DNA of 64,000 bases from Alphaproteobacteria bacterium (GCA_965232515.1 CBDDPY010000002.1:4480001-4544000), one strand, 5' to 3'; positions 1-64,000 are shown, counted from the first letter of the stretch. Numbers and translations: made by a program. Notes: generated by a model not told the origin, from the letters alone.

Positions 1-169
1 CGAAATCGAGGCGCTCCAGAATGAAAAAGAAGAGACGGTGCTCGGGTACAAAGTGCGCGTCTCGCACGCGCGAAAAGAGGGAGCGGATGCGGCAGCCCGT
101 AAGCGAGCGCTTGCTGATGTCATTGTCGGATCAATGAGGGCCGGCACCAATGATACGTCGCCCACCTAG
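1..169 (+). CDS. 3' end of an unidentified protein, partial at window edge
   Basis: Frame open from base 2 (EIEALQNEKEETVLGYKVRVSHARKEG...DTSPT) to TAG at 167-169. Confidence 0.5.
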   Translation, partial: EIEALQNEKEETVLGYKVRVSHARKEGADAAARKRALADVIVGSMRAGTNDTSPT

Positions 170-297
170 GCGCAATGGGCAAGACCAGAGTGACTTTGCG
201 AAATCCCTTGATCGTTCCACGACCAAAAGCACGTTTCGCATTTATCTGTTCGACAAACCCGAGTAACGACAATTCGTGGGTAAATTCGCTGATTTCC

Positions 298-981
298 TTA
301 TGGACGTGGTATCGCCTGTCCATCTGAAAAGTCATAAATCGAATAAATGCGTTCGCCATTCCACTGATATGCAAGGTGCCTTTCTTGACGGCAATTGCTC
401 AAGACCGACGGCCGAAAAACCGCAATGTTCGTGCTATCGAACGCAATTGATCCATCAAAGATAACGCCAAATGAACCGCGTTCCCTCAGTTCCTGTCCGA
501 TTTCTTGGGTGGCCTGCGTATCGGCGAGCAGTGCGCTTCGAGGACCTCGCAGATCATGCAGAGGACCGCTGAGATCCATGTTCAAAACCCGCATTTGAAG
601 CGTCATGGATGCTTCATCGGTGCTGCGGAGGAAGTCTTCGCGTCGGCGCACTGACCATTCAAGAGCGGCAGCAAATGTCGGAGCCGCGAAGCACACGCCA
701 AATGTGCCATCGGTAAAGTAGTCGCCGTTCGGATCAGGATGCGTGAATGGCGCCATAATGAGTGACGATCCCGGACCAGTCACAAGATCATCCGGCCGCA
801 CATAGTTCACCTGCCGCTCGGATTGCCGCACGCGCTCGTTGGTGCGCGTCTCTATGTCTGCCAGGATTTCCCAATCGTCGGGAGGCGCGATTCGCTTGAA
901 GAGATCGGCCGGTGGATATCGTGACGGGATAATGCGCCAGCATGGCCGGTAGGAGATTTCAGTAACGGGTATGACCGACAC
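298..981 (-). CDS. RES-domain toxin family protein (RES/MbcT/ParT-like), active site apparently degenerate
   Basis: WRIIPSRYPP, MAPFTH, DGTFGV, LHDLRG, AVFRP, CRQERHL motifs; directly downstream of an Xre antitoxin. Confidence 0.85.
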   Translation of the reverse strand: MSVIPVTEISYRPCWRIIPSRYPPADLFKRIAPPDDWEILADIETRTNERVRQSERQVNYVRPDDLVTGPGSSLIMAPFTHPDPNGDYFTDGTFGVCFAAPTFAAALEWSVRRREDFLRSTDEASMTLQMRVLNMDLSGPLHDLRGPRSALLADTQATQEIGQELRERGSFGVIFDGSIAFDSTNIAVFRPSVLSNCRQERHLAYQWNGERIYSIYDFSDGQAIPRP

Positions 982-983
982 CG

Positions 984-1397
984 TTATCCTCCACGCTGTG
1001 CATCCAGGTAGCTGCGAACGACAAAGAGATCGGACATGCCACCTGCGAGCATTCGATCGAGAGCCGATTGCCCGTTGAAGATTGACGCACTATTCGGCTT
1101 TCGTGCCCACGCATCTGCTACATCAGCGTCCGGAAATAGAATTTCAAGTGCTCTAAATATACCTAAGAGATAAGAGATCCGGTCAAGGGTGTCTTTGGAG
1201 AGCTGTCCACCTTCCTTTTTCCATTTAAAAAATGTCGACCGGGCGGGTTGTCCAAGAAGTGTCATTTGCTCCTCCGTATTGAGGTTCCACGCTGCGGCAA
1301 TGCCGAAAAACGCCCGAAGGGCGACATCTGATTGCGTATGCGGCTGGGTCGGTGCGGAAGCACTACGGGGCATCCCCGTGTCAGATTCTGATTTCAT
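984..1397 (-). CDS. Xre/MbcA/ParS antitoxin (HTH plus DUF2384)
   Basis: FFGIAAAWNL...LLG.PARSTFFKWK, DTLDRISYLLGI, F.GQSALDRM, VRSYLDAQRGG; GAGGGAG RBS before ATG 1397. Confidence 0.9.
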   Translation of the reverse strand: MKSESDTGMPRSASAPTQPHTQSDVALRAFFGIAAAWNLNTEEQMTLLGQPARSTFFKWKKEGGQLSKDTLDRISYLLGIFRALEILFPDADVADAWARKPNSASIFNGQSALDRMLAGGMSDLFVVRSYLDAQRGG

Positions 1398-1437
1398 GTG
1401 GTCTCCCTCGTCCATAATCGAACTTGACGTCCAGTTT

Positions 1438-1480
1438 TAGTTCGCATATAGACTATCTTGAGTAGTCCAGAATCGGACTA
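1438..1480. promoter_or_regulatory. Two palindromic operator-like sites upstream of the antitoxin
   Basis: TAGTTC-N6-AGACTA at 1438-1455 and perfect TAGTCC-N6-GGACTA at 1463-1480. Confidence 0.55.
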
Positions 1481-1536
1481 TCGGCGAGCATAAGTCTGGA
1501 TGTGCGAGCCTGCAACCTGAACAAATGGAGTCCGCT

Positions 1537-1797
1537 ATGGCAGACCGCCCGGTAAGAAAAACCCACAAGGATCGTGATGGCGACATTCTTGCGCTGTGCA
1601 ACGACGGCTCAGGCTGGTCGCCACGTCAGAAGGCCGATGCAATTCGCGACATCGAATCCCGCACGCACACCTATCACGTGCCGTGGAAAGATGGGCGCAC
1701 TGAGATCCGGGTCGTAAACGGCCCGACGGGGAAATACCTCCGAACGGATCGCGATAATACGGAACGCAACAACCTTGATGATCTTCCTGACTGCTGA
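1537..1797 (+). CDS. DUF3892 family protein
   Basis: KDRDGDI.AL, WSPR.KADAI.DIE, GKYLRTDRD.T..NNLDDLPDC; GGAG RBS. Confidence 0.8.
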   Translation: MADRPVRKTHKDRDGDILALCNDGSGWSPRQKADAIRDIESRTHTYHVPWKDGRTEIRVVNGPTGKYLRTDRDNTERNNLDDLPDC

Positions 1798-1831
1798 TGG
1801 CAGCGTTGATCGCCACATTGGAGAACAGACC

Positions 1832-2080
1832 ATGAGCAAAGATCGAGACCGGACCGTGTACCGCCGTTCAGATGGCGCGTGGGCCAACAAGCGCAACGAT
1901 GCAAGCCGAGCGTCAAGCGTCCATAACACCCAGCGCGAGGCCATCGATGCAGCGCACGGCATGCTGGGAAACCAAGGCGGCGGCGAGCTCACAACCAAGG
2001 GGCTCGACGGTCGGATACGAAGCAAAGACACCATAGCGCCTGGCAACGATCCGAATCCGCCGACGGATACGGAGCACTAG
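1832..2080 (+). CDS. DUF2188 family protein
   Basis: W.NKR..ASRASSVH.TQREAI, GGGEL...G.DGRIRSKDT...GNDPNPP.D; GGAG RBS. Confidence 0.85.
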   Translation: MSKDRDRTVYRRSDGAWANKRNDASRASSVHNTQREAIDAAHGMLGNQGGGELTTKGLDGRIRSKDTIAPGNDPNPPTDTEH

Positions 2081-2121
2081 ACGACGTGATTGGCCGATAC
2101 TAGACGACGTGATTGGCCGAT
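2076..2121. repeat. Perfect 23-bp tandem duplication
   Basis: ACTAGACGACGTGATTGGCCGAT at 2076-2098 and 2099-2121. Confidence 0.95.
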
Positions 2122-2153
2122 AACGGTTTGGAATCAATTCTATACGGTGTCGC

Positions 2154-2606
2154 ATGCCAAATCGCACAGTCCATGATCGAGTCGGAGCTGTCGTCGGCGG
2201 GTTCGCTGCCTACCATTTCGCGTCGGAACAGGAGTCACACCACCGCATGGCCGAGATAGCCGGTGGTGTGCTCGGCGGGTTCGCAGGAAGCCGCCTACCG
2301 GATATCATTGATCCTTCGACACACCCCGGACACCGCAGCCTCGGACACGGTGTGTTGCCGGTCGGGGGCGCCGTTTCGATCGGTGTGCACTACCTCGATT
2401 GGCTCCAGCAGGAACTTCGGACAATTGCGGATGATCATGCGGACGCGGGTCAACGTGCCTCGTCCGAAGGTGTGGCCGCGCTCTACACTATCATCTCACT
2501 CCTGTGCCGATTGCTGGCTGGCGCCGCTGCTGGTGCGATCGCGGGCTATGCGTCGCATCTTCTCCTTGACGCGACTACACACCGCGGACTCCCGCTCATC
2601 AGGTGA
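2154..2606 (+). CDS. Metal-dependent membrane hydrolase (YdjM/DUF457-like)
   Basis: N-terminal H, GSRLPDIID, HRSLGH, GYASHLLLDA motifs with hydrophobic segments. Confidence 0.75.
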   Translation: MPNRTVHDRVGAVVGGFAAYHFASEQESHHRMAEIAGGVLGGFAGSRLPDIIDPSTHPGHRSLGHGVLPVGGAVSIGVHYLDWLQQELRTIADDHADAGQRASSEGVAALYTIISLLCRLLAGAAAGAIAGYASHLLLDATTHRGLPLIR

Positions 2607-3082
2607 TCCACACGCACGACGGCTACGAGCTATCCCCTGAGCCACATCATCTCGCGCAACGCCCAGTACTGATGCGAGCAGGCGTGCCCATCTGCCTTTC
2701 GGCGTAGTGGTGCCGCGTTCCCAGTTTCTGAGCGTTGCCTCGTCAATGCCAAGCTCTGTGCCCAGACGTTTTCTGGAGAGACCACGCAACCGGCGGCATT
2801 TGAGCAATCGTCCTCCGATGGATTGCGGCTCAGAAAACGGGTAGTACCCGATGAACGAAATCAGCCGCGGCATGAAGCGTGCGGCTGGCGCTGTCTTGTT
2901 CTTCTCCCAGTTGCCGATGGTCCATTCGTCGACATGCAAGCGGTCTGCAACATCCTTCTGGTATAGCCCTAAATCAAGCCGCCGCTTCTTAAGGTGGTCG
3001 CCGATGGTGGTGAGTTTAGTCGGGTATGGGGTAGGTTTTCCGCAGATAAGCGTGATTCTGCAAAATGGTAGGAAAGCAATGC
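2496..3082 (-). CDS. Tandem XRE-family HTH protein; 5' end open at the att junction
   Basis: IGDHLKKRRLDLGLYQKDVADRLHVDEWTIGNWE and IGGRLLKCRRLRGLSRKRLGTELGIDEATLRNWE; no in-frame ATG/GTG/TTG between junction and first HTH. Confidence 0.75.
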
Positions 3083-3570
3083 CTCTCTGCCGCTGCGGGC
3101 ATCTCGACGATCCGGCGCTGGCCTGCAACCGGGCGCCGCGCTGCGCCCGGGAATACCAGTCGAAGATCTCCGGCCCGCTGTTCGACCGCATCGACCTGCA
3201 TGTCGACGTGCCGGCCGTCAGCGCCGCCGATCTGACCCTGCCGCCGCCGGCCGAAGGCACGGCGGAAATCGCCGCCCGCGTCGCCACCGCCCGCCAGATC
3301 CAGGCCGACCGCTACGCGCGACTCGCCGGCGGCAGGATCCGCATCAACGCCCATCTCGACGGCGACCTCCTGGAACGTGTCGCCAGCCCCGACGACGCCG
3401 GCCGTCAACTGCTGGCGGAAGCCACCGACGCCATGCGCCTCTCGGCCCGCGGCTACCACCGCGTCCTGCGCGTCGCCCGCACGCTCGCCGACATGGAAGC
3501 CACCGACGCCGTCCGCCGCCCCCACATCGCCGAAGCGCTCAGCTACCGCCGCATTCAGTTGCCGGCTTAG
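3079..3570 (+). pseudogene. comM: C-terminal fragment of ComM/YifB Mg-chelatase-like ATPase, interrupted by the element
   Basis: CRCGHLDD...YQSKISGPLFDRIDL, LSARGYHRVLRVARTLAD, HIAEALSYR; homology starts at the AMNPCxCG motif, here reading AMPLCRCG. Confidence 0.9.
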
Positions 3571-5351
3571 GCGGCGAGCGCCGTGGCGACCTGGTCGAGG
3601 CCGGCGGGCGTGTCGCTGAGCAGCAGGTTGGCGGCCGCCACTTCGAAGGGGCCGTCGTCGAGGCTGAGGGGGTCGCGGGGGCGGAGGCGGTGGTCGATGG
3701 CGAGGCGGGCGAGCAGGAGGCGGCGGGCGTCGCCGGTCTGCTCGGCCATCAATGCGCCTTCGTTCGCCAGCAGCACGGCCGACATGGCGTGGTAGAGGGC
3801 GTCGGACGCCTGGCGGGCGAAGGGCTCGTTTTCGGCGTTTGAGGCGACCTCGCGGGCGTAGCGGACGGCGCGGTCGACGAGCGCCGCGAGTTCGCCGCGG
3901 AACTGGCCGGGGACGCTGTCGGCCTTGTCGAGGGTGTCGTGCAGGGTTTCGCCCAGCGCCTCGTGGGCCATTTCCTTGGGGATGGCGCGCCCGGTGATGT
4001 CGAGGGCGTTGATCGACGAGGTGCCTTCCCAGAGCACGCCGAGATGGGCGTCGCGCACCAGCCGCGCGTTGACCCAGTCCTCGATATAGCCGTTGCCGCC
4101 GCGCGTCTCCATGGCCGCCGTCGCGACCTTGACGTTGTCGCGGGCGGTGCGGAATTTCAGGAGCGGCGTGACGATGCGGAGCGTGCGTTGGGCCAGTTCG
4201 TCGCCGGCGTCGGCGCGGGCCATCACGGCGGCGGCGAAGAGCGCGACGGACAAGGCCTGCTCGGTCGGCAGCATGATCTTCATGAGCTGCCGCCGCATCA
4301 GCGGGTGGTCCACAATGGTCTTGCCGAAGGCGACACGGTTGCGCGCCACCGTCATGGCTTCGTTCAGGCACCGCCGCATCATCGCCGCGGCGCGGACGCC
4401 GTGCGAGATCCGGCTGAGGTTCACCTGGTCCATCATCTGCTTCAGGCCGCGGCTTTCCTCGCCCATCAAATAGGCTTCCGCGCCCTCGAAGCGGACTTCG
4501 CCCGAGGCCATGGAGCGCGAGCCCAGCTTGTCCTTCAGGCGGACGATGCGATAGGCGTTGCGGCTGCCGTCCTCGAGCCGGCGCGGCACCAGGAACAGCG
4601 ACAGGCCGCGGCTGCCGGCGCCCGCGCCGACCGGGCGGGCCAGCATCAGGATCAGGTCGCCGTCGGTGGTCGAGCAGAACCACTTGTCGCCATGGATGCG
4701 CCAGGTCTGGCCGTCGAACCGGGCTTCGACCTCGCAGTTGCCGACATCGGAACCGCCGGCCTGCTCGGTCATGAACTGGGCGCCGGTCCAGATGTCGGGC
4801 CGCTTCTCGGCCAGCATGCGCGGCAGATAACGCTCACGGATCTCGGGTTGGGCGTAGCGGTTGACCAGGATCGCCGTCGTGTCGGTAGCGCTGATCGGGC
4901 ACATCAGGCCGAACTCGGACTGGGCGAAGAGATACTGGATGGCGTATTTCACCACCGGCCCCAGCGGTTTGGACCAGCCCAGCACGCCGCCCAACTGGCT
5001 GATCCGGTTCAGGCCGTAGTCCTCGTAGGCGACGCGCTCCATCTTGCGATAGGACGGGTGATACTCGATCCAGTCCTCGTCGCGGCCGAAACGGTCGCGG
5101 TAATGGAGCTGCGGCTTGTGCCGGTCAGCTTGGCGTGAGAGGTCGTCCAGCACGCCGCCGGCGCGCGCGCCGAGCTCGCGCAGGCGCGGCGCCATATGGG
5201 CGTTGAGATCGGCTGGCAGGTACTGTCCCAGGATCGCCTGCAGGCCCGGATCGATATCGTAGAAATTCTGGCCGTGGCAGTCCGGCGCGATCCAGTCGGC
5301 GCCCTGCTTGTCGCTGGCCGGTTCGGGCTTGGCTGTGGTCATGACGTTCAT
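3567..5351 (-). CDS. Acyl-CoA dehydrogenase, AidB-like
   Basis: GAQFMTEQAGGSDV, GDKWFCS, RLKDKLGSRSMASGE, GGNGYIE, WEGTS. Confidence 0.9.
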   Translation of the reverse strand: MNVMTTAKPEPASDKQGADWIAPDCHGQNFYDIDPGLQAILGQYLPADLNAHMAPRLRELGARAGGVLDDLSRQADRHKPQLHYRDRFGRDEDWIEYHPSYRKMERVAYEDYGLNRISQLGGVLGWSKPLGPVVKYAIQYLFAQSEFGLMCPISATDTTAILVNRYAQPEIRERYLPRMLAEKRPDIWTGAQFMTEQAGGSDVGNCEVEARFDGQTWRIHGDKWFCSTTDGDLILMLARPVGAGAGSRGLSLFLVPRRLEDGSRNAYRIVRLKDKLGSRSMASGEVRFEGAEAYLMGEESRGLKQMMDQVNLSRISHGVRAAAMMRRCLNEAMTVARNRVAFGKTIVDHPLMRRQLMKIMLPTEQALSVALFAAAVMARADAGDELAQRTLRIVTPLLKFRTARDNVKVATAAMETRGGNGYIEDWVNARLVRDAHLGVLWEGTSSINALDITGRAIPKEMAHEALGETLHDTLDKADSVPGQFRGELAALVDRAVRYAREVASNAENEPFARQASDALYHAMSAVLLANEGALMAEQTGDARRLLLARLAIDHRLRPRDPLSLDDGPFEVAAANLLLSDTPAGLDQVATALAA

Positions 5352-5447
5352 GGCGAGTTCCTCGGTTGGACAGGCATTGCGCTGGGCTGGATCCCGATCC
5401 TGCGGTCTATGACGTTGCCGGGCAAACGAGATTTGCGTAAGTTTGAG

Positions 5448-5460
5448 TGAGTTTTACTCA
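5448..5460. promoter_or_regulatory. LysR T-N11-A recognition site
   Basis: Palindrome TGAGT-TTT-ACTCA between the divergent dehydrogenase and LysR genes. Confidence 0.6.
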
Positions 5461-5473
5461 ACCTATGGAAATC

Positions 5474-6373
5474 ATGAGTGACGGACTCCCGCCTCTAAAT
5501 CCGCTGCGGACCTTTGCTTGCGCGGCGCGGCATTTGAGTTTCGTTCATGCAGCCGAGGAGCTGAACGTGACTCCGGGCGCGGTCAGCCGACAGGTCAAGG
5601 CGCTTGAGGACTGGCTCGGCCTCACCCTGTTCCGGCGATCGCATCGGCAGGTGACGCTGACCGAGGCCGGCCGGGGCTATCTCGCCGATGTCGGCGATCC
5701 GTTGCGGCGCATCGCGGCGGCGACGGAGAGACTGCGCCGGCAGGACGCCGAACGGGCGCTGGCGATCTGCTGCTCGCCCACCTTCGCGCTGCGTTGGCTG
5801 GTGCCGCGCTGGGCCCGGTTCTACGACCGGCATCCCGACATCGACCTGCAATTGACGACGTCGCTGCAGCCGGTGGATTTCGAGCGCGACGGTTTCGATG
5901 CCGCCATGCTGGTCGGCGAAGGCGCGGCGACCTGGCCCGGACGGACGGTGGTGCGGCTGTTCGATGTCGAGCTGTTTCCGGTCTGCAGTCCCGCCTTGTG
6001 CGCGGGCACGGCGGCGTTGCGGCGACCAGCCGATCTGGCGCGGCAGACGCTGTTGCACGGGGCGCCGCGGCCGCAGGACTGGCGGCGCTGGCTCGATGCC
6101 GCCGGTGTCGGCGGCATCGATCCGACCGGCGGCATCACCTTCGACAGCCTGAACCTGTCGCTACAGGCCGCGATCGAGGGGCTGGGCGTCGCCATCGCCG
6201 TCGGCGCGCTGGTGCGGGAGGACCTGGCGGCGGGCCGGCTGGTGCAGCCGTTCGGACCGGTGCGCCGTTCCGGCCGGCCGTTCCACCTGGTCTATCCGCC
6301 GCAGCGGGCGCGCGACCGGCGCCTGCGCGCCTTCATCGACTGGCTGCGCGACGAGGCCGGCGGTGAACGCTAA
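5474..6373 (+). CDS. LysR family regulator, GcvA-like
   Basis: LPPLNPLRTF..AARHLSF..AAEELNVTPGAVSRQVKALE. Confidence 0.92.
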   Translation: MSDGLPPLNPLRTFACAARHLSFVHAAEELNVTPGAVSRQVKALEDWLGLTLFRRSHRQVTLTEAGRGYLADVGDPLRRIAAATERLRRQDAERALAICCSPTFALRWLVPRWARFYDRHPDIDLQLTTSLQPVDFERDGFDAAMLVGEGAATWPGRTVVRLFDVELFPVCSPALCAGTAALRRPADLARQTLLHGAPRPQDWRRWLDAAGVGGIDPTGGITFDSLNLSLQAAIEGLGVAIAVGALVREDLAAGRLVQPFGPVRRSGRPFHLVYPPQRARDRRLRAFIDWLRDEAGGER

Positions 6374-7359
6374 GCGTCGGGCTGCGTTGACCGCAGCAGG
6401 GCCGCGTCGGCTTCGGGGCTGGACGGATTGATCGCAAGGCCGGTGCCAAGCTCGAACCCGCCGGGCGTGGTGGTGCCGGGGACCAGACGCAGATACCAGT
6501 GCAGGTGTGGCGCGGACGCCGAATCACCGCCGGCCGACTGGACGGTGAAGTTGTAAGGTGGATCGTCCAGCGCGGTGCGTAGGCGACGCAGGACATCGCG
6601 CAGCGCCGCTGCCAGCGCATCGCATTCACCATCGTCGATGTCGCCGAAGTCGGCGCGATGACGTTTCGGCAGCAGCCAGACCTCGCACGGCGCCGCGGCG
6701 GCGAACGGCACAATGGCGAGGAAGTGGTCGTTCTGCAGCACCACCCGATCGCCCTCGTTCGTTTCCCGTCGCGCCATATCGCAAATGGCGCAGCCGCCGG
6801 TGCGGCGGTGATAGGCACGCAGCCGCCGGCGTTCGGCTGTTACCTCGGGCGGTATGGTCGTCAGCGCCACCGCCTGGGCATGCGGATGTTGCTGCGAGGC
6901 CCCCGCCGCCGCGCCGTAATTGCGGAACAGCAGCGCCAACCGAATGCCGGGCATCGCGGCCAGACGACGGTAGGTCGTGCGATAGGCGGCCATGACATGG
7001 CGCACGTGGTCCGGCGGCATCGTCGCCAGATCGAGGTCATGCCGGGGATGCTCAATAATCACTTCGTGCCGGCCGACGGCGGTGCGTCGTTCGAATGAGC
7101 CGGCGGTCGACGGCGCGTTGGTATCTTCGGCGACGACAGCAAATTTGTTCGGCACAACGCGCACGCGCCAGTCACCGCGGTTGCCCTCCGGCGATTGCCA
7201 GACGATACCCGGCAGCAAATCCTCGTTGCCCGGACAGAACGGGCAGGCCGCATCGGCCGCCGCGAGCCCCTGACCAGGCCGCCGTGCCCGGGCCGGCACG
7301 ACCAGGCTGCTGCGACCCGTTCGGCGATCGTGCCGGATCTCGGGTGGCATCGGTATCAT
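6370..7359 (-). CDS. galT: Galactose-1-phosphate uridylyltransferase family (GalT, HIT superfamily)
   Basis: CPFCPGNE, RVVPNKF, GRHEVIIE, GASQQHPHAQ, GGFELGTG. Confidence 0.85.
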   Translation of the reverse strand: MIPMPPEIRHDRRTGRSSLVVPARARRPGQGLAAADAACPFCPGNEDLLPGIVWQSPEGNRGDWRVRVVPNKFAVVAEDTNAPSTAGSFERRTAVGRHEVIIEHPRHDLDLATMPPDHVRHVMAAYRTTYRRLAAMPGIRLALLFRNYGAAAGASQQHPHAQAVALTTIPPEVTAERRRLRAYHRRTGGCAICDMARRETNEGDRVVLQNDHFLAIVPFAAAAPCEVWLLPKRHRADFGDIDDGECDALAAALRDVLRRLRTALDDPPYNFTVQSAGGDSASAPHLHWYLRLVPGTTTPGGFELGTGLAINPSSPEADAALLRSTQPDA

Positions 7360-7375
7360 ACGAATTCCGCCGAAA

Positions 7376-8683
7376 TCAGAAGGCGGTCCCGTGGAGCCGA
7401 AAGCGGGATTCGATCGAGCCAATCAGGTCCATCTGCTCTTCCATCAGCCGCGTCATCAGGAAGCGCTCGGCGACGGACCGCCGCGCCTTCGCCCCCATCT
7501 GCGTGCGCAGGTCGGGATGCCGCAGCAGATGCACGATGCGCGCCGCCGCCTGCTCGATGCCGTCGACCAGATAGCCGGTCACGCCGTCCTCGATCTGGTG
7601 GCGGATGCCGCCGACATTGCCGCCGATCACCGGCGTGCCCTTCCACATCGCTTCCGTCACGGTCAGGCCGAAGCCCTCGCGGATCGACTTCTGCAGCACC
7701 ACGGCGGCCCGGCGCTGCAGCGCGTTGACCAGCGCCGAATCCTGCACCGAGAGGATGCGAATGCGCTCCTCGGCCGATGCGCAGAGCTTCTCGAACACCT
7801 CCTGGCCCTCGGGATCGTCGGTGGCGACGTTGCCGACCAGGACCAGCGTGCAATCGACCTCGCGACGGGCGATGCGGTAGGCGTCGATCACGCCCTGCGG
7901 GTCCTTCCAGGTATCGAAGCGCGAGACCTGAACCACCAGCGGCAGATCGTCGGGGATGTCGTAGTGCGCCAGCCGGTCGCCGATCTCGTCATCGCTGAGC
8001 GGTTTGTTGGTCGAGGAGAACGGATCGATCGCCGGCATGATGAAGCGCTGCGGCACGCCCAGCGGCTGGGCGTATTCCGGCAGCGAGAGCACGACCGCGT
8101 CGTAGCTTTCGATAAAGCTCGAGAGATAGGTCCAGAGCTCCCGATTCGGGTTCGACAGGTCGACATGGCAGCGCCAGAACCACGGGCTCTTCTTGCGAAA
8201 GTACTTGATCAGCGGCAGCGGCTGCGGGTCGTGCACGAAGACGACGTCATGGTCGAGGTGCAGGCGCACGGCGTTCTCGAACACCACCTCCTCGTAGATC
8301 TCGCGCTTCAGTTCGCTCAAGTTGATGTCGGCGCCCTGCAGCGCGTTGTGCATCTTCTTGGTGATGCTGAAGAAGTCGGGCCGGCCCTGGATCACCCGCC
8401 AGCCGGTGCGCAGACCGGCGGCGTTCGCCAGCAGCGACAGCGAGGACAGGATTTCAGCGACACCGCCGCCGTAATAGGTCGAGTTGATGTGGACGACATG
8501 CAGATCGTTCAGCAATTCGGCCTTTTGCAGGATCCGGTCGACCGTCTCTGCGCCGATATGCGGCTCGTAGTCCTCGACGCGGGTCAGCTCGAATGCCGGT
8601 GTCGTCGGTGCATCGCCGCCCGCCTGCCAGCGGGCGGCGGCGAAGCCGCGGCGCGTCGTCTGCTTGTTCAGGGTGTCATTCAC
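7376..8683 (-). CDS. treT: Trehalose synthase TreT-type GT4 glycosyltransferase
   Basis: HINSTYYGGGVAEIL, TKKMHNALQG, HDPQP, WRCHVD, QVSRFD.WKDP, QKSIREGFGLTVTEAMWK. Confidence 0.85.
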   Translation of the reverse strand: MNDTLNKQTTRRGFAAARWQAGGDAPTTPAFELTRVEDYEPHIGAETVDRILQKAELLNDLHVVHINSTYYGGGVAEILSSLSLLANAAGLRTGWRVIQGRPDFFSITKKMHNALQGADINLSELKREIYEEVVFENAVRLHLDHDVVFVHDPQPLPLIKYFRKKSPWFWRCHVDLSNPNRELWTYLSSFIESYDAVVLSLPEYAQPLGVPQRFIMPAIDPFSSTNKPLSDDEIGDRLAHYDIPDDLPLVVQVSRFDTWKDPQGVIDAYRIARREVDCTLVLVGNVATDDPEGQEVFEKLCASAEERIRILSVQDSALVNALQRRAAVVLQKSIREGFGLTVTEAMWKGTPVIGGNVGGIRHQIEDGVTGYLVDGIEQAAARIVHLLRHPDLRTQMGAKARRSVAERFLMTRLMEEQMDLIGSIESRFRLHGTAF

Positions 8684-8881
8684 GTCGAGCCGCGGCCCTT
8701 CTGTTCGGCGGTGACGTCATGCCCGCCTTCCGTGGCCGACGCTAGCGGGGCCGGCCGGGACCGACATTGACTCAGGACAAGGCACGTTTTGCGTGTACCC
8801 CGCGTCCCGACGGTTCGCGCGCCCGTTAACGGTATGTTGCCGATCCTTCGCTATGAATCGCTAATGGCGGGGGGAGCGCCG

Positions 8882-10792
8882 ATGGACGGTAAGCGTGCGT
8901 CGCACAAACCAAGGCATGTCGGCCCGTTTTTGGCCGTTGCGTTCGCCTTCGCGTTTTATCTGGCCTTTGCCGCCGGCGATATCGGCGGGCCGGCCATGGC
9001 GGGCGACTTGGTTGTGACGATTTTGCTGGCAGCGGTGATTTTGGGTCTGGCCGCCGCGGGGATCGCCGGGCTCGTGGTGCGTCGGCGTTTTTTGCAACTC
9101 AAACGCGAAGCTGCCCGTGCCTCCGAGCTCGCCGACCGCCTTTCCACAACCGTGGAGACGCTGAACGCCGGTAATCAGGTGCTGCGCGACAGCGAAGAAC
9201 GCGCGGAGGCCGCGAACCGCGCCAAATCCGCCTTCCTCGCCAGCATGAGCCACGAGATCCGCACGCCGATGAACGGCATCATCGGCATGACGGCCCTGTT
9301 GCAGGACACCGACCTGTCGCCGGAGCAGCGCAATTACGTACAGGCCGTGCAGGATTCTGGCGACGCGCTTTTGAACCTGATCAACGACATCCTCGACTAC
9401 TCGAAGATCGAGGCCGGCCGTCTGGCATTCGAAGCGGTCGATTTTGACCTGGCCGCGATCACCGAACGCGTCGCGGAGCTGCTCGCCCCGCGGGCCAGCG
9501 CCAAGGGCATCGAGATTGCCACCCACTTCGATCCCGAGGTACCCACGGCCGTGCGCGGCGACCCCGGCCGGCTGCGCCAGGTGCTGCTGAACCTGGTCGG
9601 CAACGCCGTGAAGTTCACCGAAACCGGCGGCATCAGCATCGGCGTCTCGCTGCAGCGCGAGACGGCGCGGCGAATTCGTCTGAAGTTCGACGTCACCGAC
9701 ACCGGCATCGGCATTCCGCCGATGGCGCAGGCCGGCCTGTTCGACGAGTTCACACAAGGCGATGTCTCGGTGGCCCGCAAGTATGGCGGCACCGGGCTCG
9801 GCCTGGCGATCTGCCGGCAGATCGTCCTGCGCATGGGCGGCGAGATTGCCGTTGAGAGCAGCCCCGGCGAAGGCAGCACGTTCTGGTTCACCGTCGATCT
9901 GGAGATGCAGACGCAGCGTCACCCGACGGCGCCGTCCTCGCTCGCCGGCCTCAGCGTGCTGGTCGCCGACGGCAATCCGGTCAGCCGCGGCGTCGCCGCG
10001 CGCCAGCTCACGGCCTGCGGCGCCCAGGTGGTGTGCGTCGAGGACGCGACCGGCTGCATGGCGGCGCTGCGCGAGGTCGCATCGACCGATCCGTTCGACG
10101 TGGCGCTGATCGACATCAGTCTGCCGGACATGCCGGGCGACGCCGTCGCGCTGACCGTTCGGGCCGATGCGCCGCTCGCCGATACGCGCCTGATCGTCAT
10201 GCTGCCTGCCGAGAGCCGGGCCCGCGTCGACAACCTGCGGCGCGCCGGCTTCGACGCCTACATGATCAAGCCGATGCGGCAGCGCTCGCTGGCGCGCCGG
10301 GTCGCCATCGTGACCGGTCGCGAGACGGAAGACGCCGTGCTGCCGAGCGGCGACGCGGCGCGGGTCGACCACGGACCGACGGTGGTGAATGTCGGCGGCG
10401 CCCGGCGGCTGCGGATTCTGCTGGCCGAGGACAACGCCATCAACCAGATGCTGGCGACGGCCTTGCTGGAGAAGGCCGGTCATCATGTCGATGCCGTCGG
10501 CAACGGCGCCGAAGCCGTCGAGGCGGTCGTGGCGGCGGCCTACGACCTGGTGCTGATGGATGTGCGCATGCCTGAGGTCGACGGTCTGGAAGCGACGCGG
10601 CAGATCCGCGCGCTCGGCGGGCCCAAAGCCGATCTACCGATCATCGCCATGACCGCCAACGTCATGACCGAGGAGCGCGACGAGTGCCTCGCCGCCGGCA
10701 TGAGCGACCACATCGCCAAGCCGATCGACGAGGACGATCTGATGCGCGCCGTCGCCAAATGGCAGCCGTCCGATCTGATGGCGGCATCGTGA
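8882..10792 (+). CDS. Membrane-bound hybrid histidine kinase with two receiver domains
   Basis: [16 protein letters not shown]-box, GNAVKFT, GGTGLGL, two REC domains; start uncertain. Confidence 0.9.
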
Positions 10793-10908
10793 ATACTGGC
10801 GTGACGGCCGGCGGCGCTTGCATGCGGGGGCGCGCGGTCTAAAGTGGCGGTCGCCTGCGTCCCGATTCGCCGCTACGCGCGGCCGGACGCGCCAACACCG
10901 GCGATGCC

Positions 10909-12261
10909 GTGAGCGAACCGTCCCGACAATCCTGGCTTCAGACGCTGGCCGTCTACACCGACCGGCGGGTCATCGCGATCCTCCTGCTCGGCTTCTCCAG
11001 CGGCCTGCCGCTGCTGCTGACATTGTCGACGTTGACGATCTGGTTGGCCGAGGAAGGTATCTCCAAGACCACGATCGGTTTGTTCGCGCTGGTCGGTCTG
11101 CCCTATTCGATCAAGTTCCTCTGGGCGCCGTTGATCGACCGGCTGCCGTTGCCGCCGCTGACGACGCTGTTGGGCCGGCGGCGCGGCTGGGCGGTCGGCA
11201 CGCAGCTGGCGCTGATGGCCGGTATCGTCGGCCTCGGCGGGGCCGATCCGTCGACGAACCTGTTGGCCATGGCCTGGTGGGCGGCGTTCGTGGCCTTCGC
11301 GTCGGCCAGTCAGGACGTGGTCATCGACGCTTACCGCGTCGAGCTGCTGGATGAGTCGCAATACGGCGCCGGCGCGGCAATGTATGTCGCCGGTTATCGC
11401 GTCGGGATGTTGGCGGCGGGCGCCGGGGCCCTGTTCCTGGCCGAAGCGACGACCTGGTTTCTGGTCTATTGCGCCATGGCTGCCCTGGTCCTCATCGGCG
11501 TCGGCACCATTCTGCTCAGCCCCGAGCCGGCGGCGGCCGACGTGCCGGAACAGGAGCAGCGCGCGGCCGCGTGGTTGCGCGAACGAACGCGGCTCACCGG
11601 CGCGCCGATGCGGCTTCTGCAATGGATACATGGCGCCGCGATTTCACCGTTTGCCGACTTTATGTCGCGCCCCGCGTGGCTCGCTATCCTGCTCTTTATC
11701 CTGCTCTACAAGTTCGGCGACGCGCTCGCCGGCGTGATGGCCAATCCGTTCTATGTCGAAATTGGCTTTACGAAGGGCGAGATCGCCAGCGTCTCGAAGA
11801 TCTTCGGTCTTGCGGCGACGCTCATGGGCGGCTTCATCGGCGGCCTGATGGTGGTGCGGGTCGGCATCCTGCGCAGTCTGTTCCTGTGCGGCGTGCTGCA
11901 GATGCTGTCGAACCTGATGTTCGCCGTGCAGGCCGTTGTCGGCCATGACATCGGCATGCTGACGCTCGTGATCGCGTTGGAAAATCTCGCCGGCGGCATG
12001 GGCACGGCGGCCTTCGTCGCCTATCTCTCGGCCCTGTGCAACGTCGCTTACACCGCGACGCAATACGCCCTGCTGTCGTCGTTCATGTCGTTCGGACGTA
12101 CCACATTGTCGTCGTCCGGCGGCTGGATTGCGGACCAGACGGACTGGGTTGTTTTCTTCGTCATCACCACCGTCGCGGCCCTGCCTGGCCTGCTGTTGCT
12201 GGTCTGGCTGGCGCGGCGCGGTTACCGGGCCGAGGCGTCGCCGGCGGCGGCGGGGGATTGA
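10909..12261 (+). CDS. ampG: Muropeptide MFS permease AmpG
   Basis: LGFSSGLPL, KFLWAPLID, LGRRRGW, SASQDVVIDAYRVE, ATQYALLSS. Confidence 0.92.
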   Translation: MSEPSRQSWLQTLAVYTDRRVIAILLLGFSSGLPLLLTLSTLTIWLAEEGISKTTIGLFALVGLPYSIKFLWAPLIDRLPLPPLTTLLGRRRGWAVGTQLALMAGIVGLGGADPSTNLLAMAWWAAFVAFASASQDVVIDAYRVELLDESQYGAGAAMYVAGYRVGMLAAGAGALFLAEATTWFLVYCAMAALVLIGVGTILLSPEPAAADVPEQEQRAAAWLRERTRLTGAPMRLLQWIHGAAISPFADFMSRPAWLAILLFILLYKFGDALAGVMANPFYVEIGFTKGEIASVSKIFGLAATLMGGFIGGLMVVRVGILRSLFLCGVLQMLSNLMFAVQAVVGHDIGMLTLVIALENLAGGMGTAAFVAYLSALCNVAYTATQYALLSSFMSFGRTTLSSSGGWIADQTDWVVFFVITTVAALPGLLLLVWLARRGYRAEASPAAAGD

Positions 12262-12280
12262 GGCGGCTGTCGACCGGCGG

Positions 12281-12553
12281 TCAGCGGTAGAATTCGACGA
12301 AGAACGTCACGTCGCCGAGCGGCGTCACCTGGTGCGGCACCGCGGGCTCGACCACGCCCGACAGTTCCGGGGTCAGAACTTGGCTCTCGTACGGCTCTAG
12401 GATCTCGTAGTGGAGCGCGCCCTCGAGCACGGTGATCCGACCCCAGACGCCGGCGGCGGTCCGATGCGCCTTCTGAAGGCCCGCGGGCAGCGTGTCCTGC
12501 GTGAAGGTCGGCGTTTGCCGGTAGGCCGTGGTCGTAGCTGGAATGGTCTTCAT
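12281..12553 (-). CDS. DUF1971 (YeaR/TehB N-terminal-like cupin) protein
   Basis: Y..TP.FT..TLP.GL...H.T.AGVWG.I.VLEG.L.Y, P.VPH.V, F.VEFY. Confidence 0.85.
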   Translation of the reverse strand: MKTIPATTTAYRQTPTFTQDTLPAGLQKAHRTAAGVWGRITVLEGALHYEILEPYESQVLTPELSGVVEPAVPHQVTPLGDVTFFVEFYR

Positions 12554-12951
12554 CGCACCGCGCGTCGCCTTTGGACATCTGCCGGGGAATAGAACATCGC
12601 CAGCTTCAGGCTGGCGGCAATGCGCTCGGCGCGCAACCGGATATCGGCCGCCGTCTCGGGCTCGAACAGCTCGATTAACGTTGCGCCGAACAACGCGAGC
12701 CAGCGGTCGAACAGCTCGGGCGTGACGCCGGACAAGCGCTTGTGGGCGATCAGCGGGTTGCCGCCGTAACGGCCGCTCTTCAGCAACACCGACGACCAGA
12801 AGTCTCGCATGGTCTGCAGGTGCGCCGTCCAGTCGTCGCCGATCACGCGCTCGAACACCGGGCCGAGCAACGGATCGACCTTGACCCGGGCATAGAACCG
12901 GTCGACCAGGGCGACGATGCTGTCTTCCGTGACAGGCCGAGAAAGCGTCAT
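12550..12951 (-). CDS. Group III truncated hemoglobin
   Basis: LVDRFYARVK.DPLLGPVF, W..HL..M.DFWSSV, Y.GNP...H, FDRWL.LF. Confidence 0.9.
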   Translation of the reverse strand: MTLSRPVTEDSIVALVDRFYARVKVDPLLGPVFERVIGDDWTAHLQTMRDFWSSVLLKSGRYGGNPLIAHKRLSGVTPELFDRWLALFGATLIELFEPETAADIRLRAERIAASLKLAMFYSPADVQRRRAVR

Positions 12952-12972
12952 TCGCAATCCAATCCGTTGATA

Positions 12973-12995
12973 AAGATGTACAGAAAATACATATT
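12973..12995. promoter_or_regulatory. NsrR-type 11-1-11 operator, with an extra half-site at 13023-13033
   Basis: AAGATGTACAGAAAATACATATT resembles the AAGATGYATTT-N-AAATRCATCTT consensus; AAATACATCTT half-site nearby. Confidence 0.7.
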
Positions 12996-13051
12996 AAAAC
13001 GATCTGCTAAATTCAATATCGGAAATACATCTTTTGGACTAAGATCCGATC

Positions 13052-13489
13052 ATGCGACTGACCCGCTACACTGACTACGCGCTGCGCGTGCTGATGTACC
13101 TCGGCATGCGCGACGACCGCCTGAGCACGATCCACGAGATCGCCACCCAATACGGCATCTCGGAGAACCATCTGACCAAGGTCGTGCATCAGCTTGGCCG
13201 GCACGGCCTGATCAAGACGATCCGCGGCCGCAACGGCGGGCTGATGCTGGGCAAGCCCGCCGAGCGGATCAATGTCGGCAAGGTGGTCCGCCTGACCGAG
13301 GCCGACTTCGAGATCGTCGAATGCTTCAACCGCGAGACGAACCAATGCGTGTTGCACGGCGCCTGCGTGCTGCAAAAGGCGCTGTCCGAGGCCGTGCGCG
13401 CGTTCCTCGAGGTGCTGGACGGCTATACCCTGGCCGACCTGCTGCAGCCCGGCAACCGCTTGGCGAAACGCTTGCTTGCGGCGTCCTGA
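13052..13489 (+). CDS. nsrR: Rrf2 family NO-responsive repressor
   Basis: MRLTRYTDYALRVLMYL, RGRNGG, three Cys (EC...C.....C). Confidence 0.85.
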   Translation: MRLTRYTDYALRVLMYLGMRDDRLSTIHEIATQYGISENHLTKVVHQLGRHGLIKTIRGRNGGLMLGKPAERINVGKVVRLTEADFEIVECFNRETNQCVLHGACVLQKALSEAVRAFLEVLDGYTLADLLQPGNRLAKRLLAAS

Positions 13490-13506
13490 GCGGTCAGGAT
13501 TCGTCC

Positions 13507-14022
13507 ATGACCGACCGCATTGAGATCGTCGAAGCCGATATCACGACGCTCGCGGTCGACGCCATCGTCAATGCCGCCAACGAATCGCTGCTGGGTGGGG
13601 GCGGGGTCGACGGCGCCATCCATCGGGCCGCCGGGCCCGATCTGCTGGCGGAGTGTAGAGGCATCGGTGGTTGCCCGACAGGCGAGGCGCGCATCACCGG
13701 CGGCTATCGGTTGCCGGCGCGGCACGTTATCCACACCGTCGGCCCGGTCTGGCGCGGCGGCGATGCCGGTGAGCCGGATCTGCTGGCGTCGTGCTATCGC
13801 AGTTGCTTCAGACTTGCCGACGCCAACTGTGTCACGTCGATCGCCTTCCCGGCTATCAGCACGGGCGTCTATGGCTATCCTCTGGCCGACGCGACGCGCA
13901 TCGCGATCGGCGAGGCGAAGGCTTATCTCGCCGCCGGCGGCGCCATCGAGCGTATCGTCTTCGCCTGTTTCGGCGCCGAGGCCATGACGGCTTACCGCGA
14001 CACGCTCGCCGCCGCCGACTGA
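13507..14022 (+). CDS. Macro domain O-acetyl-ADP-ribose deacetylase (YmdB-like)
   Basis: DAIVNAANESLLGGGGVDGAIHRAAG, HTVGPVW, FPAISTGVYG. Confidence 0.92.
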   Translation: MTDRIEIVEADITTLAVDAIVNAANESLLGGGGVDGAIHRAAGPDLLAECRGIGGCPTGEARITGGYRLPARHVIHTVGPVWRGGDAGEPDLLASCYRSCFRLADANCVTSIAFPAISTGVYGYPLADATRIAIGEAKAYLAAGGAIERIVFACFGAEAMTAYRDTLAAAD

Positions 14023-14118
14023 CCGACATCAGGCTTTCATTTGACCCGTGGACCGTCGCGGCCTACGTTTAGAGACGGGGCTGCAAACGGAACCTCGATA
14101 TCGCGAAAGGGGTATTCC

Positions 14119-14322
14119 ATGCGTAAGACACTTCTGGTCGGTTTGGCGGGCGCGTTCATGCTGGCCTCCGGCGCGGCTATGGCCGGCGGCGCGGGCGGTT
14201 GCGGCTGGGGCATCCACACCGCCCAAGGCAACGGCGAGCAGCAGACGGTCTCGACCGAGCTGGCCAATCCGACCAAGCCGTCGCAGACGGCCCAGGACGC
14301 CACCAAGGGCACCAAGGGCTAA
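14119..14322 (+). CDS. Small secreted hypothetical protein
   Basis: Signal-peptide-like MRKTLLVGLAGAFMLASGAAMA; purine-rich RBS; downstream hairpins. Confidence 0.6.
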   Translation: MRKTLLVGLAGAFMLASGAAMAGGAGGCGWGIHTAQGNGEQQTVSTELANPTKPSQTAQDATKGTKG

Positions 14323-14361
14323 GCACGGATTCGCCGTTCTGAACGGCGATTGGAACTGCCG

Positions 14362-14406
14362 AAAGCGCGTCTGGATCGTGTGATACCGCTCCAGCGCGCT
14401 TTTTTT
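14362..14406 (+). terminator. Probable intrinsic terminator
   Basis: AAAGCGCG.CTGGA...TCCAGCGCGCTTT followed by a T run; second hairpin at 14331-14349. Confidence 0.5.
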
Positions 14407-14493
14407 GCCCTTGAAATCGCATTTAACGAGAAATACCTGCGGTGCAATGCGAGCGCCACAGGATCGACATAATCAATTGCTAAAGTGATTCGC

Positions 14494-15339
14494 ATGGACG
14501 CACAGGCGCAGGCCTATCCGGCGGACCAGCCGGTCTTGCCGGAGGTGTTGGCGACGGCCGGCGAGTTGACGGTTCGGCTGGCCCGCACGGCGGAAGAGAT
14601 CGCGGCGGCGCAGGCGCTGCGTTACGAGGTGTTTTACAAAGAAATGGCAGCCGCGCCGACGCCGGAAATGGCGGCGCTCGAGCGTGACTTCGACCGGTTC
14701 GACGAGATCTGCGACATTCTGCTGGTGATCGACGGCGCCCGCCCGCCCGAGCAAGCCGTGGTTGGCACCTATCGTATGCTGCGCCAAGAGGTGGCTTGGG
14801 CCAACGACGGTTTCTATTCGGCCGACGAATACGATCTGACGCCGCTGTCGCGGCGGTTCAGCGAAAGCGAGCGCGGGTTGGAGTTGGGCCGCAGCTGCGT
14901 GCATCGCGACTATCGTTCGAACGCCACGATCCAGCTGCTGTGGCGCGCAATCGCCGAATACATGGCGACCTACAACATCGCCTGGATGTTCGGTTGCGCC
15001 AGCCTGCCCGGCACCGAGCCCGACGCACTCGCCGAGCCGCTGTCGTTTCTGCATCATCACTGCCTGGCGCCCGAGGACCTCCGGGTCCGCGCCGTACCCG
15101 ACCGTTATGTCGGGATGGACCGGCTGCCGGCCGAGGAGGTGTCGCCCCGCCGGGCGCTGGCCCTGCTGCCGCCGCTGATCAAAGGCTATCTGCGGCTTGG
15201 CGCGCATATCGGCGACGGCGCCGTAATCGATCCGCAGTTCGGCACCACCGACGTCTGCATCATCCTGCCGGTACGCCGCATCGGCCAGCGCTACTTCTCG
15301 CATTTCCGCCCCGGCGCCGAAGCCGGCGGCAAGGCATAG
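14494..15339 (+). CDS. olsB: Ornithine lipid N-acyltransferase (GNAT)
   Basis: AQALRYEVF..EM, VGTYR, LELGRSCV...YRS, FGCASLPG, LPPLIKGYLRLGA, DPQFGTTD. Confidence 0.85.
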   Translation: MDAQAQAYPADQPVLPEVLATAGELTVRLARTAEEIAAAQALRYEVFYKEMAAAPTPEMAALERDFDRFDEICDILLVIDGARPPEQAVVGTYRMLRQEVAWANDGFYSADEYDLTPLSRRFSESERGLELGRSCVHRDYRSNATIQLLWRAIAEYMATYNIAWMFGCASLPGTEPDALAEPLSFLHHHCLAPEDLRVRAVPDRYVGMDRLPAEEVSPRRALALLPPLIKGYLRLGAHIGDGAVIDPQFGTTDVCIILPVRRIGQRYFSHFRPGAEAGGKA

Positions 15340-15399
15340 CCGTCCGACGCGGCTCTGCTAGACTTGCCGGCGATCGTCGTTCGCCGGATTCCTGACTTG

Positions 15400-16401
15400 A
15401 TGACAGCCGCCAGCGCCAGTTCCACCCGACCGGCCGCTGTAGCCGCGGGCCGGCTGGATGTGATCGACGCCGCCCGCGGCGGCGCCGTCGGCCTGATGGT
15501 GGTCTATCACCTGTGCTGGGATCTTTCCTATTTCGGCTTCGTGCAGTTCGACCTGCTGACCAATCCCTGGTGGCTGGCGTTCCGAACCCTGATCCTTGGC
15601 TCGTTTCTGGCCATCGCCGGATTCGTGCAGGTCCTGGCCCATGGCAATGGCGTCCGTCCCTTGCCGTTCCTGCGGCGCCTCGGCCTGTTGGTGGCGAGCG
15701 CCGCGGCGATCACGTTGGCCAGTTGGCTGGTTTTTCCGGACAGCTACATTTTCTTCGGCGTGCTGCATTGCCTGGCGCTGGCCAGCCTGCTGACGCTCGG
15801 CGTCCAGCGCTTGCCGGCGCCGTTGATCCTCGCCGCCGCGGCCTTCTGCATCGTGGCGCCGGCGTTGTTCGCGCAGCCGTTCTTCGACCGTCCCTGGCTG
15901 TACTGGCTTGGCCTGGTCACCGAGACGCCGGTCTCGAACGACTATGTGCCGATGCTGCCCTGGTTCGGTGTCACGCTGCTGGGTGTCGCTGCCGGCCGGT
16001 TCGCGGCCGTCGATCTCGACAGCCGGCTGCCGGCCGTCGGCTGGCGGTCACGCCGTCCGGCCGAGCGGGCGTTGTGCTGGTCCGGCCGCCACAGCCTGCT
16101 GGTCTATCTGGTGCACCAACCGGTCCTGCTCGGCCTGCTCTACGCCGCCACATTGGTCGTCGAGGTCGAGCGGCCGGACGCGCTCTCCCAGGCCAAGGCG
16201 GCCTTCGCCCGCGACTGCTATGCCAGTTGCGTACCGACCGCCAACGCGGCGACCCCGCCGCTCGACTGCGGGGCCTATTGCGCCTGCATTGGCGATGGCC
16301 TGACGGTCGCCGATCTCTGGCCGCAGGTATTGGAGAACAATCTGACGAGGTTGCAGGAAAGCCGTATTGCTGGCCTGGTGGCGCAGTGCATGCGGCCGTG
16401 A
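15400..16401 (+). CDS. DUF1624 / heparan-alpha-glucosaminide N-acetyltransferase-like membrane protein
   Basis: ID.ARG.A...MVVYH..WDL, IFFGVLH, DYVP.LPW, GRHSL.VYLVHQP. Confidence 0.85.
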   Translation: MTAASASSTRPAAVAAGRLDVIDAARGGAVGLMVVYHLCWDLSYFGFVQFDLLTNPWWLAFRTLILGSFLAIAGFVQVLAHGNGVRPLPFLRRLGLLVASAAAITLASWLVFPDSYIFFGVLHCLALASLLTLGVQRLPAPLILAAAAFCIVAPALFAQPFFDRPWLYWLGLVTETPVSNDYVPMLPWFGVTLLGVAAGRFAAVDLDSRLPAVGWRSRRPAERALCWSGRHSLLVYLVHQPVLLGLLYAATLVVEVERPDALSQAKAAFARDCYASCVPTANAATPPLDCGAYCACIGDGLTVADLWPQVLENNLTRLQESRIAGLVAQCMRP

Positions 16402-16426
16402 CGGCCGCCGGAACGCGTCGGATCGA

Positions 16427-16561
16427 TCAGGACACGAGAAGCAGCGGCGCCCAGATCAGCAGGGCCACGACGAGGCCTGCCCACAGCAGCACCAGGGTCC
16501 GCGAGATATCTTCGACACGCTGCGCCGTGGCCTGCTCGATGGCGGTATTTCCCTCAAACAT
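16427..16561 (-). CDS. Putative 44-aa single-pass membrane protein, absent from ORF track
   Basis: ATG 16561 to TGA 16427: MFEGNTAIEQATAQRVEDISRTLVLLWAGLVVALLIWAPLLLVS; GC3-rich codons. Confidence 0.55.
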   Translation of the reverse strand: MFEGNTAIEQATAQRVEDISRTLVLLWAGLVVALLIWAPLLLVS

Positions 16562-16603
16562 CGGCATCGCCGATATCGGGTTTTTGCGGCGCGCGAACAT
16601 CGC

Positions 16604-16924
16604 CTATGCAGCCAGACGCAGCGGGGAAAAAGGGCGCGCGGTCGGCCGGCTGACGGTCTCCATGCTCTGTGACCCGTGTTGCCGCCACCAGGCGTCGAAA
16701 TGCTGTTCGGCCGTGCCGTCGCCGTCGCGCAGCCAGGCCAGCTCGTAAATCTCGCCGCCCCATAGTTCGAGCACGGCGTCGAAGTCCCGTCCGCGAAGCA
16801 CGAAATTCTCCGAGTCCGCGTCCAGGCGCGCGAAAACGTCGCCCGGCAGATTGCGTCGCTCGTCCCACTCCAGATCGAGGGACTCGTGAAGCGCGATGAT
16901 CTTGTCGATAGCGGTGTCGAACAT
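16604..16924 (-). CDS. Hypothetical protein
   Basis: GGGGAG RBS before ATG 16924; host-like codon usage. Confidence 0.6.
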   Translation of the reverse strand: MFDTAIDKIIALHESLDLEWDERRNLPGDVFARLDADSENFVLRGRDFDAVLELWGGEIYELAWLRDGDGTAEQHFDAWWRQHGSQSMETVSRPTARPFSPLRLAA

Positions 16925-17151
16925 GGTGGTCTCCCCGGACTGGCGCACTGACGTGCCGTGTCTCCTCAGCTGTTCGAATATTTGGGGCCAGACGCGCCGA
17001 AATTGTGTGAGGGTTTTCACAAACCGGCGCTTTTTCGGGAAAAATCGTAAATCGGCGGGGCATGCGCCCGCCGCAGACCCGGTTTTGTGCTGGCCCGCCG
17101 TTCGTTCCGCGCTAGGCTGAACGGAGGCCCGCAGCCAGACCCGGAGGTCCG

Positions 17152-17502
17152 ATGATCAAGCGCATCTCTCTCCTGACCCGCAAGCCCGGCATGTCGCGGA
17201 AAGACTTCAACAAATACTGGCTGGAGGTGCATGGACCGATGGTGCGGACGCTGCCGAATGTTCGGCAGTATATCCAGAACCACATTGTCGACGACGCGCA
17301 CCGGCACGATCTGCCGACCGGGGGTCAGGCCGTCGACGGCATCGTCGAATTCTGGTTCGACAGCGTGGAAGACATGGACGCCTGCTTCGCCACGCCCGAA
17401 GCCAAGGCCTGCTTCGCCGACGGCGCCAAGTTCATCGAAACGGTCACGACCTACGTGATCGAGGAGCACAAGGTCATCCCCGACACGACCGGCGTCGTCT
17501 AA
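17152..17502 (+). CDS. EthD family protein
   Basis: RKPGMSR.DF..YW.EVHGP, YIQNH, DGIVEFWFDS. Confidence 0.85.
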   Translation: MIKRISLLTRKPGMSRKDFNKYWLEVHGPMVRTLPNVRQYIQNHIVDDAHRHDLPTGGQAVDGIVEFWFDSVEDMDACFATPEAKACFADGAKFIETVTTYVIEEHKVIPDTTGVV

Positions 17503-17530
17503 CTGTCAGTGGTCTGTCAGTGGCCGGTCG

Positions 17531-18286
17531 TCAGACGACGGTGATGCCGCTGTCGACCGGGATCACCTGGCCCGTGGTGATGCGCGCTTCATCGGACGCG
17601 AGGTACAGCGCCGCGTAGGCGATGTCCTCCGGCTCGCCGATGCCGAGCAGGTGCGTGTTGAGCTGCTTTTCCAGCGCCGGATCGGCATCGACCAGCGCCT
17701 GCACCCGCGGCGTGCGCGTGGTCGACGGCGCGATGGCGTTCACGCGGATGTTGTGCGCGGCGTACTCCGCAGCCATCGACCGGGTCATGGCGGCGACGCC
17801 GCCTTTCGCCGCCGTGTAGCAATCGCGCCCGGGGATCGCCATCAGGGCGACGTTCGAGCTCATGTTGATGACCGAGCCGCCGCCGGCCTTGATCAACTCG
17901 GGAATGCCGTATTTGCAGCCAAGGAAGGTGCCGAACAGGTCCAGCGAGATCGCCCGCCAGAACTCTTCGACCGGCGCCTCGGTGACAGGCCCGTCCCGCG
18001 ACGTCGAGCCGCCGGCATTGTTGTAGACGATGTCCAGCCGCCCGAAGGCCTCGACCGCGGCGGCGACCATCGCTTCGACGCTTTCCGGCTTGGTCACGTC
18101 GGTCTGGACGAACAGGCCCTTGCCGCCATCCGCCTCGATCTGCTGTAACGTCTCCTCGCCGCCGGCCGCATCGATATCGGCGATGGCGACCTTCGCGCCC
18201 TCGCGGGCAAACAGCACCGCGGCCGCCCGGCCGATGCCGGAACCGCCGCCGGTGATGAACCCCGCCTTGCCGTCAAGCCGACCCAT
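17531..18286 (-). CDS. Short-chain dehydrogenase/reductase
   Basis: TGGGSGIG, NNAG, YTAAK. Confidence 0.92.
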   Translation of the reverse strand: MGRLDGKAGFITGGGSGIGRAAAVLFAREGAKVAIADIDAAGGEETLQQIEADGGKGLFVQTDVTKPESVEAMVAAAVEAFGRLDIVYNNAGGSTSRDGPVTEAPVEEFWRAISLDLFGTFLGCKYGIPELIKAGGGSVINMSSNVALMAIPGRDCYTAAKGGVAAMTRSMAAEYAAHNIRVNAIAPSTTRTPRVQALVDADPALEKQLNTHLLGIGEPEDIAYAALYLASDEARITTGQVIPVDSGITVV

Positions 18287-18303
18287 GCCGTGTCTCCCTT
18301 GCG

Positions 18304-19362
18304 TCAAATGGCGTCCGCGATGGCCTTGCCCAATTCGGCTGTCGTCGCCTGGCCGCCGAGATCGGGCGTGCGGACCGCTGCTTCGGCCAGGACGGTCTCA
18401 ATTGCAGCGACGATGGCTTGCGCCGCATCCGTATGCCCCAGATGCTCCAGCATCATGGCGCCGGTCCAGATCTGTGCGATCGGATTGGCCACGCCCTTGC
18501 CCGCGATGTCGGGCGCCGAGCCGTGCACCGGCTCGAACATCGAGGGATAGTCGCCCTCGGGATTGATATTGGCGGCCGGCGCCAGGCCCATGCCGCCGAC
18601 CACGGCGGCGCCGAGATCCGACAGGATGTCGCCGAACAGGTTGCTGCCGACCACGACGTCGAACCAGTCGGGGTGCTGCACGAAATGCGCCGACAGGATG
18701 TCGATATGGAACTGGTCGACCGTTACGTCGGCATAGTCCGGCGACAGCGCGGCGACCCGCTCGTCCCAATAGGGCATGGTGTGGATGATGCCGTTCGATT
18801 TGGTTGCGGACGTGAGATGTTTGGCGGGGCGCTTCTGCGCCAGATCGAACGCGTAGCGCAGGATGCGGTCGACGCCATGCCGGCTGAATACCGATTCCTG
18901 CACCACCATTTCCTGCGGCGTGCCGGCATAGATCCGGCCGCCCATCTCGGAATATTCGCCCTCGTTGTTTTCGCGCACGATCAGGAAGTCGATGTCGCCG
19001 GCCTTGCGGTCTGCCAGCGGCGTCTGCACGCCGTCGAACAGCTTGATCGGCCGCAGATTGGCGTACTGCTGAAACGCGCGACGGATCGGGATCAGCAGTC
19101 CCCATAGTGAGATATGGTCGGGCACGCCCGGGTAGCCGACGGCGCCGAGGAAGATCGCATCGAACCGACCGAGTTGCTCGATACCGTCTGCCGGCATCAT
19201 CTCGCCGGACTGTAGATAGGTTTCGCAACTCCACGGAAACTCGGTCCATTCATAGCTGAGGCCGAACTTGCCGCCGACTTTCTCCAGCACCGTGACCGCC
19301 TCCGGCACGACTTCTTTGCCGATGCCGTCCCCGGCGATGACGGCGATCTTGTGATGCGTCAT
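18304..19362 (-). CDS. Tartrate/D-malate dehydrogenase (decarboxylating)
   Basis: GDGIGKEV, VPDHISLWGLL, RENNEGEYS, SNLFGDILSD, FEPVHGSAPDI. Confidence 0.9.
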   Translation of the reverse strand: MTHHKIAVIAGDGIGKEVVPEAVTVLEKVGGKFGLSYEWTEFPWSCETYLQSGEMMPADGIEQLGRFDAIFLGAVGYPGVPDHISLWGLLIPIRRAFQQYANLRPIKLFDGVQTPLADRKAGDIDFLIVRENNEGEYSEMGGRIYAGTPQEMVVQESVFSRHGVDRILRYAFDLAQKRPAKHLTSATKSNGIIHTMPYWDERVAALSPDYADVTVDQFHIDILSAHFVQHPDWFDVVVGSNLFGDILSDLGAAVVGGMGLAPAANINPEGDYPSMFEPVHGSAPDIAGKGVANPIAQIWTGAMMLEHLGHTDAAQAIVAAIETVLAEAAVRTPDLGGQATTAELGKAIADAI

Positions 19363-19774
19363 GTGTTCCTTCCCCGACCGCCGCGGCGGCATGTCAAACG
19401 ATTGACGAACGGTAGCATATCGCGCCCATCCGCTTATGCGCCTGCCGCATGGCGGCATGCGGAACCGCTGGTTGACGGCGGTGAGTTATCGCTTAGCTTT
19501 TGTACGTCACCTGTCAGCCTGCGCGCGTCGTCCTGTCGTCGCGTCCCTTCAGCGAAAATTGGATAGGCATGTTCAGAGTGGGATTGAGCCTCGCGGGCGC
19601 GGGGCTGATTTTCTATCTTTTCGCGTTTCAGTTCAGCAACATGTTTGCCTGACGCGCGTCAGCGGACTGCTTCGTATCCTCACGCCGCAAATTGTTGCCG
19701 TTCTTTAACTTTCGTTAACTCTGTCGGCGCAGGATGGATGTCAGTTGACGATATCCAAGACGAATCGGCGCGCC

Positions 19775-20038
19775 ATGACGCATTTCCTCGTCACCGACGA
19801 CAATCCAAACGGCCACCGGCTGGAAGACATCTTGTTGTTGCTGCGCAAGGATATCGTTCTGCGCGCCACCAAGCTGGTCGACGATCAGCGGCCCGAGGCG
19901 CGGCACGTGCTCGAGAACAACATTCGCATCCTCGGTTTGCTCTCGGAATGCGTCAATCTGGCCGAGGACAGCACCAAGCTGCTCGACAAGAGCTTCGGGC
20001 CAAGCGTGCCCGGAAAACACCGCGTCGGCGCGCCTTGA
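19775..20038 (+). CDS. Hypothetical protein
   Basis: Clean ORF MTHFLVTDDNPNGHRLEDIL..., helical, host-like codon usage. Confidence 0.65.
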   Translation: MTHFLVTDDNPNGHRLEDILLLLRKDIVLRATKLVDDQRPEARHVLENNIRILGLLSECVNLAEDSTKLLDKSFGPSVPGKHRVGAP

Positions 20039-20315
20039 GCGAACGTGACTCCCGCCGGCGGCGTTTCGCCGCGTTTATCGGCGCCAACCTTGAAGTTGCC
20101 GCCGCACGCCATGGGCTTTCGCGGGTCGTCATCGAAAAACAGCACGGTGAATCAAATTGTTATCAAACTGGTTGAAACAGTTGTGAAGTGTGACCTTGGT
20201 CACCCGACAATTGGTTAACGCGTCCCATATGTAACTCCAGACGGCTGGAATGGATCAATTCGCGTTCAAAGCCGTTGTCACAGTTATTCAGTCCAATCGA
20301 GGAAAGGAGAAAGCG

Positions 20316-20663
20316 ATGACGAAGAAGGCAAACGGGAACGTCGGCCTGGTCGCGCGTCTGTCCGCCTCGGTCGGCTTCGTGGCTGCGCTGCTCGTTGGTG
20401 GTGCGATTGCCACCGCGGATCCGGCTGCGGCACAAACCATCTGCGGCGAACGCGCCGATTTTCTAAGCCAGTTGCAGAAGCGTCACGGTGAGACGCCGAG
20501 CTCCATCGGCTTGTCGAGCTCGGGCCAGGTTCTCGAAGTGCTGACCTCGAAGGAAGGCACCTGGACGATCCTGATGACCAGTCCGCAGGGTAAGACCTGC
20601 CTGGTCGCGGCCGGCGAGGCCTGGGAGAACCTGCCGAAGGTCGCGCTGGGGCCGGCTGCATAA
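20316..20663 (+). CDS. Secreted hypothetical protein with two Cys
   Basis: AAGGAG RBS, signal peptide, CGER...GTWTIL.T.P.G.TCLVAAGE.W. Confidence 0.75.
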   Translation: MTKKANGNVGLVARLSASVGFVAALLVGGAIATADPAAAQTICGERADFLSQLQKRHGETPSSIGLSSSGQVLEVLTSKEGTWTILMTSPQGKTCLVAAGEAWENLPKVALGPAA

Positions 20664-20710
20664 GGCAAACACCAACGTTCCCGCCGAACGATACGGCGGG
20701 GTCGCATCGG

Positions 20711-20740
20711 ACGGCGGCTTTCCATGGAAGCCGCCGTTTC
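20711..20740 (+). terminator. Probable intrinsic terminator
   Basis: ACGGCGGCTT-N7-AAGCCGCCGT then TTC. Confidence 0.55.
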
Positions 20741-20791
20741 GATTCGCGCCGGACGGTGTCCGTACTTCCTATTCATGGGCATGCCGCTTAA

Positions 20792-21250
20792 GTGAGACGC
20801 ATGCGGCTCTGCCTTTTCACTCTGCTTGTCGGTCTCGGGTTGGCGCCGGCCATGCCCTCAGCCGCCGACATCGCCGGATACGCGATTGTTCAGGACGATG
20901 CGACCCTGAAGCTGCGTCATCATCGCATTCGGCTGGCCGGGATCTATCTGCCGCCCACGGGCCGCGATTGCCGCACCAACGTGCGGCCGGCGCGGTGCGC
21001 GTCGCGGGCTGCGCTGGCGCTCGAGTTCAAGGCGCGGGGCCGGATCGTTTGCGAAGGCGAAACACGCAATGCGGACGGCACGGTCACGGCGACCTGCCGG
21101 ACACGCGAGGTCGATCTCTCGGCCTATCTGATTGAGATGGGCTGGGCCGTGGCGCTGCCGGATGCGCCGTTCGAATACAAGACCCTGGAACGGATCGCGC
21201 GCGACCGCGGGCTCGGCGTCTGGGGCTTTCAGGTCGATACGGTCCGCTAG
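20792..21250 (+). CDS. Secreted thermonuclease (SNase)-like protein
   Basis: Signal peptide, DDATL....RIRLAGI, LIEMGWAVA, E.IAR.RGLGVWG. Confidence 0.75.
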   Translation: MRRMRLCLFTLLVGLGLAPAMPSAADIAGYAIVQDDATLKLRHHRIRLAGIYLPPTGRDCRTNVRPARCASRAALALEFKARGRIVCEGETRNADGTVTATCRTREVDLSAYLIEMGWAVALPDAPFEYKTLERIARDRGLGVWGFQVDTVR

Positions 21251-21270
21251 CCGGACCGTCAGGCGGCGCG

Positions 21271-21537
21271 CTAGTTCCGGCGGCCGAATCGGCGCAGGCA
21301 ATCGTCGTATTCGTCGCGCGCCGCGCTGCTGAGATCGACGCCGAGCGAGCCCACGAACTCACCGTCCAACGGATCGTCGATGGTCGGCCGCAGGCGCGCC
21401 GCGTCGCGCGCCGCCAGCTCGTAGCAATAGTCCCGGGCGTGCACGCGGGCGCTTTCTTCGTCGCTGATCAAGCCGCAACCGGCCAACGCCAGTATGACGA
21501 CGGGCGGTGCAAAGATGTGAACGCGAAACCGGCGCAT
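21271..21537 (-). CDS. Putative small lipoprotein
   Basis: Lipobox LAGC after a hydrophobic stretch. Confidence 0.55.
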   Translation of the reverse strand: MRRFRVHIFAPPVVILALAGCGLISDEESARVHARDYCYELAARDAARLRPTIDDPLDGEFVGSLGVDLSSAARDEYDDCLRRFGRRN

Positions 21538-21761
21538 ATCCTGATCGCTTCGATGTCCAAGCAAGTGTGACGACGTGATTTGCCAGGCTCGTTTCCGCCC
21601 GGCCATTGGCAAGGCATGTGTACGCTCGCCATTGGCATGTCAAGCCGCACGCAAAACGGTCACGCACCATAACACAGCGCCCGGCGGAGGTTGCTATGAT
21701 TGCCGGACCGATCATCGGATTGTGACCTTTTTGAGTGAGGCTTGCGGGCAAGGGAGGCGTG

Positions 21762-23297
21762 ATGAACCAGGCAGGCGTATTGGCCAACACGGCGCGGACG
21801 TTCGGCGACCGGCCGGCGGTGGCGGTCGGCCAGGAGGTACGGCTGAGCTATGGCGAGCTGGCGTCGCGGGCGGCCCGATTGGCCGGCGCACTGACCGGCC
21901 GCTTCGGCCTGAAGCCGGGCGAGCGCGTCGCCATCGCGATGAAGAACTGCGCGGAATATTTCGAAGTCTGGTACGGCATCTGGTGGGCCGGCCTGTGCGC
22001 CGTGCCGATCAACGCCAAGCTGCACCAGCGCGAGTTCGCCTACATCATCGAAAATTCCGGTGCGCGGCTCTGTTTCGCGACGCCGGATCTGGCCGGAATG
22101 ATCGCCGAGTTGCAGGGCGAGATCGAGACGCTGGACGCCGTCGTCAGCACCGATACGCCGGACTATGCCGCCTGCTTTGCCGGCCACGCGGCGTCGATCG
22201 CCATTGGCGCGCCCGATCATCTGGCCTGGCTGTTCTATACCTCAGGTACGACGGGGCGGCCCAAGGGCGCCATGCTGACCAACCGGAATCTGCTGGCGAA
22301 CGTGATGAACTATTTCGCCGACGTCGACACCATCACGCCGGCCGACTGCATGATCCACTGCGCGCCGTTGAGCCATGGCTCGGGCTGCTATGCGCTGCCG
22401 CACGTGGCCAAGGCCGCCTGCAACGTGGTGCCGGAAAGCGGCGGCTACAATCCGGCCGAGACGCTCGAGCTGATTGCGGCTTGGCCGTACTGCAGCTTCT
22501 TCTTCGCGCCGACCATGGTGACCCGCCTGGTCGGCGCGAACGCCTCGGGAAAGGCGGATACGTCGAACCTGAAGGCCATCATCTATGGCGGCGGGCCGAT
22601 GTATGTGGAGGATGTCTTGAAGGCCCTCGACGTCTTCGGGCCCAAGCTGGTGCAGATCTACGGCCAGGGCGAGGCGCCCATGACCATCACCGGCCTGTCG
22701 AAGGCGATGCATGCGGATACCGGGCATCCGCGCTATCTCGACCGTCTCGGTTCGACCGGTATCGCCCGCACCGACGTCCAGGTCCGCGTCGTCGATGCCG
22801 AGGATCGTGAGCTGCCGCCCGGCGAGATGGGTGAGGTGGTCTGTCGTGGCGACGTGGTCATGGCCGGCTACTGGAGCAATCCGCAGGCCACGGCCGACGC
22901 CCTGCGCGGCGGTTGGCTGCATACCGGCGATGTCGGCGTGTTCGATGCGGACGGCTTCCTGACGCTGAAAGACCGTTCGAAGGACATGATCATTTCCGGC
23001 GGCACCAATATCTATCCGCGCGAGATCGAGGAAGTGTTGCTGCGCCATGCCGGCGTGCTGGAGTGCTCTGTAGTTGGCCGACCGCATGCCGACTGGGGCG
23101 AGGAGGTCGTCGCTTTCGTCGTCGCCCGCGACGGGGTCGAGCTGGCGACCGACGAACTCGACCGGTTGTGTCTCGACAATATCGCCCGCTTCAAGCGGCC
23201 AAAGGACTATCGTCTCGTCGACGCCCTGCCGAAGAACAATTACGGCAAGGTGCTGAAGACCGAGCTGCGTGAGTGGCTGGAGAACAAATCGGGCTAG
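21762..23297 (+). CDS. Acyl-CoA synthetase (AMP-binding)
   Basis: YTSGTTGRPKG, YGQGE, GWLHTGD, DRSKDMIISGG.NIYP.EIE. Confidence 0.92.
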   Translation: MNQAGVLANTARTFGDRPAVAVGQEVRLSYGELASRAARLAGALTGRFGLKPGERVAIAMKNCAEYFEVWYGIWWAGLCAVPINAKLHQREFAYIIENSGARLCFATPDLAGMIAELQGEIETLDAVVSTDTPDYAACFAGHAASIAIGAPDHLAWLFYTSGTTGRPKGAMLTNRNLLANVMNYFADVDTITPADCMIHCAPLSHGSGCYALPHVAKAACNVVPESGGYNPAETLELIAAWPYCSFFFAPTMVTRLVGANASGKADTSNLKAIIYGGGPMYVEDVLKALDVFGPKLVQIYGQGEAPMTITGLSKAMHADTGHPRYLDRLGSTGIARTDVQVRVVDAEDRELPPGEMGEVVCRGDVVMAGYWSNPQATADALRGGWLHTGDVGVFDADGFLTLKDRSKDMIISGGTNIYPREIEEVLLRHAGVLECSVVGRPHADWGEEVVAFVVARDGVELATDELDRLCLDNIARFKRPKDYRLVDALPKNNYGKVLKTELREWLENKSG

Positions 23298-23329
23298 GGT
23301 CCGCGGGAAGCGCCATCAGGGAGGCAGGC

Positions 23330-24124
23330 ATGGCCGGACGCATGCAGGACAAGGTGGTCATCGTGACCGGGGCCGGTTCCGTGGGGCCGGGCTGGGGCAA
23401 CGGCAAGGCGTCGGCCGTGACGTACGCCCGCGAAGGCGCGAAGGTGTTTTGTGTCGACCGCAACGAAGATGCCGCCGACGAGACCCGAAGCATTATCGAG
23501 AACGAGGGATTTGCGGCCGTCGCGCATGCCTGCGATGTCGCCGACGAGGCGCAGGTCGAGACCATGGTGTCGGCGTGCCGCGGGGCTTACCGCAGGGTCG
23601 ACGTGCTGCACAACAATGTCGGCATCGCCGGCCTGGGCGGGCCGGTCGAGACCTCGCTCGCCGATTGGCGTCGGGTGATGGACGTGAACGTCACTTCCAT
23701 GTTCCTGACCTGCAAGCGCGTGATCCCGCTGTTCCTGGCGCAGGGCGGGGGCGCCATCGTCAACATCTCCTCACTGTCGGCGGTGAAGGCGGCACGGCCC
23801 GAACTGGCCTATGCCGCCTCGAAAGGCGCGGTGAACAGCCTGACCATCAACATCGCCATGGAGTATGCCAACCGCAACATCCGCTGCAACGCGATCCTGC
23901 CGGGCTTGATGGAAACGCCGATGGTGAAAGCGTTCCAGGGCGGCGGCGCGCCGGATGAGCTCGAGGCCGTCATGGCGAAACGGCATGCCTTGTCGCCGAC
24001 CGGCCGCATGGGCGAAGGCTGGGATGTGGCGCATGCTGCCGTCTATCTGGCGTCCGACGAAGCGCGCTATGTCAATGGCGTGCTGTTCTACGTGGATGCA
24101 GGCCTGCAATACCGGGTCGGCTGA
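23330..24124 (+). CDS. Short-chain dehydrogenase/reductase
   Basis: TGAGSVGPGWGNG, NNVG, YAASK. Confidence 0.92.
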   Translation: MAGRMQDKVVIVTGAGSVGPGWGNGKASAVTYAREGAKVFCVDRNEDAADETRSIIENEGFAAVAHACDVADEAQVETMVSACRGAYRRVDVLHNNVGIAGLGGPVETSLADWRRVMDVNVTSMFLTCKRVIPLFLAQGGGAIVNISSLSAVKAARPELAYAASKGAVNSLTINIAMEYANRNIRCNAILPGLMETPMVKAFQGGGAPDELEAVMAKRHALSPTGRMGEGWDVAHAAVYLASDEARYVNGVLFYVDAGLQYRVG

Positions 24125-24132
24125 CGGCGCGC

Positions 24133-24855
24133 TTACTCCGTCGCCATCTGACCCGAGGGCCGGTCGAGCGCGTAGCCGGCGGCGCGCACGGTGCGGATCA
24201 GATCGGCGCCGCCGCTGTCGTTCAAGGCCTTGCGCAGGCGGCGGATATGCACATCAACGGTACGCGGCTCGACATAGGCGTCCTCGCCCCAGACCGCGTC
24301 CAGAATGCGCTCGCGGCTGAACACGCGGCCAGGATTCTCCAGGAAGTGACGCAGCAATCGGAACTCGGTCGGACCCAGATGCACCTCCCGGCCGTTCCGG
24401 GTCACCCGGTGGGCGGCCAGATCGAGCCGGACATCGGCGAAGCTGAGCTCGTCGGCCGAGGTCGCCGGGCGGCTGCGGCGCAGCACCGCGCGGATCCGGG
24501 CGATCAGCTCCTTCGGCGAAAACGGCTTGGTGATGTAGTCGTCGGCGCCGGTCTCGAGTCCGCGCAGCCGGTCGGCCTCCTCGCCGCGGGCGGTCAGCAT
24601 GATCACCGGTAGGCGCGCCGTCACCTTGTTGCGCCGGATCTGGCGGCAGATCTCGATGCCCGAGACCTCGGGCAACATCCAGTCCAGCACCACAAGGTCG
24701 GGCAAACGCTCGGCGATCATGGTCAAGCCTTCGTCGCCGTCCATGGCGGCGCGCACGTCGAAGCCGGCCTTCTCCAGGTTATACGTCAGCAACGTCACCA
24801 GCGCTGCTTCGTCTTCCACAAGCAGGATCGAGGGTTTCATGGTGCCGTTGATCAT
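24133..24855 (-). CDS. phoB: Phosphate regulon response regulator
   Basis: REC plus OmpR wHTH (LDWMLP, LGPTEFRLL, RTVDVHIRRLRK); follows phoU. Confidence 0.95.
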   Translation of the reverse strand: MINGTMKPSILLVEDEAALVTLLTYNLEKAGFDVRAAMDGDEGLTMIAERLPDLVVLDWMLPEVSGIEICRQIRRNKVTARLPVIMLTARGEEADRLRGLETGADDYITKPFSPKELIARIRAVLRRSRPATSADELSFADVRLDLAAHRVTRNGREVHLGPTEFRLLRHFLENPGRVFSRERILDAVWGEDAYVEPRTVDVHIRRLRKALNDSGGADLIRTVRAAGYALDRPSGQMATE

Positions 24856-25598
24856 GTCTCTAGCTTACGTACCTTTTCTGAGGGGCCGGCGAACGTGGAC
24901 GTGTCATCGCTCTTGGGCCTGGTGTCGTGCAGGCGCTTGCCTTCGATCACGTAGTGAATGTTCTCGGCCATGTTGGTGGTGTGATCGCCCATCCGCTCGA
25001 TGTTTTTGGCGATGAACAGCAAGTGCGTGCACGAGGTGATGTTGCGCGGGTCTTCCATCATGTAGGTGAGAAGCTCGCGGAACAGGCTGTTGTAGAGCTC
25101 GTCCACTTCCTCGTCGCGGTTCCAGACGTCGATCGCCCGGGCGATGTCGCGTTCGGCATAGGCGTCGAGCACGTCCTTGATCATGCGCTGAACCAGGCTG
25201 CCGATACGCGGCACATTGTGGACCGGCGCCACCATGGGCGCCTGGTTCAGGGCGATCGCCCGCTTGGCCACGTTCTTGGCGTAATCGCCAACACGCTCGA
25301 TATCGCCGGAGAGCTTCAGCGCGGCGACGATGTTACGCAGGTCGACCGCCATGGGTTGGCGGAGCGCCAGCAGCCGGGTGCAGAACTCGTTGACCTCATC
25401 GTCGAGGTCATCGATCTGTTGATCCGTGTCGATGACCTTCTGCGCCAGCTCGCTGTCGCGTCGGATCACGGCCTGAATGGCGGCCGCGAGCTGGCTTTCG
25501 GCCAGACCGCCCATGCGCAGCAGCATGGACGACAACTGCTTCAGATCATCGTCGTAGGAACTGACGATGTGTTCGGTGCTTTCGCCGGAATTCTCCAT
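24852..25598 (-). CDS. phoU: Phosphate signalling protein PhoU
   Basis: LALRQPMAVDLR, ERVGDYAKN, ERMGDH.TN. Confidence 0.95.
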   Translation of the reverse strand: MENSGESTEHIVSSYDDDLKQLSSMLLRMGGLAESQLAAAIQAVIRRDSELAQKVIDTDQQIDDLDDEVNEFCTRLLALRQPMAVDLRNIVAALKLSGDIERVGDYAKNVAKRAIALNQAPMVAPVHNVPRIGSLVQRMIKDVLDAYAERDIARAIDVWNRDEEVDELYNSLFRELLTYMMEDPRNITSCTHLLFIAKNIERMGDHTTNMAENIHYVIEGKRLHDTRPKSDDTSTFAGPSEKVRKLET

Positions 25599-25636
25599 CA
25601 CGACGCTCCTTGAGGCATGTGTGTCCGTGCGTCCGT

Positions 25637-26437
25637 CTAGCCGAACCTGCCGGTAATATAGTCCTGAGTCCGCGAATCATGCGGGCTCGTGAAGATGGTT
25701 TCCGTGGCGCCGTACTCGACCACGTAGCCGAGGTGGAAAAAGGCCGTGAATTGCGAAACACGGGCGGCCTGCTGCATTGAGTGGGTGACGATCACGATGG
25801 TGTAGTTCTCGCGCAGCTCGTCGATCAATTCCTCGATCCTGGCCGTCGCGATCGGATCCAACGCCGAGCACGGCTCGTCCATCAGCACCACCTCCGGATT
25901 AACCGCGATCGCCCGGGCGATGCACAGACGTTGCTGCTGACCGCCCGAAAGGCCGGTGCCGGGCTGCTCGAGCCGGTCCTTCACTTCGTTCCACAGGCCG
26001 GCTTTTTCCAGACTGTTCTGCACCACGCCGTCCAGTTCGTCGCGGCCTTCGGTCAGGCCATGAATGCGCGGTCCGTAGGCCACGTTGTCGTAGATCGATT
26101 TCGGGAACGGGTTCGGCTTCTGGAACACCATGCCGACCCGGGCCCGCAACTGCACCGGATCGAGCGTCCGGTCATAGACGTCGGCGCCGTCGAGATGGAT
26201 GGCGCCTTCGACCCGGCAGCCGTCGACGACGTCGTTCATCCGGTTGAGGCAGCGCAGGAACGTGCTCTTGCCACAACCCGACGGGCCGATCAGCGAGGTC
26301 ACCTTTTGCTGCGCGATGTCGAGGTCGACGTCGAACAGGGCCTGTTTGTCGCCGTAGAAGACATTGACTTTCCGGGCCATGATCTTCGGCGATACGTTGG
26401 ATGACACCTCGGTATTGGCTTGTTCGGCGACGACCAT
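25637..26437 (-). CDS. pstB: Phosphate ABC transporter ATPase
   Basis: [34 protein letters not shown]. Confidence 0.97.
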
Positions 26438-26450
26438 TGACTTGTTCCCC

Positions 26451-27755
26451 CTACCAGCGCCGTTCGAACTTCTTGCGCAAGAACACGGCGGCGAGATTCA
26501 TCAGCACCAGGAAGGCCAGCAGCACCACGATCGCCGCCGATGTGCGCTCGACGAAGGCGCGCTCCGGGCTATCGGCCCAAAGATAGATCTGCACCGGCAG
26601 CACCGTCGCGGCGTCCGTCACGCTGCCCGGAATATCGACGATGAAGGCGACCATGCCGATCATCAGCAGCGGCGCGGTTTCACCCAGCGCCTGGGCCATG
26701 CCGATGATCGTGCCGGTCAGAATGCCGGGCATGGCCAGCGGCAGGACGTGCTGGGTGACCACCTGCATGCGGCTCGCGCCCATGCCCAGCGCCGCCTCGC
26801 GGATCGACGGCGGCACCGCCTTCAGCGCCGCGCGCGACGCGATGATGATGGTCGGGAGCGTCATCAGGGCCAGCACCATGCCGCCGACCAGCGGCGCCGA
26901 GCGCGGCAGGCCGAAGAAGTTCAGGAATACGGCGAGGCCGAGCAGACCGAAGACGATCGACGGCACGGCGGCCAGGTTGTTGATGTTGACCTCGATCAGG
27001 TCGGTCCAGCGGTTCTTCGGCGCGAACTCTTCCAGGTAGATCGCGGTCATCACGCCGACCGGAAAGGCCAGCAGCAGCGTGACGAGCAGCGTGAAGAACG
27101 AGCCGACGGCGGCGCCCCAGATGCCGGCCAGCTCGGGCTCACGGCTGTCGCCGCTGGTGAAGAAGCGGGTATTGAACTGTCGTTCGATCAGGCCGCGCTC
27201 GACCAGGGTCTCGACCCAGGCGATCTGCTTGTCGTTGAGCCGTCGGCCGCTCTCCTCGGTTTCCTTCTTGATATAGCCCTTGATGAACATGTCGACATCG
27301 TCGGCCGCGGGCATCCAGAACTTGACGGTCTGTCCGACCAGGCTGGGGTCGTCCATGACGATCTGCTGCAACTCGAACCCGGCGCCCGAACTGATCAGGT
27401 CGTTGGCCGCCCGCCGGTCGCGCCGGCCGGAAATCTCCGGGAACTGACTACGCAGCGCCCGTTTGACCATGCCGCCATAATCGGCGCGGGCCAGCACGGC
27501 CGGATCGCCGGTGCCCTGCGGATCGAGCGTGGCGGCGTCGAGATCGACCTCGATCTGGATCATGGTCTGCAGAAACGCCGTATAGGCCTTGGATCCGATG
27601 CTGACGAACAGCGTCGCCAGGCAGAGCATGGCGAGCACGATGGCCACGATGCCGATTATCTGAAACCGCCGCTCCGCGGCATAGCGCGCGCGCAGGCGTT
27701 TTTCCATCCGGTCCTCGAACGCGCCGGCCGGCGGTTTGGTGGCCAGATCAGTCAT
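26451..27755 (-). CDS. pstA: Phosphate ABC permease
   Basis: [22 protein letters not shown]. Confidence 0.95.
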
Positions 27756-29130
27756 ATTTTTCCCGATACTTTTTGACGATCTGCAGGGCGACCACGTTCA
27801 GCGCCAGCGTGACGATGAACAGCATCAGGCCCAGGGCGAAGGCCGCCAGCGTCTTCGGACTGTCGAATTCCTGGTCGCCGACCAGCAGGGTTACGATCTG
27901 CACGGTCACCGTGGTCACCGCCTGCAGCGGATTGACCGTCAGGTTCGCGGCCAGACCCGCGGCCATGACCACGATCATGGTCTCGCCGATGGCGCGGCTG
28001 GCGGCCAGCAGGACGCTGCCAACGATGCCGGGCAACGCCGCCGGCACGATGACCTGACGGATCGTCTCCGATTTCGTGGCGCCGAGCCCGAACGAGCCTT
28101 CGCGCAGCGATTGCGGCACTGCGGTGATGACGTCGTCGGAGAGCGACGACACGAACGGGATGATCATGATGCCCATGACCAGACCGGCGGCCAACGCGCT
28201 CTCGCTGGCGACGTCGAGACCCAGCACGGAGCCGGTATCCCGCAACACCGGGGCCACGGTCAGGGCGGCGAAGAAGCCATAAACCACGGTCGGGATGCCG
28301 GCCAGGATCTCGAGCATCGGCTTGACCACCGACCGCACGCGCTCCGGCGCGTATTCGGCCATGTAGATTGCCGACATCAAGCCGATCGGCACGGCGACCA
28401 GCATGGCGATAAAGCTGATCAGCAGGGTGCCGAGGAACAGCGGCACCGCGCCGAACGATCCGGACGAGCCGACCTGGTCGGCGCGTATCGCCGTCTGCGG
28501 GCTCCATTCCAGGCCGAACAGGAATTCGGTTATCGGGACGGCGTTGAAGAACCGCATCGCCTCGAACAACAGCGACAGGACAATGCCGGCTGTCGTGAAT
28601 ATGGCGATGGTCGAGCTGGCGATCAGGAAGACCATCAGCACGCGCTCCACCTCGTTGCGGGCGCGCAGCTCGGGCGCGATGTAACGCCGCCCGATGCTGA
28701 GGCCGCCGACCGCCAATGCCAGGACCACGACGGCCATGGCGGCAAATCCGATCGAGCGAAGATTGTTGTAGTGCTCCGCGGCGGCAAGCACCGTCGGATC
28801 CGGATCCGCGCGCACGACGTTGCCGGTCGCCAGATTGCGGATGTCGTTCAGCAGCAACGACAAGCGCTCCGGCGCCAGGTTCTGGCTCTCCGTCGGCAGG
28901 CCGGAAACCACCAGCGACGTGACGATGGTGGGCTCGAACGCCAACCAGGCCGCCATGACCAGAAATGCCGGCACGCCGCACCAGAGCGCGACGTAGAAGC
29001 CGTAATAGCCGGGCAGCGAATGCAGGTTCCGGGCATGGCCATGGCCGCTGGCAAGGGCCCGGACACGGCCCATGCGGAAACCGACGATGGTCAGCAGCAA
29101 TAAGACCGAGACGAGGATCGTGAGTTGCAT
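27748..29130 (-). CDS. pstC: Phosphate ABC permease
   Basis: LAGIPTVVYGFF, SRAIGETMIV. Confidence 0.95.
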   Translation of the reverse strand: MQLTILVSVLLLLTIVGFRMGRVRALASGHGHARNLHSLPGYYGFYVALWCGVPAFLVMAAWLAFEPTIVTSLVVSGLPTESQNLAPERLSLLLNDIRNLATGNVVRADPDPTVLAAAEHYNNLRSIGFAAMAVVVLALAVGGLSIGRRYIAPELRARNEVERVLMVFLIASSTIAIFTTAGIVLSLLFEAMRFFNAVPITEFLFGLEWSPQTAIRADQVGSSGSFGAVPLFLGTLLISFIAMLVAVPIGLMSAIYMAEYAPERVRSVVKPMLEILAGIPTVVYGFFAALTVAPVLRDTGSVLGLDVASESALAAGLVMGIMIIPFVSSLSDDVITAVPQSLREGSFGLGATKSETIRQVIVPAALPGIVGSVLLAASRAIGETMIVVMAAGLAANLTVNPLQAVTTVTVQIVTLLVGDQEFDSPKTLAAFALGLMLFIVTLALNVVALQIVKKYREKYD

Positions 29131-29194
29131 TGGCGGTGCTTATCGAGTCTTGGCTCGGTGGCTAGGGCGGTCACGATGCCCCGTCGAGAGGAAA

Positions 29195-29225
29195 TCCGGC
29201 GGCCGATCCGATGCCGGCCGCCGGA
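29195..29225. terminator. Stem-loop between pstS and pstC (attenuator or mRNA stabiliser)
   Basis: TCCGGCGGCCG-N9-CGGCCGCCGGA perfect 11-bp inverted repeat. Confidence 0.6.
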
Positions 29226-29233
29226 CGACCGAA

Positions 29234-30274
29234 CTACATCGACAGGTTGGCCAGGGACTTGGCCTGGTCGCCGACCTTCATCCGCATCTCCTCGGGCAGC
29301 GGGATCAGGCCCTTGTCCGCGAGATATCCGTCCGGACCCCAGGCCCGGTCGGCGGTGAACTCGGCCACATACTCCTTGATGCCCGGGATGACGCCGACAT
29401 GCGCCTTCTTGACGTAGAAGTACATCGAGCGCGACACGCCGTACTCGCCGTCGGCGATGTTGTCGAAGGTCGGCTCGGTGCCGTCGATCTTGGCGCCCTG
29501 GATCTTGTCGGAGTTCTGGTCCAGGAAGCTGAAGCCGAAGATGCCGAAGGCATTCGGATTGGCCTCCAGCTTCTGCACGATCAGGTTGTCGTTCTCGCCG
29601 GCCTCGATGAAGGCGCCGTCTTCACGAATGCTGTGGGCGACGGCCTTGAACTTCTTCTTGTCGGCTTTGCGCATGGCGGCCAGCATCTCGATCTTCTTGG
29701 CGCCGCCCTCCATGGCCAGTTCCAGGAACGCGTCGCGCGTGCCCGACGTCGGCGGCGGGCCCAGGACCTCGATCTTGATGGCCGGCAGTGACGCATCGAC
29801 GTCCTTCCAGGTCATGTAGGGGTTCGCGACCAGCTTGCCGTCGACCGGCACCTGCTTGGCCAGCGCCCGGAACACCTGTTCCTTGGTCAGCGTCATCTGC
29901 TGTCCCGACTTCGAGTTGCCGAGCACGATGCCGTCAAAACCGATCTTGACCTCGACGATATCAGTGACGCCGTTCTTGGCGCAGCTCTCGACTTCGGAGC
30001 TCTTGATCCGCCGCGAGGCGTTGGTGATGTCTGGATGCTCGATGCCGACGCCGGCGCAGAACAGCTTCAGGCCGCCGCCCGAGCCGGTGCTCTCGACCAC
30101 CGGGGTCTTGAAGCTGGAGGTCTTGCCGAACTGCTCGGCGACCGCCGTGGAAAACGGAAACACGGTGGACGATCCGACGATGCGGATCTGGTCGCGCGCC
30201 TGCGCCGCACCGGTCAGCAACGCCGTTGCCGCGGCGATGGCAATGATGCCGGAAGCGCTTGTCATACGGGTCAT
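29234..30274 (-). CDS. pstS: Phosphate-binding periplasmic protein
   Basis: RDQIRIVGSSTVFPF, ESTGSGGG.K.FC, GPPPTSGTRDAF. Confidence 0.95.
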   Translation of the reverse strand: MTRMTSASGIIAIAAATALLTGAAQARDQIRIVGSSTVFPFSTAVAEQFGKTSSFKTPVVESTGSGGGLKLFCAGVGIEHPDITNASRRIKSSEVESCAKNGVTDIVEVKIGFDGIVLGNSKSGQQMTLTKEQVFRALAKQVPVDGKLVANPYMTWKDVDASLPAIKIEVLGPPPTSGTRDAFLELAMEGGAKKIEMLAAMRKADKKKFKAVAHSIREDGAFIEAGENDNLIVQKLEANPNAFGIFGFSFLDQNSDKIQGAKIDGTEPTFDNIADGEYGVSRSMYFYVKKAHVGVIPGIKEYVAEFTADRAWGPDGYLADKGLIPLPEEMRMKVGDQAKSLANLSM

Positions 30275-30404
30275 GGGAGAAGTCTCCTCGAGGATTTGAC
30301 GGGCTTGGATGTCATCAATTGAACGTCATCACGATCGACCTTCGCTTCACAGCCAGCAGGCTCGCGGTGCCAGGCGATCACCATTGCCGGCATAAGGCGT
30401 GACG

Positions 30405-30444
30405 GCGACAAATGTATGAAATTCGTGTTGCAGTTTAATGACAG
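30405..30444 (-). promoter_or_regulatory. Pho box array, four 11-bp-period units upstream of pstS
   Basis: Minus strand CTGTCAT-TAAA-CTGCAAC-ACGA-ATTTCAT-ACAT-TTGTCGC. Confidence 0.8.
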
Positions 30445-30486
30445 AGATCAAGGCGGTCCGGGAAGATGCCCGGAAATCAGCCAATC

Positions 30487-31875
30487 TCAGACTGGCGCGG
30501 CCGGCAAGTAGATGGTGAACGCGCTGCCCTCGCCTGGCCGCGAGTCGATGGTCAGGACGCCGCGATGCCGATTGACGATATGCTTAACGATGGCCAGCCC
30601 CAGACCGGTGCCGCCGAGCTCGCGGCTGCGCGCCGTATCGACCCGATAGAATCGTTCGGTCAGCCGCGGCAGATGTTCCCGCGCGATCCCGGGCCCCTGG
30701 TCCTGGATGCGAATCATCAGTGCGTTCTCGCGGTCGGTAATGCCGGGCAGCGCCCGGTCCGCGCGCGCGGCCTCGATCCGCACCTCGCCCTCGCCGCCGT
30801 ATTTGATGGCATTGTCGACCAGGTTCTGCATGACCTGTTCCAGCTCGTTGATGTCGCCCAGCGCCGCGGGCAGATCGTCCGCCATGGCGACATCGACGTT
30901 CACATTGGCGGCATCCGCCTTCAGTGTCAGACCGTCGGTCACGCGATCGATCACCGCCCGCAGGTCGACGGTACCGGTTGGCGGCGTGTGCTCGTTCAGC
31001 TCGATCCGACTGAGCGACAGCAGATCCTCGACCAGCCGCGTCATGCGGGTCGATTGCGTCGCCATGATCTGCAGAAACCGGTCGATCGCCTCATCGTCGT
31101 CGCGCCCGGGACCCTGCAAGGTCTCGATGCAGCCGCTCAAGGTCGCCAGAGGCGTGCGGATCTCGTGACTGGCATTGGCGACGAAATCGGCGCGCATCTG
31201 TTCGGTGCGGCGCTGTTCGGTGAAGTCGCGCAGCGACAGCACGACATGGGTGCCGTCGAGCGCCGGCTGCGGCAGCCGCACGACCCGGCAGGCGAACTCC
31301 CGCTCGACCGGCGACGGCAGGCTGAATTCGACGGACTGCGACACCGCGCCGTCCAGCACCATGTCGACGGCCTCCTGCACGGGTGGGCTGCGCAGAACCT
31401 GGGTCAGCGACCGTCCGTCGATGCCGTCGCCAAACAGATCGCGCGCGGCCCGGTTGGTTCGCGTGATCGAGCGTTCGTCGCTCAACTGCAGTACCGGGTC
31501 CGGCAGCGCGTCCAGCACCGCCGTTGCCAGCATGCCGGCATCCTCCGCCGTCGCGGTCAATGCCTCCAGGCGCCGCTGCAGCCGGATACCGACGGTCTCC
31601 ATCTCCTCGCCGCCGACGATCGACGTCAGGCGTGGCGCGGTGGCGGGTTCGCCGTCGGCAATCCGGCCGAAGAAGCTGCCGGCTTCGGCGATGTCGTTCA
31701 ACGATCGCCACAGCATCACGGCCATGCCGGCCGTCGCGATCAGCCAAAGGCCGATCGCCGGTCCCAGGCCGATCTGGCCGGTGAACAGCAAGGCGATGGC
31801 CGCGCCCGCCAACGGCGTCGACAGGGCGAGCGCCGACAGGACCGCGCGCGTGGCGAGTGGTTTCGGCCGATACAA
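30487..31875 (-). CDS. phoR: Phosphate regulon sensor kinase
   Basis: RADFVANASHEIRTPL, RLTERFYRVD..RSR..GGTGLGL; TTG start with GGAG RBS. Confidence 0.92.
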   Translation of the reverse strand: MYRPKPLATRAVLSALALSTPLAGAAIALLFTGQIGLGPAIGLWLIATAGMAVMLWRSLNDIAEAGSFFGRIADGEPATAPRLTSIVGGEEMETVGIRLQRRLEALTATAEDAGMLATAVLDALPDPVLQLSDERSITRTNRAARDLFGDGIDGRSLTQVLRSPPVQEAVDMVLDGAVSQSVEFSLPSPVEREFACRVVRLPQPALDGTHVVLSLRDFTEQRRTEQMRADFVANASHEIRTPLATLSGCIETLQGPGRDDDEAIDRFLQIMATQSTRMTRLVEDLLSLSRIELNEHTPPTGTVDLRAVIDRVTDGLTLKADAANVNVDVAMADDLPAALGDINELEQVMQNLVDNAIKYGGEGEVRIEAARADRALPGITDRENALMIRIQDQGPGIAREHLPRLTERFYRVDTARSRELGGTGLGLAIVKHIVNRHRGVLTIDSRPGEGSAFTIYLPAAPV

Positions 31876-31987
31876 GCTGCGCTCCTGCCGCTCATCCGTT
31901 GAGGAACAGATGCGCCCAGAATTGGCCGATCGTTACAGACCGGTCAATGTCGGAACGCGTTGAGGTCGCATTTCCCGCGCCGAACCG

Positions 31988-34288
31988 TCAGCGACCGGCT
32001 TCATGCGCCGCCAGCGCCGCCATGTTGACGAGGTCGGTCGCCGTGGCGCCCATATCGACGATCTGTACCGGTTTCGACAGGCCAACCAGGATTGGCCCGA
32101 TGACGACGCCACCGCCCAACTCCTGGATCAGCTTCGGCGAAATATTCGCCGAATGCAGGGCCGGAAAGATCAGCACGTTGGCGGCTCCCGACAGCCGTGA
32201 GAACGGATAGATGTCTCGCAGGTCGGGGTTCAGCGCGACGTCGGGCGACATTTCGCCGTCATACTCGAAATCCACCGTCCGGCTGTCCAGCAGCGATACC
32301 GCGTCGCGCACACGCTGGGCCGTGTCCCACATCGGGTTGCCGAAGTTGGAGTAAGACAGCATGGCGACGCGCGGCTCGTGGCCCAGGCGCCGCGCCTCGT
32401 GCGCGGTCTGAACGGCGATGTCGGCCAGCTCCACCGCGGTCGGCAGCTCATGTACGGTGGTGTCGGCCACCAGCACGGTGTGTCCGCGGGCGATGATGAT
32501 CGACATGCCGAACAGGCGTCGTCCCGGCTTCGTATCGATTACCCGGCGCACTTCCTCGGTGACCACGTTGTAGCTGCGGGTCAGGCCGCTGACCATGCCG
32601 TCGGCGTCACCCAGCTCGACCATGCAGGCCGCGAAGATATTGCGGTCCTGGTTGACCATGCGCTGGCAATCGCGGCGCAGCACGCCGCGGCGTTGCAGGC
32701 GTTCGTACAGGAAGTCGGTGTAGCGCTGGTTGTGGTGACTGATCCGGGCATTGTGGATTTCCAGGCCCTCGGCGTTCTGCACGCCGATCGCCGCCATGGT
32801 TTCCTGGATGCGATGCTCGCGCCCGACCAGGACAGGCGTGCCGTAGCCGGAATCGCGGTAGCTCATGGCGGCCCGAATGACCGGCTCCTCCTCGCCCTCG
32901 GCGAAGACGATGCGTTTCGGATTGGCCCGGACCTGGTCGAAGATCAGCTGCAGCGAGCTCGCCGTCGGGTCGAGCCGGGCCTGCAGCTCGACATGGTAGG
33001 CGGCCTCGTCATCGATTTTGCGCTGCGCGACGCCGGTCTCGATCGCGGCCTTGGCCACGGCCATGGGCACATAGCTGATCAGTCGCGGATCGAACGGCGC
33101 CGGAATGATGTATTGCGGGCCGTATTGCATGCGGTTGCCGCCATAGGCCGCGGCGACTTCGTCCGGCACGTCCTGCCGCGCCAGCTCGGCCAACGCGCGG
33201 GCCGCGGCGACCTTCATCTCGTTGTTGATCGTGGTGGCCCGCACGTCCAGCGCGCCGCGGAAGATGTATGGGAATCCGAGTACGTTGTTGACCTGGTTCG
33301 GATAGTCCGAACGTCCGGTGGCGACGATCGCGTCGCCGCGCACGTCCGCGACCTCCTCGGGCGTGACCTCGGGGTCCGGATTGGCCATGGCGAAGATGAT
33401 CGGCTTGCTCGCCATCGACGACACCATGTCGCGGTCGACCGCGCCCTTGACCGACAGACCGAAGAACGCGTCGGCGCCGGCCAGCGCCTCGGCAAGCGTG
33501 CGCGCGTCGGTCTCGACGGCATGTGCCGACTTCCACTGGTTCATGCCGGCTTCGCGGCCGCGATAGATCACACCGCGCGTGTCGCACATGACCACGTTGT
33601 GGGGTGGAAAGCCCATGGCCTTCAACAATTCGGCGCAGGCAACGCCGGCCGAGCCGGCGCCGTTGATCACCAGTCGGGTCGCATCCATGCTGCGGCCGGT
33701 CAGGTCCATCGCGTTGATCAGGCCGGCGGCGGCGATGATCGCCGTGCCGTGCTGGTCGTCGTGGAAGATCGGGATGTCCATCAGCTCGCGCAGACGCTCC
33801 TCGATGATGAAGCAGTCCGGCGCCCGGATGTCTTCCAGATTGATGCCGCCGAAGCTGGGCCCCAGGAAGCGCACGCAGTTGACGAACTCGTCGACGTCCT
33901 CGGTATCGATCTCCAGATCGATGGAGTCGACGTCGGCGAACCGCTTGAACAGCACGGCCTTGCCTTCCATCACCGGCTTGCCGCCAAGCGCGCCGATATT
34001 GCCGAGGCCGAGCACCGCGGTGCCGTTCGAGATCACGGCGACCATATTGCCCCTGCTGGTGTAGTCGTAGGCGAGCGCTGGATCGTCCTCGATGCGCAGG
34101 CAGGGCGCGGCGACGCCCGGCGAGTAGGCGAGCGACAGATCGCGCTGTGTCGCCATCGGCTTGGTCGGCGTGATCTCCAGCTTGCCCGGCCGGCCCATGG
34201 CATGGAAGTGAAGCGCCTCCTCGTTCGTATAGTCGTTCTTGTTGTTCTTCTTCTTGGCGCCTGATTTCGGTTTTGATCGATCGCTCAT
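31988..34288 (-). CDS. maeB: NADP-dependent malic enzyme with PTA-like domain
   Basis: LSLAYSPGVA, KPVMEGK, FHDDQHGTA, TGRSDYPNQVNN, FAEGEE. Confidence 0.95.
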   Translation of the reverse strand: MSDRSKPKSGAKKKNNKNDYTNEEALHFHAMGRPGKLEITPTKPMATQRDLSLAYSPGVAAPCLRIEDDPALAYDYTSRGNMVAVISNGTAVLGLGNIGALGGKPVMEGKAVLFKRFADVDSIDLEIDTEDVDEFVNCVRFLGPSFGGINLEDIRAPDCFIIEERLRELMDIPIFHDDQHGTAIIAAAGLINAMDLTGRSMDATRLVINGAGSAGVACAELLKAMGFPPHNVVMCDTRGVIYRGREAGMNQWKSAHAVETDARTLAEALAGADAFFGLSVKGAVDRDMVSSMASKPIIFAMANPDPEVTPEEVADVRGDAIVATGRSDYPNQVNNVLGFPYIFRGALDVRATTINNEMKVAAARALAELARQDVPDEVAAAYGGNRMQYGPQYIIPAPFDPRLISYVPMAVAKAAIETGVAQRKIDDEAAYHVELQARLDPTASSLQLIFDQVRANPKRIVFAEGEEEPVIRAAMSYRDSGYGTPVLVGREHRIQETMAAIGVQNAEGLEIHNARISHHNQRYTDFLYERLQRRGVLRRDCQRMVNQDRNIFAACMVELGDADGMVSGLTRSYNVVTEEVRRVIDTKPGRRLFGMSIIIARGHTVLVADTTVHELPTAVELADIAVQTAHEARRLGHEPRVAMLSYSNFGNPMWDTAQRVRDAVSLLDSRTVDFEYDGEMSPDVALNPDLRDIYPFSRLSGAANVLIFPALHSANISPKLIQELGGGVVIGPILVGLSKPVQIVDMGATATDLVNMAALAAHEAGR

Positions 34289-34462
34289 GGCATTATGGCG
34301 GGTTGCCCCGCCATTCCCTCGAAACGCTGCTGCCCGACCCAGCGGACGTCGCCTGCTGTTTTGCGGCTAGTGGCCGTGTGGCCAAGACCCTCCACGAGGA
34401 TCGAAGGCTAGCACACTTCATCGGCTTGCCCAGTGCCGATCTGGCTGCGATAACCTCGCCCG

Positions 34463-37141
34463 ATGACCGCCGCGACCGTCGATAAGAACGTCACGCCGAT
34501 GATGGCGCAATACCTCGCCATCAAGTCGGCGCACGACGACTGTCTGCTGTTCTATCGGATGGGCGATTTCTACGAATTGTTCTTCGATGACGCGGTGCAG
34601 GCGGCCGAGGCACTCGACATTACGCTGACCAAGCGCGGCCGGCACAACGGCGGCGACATCCCCATGTGCGGCGTGCCGGTGCACGCGGCCGAAACCTATC
34701 TGTCGCGGCTTATCCGCAAGGGCTTCCGCGTCGCCGTCTGCGAACAGACCGAGGATCCGGCCGCCGCCAAGAAACGCGGCGCCAAATCGGTGGTGCGACG
34801 CGAGGTCGTTCGTCTGGTCACGCCCGGCACGCTGACCGAGGACGCGCTGCTCGACGCCCGCGCGCACAATTATCTGGCGGCGGTCGCCCGGGCCCAGGAT
34901 CGGCTGGCGCTGGCCTGGCTCGACATGTCGACGGGCGATTTTTCGCTTGGCCAGACGGATGCCAATGCGCTTGCCGCAGACCTCGCGCGGCTCGATCCGG
35001 TCGAGGTCCTGGTCGCCGACAACATTGTTGCCGCGCCGCCCTACGATGCCGCGCTCGCCGACTGGCAGGCCGTGCTGACACCGCAACCGGCGGCGCGCTT
35101 CGACAGCCAGGCGGGCGAGCGGCGCCTGAAGGAATTGTTCAACGTCGCGGCCCTCGATGGCTTCGGCAGCTTCGGCCGGGCCGAACTTGCGGCGGCGGGG
35201 GCGTTGGTCACCTATGTCGAGCTGACCCAAAAGGGCCGGCTGCCGCGGCTGAAGCCGCCGGTGTCAATCGCCGCCGGTGCGGTGATGGCCATCGACGGCG
35301 CCACCCGACGCAATCTCGAGCTGACCCGGACCCTGTCGGGCGACCGCACGGGCAGCCTGTTGAGCGTGGTCGACCGTACCGTGACCGGCAGCGGCGCCCG
35401 CCTGCTGGCGGCCTGGCTGAGCGCGCCGCTGGCCGATCCGGCGGCGATCAACCGGCGGCTCGATATGGTTCAGTATTTCAAAGACGATGCCGGCCTGCGC
35501 GACGATCTGCGCCGGGCGCTGCGACGGGCGCCTGATGTCGAGCGGGCGCTGATGCGGCTGACGCTCGGACGCGGCGGACCACGGGATCTGGCCGCCGTGC
35601 GCGAGGGCTTGCGGATCGCCGGCGAGGTTCGCGACCGGTTGGCGCATGCCGGCCTGGCGCCGCCACCGGCCGGCGTCGCCGAGGCGGTCGACGGTTTGGA
35701 CGGCCATACGGCGCTGATCGGCCTGTTGGATGCGGCGTTGGCGGACGAGTTGCCGTTGTCGGCGCGGGACGGCGGCTTTGTCGCCGCCGGCTATGACGCC
35801 GGCCTGGACGAGCAGCGGGCGCTTCGTGACAAAAGCCGCCGCCTGATCGCCGGCCTCGAAAACCGATACCGCGAGCAGTCCGGGATCGATGCGTTGAAAG
35901 TCCGTCACAACAATGTGCTCGGCTACTACCTTGAGGTCTCGGCCCGGCGGGCCGAGCCGCTGACCACGGCGCCGCTGAACGAGACTTTTATCCATCGCCA
36001 GACAATGGCGAACGCCATGCGGTTTTCGACCACCGAGCTTGCGGAACTGGAAGATCGCATCGGCCGGGCCGCGGATCGGGCGCTGGCGCTTGAGGCCGAG
36101 ATATTCGAGCATCTGGTCGGCGAGGTTGCGGCGGTGGCCGACGCCGTGGCCCGCACCGCGCAGTCGCTGGCCCGACTAGACGTCGCCGCGGCGAATGCCG
36201 AGCTGGCGGCGGTGCAGCGCCATGTGCGGCCCGATGTCGACGACACGACAGCGTTTCGCATCGATGCCGGCCGGCATCCCGTTGTCGAAGCGGCGTTGGC
36301 GGCACGGCGGGAGGGCCCGTTCGTCGCCAACGACTGCGACCTTGACCGCGCCCGCCGCGTTTGGCTGCTGACCGGGCCGAATATGGCGGGCAAAAGCACG
36401 TTCCTGCGCCAGAACGCCCTGATCGCGGTATTGGCGCAAAGCGGCGCCTTCGTGCCCGCCGCATCCGCCCATATCGGTGTCGTCGACCGGCTGTTCAGCC
36501 GGGTCGGCGCCGCAGACGATCTGGCGCGCGGCCGTTCCACTTTCATGGTCGAGATGATCGAGACGGCGGCGATCCTGAACCAGGCCGGCCCGCGCTCGCT
36601 GGTGATCCTGGACGAGATCGGACGCGGCACCGCGACCTTCGACGGCCTCTCGATCGCCTGGGCGACGATCGAGCACTTGCATGAGGTGAACGCGTGCCGG
36701 GCGCTGTTCGCGACGCATTATCATGAGCTGACGGCGTTGTCGGGCAAGCTCGACGGCCTGACAACTCGGACCATGCGCGTCAAGGAATGGGAAGGCGACG
36801 TCGTGTTCCTGCACGAAGTGGCCCAGGGGGCGGCCGACCGGTCCTATGGCATTCAGGTGGCCAAACTGGCCGGCTTGCCAGAGGCGGTCCTGGCCCGCGC
36901 CGAAGAGGTGCTGGCGGCGCTGGAGCGCGGCGAAACCAGTGGCGAGGCGGCCGCGGCGCGGTTGGCCGACGATCTGCCGCTGTTCAGCGCGGCCCGCCCG
37001 GCGGCGGGAACGACAAGCAGAAAACCCTCTTTGGTTGAACAGACGCTGGCGGAAATCAGACCTGACGAACTGTCGCCACGCCAAGCGTTGGAACTGATTT
37101 ACCAACTGAAATCGCTTGTAGAAGACGAGTCGAACTGTTAA
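34463..37141 (+). CDS. mutS: DNA mismatch repair protein MutS
   Basis: [42 protein letters not shown]. Confidence 0.98.
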
Positions 37142-37283
37142 TCGGTCACCGCGTGTTCGTTCCTTGTTTGGTCTCAATTCATGAAATTTCGTCCTGAAAA
37201 ATTTTGTATCTACTCCGACTCGTAATTATTTCCCCGGTGAACTATCCTATGTACCGAGAGGGAGAGCGAAATAGGACGCGGTC

Positions 37284-37808
37284 ATGAGAGCGACGGCCCT
37301 GGTCCTGGCGCTGGCTCTGACGGGGTGCTTGCAGACGGATACGCCTACGGCGCAGGTCGCGGAACCGCCACCTGCCGATCCGCCGCGCGCGGTTATATTG
37401 GCGTTGCCGGAACCGGAGCTCGAGGCGCAAAAACCGCCGAAGGCGCCGCTACCTCGCGTGAAACCAGCACAGCCCGAGACAGGCGAGCAGGACGCGACCG
37501 AGGAGGTCGTGATCGCCGATTCCGCGACCGCCGCCCTGCAGCCGCAGCCTGCCGAGTTGATCGGCCTGGAACCGACCCAAACGGTCGCGGTGCTGGGCGA
37601 ACCCTCGCTAAGACTTCAGGATCCACCAGCCCAGGTGTGGCAGTACAATGCCACTGAATGCACACTGCGACTGCACTTCTATCGGGACATAATTACGCAA
37701 CAGTTCCGGGCTCTGTCCTACGAAATCGAGAATACCGATACGGAGAACGTGGATGCCGAACGCCGCTGCCTTAACGACATCATTTCCGGGCGACGAGCAC
37801 AATCCTGA
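37284..37808 (+). CDS. Putative lipoprotein
   Basis: Lipobox LTGC; Pro-rich linker; LGEP...PAQVWQY...C.L.L.FY. Confidence 0.7.
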   Translation: MRATALVLALALTGCLQTDTPTAQVAEPPPADPPRAVILALPEPELEAQKPPKAPLPRVKPAQPETGEQDATEEVVIADSATAALQPQPAELIGLEPTQTVAVLGEPSLRLQDPPAQVWQYNATECTLRLHFYRDIITQQFRALSYEIENTDTENVDAERRCLNDIISGRRAQS

Positions 37809-38565
37809 ACCCGCGCAGGACAGCGCCGACATTCACGTCGTCCTGGTCGATGACGACGCGCTGTTCCGTGAGTCGCTGGGCCTGAACCTCGTCGACAGCG
37901 GATTCACGCTGAGCGAATTCAGCAACGGCGCCGACGCGCTCGATTATTTCGCCCAAGGCGGACGCGCCGACGTGATTCTGCTGGACTGGCGCATGCCGGG
38001 CCTGGACGGTCTGGAAGTGCTGCGCCGACTGCGCGAAGGCCGCATCGAGATTCCGGTGATCTTCCTGACCGTGATCGACGACGAGATCTACGAGGAAGCG
38101 GCGCTGGAAGGCGGCGCCGTCGATTTCATCGAGAAATCACGCCGCCTGTCGATTCTGATCAAACGCATTCAATTGATTGTCGAGGGCCGCAAATCCGCCG
38201 GCGAGGACGAGGAATTCGGCATCGCCGATGCCGCGATGCAAGGACAGGTGCAAAAATGGGGGGAACTGGAGCTCGACCACGAGTCCAAGCGTGCGCGTTG
38301 GCGCGGACAACCGGTCGGACTGACGTTAACGGAATTCAATATCGTCGCCAGCCTGGCCGAGAAGGCCGGCGTCGACGTGTCCTATCGCGAGATATACGAT
38401 CAAGTGCATACGCAGGGCTTCGTCGCGGGCACCGGGCCGGACGGTTATCGCGTAAACGTCCGCACCTTCATCAAGCGGATACGCGGTAAATTCAAACAGA
38501 TCGATGCAGGATTCGATCAGATTGAGAACTACGCCGGATTTGGCTACCGCTGGCGAGCCGACTGA
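37753..38565 (+). CDS. OmpR-family response regulator, ChvI-like
   Basis: LVDDD, LLDWRMP, LTLTEF, IKRIRGKF...D..FDQIENY.G.GYRW; start uncertain. Confidence 0.88.
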   Translation: MPNAAALTTSFPGDEHNPEPAQDSADIHVVLVDDDALFRESLGLNLVDSGFTLSEFSNGADALDYFAQGGRADVILLDWRMPGLDGLEVLRRLREGRIEIPVIFLTVIDDEIYEEAALEGGAVDFIEKSRRLSILIKRIQLIVEGRKSAGEDEEFGIADAAMQGQVQKWGELELDHESKRARWRGQPVGLTLTEFNIVASLAEKAGVDVSYREIYDQVHTQGFVAGTGPDGYRVNVRTFIKRIRGKFKQIDAGFDQIENYAGFGYRWRAD

Positions 38566-40105
38566 GCCGCCCGCGCCGTCTGGCGGGAGGATTCGCCGCG
38601 CCGTCGTTCTCATAACGCGGTCGCTGTTCACCAGGTTATTGCTGCTGGCGATCATTTTCGCGGCCGTTCCGGTCATTCTCTACACGCAGTTTCGCGACGC
38701 TTACGACGAGAACCAGAAACTGCTGGTGCAAAGCGTTCGCGAGCAGGGCCAGTTGATCTCGCGGGCGCTGCGCCCGCTGCTGTCGTCCGGCGAGGGCTCG
38801 AACCGAATGCCGTCGCCGACCGATCTGAGCGAGACCTTGTCGCGCCTTTCCGGCGGTAAGATCACGCTTCGCGTGCTGCTGCAGCCGGCGTCGGCCGCCG
38901 GCAGCGAGGAATTCTACTACGTCGCCGCGGCGCCCGCGGTCACGCCGGCCGATCTTGCCGTCGAGCGCGAGGAACTGGTCCGGCTGGGCGTGCTCGAGAA
39001 GCTGGCGCCGAGTTGTGCCGGCGGCATCGAGACCGCGCTGCGTTATCCGACGCAGGACGGCAGCGAGCAGGTCGTCACCTCGATTACGCCGCTGACCTCG
39101 CCGGCCGGCTGTTGGGTCGTGGTGACCTCGCATCCAACCAGCGTCTATTTCGAGCGCGGCATCGACAAGCCCTATTGGCATCGCCCGGAGGTCCGCACGG
39201 CGGCTGCGATCTACGGGCTGATGGCGCTGTCGGCCCTGGCCCTGTTCCTGGGCGTGCTGGGCGGCTTGCGGCGCTTCGGACGCATGGCCGAGCGGATCCG
39301 TGACACCGGCTCGGCGTTGCCGGCATTTGCGATCCAGAACCGCATTCCCGAGCTGTCGGGCGTCGCCCGCGAATTCGACCGCATGGTGGAGTCGCTGCAG
39401 AACTCCGCCCGCACCATGCGCCGGTCGGCGGAAGACAATGCGCATGCCTTCAAGACGCCGATCGCCATCATGCGGCAGAGCCTGGAGCCGTTGGAGCGGT
39501 CGATCCGTTGGGATGACGGTCGCGGGCGGCGGGCGCTGCAGATGATGGGCCAGGCGCTCGACCGGCTTGACCACCTGGTCTCGTTCGCCCGGCGGCTCGA
39601 CGAGACCGAGGCCGAGCTGGTGGTGCCGCCGCGCCAGCGGGTCGACCTGTCGTCCTCGCTGGACCGTCTGCTGACCGGCTATGCCGAGTTCATCAACGGC
39701 CGCGCCATCGTCATTGACCGGGCGCTGGAGAGCAATGTCTACGTCACGGCCGGCGAGGAATTGCTGGAGACGGTGGTTGAGAACGTCATGGACAACGCCC
39801 TCAGCTTCACGCCCGACGGCGGCGTGGTGAAGGTGGCGCTCAGCCGCAACGGCAAGAATGTTCGCCTCTGCGTCGAAGACACCGGTCCCGGCGTGCCCGA
39901 CGCCGACCTGAACCGGATCTTCGACCGCTATTTCTCGAGCCGCGAACGCGCGCCCTGCCGGCCCAATGGCGAGGACGACGATCACATGGGCATCGGACTG
40001 TGGATCGTCCGCCGCAACGTCGAGGCGATCGGCGGCAAGGTGGTCGCCGAAAACCGGGAATCGAACGGCCTGCGCATCACCGTGACCCTGCCGACGGCGG
40101 CCTAG
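38504..40105 (+). CDS. Membrane sensor histidine kinase with HAMP, ChvG-like
   Basis: Two TM segments, NAHAFKTP H-box, ENVMDNALSF, DTGPG, GIGL; start uncertain. Confidence 0.85.
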   Translation: MQDSIRLRTTPDLATAGEPTEPPAPSGGRIRRAVVLITRSLFTRLLLLAIIFAAVPVILYTQFRDAYDENQKLLVQSVREQGQLISRALRPLLSSGEGSNRMPSPTDLSETLSRLSGGKITLRVLLQPASAAGSEEFYYVAAAPAVTPADLAVEREELVRLGVLEKLAPSCAGGIETALRYPTQDGSEQVVTSITPLTSPAGCWVVVTSHPTSVYFERGIDKPYWHRPEVRTAAAIYGLMALSALALFLGVLGGLRRFGRMAERIRDTGSALPAFAIQNRIPELSGVAREFDRMVESLQNSARTMRRSAEDNAHAFKTPIAIMRQSLEPLERSIRWDDGRGRRALQMMGQALDRLDHLVSFARRLDETEAELVVPPRQRVDLSSSLDRLLTGYAEFINGRAIVIDRALESNVYVTAGEELLETVVENVMDNALSFTPDGGVVKVALSRNGKNVRLCVEDTGPGVPDADLNRIFDRYFSSRERAPCRPNGEDDDHMGIGLWIVRRNVEAIGGKVVAENRESNGLRITVTLPTAA

Positions 40106-40211
40106 CCCGGATTTCTTACCCCGGTCATGGCCAGGTCGTCGGGCGATCGGCTATGCTGCACTGCAAACCCGCGCGAGCAGTGCGCAACCCGGCAGACTAC
40201 GAGGAACCTCC

Positions 40212-40982
40212 ATGCAGAATCTGTTCGACCTGACCGGCAAGGTCGCCATCGTGACCGGCTCGACCAAAGGCATCGGCAAGGCAATCGCTGCGGCATTTGC
40301 GGCGCACGGCGCCAAGGTCGTGATCTCCAGCCGCAAGGCGGACGCCTGCGATCAGGTTGCCGGCGAGATTGCCGCCGCCGGTGGCGAGGTGATCGCCATT
40401 CCCTGCAACGTGTCGCACAAAGACCAGCTGCAGAACCTGGTCGATCAGACCCGGGCCGCCTGGGGCCAGATCGACATCCTGGTCTGCAACGCCGCGGTCA
40501 ATCCCTACTACGGCTCGTCGCTGGACATCCCGGACGACGCCTTCGACAAGGTCATGGGCGTCAACATCCAGGCCAATACCTGGCTTTGCAACATGGTGAT
40601 CCCGGAAATGCGCGAGCGGAAGGACGGCTCGATCATCATCGTCTCGTCGATCGGCGGCCTGAAGGGCAGCCCGGTGATCGGCGCCTACTGCATCTCCAAG
40701 GCCGCCGACATGCAGATCGCCCGCAACCTGGCTGTCGAGTTCTCGCCCGACAACATCCGGGTCAACTGCATCGCGCCGGGCCTGGTGAAGACCGATTTCG
40801 CGCGCGCCCTGTGGGAGAACCCCGATGCCGCCAGGGCGCGGATCGATCAGACGCCGTTGCGGCGCCTCGGCGAGCCGGAGGACATCGCGGGTGCTGCCGT
40901 TTATCTCGCCTCGCGGGCCGGTTCCTGGACCACGGGCCAGACGCTGGTGGTCGACGGCGGGGTCACGATCGGCGGCGGCTGA
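40212..40982 (+). CDS. Short-chain dehydrogenase/reductase
   Basis: TGSTKGIG, CNAAVNP, YCISK; GAGG RBS. Confidence 0.92.
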   Translation: MQNLFDLTGKVAIVTGSTKGIGKAIAAAFAAHGAKVVISSRKADACDQVAGEIAAAGGEVIAIPCNVSHKDQLQNLVDQTRAAWGQIDILVCNAAVNPYYGSSLDIPDDAFDKVMGVNIQANTWLCNMVIPEMRERKDGSIIIVSSIGGLKGSPVIGAYCISKAADMQIARNLAVEFSPDNIRVNCIAPGLVKTDFARALWENPDAARARIDQTPLRRLGEPEDIAGAAVYLASRAGSWTTGQTLVVDGGVTIGGG

Positions 40983-41023
40983 GGCGGACCGCGGTAGCGG
41001 CAGGTCTCAACGAAGCCAGCGTC

Positions 41024-43834
41024 ATGCAGCAGGTTCGGAACAAACGCAGCATTGTCGACCGGCGTGCTCTCGCCGTCCGGCTCGAGCAGCTGGCCGACGA
41101 CGCCGCGCCGGATTCGACTGAATTGCGGACCGCGGTGCTGGCGGAACTCAAGGCCGCCCTGCAACACGGGCGCGACGAGGTGCGCGGCCGGCTGGAGACG
41201 GGTGCGTCCGGGAACGATGTTGTGCGCGGCAACTGTTTCCTGATCGATCAGCTGATCCGGGTGCTCTACGACTTCACCACCCAGATCGTCTTTCGCGTCA
41301 CCAATCCGACGGCTGGCGAACGATTGGGGCTGGTCGCGGTCGGCGGCTACGGACGCGGCGAGCTGGCGCCGTTTTCCGACGTCGACCTGTTGTTCCTGCT
41401 GCCTTACAAGCAAACGCCCTGGGGCGAGCAGGTTGTCGAGTTTTTGCTCTACATGCTCTGGGACATGGGGCTGAAGGTCGGCCATGCCACCCGCTCGGTC
41501 GACGAATGCATCCGGCTGGCCAGGAAGGATCTGACGATCTGCACCAGCCTGCTGGAAAGCCGCTATGTCTGGGGCGATCAGGCGCTTTACCTCGAGCTGA
41601 AGGAGCGCTTCGAGGGGGACATCCTGTCGCGCGGCGAGGCCGATTTCGTGGAGGCCAAACTGGCCGAGCGCGACGACCGGCATCAGCGTCTCGGCGATTC
41701 CCGTTACGTGCTGGAACCGAACATCAAGGACGGCAAGGGCGGTCTGCGCGATCTGCACACGCTGTTCTGGATCGCCAAGTACGTCTATCGCATCGGCGAT
41801 GTCGGCGAGTTGGTCGGCCGTGGCGTGCTGACCGCGCGCGAGCACCGAAACTTCGCCAAGGCCGAGGGTTTCCTGCGCACCGTCCGCTGCCATTTGCACT
41901 ATCTCGCCGGCCGCGCCGAGGAGCGTCTGACGTTCGACCTGCAGGCCGAGATCGCGGCCCGATTGGGCTATACCGATCACGCCGGCACGCGCGGCGTCGA
42001 ACGCTTCATGAAGCACTATTTCCTCTACGCCAAGAATGTCGGCGACCTGACGCGGATCTTCTGCGCCGCCATCGAGGAACAGCATAAGCGCAAGAAGCGT
42101 CTGCGGTTCCCGCGCCTGGGCCTGCGCCGGCGCGAGATCGACGGCTTTCTTGTCGAGGGCGACCGCCTCAACATTTTGCGGGCCGACGATTTCGAGCGCG
42201 AGCCGGTGAAGATGATCCGGTTGTTCCACGTCGCCCATGAGCGCGATCTGGACATCCATCCGGACGCGCTGCGGCAGATCACCCGCGACCTGCGCCTGAT
42301 CGACGCCAAGCTGCGCAAGGATCCCGAGGCCAACCGGCTGTTCATGGAGGTCCTGGCGGCGAAGCGGGACCCGGAAACCACGCTGCGCCGCATGAACGAG
42401 GCCGGCGTCTTCGGCCGCTTCGTGCCCGATTTCGGCCGCGTCGTCGCGCAGATGCAGCACGACATGTACCACGTCTATACCGTCGATGAGCACACGATCC
42501 GCGCGATCGGCATTCTGGCAAAGATCGAGAACGGCACCTACGCCGAGGACCATCCGCTGTCGGCGGAAATCATCCACAAGGTGCTGTCGCGCCGCGTGCT
42601 GTATCTGGCGGTGCTGCTGCACGATATCGCCAAGGGGCGTGGCGGCGAACATTCCATCCTGGGCGCCGAAGTGGCGGAACGGCTGGGCCCCCGGCTGGGC
42701 CTGGAGCCGGCCGAAACCGAAACCGTCGCCTGGCTGGTCCGCTATCACCTGGCCATGAGCTCGACCTGCTTCAAGCGTGATCTGGAAGATCCGAAGACCA
42801 TCGAGGATTTCGTCGAGCTGGTGCAGAGCCCGGAGCGTCTGCGTCTGCTGCTGGTGTTGACGGTGGCCGATATCCGCGCCGTCGGACCGGGCGTCTGGAA
42901 CGGCTGGAAGGGACAGCTGCTGCGCGACCTTTATTACAAGGCCGAGGAGCGCATGCTGGGCGGCGACGCCACGGTGGCCCGGACCGAGCGCATTGCCCGC
43001 GTTAAGGCCGAACTGGCCGAGCGCCTGACCGACTGGGAGGCGGCCGACATCGAGCAGCATCTGGCGCTTGGGCCCGATGCCCTGTGGCTTTCGGCCGACG
43101 CCGAAACGCACGAGCGCTGGGCGCGCCTGATGCGCGCGGCCGGCCGCAATGAGGTGGCGCTCAGCATCGACACGCGCGTGCACCCCTTCCGGTCCGTAAC
43201 CGAGGTGACCATTTTGACGCCGGACCATCCCGGCCTGTTCTCGCGGCTGGCCGGCGCCATGGCGGTCAGCGGCGCCTCCATCGTCGACGCGCGCATCCTG
43301 ACGACCAGCGACGGCATGGCGCTGGACGTCTTCTGGCTGCAGGACGCCGACGGCGGCGCCTTTGACCGGTCGGATCGCCTCGCCCGTATGTCGACCAGCA
43401 TTCGCCGCGCCTTGAGCGGCGACATCCGCATTCGTGAAGCTTTGGCGGACCGGCGCGGCAAGCTGCCGGCGCGAGCCGACGTCTTCACGGTCGAGCCGCA
43501 GGTGCTGGTCGACAATAACGCGTCCAACACCCACACCGTGATCGAGGTCAACGGCCGCGACCGGCCGGGCCTGCTGCACGAACTGACCCGCGCCTTCTAT
43601 GACGTATCGTTGAGCATTAGCCAGGCCCGCATCGCGACCTATGGCGAGCGCGCGGTCGACGTCTTCTATGTGAAGGATCTGTTCGGCCTGAAAGTCACCA
43701 ATGGCAACAAGCTGCGGGCCGTCCGCAACCGGTTGCTGACGGCGCTGGAAGATCCCAACAAGAGCGATAAGGCGGCCAGGCCGAAACGCGCCCGCGCCGC
43801 GCCCACCGAATCGACGCCCGCCGCCGCCGAATAG
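41024..43834 (+). CDS. glnD: PII uridylyltransferase
   Basis: AVGGYGRGELAPFSDVD, EPNIKDGKGGLRD, YTVDEH, LLHDIAKG, two ACT domains. Confidence 0.97.
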   Translation: MQQVRNKRSIVDRRALAVRLEQLADDAAPDSTELRTAVLAELKAALQHGRDEVRGRLETGASGNDVVRGNCFLIDQLIRVLYDFTTQIVFRVTNPTAGERLGLVAVGGYGRGELAPFSDVDLLFLLPYKQTPWGEQVVEFLLYMLWDMGLKVGHATRSVDECIRLARKDLTICTSLLESRYVWGDQALYLELKERFEGDILSRGEADFVEAKLAERDDRHQRLGDSRYVLEPNIKDGKGGLRDLHTLFWIAKYVYRIGDVGELVGRGVLTAREHRNFAKAEGFLRTVRCHLHYLAGRAEERLTFDLQAEIAARLGYTDHAGTRGVERFMKHYFLYAKNVGDLTRIFCAAIEEQHKRKKRLRFPRLGLRRREIDGFLVEGDRLNILRADDFEREPVKMIRLFHVAHERDLDIHPDALRQITRDLRLIDAKLRKDPEANRLFMEVLAAKRDPETTLRRMNEAGVFGRFVPDFGRVVAQMQHDMYHVYTVDEHTIRAIGILAKIENGTYAEDHPLSAEIIHKVLSRRVLYLAVLLHDIAKGRGGEHSILGAEVAERLGPRLGLEPAETETVAWLVRYHLAMSSTCFKRDLEDPKTIEDFVELVQSPERLRLLLVLTVADIRAVGPGVWNGWKGQLLRDLYYKAEERMLGGDATVARTERIARVKAELAERLTDWEAADIEQHLALGPDALWLSADAETHERWARLMRAAGRNEVALSIDTRVHPFRSVTEVTILTPDHPGLFSRLAGAMAVSGASIVDARILTTSDGMALDVFWLQDADGGAFDRSDRLARMSTSIRRALSGDIRIREALADRRGKLPARADVFTVEPQVLVDNNASNTHTVIEVNGRDRPGLLHELTRAFYDVSLSISQARIATYGERAVDVFYVKDLFGLKVTNGNKLRAVRNRLLTALEDPNKSDKAARPKRARAAPTESTPAAAE

Positions 43835-43881
43835 CGCCGGCCGCCTTTCGCCCGCCCAAGTTTTCCGCTATCACGCCGGGC

Positions 43882-45429
43882 ATGGCGCTTATCCGGTCCG
43901 TCGCCACCGTTGGCGGCTATACCATGATCAGCCGCGTGCTGGGTTTCGCGCGCGATATCCTGATCGCCGCGTCGTTGGGCGCCGGACCTGTCGCCGACGC
44001 CTTTTTCGTCGCCTTCAAGCTGCCGAACTTTTTCCGCCGGCTGTTCGCCGAGGGCGCGTTCAACGCCGGCTTCGTGCCGCTGTTCTCGGGCCTGCTCACC
44101 ACCGATGGCCGGATGCGCGCGGTCGCTTTCGCCGAGCAGGCCCTGGCGGTGCTGCTGGCGACGCTGCTGCTGTTCGTCTCGCTTTTCCAGATCGCCATGC
44201 CCTGGGTCATGCAGGTCCTGGCGCCCGGCTTCGTCGACGATCCGGCGAAGTTCGACCTCGCGGTGGTGTTCACACGCCTGACCTTCCCCTATCTGCTGTT
44301 CATCAGCCTGGTATCGCTGTTGGGCGGCGTGCTGAATTCGCTGCAGCGTTTCGCTGCCGTCGCGGCGACGCCGATCCTGCTGAATATCTGCCTGATCGCC
44401 GCGATCACCATCGGCGCCGAGTTCACCCCGACGCCGGGCCATGCGCTGAGTTGGGGCGTGGCCGTGGCCGGCGCCGTGCAGTTCGTTTGGCTGTTGTTGG
44501 CGCTGGGCCGCGAGGGCATCGCCCTACGCTTACCATTGCCGCGGCTGACGCCTGCCGTGCGCGAGTTGCTGCGCTTGATGCTGCCGGCCGCCATCGGCGC
44601 CGGTGTCGTGCAGATCAACCTGGTGGTCGACATTATTCTGGCGTCACTGCTGCCCGACGGCTCGGTGTCGTATCTGTTCTATGCCGACCGGCTGAACCAG
44701 TTGCCGATTGGCGTGGTCGGCGTCGCCGTCGGTACGGCCCTGCTGCCGCTGATGAGCCGGCAGGTCGCCGGCGGTCAACACGGCGATGCGTTGGCCAGCC
44801 TGAACCGAGCGGTGGAGCTATGCCTGCTGTTGGCGGTGCCGGCGGCGGCGGCGTTCATGGTGGTGCCCGACGCCCTGGTGACGACGCTGTTCCAGCGCGG
44901 GGCCTTCGGCGCGGCCGAGAGCCACGCCACCGCGCTGGCCCTGATGGCCTATGCTGTCGGCCTGCCGGCCTACGTCCTGGTCAAGGTGCTTGGCCCGGCT
45001 TTCTTCGCGCGTCGAGATACGCGCACGCCGGTTATCACCGGCGGCATCTCGATGGTGGTCAACATCGTCCTCAATCTGATCCTGATGCAGTTTCTGGCGC
45101 ACGCCGGTCTCGCGCTCGCGACCGCGCTGGCGGCCTGGTTGAACGTCGGCCTGCTGACCATGATCTTGGCCCGGCGCGGTGACTTCCAGGCCGATGCGCG
45201 CCTGAAGCGGGTCTGCGGCCGGCTGCTGCCGGCGACGGGCCTCATGGCGCTGGGTCTGTGGGGCGGGGTGCACCTGCTTGCCACGCCGCTCGCCGGCGGC
45301 GAGGTCTGGCGGGCCAGCGCCCTGGCGGCGCTTGTCGTCGGCGGGCTGGTGCTCTATGGGGCGGCGGCGGCGTTGTTCGGCGCGGCCCGCCCGGCCGATC
45401 TCAAGGCCCTGCTGCGCCGCGGCGGTTGA
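43882..45429 (+). CDS. murJ: Lipid II flippase MurJ
   Basis: SRVLGFARD, AFKLPNFFRRLFAEGAF, YADRLNQLP. Confidence 0.96.
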   Translation: MALIRSVATVGGYTMISRVLGFARDILIAASLGAGPVADAFFVAFKLPNFFRRLFAEGAFNAGFVPLFSGLLTTDGRMRAVAFAEQALAVLLATLLLFVSLFQIAMPWVMQVLAPGFVDDPAKFDLAVVFTRLTFPYLLFISLVSLLGGVLNSLQRFAAVAATPILLNICLIAAITIGAEFTPTPGHALSWGVAVAGAVQFVWLLLALGREGIALRLPLPRLTPAVRELLRLMLPAAIGAGVVQINLVVDIILASLLPDGSVSYLFYADRLNQLPIGVVGVAVGTALLPLMSRQVAGGQHGDALASLNRAVELCLLLAVPAAAAFMVVPDALVTTLFQRGAFGAAESHATALALMAYAVGLPAYVLVKVLGPAFFARRDTRTPVITGGISMVVNIVLNLILMQFLAHAGLALATALAAWLNVGLLTMILARRGDFQADARLKRVCGRLLPATGLMALGLWGGVHLLATPLAGGEVWRASALAALVVGGLVLYGAAAALFGAARPADLKALLRRGG

Positions 45430-45505
45430 CCCGACCATCGGCCTGCGCGATAACCTCGCGCCTGCGGCCGCCCGGCCGGGCGTTTGCGAACGGGTATGAC
45501 AAGAA

Positions 45506-46504
45506 ATGAATCGGATCTTTTCGGGCGTCCAGCCCACCGGCAACCTGCATCTCGGCAACTACCTCGGCGCCATCCGTAACTTCGTGCGCCTGCAGGACGA
45601 CTATGAATGCATCTATTGCGTCGTCGACCTGCATGCCCTGACGCAGTGGCAGGATCCGGCCGAGCTCAAGCACAATACCCGCGAGGTCGCGGCGGCCTAT
45701 CTGGCCGCCGGCATCGATCCCCGCCGGCACATCATCTTCAACCAGAGCCAGGTACGCGAACACTCCGAACTCGCCTGGATCTTCAACTGTGTTGCACGCC
45801 TCGGATGGCTGAACCGGATGACGCAGTTCAAGGAAAAGGCTGGCAAGAATCGCGAGAATGCCTCGGCGGGCCTTTACGTCTATCCCGTTCTGATGGCGGC
45901 CGACATTCTGCTCTACAAGGCGACGCACGTGCCGGTCGGCGAAGACCAGAAGCAGCACCTAGAGCTGACCCGCGATATCGCGCAGAAGTTCAATCACGAC
46001 TTCGGGCGCGAGGTCTTTCCGCTTACCGAGCCGCTGATATTCGGCGAGGCGACCCGGGTGATGAGCCTGCGCGACGGCGCCAAGAAGATGTCCAAGTCGG
46101 ATCCATCGGACTATTCGCGCATCACGCTGACCGACGGCCCGGACGAGATCGCGTTGAAGATCCGCAAGGCCAAGACCGATCCCGAACCGCTGCCGCAGAC
46201 GGCCGAGGGCCTGGACGATCGCCCCGAGGCCGACAATCTCGTCGGCATCTATGCGGCATTGACCGACAAGACCCGGCAACAGGTCCTCGACAGCCATGGC
46301 GGCGAGCCGTTCTCGCGCTTCAAGGAAGACCTGACCGATGTCGCGGTGGCGGTCCTCGGGCCGATCGGCAATGAGATGCAGCGTCTGCTGGCGGCGCCGG
46401 ACGAAGTCGATGCGATCCTCGCGAACGGCGCCGAGCGGGCCTCGGCCCTGGCGGCGCCGACGCTGGCCGAGGTTCAGGACGTTGTCGGCCTGCTGACTTC
46501 CTGA
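45506..46504 (+). CDS. trpS: Tryptophan-tRNA ligase
   Basis: [30 protein letters not shown]. Confidence 0.98.
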
Positions 46505-46530
46505 ATGGGGATCGGTCGGCGAAGAACGGT

Positions 46531-47937
46531 TCAGGCGTCGATTTTTGCCGGACCGTCGTCGGCCTTGGCCTCGAACAGCGACTTGAACAGCATCTTGTCC
46601 GAGAACGGTTCGACGCCGGCGAGCGAATCGACGAAGTCCGGCAGGGCGTCGCCGGCGATGTAGTTGAAGCCGGCGCACACGGCCGCGGTGGTCGCGCTGA
46701 GCGACGTCAGCCCCTGAACATAGCTCAACAGTTTCGATTCCTCGGCCAGCTCGGCGAACTTTTCGAGCATCTTGTGAATCTGCTTGTCGTTTTCCGTCAG
46801 ACCGCTGAAATCGCAGCCGATGGCGTGGATGCCGAGCATTTTCCACGGCATCATGCTTTTGGCGTTGGGCGCGATCCGAACGATCACCGAGCGACAACGG
46901 AGCCGCAGGTACTGCACGATCTCGCGGATCCGCCGCTCCGGCAGATCCGTGCCGGTCGCGATCAGTTCGAACACCAGGTGTTTGCGGACCTGTTCGGTTA
47001 TCGATACCGACAGATCCGCGAAGTGCTGTTTGTGCGGCCGTCTGTCGACCGTATGGATGTGCACCGGTACGACGACGATCGACTTGCAGCCTGTCGCCAA
47101 CTGCACGTTCAGCTCGTTGATCGACTTGTGTAGCAGCGGCAGGTCGAAGACGGCCGTATTTGCCGCATACGCCAGTTGCGGCCGACCATTGCCGCTGTCG
47201 CTACCGGTCTGGCGGATCGTCGGTACGGCGATGAACGACGTGATGAACTTCTGCTTCACGTGCCACATGGGCCGATAGGCGCATTGCGCGTCCGGCGGCA
47301 GCGCCACCGCGGCTTCCCGGGCGGCGCGCTCGGGATCCTTGCCGTCGTCGGCCAGCATGGTTTCCATGGCCCGGCGCGCCCAGGTCTCCATATCGCCGTC
47401 GCGGATCAGCTTGCGCTTCTGCAGTCCGGTGACGGCCACGACCTCGCCGTCGTCGCCCTTGCTCACGCGGGGCTGCTGCTCCAGCAATCGGCGCTCATAG
47501 GCGGCCTTCTCGTTTGCCGGCAGGCTTTCCTTCCAGATCTCGGTCAGCTTGTCCTGGATACTGGCGGCCACGCCGCAGGCATGTTCCTCGCGATCTTCGG
47601 CATCGATGTCGGGCACGTAAAGCACGACTGAACCGTCGGCCAGAATGACGTAACCGCCGCTGCCGGCGAGTTCTTCATCGATCGTCGTTCGGGCGATGTC
47701 CGGAACCTGCTCGCTCAGCCAATCGTCGCGATTGCAGCCGGCTGGTCGGAAATTCGAGACACTGATCCATTCGGCTTGGCGCAGCGCGACCTCGCCGAAC
47801 TCGGCGACGAGTTGGCGCAGGGTCCGTTCCTGCTGACCCGCGGGTGCGGGTTCCGGCGCCGGCGGGCGCGGTTCCTCCAATACCGCCGGCTGGGCGGCCT
47901 GTTCGCGAACCTGGGTCATCTGCCCGGTATCTGCCAT
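46531..47937 (-). CDS. Degenerate GGDEF/EAL-like signalling protein
   Basis: YRPMWHV, DLPLL, LVFEL, SYVQGL, AGFNYIAG follow EAL-fold motif order, but no EAL or DDFGTG motif. Confidence 0.6.
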   Translation of the reverse strand: MADTGQMTQVREQAAQPAVLEEPRPPAPEPAPAGQQERTLRQLVAEFGEVALRQAEWISVSNFRPAGCNRDDWLSEQVPDIARTTIDEELAGSGGYVILADGSVVLYVPDIDAEDREEHACGVAASIQDKLTEIWKESLPANEKAAYERRLLEQQPRVSKGDDGEVVAVTGLQKRKLIRDGDMETWARRAMETMLADDGKDPERAAREAAVALPPDAQCAYRPMWHVKQKFITSFIAVPTIRQTGSDSGNGRPQLAYAANTAVFDLPLLHKSINELNVQLATGCKSIVVVPVHIHTVDRRPHKQHFADLSVSITEQVRKHLVFELIATGTDLPERRIREIVQYLRLRCRSVIVRIAPNAKSMMPWKMLGIHAIGCDFSGLTENDKQIHKMLEKFAELAEESKLLSYVQGLTSLSATTAAVCAGFNYIAGDALPDFVDSLAGVEPFSDKMLFKSLFEAKADDGPAKIDA

Positions 47938-47988
47938 TTTCCTACCCCCTTCGGCATCCGATCGGGCGGCCGGTAAGCCGCCGTCGAT

Positions 47989-48396
47989 CTAGGCGCCGGC
48001 GAGCGTCTCCTTGACGGTTTGCAGGATTACGTCGAGCTCGATCGGTTTTTGCAGCACGCGGTCGGCGCCGAAGTCATCGGCCAGTTTCAGAAAGTCGAAA
48101 TTCGCGGTCCGGCCGCCACCCGACATGCCGATGATCTTGGCGCCGGGATGCTTGCGGCGGATCTGCACGATCGTCTCGACGCCTTCCTGTACCGGCATGA
48201 TGATGTCGGTGATCAACAGGTTGGGCGTCAACTTGTCGAAAGCCTGCACGCCCTGACGGCCGTCCTCGGCCTCGAATACCTCGTAGCCGGCTTCTTCCAG
48301 AATATCGCGCAGCATCACGCGTACCTGGGACTCGTCGTCGACCACGAGAATCCGGCCTCGGCTTTTCTTCTTTTTCGCGTTTGCGCTGGTCACCAT
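47989..48396 (-). CDS. Single-domain response regulator
   Basis: ILVVDDE, ITDIIMP, MSGGG, QKP. Confidence 0.9.
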   Translation of the reverse strand: MVTSANAKKKKSRGRILVVDDESQVRVMLRDILEEAGYEVFEAEDGRQGVQAFDKLTPNLLITDIIMPVQEGVETIVQIRRKHPGAKIIGMSGGGRTANFDFLKLADDFGADRVLQKPIELDVILQTVKETLAGA

Positions 48397-48459
48397 AGTC
48401 AAATCCACACTGTGCGTTTGTCGTTGGGAAGCGTTGAAGGAGGTCCGTCGCCGGACGGC

Positions 48460-48858
48460 TCACGTCGCATTGCCGTCGATCCAGGCCGCGCGCAGCATCT
48501 CTTCCAGCGCGTCGATCGTGATCGGTTTGCCCAGCTTGCCCAGCATCTGCAGCCCGTGCCTCTCGCCGAGTTGCTCGGCATCGGTCAGCGCGCTGCCGTC
48601 AAGACCGCTCATCACCATGATCTTGGCCCGGCAGGATTGCTCGGCGAGCGTATGCAGCAGTTCTCCCTCACCGGCGCCCGGCATGAGCAGATCCAGCGAG
48701 ATCACGGACGGCGCAAAGGTCGCGACATTCGCCTTGAAGTCGGCGATGTCTGCCGTGTCCTCGACGTCGAAGCCCAGATCCTCGGCCACATCGCGAATGA
48801 AATCGCGAATGCCGTCTTCGTCATCGACGATCATCAATCTGTTGGGATTGGCGCTCAT
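48460..48858 (-). CDS. Single-domain response regulator
   Basis: IVDDE, LDLLMP, MSGLD, GKP; GGAGG RBS. Confidence 0.88.
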   Translation of the reverse strand: MSANPNRLMIVDDEDGIRDFIRDVAEDLGFDVEDTADIADFKANVATFAPSVISLDLLMPGAGEGELLHTLAEQSCRAKIMVMSGLDGSALTDAEQLGERHGLQMLGKLGKPITIDALEEMLRAAWIDGNAT

Positions 48859-49167
48859 GACATGCCTCCCGATACGTCACGGGCGCACGGTGCGGACAGA
48901 CGGATCGGCTGTCGCCTATCCGGCATGCGGGGGGCGATTGGTATTGGTTGAGCGGCGGGATGACGCACGTAGCTCTCCTGTGGTCTCGCAACCCTCCCCA
49001 TTTGATGATTGGCGACCCGCCTGTGTGGGTAATGATTGTGGTTTGATTCTATTAAAAACTCTTTGATTGTAGGAATTTGTCGAAAATTCTTTTTATAAGC
49101 ATCCGATAATCTCATCCACTGGTATGAAAACGCTCGATAAACGAGGTATCCGGTTCGATGTTGCAAT

Positions 49168-50580
49168 CTATGCATGATTGTTCGCCGCGGTTCCGGCATC
49201 GCAGAACAGCGCCTCGAACATCATCTGTGGGGTGAACGGTTCGATGCCGGCCAGCGTATCGGCCTCCGCCGGCAACGTCTGGCCCGCGACATAGCTGAAA
49301 CCGGCGCAGACCGCCGCCGTCGTGGTGCTGACCGACGGCAGGCCCTGGACATACGATTGCAATCCGCTGTTGTCCGCCAGCGCCGCGAACCGGTCGAGCG
49401 TTTTTAGAGCCCGGCGTTCATTGTCGACACGATCGGTCACATCGACGCCCACGGCGTGCACGCCAAGCTGTTTCCAGATATTGAGGGACGTGGCGTCCAG
49501 CGGCAGCCGGACGATCACGGCGCGGCACCATTGGCGGATCTGGGCGACGATGTCGGTGGCTTGAAAGTCCGGCATATCGCCCGGCGGAACGATCAACTCG
49601 AACACGATATGACGCCGCGCCATTTCGGGGCTGTTCCGGCAGATCTGGACGAACTCTTCACGAAAGCGGGGACGGAACAGGGTCTGCGCATGCACGGGCG
49701 GCATCACGATCATGCGCCGCCGTTGCTTCAGCGCGCCGGTCAAATCGCTGATCGCACGCCGCAGCAACGGCAGATCGAGCGCCGACGTGGCCTCAGGTTG
49801 CGCGGGATCCGGCAGCAGGGCGTCGCCAACCACCATTCCCTGCGGCGCTTGCCGTACGGCGGGCAGGCTGACGTAGGAGGTCAGCATTTGCCGGCGGACG
49901 TGCCACATCGGCCGGTAGACGGTCTGAACATGCTCCGGCAGCGCCTTGGGCACATCGGCGCTTTCGTCGTTGCCGCGCTGCTCGAGAAACTTGATCACCG
50001 ATGCCACCGTCGCGCCCGTCGCTCCGGATTTCCGGCCCTCGCCCACAGCCGCCGCCGGCGCGGCGTCGGCGGGTGTGCCGTTGCCGCCGGCGACGGTCGT
50101 CAATCGCGGGCCGTTTGCGGCCTTTGATCCCTCGCCGCCGCTCGCCCCGGGTTGCCGCCGGGGCCGTGACGGTGTGTCGCCGTCCTGTCGCTTCTGAATG
50201 CGTTGACGGATGGTCTTGCCGACGGCGCCGGCGATGACGTTTCGCGTCGGCGCATCGCAGTTCGGCAAGTGGATCAGGAAAGAGCCGTCGGGCAGCTCGA
50301 CATAAGCATCACACTCGCTGAAGTTCGCATCCATGATGCGCCGGGCCGTGCTGGCGACCGCGGTCGCCGTCGCGCCGTCTCGTTCGGCCGGCAGCATCAT
50401 GTCCAGCCGCAGCCACTCGGCGGCGGCAAGCAGATTGTCCGTGCCGTTCGCCTTGACCAATTGGGCGAGCGTCGTTTCGTACCGGCCGGATTGCCCGGAG
50501 GCATTCGCGCTCGCCCCGGCCTTTGACAGCAACGCCAGAAATGACTTGTCAAAGCGGTTTGACGGCGAAGCTTCCGACAT
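49168..50580 (-). CDS. Degenerate GGDEF/EAL-like signalling protein, paralog of 46531-47937
   Basis: YRPMWHV, DLPLL, IVFEL, LGVHAVG, SYVQGL, TTAAVCAGFSYVAG shared with the paralog. Confidence 0.6.
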   Translation of the reverse strand: MSEASPSNRFDKSFLALLSKAGASANASGQSGRYETTLAQLVKANGTDNLLAAAEWLRLDMMLPAERDGATATAVASTARRIMDANFSECDAYVELPDGSFLIHLPNCDAPTRNVIAGAVGKTIRQRIQKRQDGDTPSRPRRQPGASGGEGSKAANGPRLTTVAGGNGTPADAAPAAAVGEGRKSGATGATVASVIKFLEQRGNDESADVPKALPEHVQTVYRPMWHVRRQMLTSYVSLPAVRQAPQGMVVGDALLPDPAQPEATSALDLPLLRRAISDLTGALKQRRRMIVMPPVHAQTLFRPRFREEFVQICRNSPEMARRHIVFELIVPPGDMPDFQATDIVAQIRQWCRAVIVRLPLDATSLNIWKQLGVHAVGVDVTDRVDNERRALKTLDRFAALADNSGLQSYVQGLPSVSTTTAAVCAGFSYVAGQTLPAEADTLAGIEPFTPQMMFEALFCDAGTAANNHA

Positions 50581-50981
50581 ATCACATACCCCAACGGCCC
50601 ACGCCCGCACTCGACCGGGCCATTCCGCGCTTCCCGCTTAGGCGTCCGAATGCAACCAACGGACGCGTTAATAGTCAGCTGTTCATGTCACATGGTAGGA
50701 TATTCCCAACTAATATTTGATGAACCGTATTGAAAAGATTGGTCGGTTCAATGATGTGAATGAGGATTTCGTATGTTGGGTGGCTATTTATGATGGGTTA
50801 ATGTCAATAATGATCGATGTAAACTCCAGAATTTTGGAGATCTATAAGAAATAAAATCGAAGTGAATTATCGTATTTTGAAAATACGCCTAAGAGAACGG
50901 GATAAGTTCGTTATTTGAACTCATGTTTATCCGGCATGGTCGGCGAAGGTTTATTACCGCCAATCCGGAGCGGACGCGATC

Positions 50982-53228
50982 TTAGCTCGTTGATCGGTCG
51001 AGTGTTTGGCGGATTTTTCGCGCCAGTTCCTGCTTGTGATAGGGCTTGCGAAGCAGCTCGGCCGTGCTCGCTTCGCCATCCTCGCCGGTCACAGTCTCCG
51101 CGGCGTAGCCGGAGGTGTGCAGGACGCGCAAATTCGGCTCGTTCGCCTGGGCGCGCCTGGCAAGCTCGACGCCGTTCATGCCGCCCGGCATGATGATGTC
51201 GCTGAACAGAAGATCGACGTGCTTGGTCTGCGCCAGAACGGCAAGGGCATTGGCGCCATTGTCAGCCTCGATCACCCGATAACCCAGCTCCGACAACAGG
51301 GATGTGGCGACCTGCCGGACCGCGGCGTCGTCTTCGACGACAAGAATTGTCTCAGTGCCGCCGATGATCGTGGTGTCGTCGTCCGCCTCAGGCCGCCGTT
51401 GCACGGCCCCAACCTGGTCCCGGTCGGCGCTTGGCAGGTAGAGCTCGATCGTCGTCCCGTGGCCTTCGACGCTGTCGATACGGACCTGGCCGCCGGATTG
51501 CTTGACGAAGCCATAGACCATGCTGAGGCCGAGGCCGCTGCCCTTGCCGACCTCCTTGGTCGTGAAGAACGGCTGCACGACCTTCGCCATGATATCGGCC
51601 GGTATGCCGTGTCCCGTGTCGGCGACCTTAAGCACGACATAGTCTCCAGGGACCATGTCCTCGGCATTCGGCAGATCGCCGCTGCCGATGTGTACGTTAT
51701 CGGTCGAGATCTTCAGCTCACCGCCGTTCGGCATCGCGTCGCGCGCGTTGATCGCCAGGTTGAGGACGGCGGTCTCGAGCTGGCTGGGATCGATCTTGAT
51801 CTTCCAGAGATCCTCGGCGATTTCGAGCGTCATCTCGACGGTCGCGCCGAGCGTGTGGCGCAGCAGGCTGCGCAATCCCTGGAGCAGCTCATTGCTATCG
51901 ATGACCTCGGGCTCGAGGGACTGTTGTCGCGAAAACGCCAGCAATCGCGTTGTCAGTTCGGCCCCCCGCCCGGTCGCGTCCAGGGCGGCCCGCAGGCGCC
52001 GTTGGGCCTTCTCATCGTCGTCGATATTGCGCTCGAGCAGTTGCAGGTTGCCCAGCACGACGGCCAGAAGATTGTTGAAGTCATGCGCCAGGCCGCCGGT
52101 AAGCTGGCCGACCGCTTCCATCTTCATGGCCTGCCGCAGTTTGGCCTCCGTCGATCTGCGCTCGGTCGCATCCGTGCTCATGATCACGACGCCGCGAACC
52201 CGGCCACTGCGGCGCAAAAGCGGCTGATAGGTGATTTCGACATCGCGGGTCTTGCCGTCGGGATAGTCGACGGATGCCTCGAAGCTGTGCGCGCGGCCTT
52301 CACGCATGGCCTGCAGGTGCGGCAGCAGCGCGTCCCGCATGGCCGCTGTCAGGACCTCGGAGAAGTGCTTGCCGATGACCTGCTCGCCGACGCAGTCGTG
52401 CCATTGCTCGAACGTCAGGTTGACGAAGCGGAAGCGCCCGCCGAGATCGACCTGGCCGATCGACACTGGCAGCGAATCCGCGATCACGCGCAACCGTTGT
52501 TGGCTGCGTCGCAGCGCCTTCTCCGCACGCTTCAAGTCGGTGACGTCGGTCAACACCGTCATCGACCTGAGGAAGGCGCCGGTGGCGTCGCGCTCGGACG
52601 TCGACGACAACAGCATGTCGACGACCTCGCCGTCCTTCTTGACGAATTGCAGTTCGACGTCGCGGCAGACGCCGTCCCGCAGGAACGTTGGCAGCACGTC
52701 GATTTCGGTATAGCGGGCGGAGGCCTTGGTCAGAAAGTCGGTGGTTTTCCGACCGATTACCTCGTCGCGCCGGTAGCCCAGATGCTGCAGCCAGTACTCG
52801 CTCACCGCGACGATCTCGCCATTGCCGTCGATCGAGTGCATCATCGCCGGCGTTCGGGCGAACAGGCTGAGCTCCGATGTTTCGTCACATGACGAGGGCT
52901 GTGGGTCCGCCGGCGATCCGCCGAACAGATCCCGCAGCCGGGCGCCGAAGGGCGTCAGGAATACCATGCCTGCCGTGGCGACGGGCATCGCCATCTCGTG
53001 AGCGGGGCCATACCGGCCAAACCACGCCGCGGCGCCCGCGAGCGCGGCCAGTACGGTTCCGGCGACAAGCCGCCTGTCGCGCCGAAACGACCCTCGTTGG
53101 CAGATCGGCCGGAGCGGATATCCGTCGAATCGGTTATCGCCGGCACGGATTGTGTGGCGATGTTCCGAACCGATCGACAGACCCCGTATCAGCCGGCCGG
53201 GCTGATATGTCGATCGGCGCGTATTCAT
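50982..53228 (-). CDS. PAS-PAS hybrid histidine kinase
   Basis: [34 protein letters not shown]-terminal REC; start uncertain. Confidence 0.88.
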
Positions 53229-56113
53229 GACAAGGGTTGATCCAGCACCCGGCGAACCTTTCGAGCCAGTTCCTCTTTCCGATACGGTTTGCTCAGCAAC
53301 GCGTTCGTGCTGCCGATTTTGCCGTCGCGGGTTACCGCCGCCTCGGCATAGCCCGACGTGTGCAGCACGCGCAGGCCCGGATGCCGGTCGCGGGCCTGGA
53401 TGGCCAGCTCGGCGCCATTCATGCCGCCCGGCATGATGATGTCGCTGAACATCAGATCGATGCCCTCGTTTCGCTGCAGCGCCGCCAGCGCGTCGGCGCC
53501 GTTCTCGGCCTCCAGCACGCGATAGCCGAGATCCTCCAGCAGCGAGACCGCCATTTGCCGGACCGCCGGATCGTCCTCAACGACAAGAATGGTCTCGTCG
53601 CCGCCCTTGATCGGCTGTTCGGCCTTGTCTGTCTTTTCCAGATCGACGGTGTCGGTCGTCTCGCGCGGCAGGTAGATCTTGACCGAGGTGCCGTGGCCTT
53701 CTTCGCTGTAGATCCGGATGTGGCCGCCGCTCTGCTTGACGAAGCCATAGACCATGCTGAGGCCGAGGCCGCTGCCCTTGCCGACATCCTTGGTCGTGAA
53801 GAACGGCTGGAACACCTTGGCGACGAGGTCCTTGGGTATGCCGGTGCCGGTGTCGGAAACGGCGACCATGGCGTAGTCGCCGGCTTCGACGTCGCTGAAC
53901 TGGGCGACATAGGTCTCGTCGAGTCGTTCGTTCGCGGTCTCGATGGTCAGCTTGCCCCCTTCGGGCATGGCGTCGCGGGCGTTGATCGCCAGGTTCAGTA
54001 CTGCGGTTTCGACCTGGTTCGGATCGGCCTTCGTCAGCCACAGGTCCTCGGCGCAGACCATGTTCAGCTCCACCGTCTCGCCCAACGTCCGGCGCAGCAG
54101 CGTCTTCATGTCGGTGACCAGGTCGTTGATGTCGATGGTTTTCGGCTCGAGCGTTTGCCGACGCGAGAAGGCCAGCAGGCGCTTCGTCAGCTCGGCGCCC
54201 CGTTCGGTCGCATCCAGCGCGGCCCGCGAACGGCGGACGGCCTTCTCGTCGTCCTTGATGCTGCGTTCCAGCAATTGCAGGTTGCCCAGCACGACGGCCA
54301 GAAGGTTGTTGAAGTCGTGCGCCAGGCCGCCGGTGAGCTGGCCGACCGCCTCCATTTTCTGGGCCTGCTGCAGCTGGGCTTCCGTGGCCTTGCGCTCGGT
54401 GGCGTCGGTCGCCATGACGACAAAGCCATCGACGCTGCCGTCGTCGCGCCGCAGCGCCAGGCAGGTCGTTTCCACTTCGCGGGTCTTGCCGTCGGGATAG
54501 GTCAGCGTCGCCTCGAAACTCAGGTCTTCACCTTCGTTCGCGGCCGCCATATGCGGATTGAGGATATCGCGCATATCTGGCGTCAGCAGCGAATCGAACT
54601 GCTCGCCGTCGATGTTGCGATTACCGCACTGGTACCATTCGCAGAACGTCCGGTTGGCGAAGCGGATGTGCCCGCTCTCGTCGAGGTAGCAGATCAGAAC
54701 CGGCAGGGAATCGGCGATCAGGCGCATCTGGCGTTCGCTCTGCCGCAGCGCGCGCTCGGCGTTGTTCCGCTCGGTGACGTCGATCAGCACCGATCGTGAA
54801 CGGGCGACGGCGCCGTCCTCGTCGCGTTCCGCCGTGGCGGACAGCGATATGTCGATGATGCTGCCGTCCTTCTTGAAGAACTGATAGCCGACATTGCTCA
54901 AAACGCCGGTTTTGAAGAACTCGGGCAGGAACGTTTGTTCTGCGTGCCGCCGCGAGCCTTCCGTCAGGAAATCGCTGAGTTTGCGGCCGATCACCTCGTC
55001 CCGCGCGTAGCCGAGGTATTCCAGCCAGTAGTCGCTGACCGCCACCAGGCGGCCATTCCGGTCGATCGAATGCAGCATGACCGGCGTGTTGTTGTAGAGC
55101 ACGCGATAGCGCTCCTCGCTTTCGCGCAGCCGCCGTTCGGCCTCGATACGTTCGGTAATGAATTCGGTGAACACCACGACGCCGCCCGCGTCGCCGTCGG
55201 CATGGGTCCAGGGCTGCAGTTTCCAGCGCACCCATTCGCTGCTGCCGTCGGGGCGGTGGATCTGATCTTCCTCGCCGTGCAACACCTCGCCGGTCAGGCA
55301 GCGCTCCAGGCGCGGCAGCCACTCAGCCGCTTGCTCGCCGAAGACATCTTCGTAGCTGCGGCCGATGACGTCGTCTTCCGACAGCCCGTAATCGTCGAGC
55401 CAACGCTCGCTCACCATCAGGTATTGCAGCGTCGTGTCCACGATGGCGATCGCGGCCGGGGCATAGTCGATGAACAGCCGCAGCTTGTTCTCGGTGGCGA
55501 TCAGGCGGTTTTCCGTCTCCTGCCGCATCATGACCTCGGACAGGACGTCGCTGGTCGAGTAGCGGATTTCCAACTGCTCGATGACGACGTCGGCAAGGTC
55601 GGTCAGGATTTGCTTTTCATCCTCGCTAAGCGCCTCGCGTGGCTCGGTATCGATGGCGCAGAGCGTGCCGATCCTGTGTCCGGTCGGCGTCTTCAACGGC
55701 GCGCCGGCATAGAACCGGATATGCGGCTCGCCTGTGACCAGCGGGTTGTCGGCGAAGCGTGGGTCCGCCGTCGCGTCCGTTACCACCATGACGTCGTCAT
55801 CCAGGATCGCATGAGCGCAGAACGCGAATTTGCGGTCGGTCTGCGTCGTGTCCAGTCCATGGCGGGCTTTGAACCATTGTCTCAGATCGTCTACGAACGA
55901 AACCAGGGCGATTGGCGCGTTCAGCGTCCGCGCGGCCAATCTGGCGATGCGATCGAAGGTCGGCTCGGACGGCGTATCCAGGATCGCGTAGCGCTGCAGC
56001 GCCGCGAGACGTTGCTCCTCGTCAGGCGGCGGTGCGACAGGTCCGGCCATGTCACGATCGTGCGGCTGGTCCGGGTTCGAGCAAGACGCAGGGTTGTTCA
56101 CCAAACCAGTCAC
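53225..56113 (-). CDS. GAF-PAS-PAS-PAS hybrid histidine kinase
   Basis: RLAALQRYAILDT...IRFYAGAPL GAF, three PAS, HDFNNLL H-box, REC. Confidence 0.92.
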   Translation of the reverse strand: MTGLVNNPASCSNPDQPHDRDMAGPVAPPPDEEQRLAALQRYAILDTPSEPTFDRIARLAARTLNAPIALVSFVDDLRQWFKARHGLDTTQTDRKFAFCAHAILDDDVMVVTDATADPRFADNPLVTGEPHIRFYAGAPLKTPTGHRIGTLCAIDTEPREALSEDEKQILTDLADVVIEQLEIRYSTSDVLSEVMMRQETENRLIATENKLRLFIDYAPAAIAIVDTTLQYLMVSERWLDDYGLSEDDVIGRSYEDVFGEQAAEWLPRLERCLTGEVLHGEEDQIHRPDGSSEWVRWKLQPWTHADGDAGGVVVFTEFITERIEAERRLRESEERYRVLYNNTPVMLHSIDRNGRLVAVSDYWLEYLGYARDEVIGRKLSDFLTEGSRRHAEQTFLPEFFKTGVLSNVGYQFFKKDGSIIDISLSATAERDEDGAVARSRSVLIDVTERNNAERALRQSERQMRLIADSLPVLICYLDESGHIRFANRTFCEWYQCGNRNIDGEQFDSLLTPDMRDILNPHMAAANEGEDLSFEATLTYPDGKTREVETTCLALRRDDGSVDGFVVMATDATERKATEAQLQQAQKMEAVGQLTGGLAHDFNNLLAVVLGNLQLLERSIKDDEKAVRRSRAALDATERGAELTKRLLAFSRRQTLEPKTIDINDLVTDMKTLLRRTLGETVELNMVCAEDLWLTKADPNQVETAVLNLAINARDAMPEGGKLTIETANERLDETYVAQFSDVEAGDYAMVAVSDTGTGIPKDLVAKVFQPFFTTKDVGKGSGLGLSMVYGFVKQSGGHIRIYSEEGHGTSVKIYLPRETTDTVDLEKTDKAEQPIKGGDETILVVEDDPAVRQMAVSLLEDLGYRVLEAENGADALAALQRNEGIDLMFSDIIMPGGMNGAELAIQARDRHPGLRVLHTSGYAEAAVTRDGKIGSTNALLSKPYRKEELARKVRRVLDQPLS

Positions 56114-56274
56114 CTAACTGAGCGGATAGTAAGACCCCCGTCTCGGGTCCCGGTTTTAACCAAACCGCGTTAAGAACTTCTTGATCATGCGCGCCGATGG
56201 CGGTCGCTGTCGGGATCGGGATCGGACTGGTATGTTGTCGCCGGAATTGCTTGGAGGCCGCGCGGGAGTGGGAC

Positions 56275-57033
56275 ATGGCACAGCCGGATTTAAGCCTGAT
56301 GGGCATGGACGATGCCGAGTGGCAGATGCGCTGCGACCTGGCCGCGCTTTACCGCATTATCGATCTGCTCGGTTGGACCGACCTGATCTATACCCACATG
56401 TCGGCCCGGATACCGGGCCAGCCCGAGCACTTCCTGATCAATCGCTATGGCGAGCTGTTCGAGGAAGTGACCGCGTCGAGCCTGGTGAAGGTCGATTTCG
56501 ACGGCAACGTCGTCGGCGCCGAGGGGCGCTTCAACCCGGCCGGCTTCAACATCCATAGCGGGGCCTATCTGGCCCGTCCGGATGTCGCCTGCGTGATCCA
56601 CCTGCATACCAAGGCGTCGATTGCGGTGGCGGCGCAAAAGGACGGCTTGCTGCCGATCAGCCAGCATTCGCTGATGGTGCTGGGGGTGCTGGGCTACCAC
56701 GACTATGACGGACCCGGCGTCCTCGAAGAGCGCGAGGCCGTGGGCCGCGACTGCGTCGGTCATGACCTACTGATTCTCCGTAATCACGGCCTGTTGGGCA
56801 TGGGCACGACGCTGCAGATGGCATTCAAGCGGATCTACTATCTGCAGCGGGCTTGCGAGATACAGATCGATGCGCTCGCCGGCGGCCGCGCGCTCGAACT
56901 GATTCCCGACGACGTCCAACAGGCGACGTTCAAACTCTGGCGGGAACGCTTCGCCACCGGCGTCCAGGGCGAGGTCGAGTGGGAGACGATGCTGCGCAAG
57001 CTCGACCGTGACGGGTCCGACTATCGCCGCTAG
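56275..57033 (+). CDS. Class II aldolase/adducin family protein
   Basis: DLIYTHMSAR, NPAGFNIHS, IHLHT, LRNHG. Confidence 0.9.
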   Translation: MAQPDLSLMGMDDAEWQMRCDLAALYRIIDLLGWTDLIYTHMSARIPGQPEHFLINRYGELFEEVTASSLVKVDFDGNVVGAEGRFNPAGFNIHSGAYLARPDVACVIHLHTKASIAVAAQKDGLLPISQHSLMVLGVLGYHDYDGPGVLEEREAVGRDCVGHDLLILRNHGLLGMGTTLQMAFKRIYYLQRACEIQIDALAGGRALELIPDDVQQATFKLWRERFATGVQGEVEWETMLRKLDRDGSDYRR

Positions 57034-58799
57034 CCGGACGGGCGGGTCATGGCCCTGAGCGCATCGATCGGGTTGCTTTGCGGGGGTGTGTCCGCTTCGG
57101 GCGGTGTGGGATCCGTGGGCGCGTCGGCGGCTGGTTCTGCCGCCGCGGCTGCGTCGGGCGCCTGCGCGTCGGGCAACAGGTCGGCGGCCACATAGTGGTT
57201 CTGCCGCCGCTGCTCGCGCCAGCGCTGGACGGTATCGGCGACGAAATCGATGCCTTCCTTGTCGAACTGCCAGCCGACGGAGAAGTCAGCGCTCTCGCTG
57301 CGCGGCTGGTGCGCCGGGTGCAGGTCGGCCAGATGCACGCGCATGGGCAGGCTGACGCCGACGCCCATGACCAGGGCCTCCTGCACGCGCAGTTCCGGCA
57401 GCGCGCTGATCAGGCCGGCCGCCGTCTCGGGCAGCGAGCGGGCGACGAACCGCTGGTCGGCGTCGTTGTTCATGCGCAGCGCGAACAGCGTGCCGCACTG
57501 CGACAGGATGCTGGACGACAGCTCGGACGGCCGCTGCGTCACCAGACACAGCGAGACGCCGTATTTGCGGCCCTCCTTGGCGATGCGGGTGATCGCGCGC
57601 TTGGTCGATTCGAAGCCCACCGACTCGTCCTGCGGGATATAGCGGTGCGCTTCCTCGCAGACCAGCAGGATCGGCTGTGCCCGGTCGCGGTCGGACCATA
57701 GGGCGAAGTCGAAGATCACACGGCAGAACACCGAGACCACGACGTCGACCACCTCGGACGGCACGCCGGAGATGTCGATGATGGTCATCGGCTTGCCTTC
57801 GACCGGCATGCGCAACAGCCGCGACAGGATCGGCGCCAACTCGTCGCGCACGATGCGGCCGGGGAACATGAAGCCGAACCGCTTGTCGTTGTTCAGGCTC
57901 TCCAGCCGCCGCTTCAGCCGCAGATAAGGGATCGAGTTGTCCGGCTTGTCGAGCTTGCCCATGGCGTCGTCGATGGTTTTGATCAGATCGCCCAGGCGAT
58001 AGGGCACGGGCGTGTCGACCGTGATCAGCCCGTTGTCGGCCTGATCGCCGGCATGCAGGCGCTTGGCCTGCAGAATGGCGTCGCGCAGGATCGCGATCTG
58101 CGCCTCGCGCTGCGCCCGGTCACCGCCCTTCACCAGAACCGCGACGGCCTCCTCGAAATCCAGCAGCCAGTGCGGCAGCTGCAGCGAGGCCACATCGATG
58201 ACCTCGGCGATGTCGCCGAACGCCTTGCCGTATTCCGCGTGCGCGTCCAGCAGCACGACATGGCCGTTGGCGTGCGCCGACAGGATCGACCGCAGGATCA
58301 GCGCCAGGGTGCAGGACTTGCCCGAGCCGGTCGTGCCCAGCACGGCGAAATGCTTGCCCAGCAGCGCGTCGATCATCAGGTGGGCTGGGATATTGCGGTC
58401 CTGATAGACCGTGCCGATCGGCACCGTCGAATCGGACGGCCGGGCATAGACCCGCGCGATGTCGGTCGAATCGGCCTTGTCGACATTGCTGCCCAGGGTC
58501 GGATGTACCGAAACGCCGACCTGGAAGCGACCGGCATCGTCGCCGGCGGTCATAACCTCGCCCAGCAGGTCGATCAGGACCGTATCCATGGGCGTCGCGG
58601 CCGCCGCGGCGCCATTGCCGGCTTCCCGCGTCAATCTGTCGACGACGCCGTAGACGATGGATTCCGACGTGCTCATCTTGACGAGATCGCCGATGCGGAG
58701 TTCCGCCGCGGCGCCGTTGGCGCCGGCATCCAGGCTGGCGGTCACGTGGGCGCCCGAAACCGACATGATACGACCGATATGCCCGACTTCACCCGTCAT
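57030..58799 (-). CDS. HerA/DUF87-like P-loop ATPase with N-terminal HAS barrel
   Basis: KHFAVLGTTGSGKS, LVCEEAHRY, IAKEGRKYG, TQRPSE. Confidence 0.88.
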   Translation of the reverse strand: MTGEVGHIGRIMSVSGAHVTASLDAGANGAAAELRIGDLVKMSTSESIVYGVVDRLTREAGNGAAAAATPMDTVLIDLLGEVMTAGDDAGRFQVGVSVHPTLGSNVDKADSTDIARVYARPSDSTVPIGTVYQDRNIPAHLMIDALLGKHFAVLGTTGSGKSCTLALILRSILSAHANGHVVLLDAHAEYGKAFGDIAEVIDVASLQLPHWLLDFEEAVAVLVKGGDRAQREAQIAILRDAILQAKRLHAGDQADNGLITVDTPVPYRLGDLIKTIDDAMGKLDKPDNSIPYLRLKRRLESLNNDKRFGFMFPGRIVRDELAPILSRLLRMPVEGKPMTIIDISGVPSEVVDVVVSVFCRVIFDFALWSDRDRAQPILLVCEEAHRYIPQDESVGFESTKRAITRIAKEGRKYGVSLCLVTQRPSELSSSILSQCGTLFALRMNNDADQRFVARSLPETAAGLISALPELRVQEALVMGVGVSLPMRVHLADLHPAHQPRSESADFSVGWQFDKEGIDFVADTVQRWREQRRQNHYVAADLLPDAQAPDAAAAAEPAADAPTDPTPPEADTPPQSNPIDALRAMTRPSG

Positions 58800-59026
58800 G
58801 GCGGCCACCCCGATTTCCAGTTGGGATCTCTGAAAACCGCCCGATTTCGGCGGTCTGGGGTCAATTTTGGAACAGCATGGTTGATATCGGGTTACGGCTT
58901 TGTCGATGCCCGATACGGACCTTCGGGCGGCAATTCCGGGTATTGGCGGCCCCCCGATCACCTTGATGACCGCCGGGTGCGCTGTTAAGTGAGCAATAGG
59001 CGGAACGATCAGGAGAGGGAGCCCGC

Positions 59027-59995
59027 GTGACCGAGAGGATAGCGGAGCGGACGCGTCGATACCTGCCCGGCACGACGGGCCGGCGGACGGCTGCCGGCAT
59101 CGGCCTGGCGCTGCTGCTGGTGGCGGTCTTCTATTATCCGGTCGGCATGCTGCTGACGCACACGATCGATGACGATCCGGCGTTCCGGCCGTCAGCGGCC
59201 GAGCTTCCGCAAAACGGCAGCCGCGCCGTGGCCATGGCGACGGCGCTGCTCGACCGCGAGATCAATCAGCACCGCTGGGTCGCGAACGATCCTTTTTTCC
59301 TGCCCCCGGCGGCGCTCGACAACATGCCCAATTTTCAGCAGGGCATCGTCTCGGCCTTGGCCCGCTTTGCCTTCGAACTGACCGACCAGATCGGCCGCAC
59401 GCGCGGCTCCAGCCAAACCGATGCCGACCTGCAGGAAGCCGCCGGTCAGTTGCAGTATTCCGGCAAGATCTGGGTTTTCGACCTGTCGACGTCGCTGGCG
59501 CCGACGACGACGTCGGAAGCGCGTTACCGCAAGGCCCGCGAGTCTCTGTTGCGATACAACGAGCGTCTGGCCGCGGGCTCGGCGGTGTTCGAGCGGCGGT
59601 CCGACAACCTGCTGGCGACGCTGGACCGGATCGCGCTCGATCTCGGTTCGTCGTCGGCGTCGATCGACGACCATATCGCCGAGCGTTCCGGCCTGTTCAT
59701 CGACACGCGCGGCGACGATCTGTTCTACAGCGTCAAGGGTCAAACCTATGCCTACTACCTGCTGCTACGCGAACTCGGCGCCGATTACGGCAATGTCATT
59801 TCCGAGCGCGATTTGAGCAGCGCCTACGCCCAGATGCTCGACAACATGCGCGACGCGGCGATGCTGGATCCGTGGGTCGTCGTCAACGGCAAGCCCGACG
59901 GCCAGTTCATGCCTTCGCATCTGGCGGCGCAGGGCTTCTATCTGCTGCGCGCACGAACCCGGTTGCGGGAAATTACGAACATTCTACTCAAGTAA
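59027..59995 (+). CDS. DUF2333 family protein
   Basis: WVANDPFF, LDNMPNFQQG, GRTRGSSQ.D.DL, SHLAAQGFYLLRA. Confidence 0.85.
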   Translation: MTERIAERTRRYLPGTTGRRTAAGIGLALLLVAVFYYPVGMLLTHTIDDDPAFRPSAAELPQNGSRAVAMATALLDREINQHRWVANDPFFLPPAALDNMPNFQQGIVSALARFAFELTDQIGRTRGSSQTDADLQEAAGQLQYSGKIWVFDLSTSLAPTTTSEARYRKARESLLRYNERLAAGSAVFERRSDNLLATLDRIALDLGSSSASIDDHIAERSGLFIDTRGDDLFYSVKGQTYAYYLLLRELGADYGNVISERDLSSAYAQMLDNMRDAAMLDPWVVVNGKPDGQFMPSHLAAQGFYLLRARTRLREITNILLK

Positions 59996-60101
59996 TACGA
60001 TGGCGCGTTGGGGCTGTCTCGTTACGTGATGGGAGGTATTCGCTCGCCTTGCCGTCCGGCCGTGTCGATGGCAGCATAGCGGTCGGAGGGCGTCATCTCG
60101 A

Positions 60102-60590
60102 ATGACCGATACGACGCGTGCAGATAACCTGCGCCGCAACTTTCTGGTGATCGTCGACGACACGCCGGAATGCCGGCTGGCATTGCGCTTTGCCGGCCGG
60201 CGTGCGAAGCGGACCGGCGGTGGCGTGATGCTGTTGAAGGTGATCGAACCGGCCGACTTCCAGCACTGGATGACGGTGGAAAACCTGATGCGCGAGGAAG
60301 CGCGCGAGGAGGCCGAAGAGCTGTTGCAGACTCTGGCCGCCGAAGTCAGTGATCTGACCGGTATCGTGCCGGAATATCGGATCCGCGAGGGCAACCGGGT
60401 CGATGAAATCCTGGCTTTGATCGAGGAGGAAGAGGGCATCCGCCTGCTGGTTCTGGGCGCGTCCACGGATACCGAGGGGCCCGGCCCGCTGGTCAGCCGG
60501 CTGGCCGGTCAGATGGCCGGTTCGATGCGCATTCCCGTCACCATCGTGCCGGGCAACATGACCCCGGCCGAAATCGACGACGTCACCTGA
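60102..60590 (+). CDS. Universal stress protein
   Basis: FLVIVDDTPEC..ALRFA, LVLGA...GPGPLVS, IPVTIVPG. Confidence 0.9.
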   Translation: MTDTTRADNLRRNFLVIVDDTPECRLALRFAGRRAKRTGGGVMLLKVIEPADFQHWMTVENLMREEAREEAEELLQTLAAEVSDLTGIVPEYRIREGNRVDEILALIEEEEGIRLLVLGASTDTEGPGPLVSRLAGQMAGSMRIPVTIVPGNMTPAEIDDVT

Positions 60591-60622
60591 ACCGATACGC
60601 AGAGCAGTCCCGGGCGAAGTCC

Positions 60623-61870
60623 TCAGACCTCGTTGGTGTGTGAAGGCAGGCCGAATATCTCCTGCGGCTCGGATACGCCACGCAAGGCGTGGAAGCCCAG
60701 GCTGACCAGTTCGGTGCCGCACTGCGCCTCGGCGAATGCCGCGGAAGCGAGTAGCGGCCGCTGCATCACCTTGCACAGCGCCTCGACGCGGCTGGCCTCG
60801 TTCACGGCCGGGCCGATCACGGTGAAGTCCAGCCTGTCGCGTGCGCCGACATTGCCGTATTGCACGTTGCCGAGGTGAAGTCCGATGCCGACGCGGATCT
60901 CGGGTTGTCCGGCCTCGAGCCGACGGGCGTTCATTTTCGACAGGCCCTCCAGCCCCTCGATCGCGGCGACAAGCGCCTTGCAACAGGCATCGCGCGGATC
61001 GGATTCGGCATCGAAGATGGCCAGCATGCCATCGCCGATGAACTTCAACACCTCGCCGAAGCGATCTTCAATCGGCTGGGCCATGGTTTCGAAATAATCG
61101 TCGAGCGCGCTGATCACCACGTCGGGTGGATGCCGGTCAGCCAGCCGCGTGAAGCCCCGGATGTCGCTGACGAAGACGGCGGCGCGAATGTCCTCGACCT
61201 GTTTCCGGCGCACCGAGCCGGCCAGCACCCGGCGGGCCGGCTCGCGGCCGAGATAGGTGTTGAGCAGCGTCCGCGTCGCTTCGTAGGAAACCTCCAGCTC
61301 GACCCTGAGCGAGATCAGCGGCAGCAGGTCGTAAAGCAGCGTCAGTTGCGGCGTGGTGAAACCACCCGGCAGATCGGTGGTCCAGGAGATGAAATTGATC
61401 TGCCCGTTGGACATCTGAATCGGCATGATCACGTAATCGGTGCAGCCGATCTCGATCAGCTCGTCGATGATCGGGAAGTCGCGCACGACATTGTCGCCTT
61501 CGAGCTTGCGACGGATCGCGCCGGCCCCGTCGTGGATCAGCTTCACCGGGCTTTTTTCATACATTTCCGAGTTGCGAATGTCGTAGCTCCGGTCGATCTG
61601 CACGACGCCGTCTTCACCCCGTTTCCAGAGCACGGCCTTGGCATAGAGTTCCGGATGCATCGAGCGGATGCCGATCGTCACCCGGTAGACGGCAACATCC
61701 TGCTCGACGAGCCGCAGGCAGAGCTGCTTCAAGAATTCGCCAAGCTCGATGGAGTCTCCGCCATGCTCGACCAGCCAGCTGGCTACCGGATTGGTCGACC
61801 AGCTCGGATGATAGGCCGACAGCTCCGCTGATTCGGTCTCCTCGGTGTGGGTTTCCTGCGATAGCGTCAT
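60623..61870 (-). CDS. Class III adenylate/guanylate cyclase with GAF-like N-terminus
   Basis: SDIRGFT, VLKFIGDG, YGNVG..RLDFTVIGPAVNEASR. Confidence 0.9.
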   Translation of the reverse strand: MTLSQETHTEETESAELSAYHPSWSTNPVASWLVEHGGDSIELGEFLKQLCLRLVEQDVAVYRVTIGIRSMHPELYAKAVLWKRGEDGVVQIDRSYDIRNSEMYEKSPVKLIHDGAGAIRRKLEGDNVVRDFPIIDELIEIGCTDYVIMPIQMSNGQINFISWTTDLPGGFTTPQLTLLYDLLPLISLRVELEVSYEATRTLLNTYLGREPARRVLAGSVRRKQVEDIRAAVFVSDIRGFTRLADRHPPDVVISALDDYFETMAQPIEDRFGEVLKFIGDGMLAIFDAESDPRDACCKALVAAIEGLEGLSKMNARRLEAGQPEIRVGIGLHLGNVQYGNVGARDRLDFTVIGPAVNEASRVEALCKVMQRPLLASAAFAEAQCGTELVSLGFHALRGVSEPQEIFGLPSHTNEV

Positions 61871-62012
61871 GGTTCAGATCCACGCAAAGGCGCCCGTGCG
61901 TGAGCCTCGGCAGTCGTTGCCGGCACGGGGCAAAAGCTTGATATTGTTCGATCAGTCATACACATATAAGCACAATACGACTGCAATAACAGACGCATAG
62001 CGGGGCTGCCCC

Positions 62013-62567
62013 ATGTTCATTCAGACCGAGGCCACACCGAATCCAGCGACGTTGAAGTTCCTGCCCGGACTCGAGGTTCTGGCCAGAGGCACCGCCGATT
62101 TCCCCGACGTGGAGAGCGCCGACCGGTCGCCGCTGGCGCGCCGGCTGTTCGAGATCGACGGCGTGTCCCGGGTCTTTCTGGGCGCCGATTTCATCACGGT
62201 AACCAAGATCGATGGCGAATGGCACCATCTGAAGCCGGCCATCCTGGGCGCCATCATGGAGCATTTCACCGCCGGTCTGCCTGTCATCGAGGAAGACCAG
62301 GCAATGTCGGCGCATGGCGCCAGCGTCGCCGAGGCCGACCGGGAGGTCGTCGATCAGATCGTTGAACTGCTCGACACGCGGGTGCGGCCGGCGGTCGCCA
62401 TGGACGGCGGCGATATTGTCTTCCAAGGCTTCGAAGAAGGTGTCGTCTATCTGCACATGCAGGGCGCCTGCGCCGGTTGTCCGAGTTCTACGGCGACCTT
62501 GAAGCACGGCATCGAGAACATGCTCCGCCATTACATTCCCGAGGTCGTCGAAGTCCGACAGGCCTGA
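62013..62567 (+). CDS. nfuA: NifU/NfuA Fe-S carrier
   Basis: MFIQTE.TPNPATLKFLPG, RVRPAVA.DGGD, GACAGCPSS. Confidence 0.92.
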   Translation: MFIQTEATPNPATLKFLPGLEVLARGTADFPDVESADRSPLARRLFEIDGVSRVFLGADFITVTKIDGEWHHLKPAILGAIMEHFTAGLPVIEEDQAMSAHGASVAEADREVVDQIVELLDTRVRPAVAMDGGDIVFQGFEEGVVYLHMQGACAGCPSSTATLKHGIENMLRHYIPEVVEVRQA

Positions 62568-62662
62568 GCCCGATCCAGCCTAAATTTGTCGCTTGACGAA
62601 CGCGGCGGCGGTCTGCCAGATCGCTGCATCCGCGGCGTGTCGCCGGCTCGATCTGGACAGGA

Positions 62663-63694
62663 ATGACAATAACAATTGCCCTATCGGCGTCGCCGCCTAA
62701 TGGACGTTTGCCCCGGCTAACCGTCCGGAACGCACGTTTCGCTCCAGCTTTGTTTCTGACTTGCGCGCTGCTTGGCGGCGCCGTTCCGGCGGCGGCCACC
62801 GAGGTCTTCGGATCGGCGCCGATTGGCGGCGGCGCGAGGTTTGCGGAACCGGCCGCGGTCACGACCGGCTGGCCGGCGGGTTTGATCGACGCCGATGGCC
62901 TGCGGCGAAAGTTCGATCGCCTGCAATACGATCTGGATCAGGTGCGCCAGGGCAATCTGAATGTGCCGCGCATCTTTGTGTCGGTTCTGCCCGGTGACCT
63001 GAAGGCGCTTCGGTCCACCGCCACGCGCAAGCGACTGTTCATCCAGATGATCCTGCCATTGATATTACGGGCGAACGAGCGGGTGCTGGCCGATCGTCAA
63101 CGCCTGCTCTCGATCGACCGCCAGGTCGCGCGCGGTTATCCGGTTCTGGCATCGGACCGGATGTTTCTGATCAGTCTGGCCAAGACCTACGGGCTCGAAA
63201 AGCCGGATCTGGCGGAGCTCAAGCGACGCGTCGATTTCGTGCCGCCGTCGTTGGCGTTGGCGCAGGCTGCCGAGGAGTCCGGCTGGGGCACGTCGCGATT
63301 CGCCATCCGCGGCAACGCGGTGTTCGGCCAGCATACGTTTACGCGGGGCGCCGGCATGGTGCCGCGGCGGCGCGACGCCGGAAAGCGGCATGAAGTAAGG
63401 ACATTCAACGGCCTCTACCATTCGGTGGCGTCCTATCTGCGGAACCTGAACACCCACCCCGCCTATGAAGATTTTCGGGCGCTGCGGGCCGGCAAGCGGG
63501 CGTTGGGGCATGATTTGAATGGCTATACGCTGGCGGCCGCGCTGCAGCGGTATTCCGAGCGCGGTTCGGATTACATCCGCAGCATCCGCGATATCATGCG
63601 CGTCAACCAGATGTGGAACTTCGACCACGTCCGGCTGATCCCTGCGGAGCCGGATCCGCACACATCGACATCACCGCTCGAGATCGATTCCTAG
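62663..63694 (+). CDS. Bax-like glucosaminidase (GH73-like) protein
   Basis: RK.LFI..ILP, VPPSLALAQAAEESGWGTSRF, NLNTHPAY, YSERG..Y. Confidence 0.85.
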   Translation: MTITIALSASPPNGRLPRLTVRNARFAPALFLTCALLGGAVPAAATEVFGSAPIGGGARFAEPAAVTTGWPAGLIDADGLRRKFDRLQYDLDQVRQGNLNVPRIFVSVLPGDLKALRSTATRKRLFIQMILPLILRANERVLADRQRLLSIDRQVARGYPVLASDRMFLISLAKTYGLEKPDLAELKRRVDFVPPSLALAQAAEESGWGTSRFAIRGNAVFGQHTFTRGAGMVPRRRDAGKRHEVRTFNGLYHSVASYLRNLNTHPAYEDFRALRAGKRALGHDLNGYTLAAALQRYSERGSDYIRSIRDIMRVNQMWNFDHVRLIPAEPDPHTSTSPLEIDS

Positions 63695-63748
63695 GCCGGC
63701 AGCAACAGAACCGCCGGCGCCGAGGGCCCGCGGCATTTGAGCTGAACG

Positions 63749-64000
63749 TCAGGCTTTCGGGATAAAGAACTGAACGCCGAACCAACGCCAACGGCCGTCG
63801 CCTGCGGGTAACGTGCAGTTGATCCGGCCGCGCCCCGGTTCAAAGGCCTCGTCAATCCGCACCTCGATCCGATTCGGTCCCAGTCGCTCCAACCGCGCCG
63901 CGCCGGACTGATTCGAGGCATAGCAATTGAGCCGGTCCAGTCGCTTGATGCGCTGGTCGACGGTGAAGCCGAAGGCCGGCGGGTTCTGCTCCCGCAGTAC
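63749..64000 (-). CDS. C-terminus of a probable polysaccharide deacetylase family protein, partial
   Basis: NPPAFGFTV...LNCYAS...GRGRINCTLP..DGRWRWFG ending in TGA at 63749-63751. Confidence 0.6.
   Translation of the reverse strand, partial: VLREQNPPAFGFTVDQRIKRLDRLNCYASNQSGAARLERLGPNRIEVRIDEAFEPGRGRINCTLPAGDGRWRWFGVQFFIPKA

Follow-up and report, generated by a model that had tools for sequence, protein, structure and literature searches.

A low-GC element of 43,138 bp (the distance between its two TG junctions) interrupts comM, and its attP probably lies within one long gene encoding a large serine recombinase (LSR) with a C-terminal tail of two HTH domains, a gene that integration splits and excision would rejoin. 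We base this reading on the anatomy of the integrated element, on the in-frame join of its two ends, and on unbroken versions of such a gene that exist in nature. The window is the whole stretch of DNA that was analysed, 64,000 nucleotides at G000:C2:4480001-4544000; bare positions are counted from its first letter, and the far end of the element is given in C2 coordinates. The features on which the argument rests are as follows.

1-3087, no strand assigned: right-hand 3.1 kb of the element, from the GC profile, the split comM and the junctions
G000:C2:4439952-4480000, no strand assigned: remainder of the element, upstream of the window, including attL and the LSR gene
C2:4439925-4441523 (L008:1925-3523), minus strand: LSR of 532 aa, adjoining attL, from its Pfam domains
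298-2606, no strand assigned: cargo block beside the HTH frame, from a Pfam scan, with the five members that follow
298-981, minus strand: RES toxin
984-1415, minus strand: Xre-type antitoxin
1537-1797, plus strand: DUF3892
1832-2080, plus strand: DUF2188
2154-2606, plus strand: YdjM-like
2496-3089, minus strand: 3' part of the split ORF, 197 codons plus stop, from the open frame, the HTH_3 match and a start scan
2649-2801, minus strand: second XRE-type HTH, residues 97-147 (PF01381)
2850-2993, minus strand: first XRE-type HTH, residues 33-80 (PF01381)
3036-3059, minus strand: codons 11-18, RITLICGK, a predicted beta-strand pairing with LSR residues 486-493, from a complex prediction
3062-3087, no strand assigned: P arm of attR (element-side half-site), an inverted repeat of the P' arm at attL
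3088-3089, no strand assigned: crossover dinucleotide TG, from reading the junctions and rebuilding the sites
3090-3113, no strand assigned: B' arm of attR (comM side), its length assumed by analogy with the P arm
3088-3570, plus strand: 3' half of comM, 161 codons, from the Mg_chelatase match and the rebuilt junction
3090-3287, minus strand: antisense-comM stretch without a stop in the HTH frame, reaching to GTG 3287, from the ORF reading

The host genome carries the bacterial competence gene comM in two pieces. The Pfam Mg_chelatase profile (PF01078) matches the 3' half at G000:C2:4483076-4483231 (window 3076-3231) with profile positions 155-206, and a second match at C2:4439476-4439952 covers profile positions 1-159, with a ChlI domain just upstream of it at C2:4438969-4439331; the 5' half of comM is therefore present 43 kb upstream. 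GC content climbs from 0.57-0.60 to 0.72-0.75 over window positions 3000-3300. Between the two comM halves it is 0.43-0.64 (mostly 0.57-0.61), in the flanks 0.64-0.75, and the low-GC stretch extends from about C2 4441000 to 4483075. At attL, comM reads up to ...GCGATGAACCCG and then TG; at attR, TG is followed by the continuation of comM, CCGCTGCGGG..., and this TG (C2 4439950-1; window 3088-3089) comprises the sole bases common to both sites. A first-pass annotation of this DNA had reported that ComM homology starts abruptly at the right-hand edge together with a jump in GC content, and had expected a 5' comM half and an attL upstream. The profile positions and GC profile agree with the former, and both of the latter were found. 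That annotation placed the boundary at 3076, 12 bases short of the actual junction, the TG at 3088-3089; the bases in between (3076-3087) form the att arm of the element itself, which is comM-like and reads AMPL.

The end of the element at attL has the minus-strand sequence GATGGTGGAAAGGCAACGCCACCT, the one at attR GAGAGGCATTGCTTTCCTACCATT. The two are imperfect inverted repeats: around the 2-bp core, 16 of 24 positions are complementary, and none of 500 shuffles scored as high. Hybrid att sites around a 2-bp crossover are a hallmark of large serine recombinases, and the sites found here are short, have an imperfect dyad around a 2-bp crossover and are hybrid at attL and attR. Given the inverted-repeat ends and the TG crossover, the insertion is attributed to the LSR: judged from its ends, the element is one inserted by a large serine recombinase, for which catalysis of attP x attB is predicted. 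Contigs of runs X1 and X3 span attR and have no loose end at 3088; they contain the integrated form only, and neither an excised circle nor an empty site was found among them.

The LSR carries a Resolvase domain (PF00239, E = 1.2e-31, residues 27-172, containing IWIRVSTEDQ), a Recombinase domain (DBD1; PF07508, E = 2.2e-21, residues 193-295) and a weak match to the zinc ribbon PF13408 (20.1 bits, below the cut-off of 25.3). Its stop codon lies beyond the crossover, and the integrated protein consists of 524 residues of its own plus 8 (residues 525-532, HGFIAASS) that come from antisense comM. All Pfam domains of the LSR end before residue 524, and the split leaves the catalytic part with the rest of the enzyme. 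A promoter-like site lies upstream of the gene (TTGACC, 18 nt, TAGAAT; 10/12). A survey of 400 other genomes in the phylum did not turn up the lineage of this LSR, its kin were not found in five HTH-bearing genomes of the class (E <= 1e-20), and viral contigs scanned with an alignment of the LSR C-terminus yielded none. The LSRs of genome G066 (L020 and L022), considered as candidates, are unrelated to that of the element, and one of them adjoins a tRNA gene. A second integrated copy with both ends was not recoverable, the HTH-bearing relatives being draft genomes in which no kin LSR was found. Among the 27 ORFs of the element that were scanned there are no phage structural families. The element also encodes a TraG/TrwB-like coupling protein, as does the sequence downstream in L073, a metagenome locus described below.

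We rebuilt attB and attP in silico by joining the flanks at the TG coordinates. In the rebuilt attB, comM is a single open frame reading ...LLAAMNPCRCGHLDD..., with ChlI and Mg_chelatase in one ORF; AMNPCRCG is restored in frame, as had been predicted, and the TG falls within the Cys codon of this motif. In the rebuilt attP, the LSR frame passes without stop or frameshift into the HTH frame, giving a fused ORF of 524 LSR codons plus 197, or 721 codons. An in-frame fusion to the recombinase was one of the outcomes that the first-pass annotation had proposed for attP, and its idea that a single excision event would rebuild both comM and a regulator-bearing gene is borne out in silico. In such an attP, the site lies inside the coding sequence both of a regulator, as in integration-dependent immunity, and of the recombinase's own gene, as in suicidal integrases. 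For one element an in-frame join has a chance of a few per cent by a rough estimate, the product of about 1/3 (frame) and about 0.13 (50 codons without a stop); independent support is therefore required. The frame is open across attP in all three cases that have an LSR on the far side (this element, L073 and L106). With these cases, the separate family of LSR-HTH fusions and the complex prediction described below, it is unlikely that the in-frame relation of LSR and HTH arose by chance.

The HTH frame (minus strand, 2496-3089) begins QRGIAFLPFCRITLICGKPTPYPTKLTTIGDHLKKRR and contains two HTH_3 stretches of Cro/C1 type (PF01381, E = 1.7e-19); the intact double XRE-HTH frame that had been described as reaching the junction on the minus strand is indeed present. 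From the junction to a conserved GDH, none of the 29 codons is ATG, GTG or TTG, and the first upstream start listed is GTG 3287, within antisense comM. For this copy, then, the earlier statement stands that the frame lacks a start before the first HTH and that its only upstream starts lie in antisense comM. The accompanying term 'headless' applies strictly to this copy only, because in most relatives, 70 of 77 related metagenome loci, the att arm contains a TTG in frame (with ATG in 4); some canonical start lies between junction and GDH in 76 of the 77. We judge the open frame at 3090-3287 to be probably a matter of chance in GC-rich DNA. The corresponding antisense-comM stretch in relatives has in-frame stops beside the junction in L014 and L017, and in 22 of 75 metagenome loci a stop closes the frame 3-10 codons away from the junction, the interval containing no start. 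A promoter scan of window positions 2300-3800 found none, the chance expectation there being only 0.2, and no terminator-like sites were found on the minus strand from 3570 to 3089.

The HTH belongs to a large family, with 6,121 representatives at E <= 0.001 and 2,219 at E <= 1e-10. Of 79 metagenome loci, 77 have an 18-base motif, GCGTTGCCTTYTTGCCAT, at 72-81 nt (mostly 78 nt) ahead of the GDH codon; it has at most three mismatches in 62 of these 77, and a CA stands 7 nt upstream of it in 75. The P arm of attR differs from the motif at four positions. The motif reads A-L-P-F-C-H in 73 loci and R-V-A-F-L-P-F in this element and its nearer kin, and the frame is open from att arm to HTH in 75 of the 77 loci despite these two reading frames. 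A conserved N-terminal 'ALPFC / VAFLPF' peptide was considered as a protein motif and rejected: as one DNA motif is read in two frames, the apparent peptide is the att arm, conserved as DNA. The sequences upstream of the crossover are mutually unrelated among the loci.

Whether HTH homologues always adjoin a comM fragment at the same spacing had been posed as a check on the original reading, and relatives adjoin comM at the same codons in 48 of the 86 loci examined (this one included), where the antisense comM codons C-x-C-G adjoin the arm. One locus (L029) adjoins the 5' half of comM in sense, 30 adjoin something else or near-misses, three are too short upstream and four lack the motif. L029, with a divergent LSR and HTH, was tried as a counter-example and set aside: its comM 5' fragment stands in sense directly before the att arm, which makes it an integrated copy in the opposite orientation, with a neighbouring LSR that derives from something else. 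In the class sample the HTH is present in 7 of 401 genomes, and within the order in this genome only (1 of 33); in all three genomes tested for comM it adjoins a comM fragment starting at profile position 155. Some relatives in genomes are decayed, with stops inside (L013, L015, L016 and L017). HTH searches in plasmids and phages found nothing, and a scan of genome contigs with a single-protein query returned one weak locus. A P'-like arm precedes the P arm in five contigs, two of which have no LSR upstream. Among the five, L037 has an ATG of its own (see below), L069 has a comM fragment and an in-frame stop, and L082 is a very short contig. No recombinase domain was seen in the 150 best HTH representatives (Pfam was run on the 10 longest), and a search for longer versions of the HTH protein gave none with a recombinase.

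Unbroken versions were found from the metagenome loci themselves. Searching with phmmer and three LSR queries, we found an LSR-like ORF in 2 of 80 metagenome loci with an HTH relative, L073 and L106, and in each of them the LSR part and the HTH form one unbroken ORF. Both LSR parts are close kin of the element LSR, matching at 2.7e-57 in L073 (over own residues 322-498) and at 1.4e-31 in L106 (over own residues 394-499). The linker of L073 reads LCYLPTNSPETMATSQRNFIPALPFCHVSIKG. The best dyad of both loci falls in the linker; exactly as in the rebuilt attP, CA stands at its centre and its arms are GCAACGC/GCGTTGC. It scores 14/24 in L073, which 56 of 500 shuffles reach and which is not above chance when taken alone, and 15/24 in L106, which 14 of 500 shuffles reach. 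The two contigs thus look like attP forms of sister elements in which the fusion frame has been kept.

A separate family carries the same domain order in a constitutive form. The viral contig L030 encodes a single ORF of 682 aa with Resolvase, Recombinase, zinc ribbon and two HTH_3 domains. Its C-terminal 183 residues, used as a query, match 265 proteins at E <= 0.001; of the 120 matches listed, 91 exceed 600 aa in length and share the junction region. The order in this family of about 680 aa is Resolvase, Recombinase, Zn ribbon and HTH twice; the family is separate from that of the element, its ORF is intact on contigs of up to 1.56 Mb, its sources include Bryobacteraceae, Candidatus Solibacter sp. 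and Acidobacteria MAGs, and its members are named in databases only as 'recombinase family protein' or 'site-specific DNA recombinase'. The element LSR aligns colinearly to residues 2-506 of P0163 with 25% identity and the element HTH to residues 541-668 with 41% identity, in conserved order. No dyad above chance was found in the linker of these fusions (13/24 in L030, reached by 335 of 500 shuffles), which marks them as constitutive and indicates that an att site is not required for the fusion as such.

Structure predictions place the start of the HTH frame on the LSR. For a complex of LSR residues 16-524 with HTH-frame residues 1-150, the prediction gave 0.66, against 0.00 for the best of three controls; the 0.66 mark was reached by 58 of 80 solved complexes and by 2 of 110 mismatched pairs. 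Among the runs at least 42% of contacts agree, and the pLDDT of the partner is at least 76. The predicted interface brings HTH-frame residues 3-19 and 21 together with LSR residues 483-496 and the helices 341-378 and 437-459; the HTH domains themselves lie outside the confident interface. Residues 11-18 (RITLICGK) are predicted to run antiparallel to LSR residues 486-493 (GEISITFC) and to pack on the helices 341-378 and 437-459 that flank the coiled coil. To our knowledge no similar solved complex exists. An AlphaFold2 model of P0163 (mean pLDDT 78.7, pTM 0.42) shows long helices at 361-484, then strands at 501-511, 514-524 and 535-540, and then the HTH helices, a layout matching that of the predicted complex; its pLDDT is only 61-64 near the third strand. 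The two predictions suggest that the att arms encode a loop in a small beta-sheet and that integration would remove the third strand and the HTHs.

We propose that in the excised circle attP would lie inside the coding sequence of one long minus-strand gene encoding, in order, the catalytic domain, the recombinase domain, a putative zinc ribbon with coiled coil, a C-terminal beta-hairpin, the att-arm loop, the third beta-strand and the two XRE HTHs. This gene of 721 codons would be under the promoter of the LSR. On insertion at the TG in the Cys codon, the gene would be cut within the loop, leaving the LSR at attL and the strand-plus-HTH piece of 197 codons at attR, 43 kb apart, and excision would rebuild the full gene and comM together. 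The full-length LSR-HTH protein would be made from the circle only and the integrated element would make a tail-less LSR, so that two recombinase isoforms would report the element's own state. The HTHs could contribute autoregulation or accessory DNA binding.

In other LSRs, the recombination directionality factor (RDF) contacts DBD2 and the coiled coil at its base (PMC11722253), and the tail is predicted to dock where such factors act; control of recombination direction, of LSR expression, or of both is therefore its likeliest role. A further step, which we put forward tentatively and hold to be possible but doubtful, would make the tail a built-in directionality or licensing module. The enzyme of the circle would integrate, whereas the tail-less enzyme, with the base of its coiled coil bare, would be excision-prone or locked on attL x attR, either without a separate RDF or with the tail acting atop one. 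Direction would then be set by the state of the DNA itself, and the arrangement would be widespread in comM-targeting elements of uncultured bacteria.

Other accounts of the same anatomy start from how the HTH frame is expressed. It might be an ordinary stand-alone regulator beside attP, started near the arm in both states (at TTG or, in this copy, at ATT 3083-3081 or ATC), with the open LSR frame incidental. The in-frame TTG and other canonical starts of the relatives make this possible for them, many database proteins of about 140-160 aa start at the arm Leu, and gene callers start at the arm TTG in about 25 of the 150 best HTH representatives by hand count. This same TTG, however, falls within the GCGTTGCC core, whose mirror image stands in the P' arms; DNA binding by itself can account for the TTG being conserved, and no Shine-Dalgarno-like run was seen by eye at the usual distance before it in the printed sequences. 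L037 has its own ATG, 21 codons before the crossover, yet would still be an att-spanning gene. Since the present copy lacks ATG, GTG and TTG over its 29 codons, the frame is open across attP wherever an LSR lies on the far side, and the complex prediction places the first 21 residues against the LSR, we regard a stand-alone regulator as unlikely.

Still less probable, in our estimate, is that the element is a fixed, decaying island that has lost excision and in which the HTH frame is a beheaded, unexpressed relic. The integrated form is the only one in the contigs, several relatives in genomes have decayed and the arm of this copy has its four mismatches to the family motif; against this, neither the LSR (532 aa) nor the HTH frame (197 codons) is disrupted, the family-invariant residues are present, symmetry is kept in both att arms and the restoration of comM would be exact. 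Very improbable is a chimera made in the integrated state, a protein of 263 aa started at GTG 3287 and expressed when transcription of the convergent 594-aa gene at 3567-5351 reads through. No stop interrupts the frame as far back as 3287 and no terminator-like site interrupts 3570 to 3089 on the minus strand, but open frames are common in DNA of 72-75% GC, and the antisense-comM frame is not conserved, as the in-frame stops of the metagenome loci and of L014 and L017 show. Our preferred reading thus remains that of an LSR-HTH gene split at its own attP.

The choice of direction by serine integrases is a central question for both phage biology and genome engineering. If the proposal is true, a C-terminal module attached and detached by recombination itself would be a new answer to it, and the element would offer a ready-made self-reporting switch. 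The analysis also identifies a large family of comM-targeting elements that has been annotated only as small 'XRE regulators'. In a literature search that covered titles and the start of abstracts among the matches listed (for example, the best 15 of 357), with most subscription journals outside its scope, we found neither an LSR gene split by its own attP nor a comM-targeting LSR with an HTH tail.

The closest known systems each share part of the arrangement. In mycobacteriophage BPs and its relatives, as described in PMC3694055, attP lies inside the coding sequence of an HTH regulator and the free and integrated forms encode different proteins; a tyrosine integrase carries out integration, which removes a C-terminal degradation tag and so activates the repressor. 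The element resembles this integration-dependent immunity in having attP within a regulator gene. It differs in using a serine recombinase and in being cut so that the HTH loses all that precedes it, recombinase and start codon included, and, unlike the temperate phage, it has no phage structural genes among the ORFs scanned. SSV-type suicidal integrases have the recombination site in the recombinase's own gene, which is split on integration; these belong to the tyrosine recombinases, both their N and C parts are considered inactive once split, and the review that treats them describes recombinases that split their own gene as exclusive to archaea (PMC8371274). The element is alike in splitting its own recombinase gene. 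Whereas the SSV-type enzymes are archaeal and belong to Phage_integr_3, it has a bacterial enzyme of Resolvase type whose catalytic and DNA-binding domains stay undivided, and it would extend own-gene splitting to bacteria and to the serine family, against that statement.

In Tn4451 with TnpX, ICEclc with Pcirc and ICEKp1 with P3'end, circularisation joins the ends and alters recombinase expression (joint-dependent promoters; PMC13023037, where Lyras and Rood 2000 is cited). There a promoter is assembled or brought upstream, whereas here it is the coding sequence that is joined, which would alter the protein. Synthetic C-terminal fusions of integrase and RDF switch direction (PMC11722253; PMC5737554), and in SprA F532, near the extreme C-terminus, matters for direction (PMC11722253). 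The predicted tail resembles the synthetic fusions in being a C-terminal add-on at DBD2 and the coiled-coil base; those are engineered, and an RDF action of the strand-plus-HTH tail is suggested by analogy only. With the constitutive fusions of about 680 aa the element shares the domain order, the HTH family (41% identity) and the third beta-strand. In contrast, their linker is shorter and without a dyad above chance, their LSR part is 25% identical, and in the element the ORF is unbroken in the rebuilt attP only and not in the integrated copy. Placed among these systems, the element is a new, bacterial, serine-recombinase form of the att-in-gene switches, with a switch function that we infer from its anatomy.

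The 43,138-bp low-GC insertion that splits comM carries a varied gene load, and more than one recombinase gene lies within it. Its annotated features, with contig positions on C2 of the source genome G000, include the following.

G000:C2:4444129-4444815 (L008:6129-6815): short tyrosine-integrase-family open reading frame, 229 aa, near the attL end
G000:C2:4452149-4462141: element cargo comprising a tyrosinase, a multicopper oxidase and a pair of large NTPases that carry EAD1 (effector-associated) domains
G000:C2:4469365-4471182 (L009:11365-13182), minus strand: second large serine recombinase (LSR), 606 aa, Resolvase match at 2.4e-31, in the same element as the 532-aa LSR
Window 298-1415, minus strand: RES-domain toxin and Xre/MbcA/ParS-type antitoxin pair, within the element

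Trypsin-like peptidases are also encoded in the element, beyond the stretch that holds the tyrosinase and NTPase genes, and the load as a whole looks like a mix of pigment/oxidase and defence-like genes. The 606-aa LSR is adjoined by a ParB_N protein and may belong to a nested or older element, and the 229-aa tyrosine-integrase-family frame is probably truncated. The DUF2188 stop codon is immediately followed by a repeat whose unit, tagacgacgtgattggccgata, is roughly 23 bases long; two copies of it can be read head to tail in the sequence (window 2078-2125).

Kin of the element's tandem XRE-HTH frame include very long proteins with many XRE HTH repeats (P0017, P0019, P0025, P0052, P0068 and P0150), of which the longest among the matches listed reaches 4,162 aa with 16 matched stretches. 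In the four long repeat proteins that were scanned (P0025, P0052 and P0068, together with others among the ten longest), only HTH families were found.

Many metagenome loci with relatives of the frame have their HTH no more than about 150 nt from one end of the contig (L040, L054, L064-L067, L076-L078, L082, L089, L091, L093, L095, L103, L104 and L110). Such contigs would be expected if assemblies broke at the att junctions owing to the coexistence of integrated, empty and circular forms. At the comM 3' half beside attR, short Logan contigs from run X1 have a depth of about 620-650 at window 3161-3209, compared with about 108 around it, and this high-depth stretch either recurs within the genome or is common to other organisms of the sample.

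Insertions and fragments of comM are also found elsewhere. On a viral contig (L029:3775-4000), a comM fragment that measures only some 200 nt comes after a phage-like region carrying an LSR of its own and before a second element's att arm and HTH. This order suggests that comM was hit by two insertions approximately 65 codons apart. Another genome, G165, has an intact comM on contig C37, and its contig C10 begins with a separate piece of comM, a 3' fragment joined to a decayed copy of the HTH.
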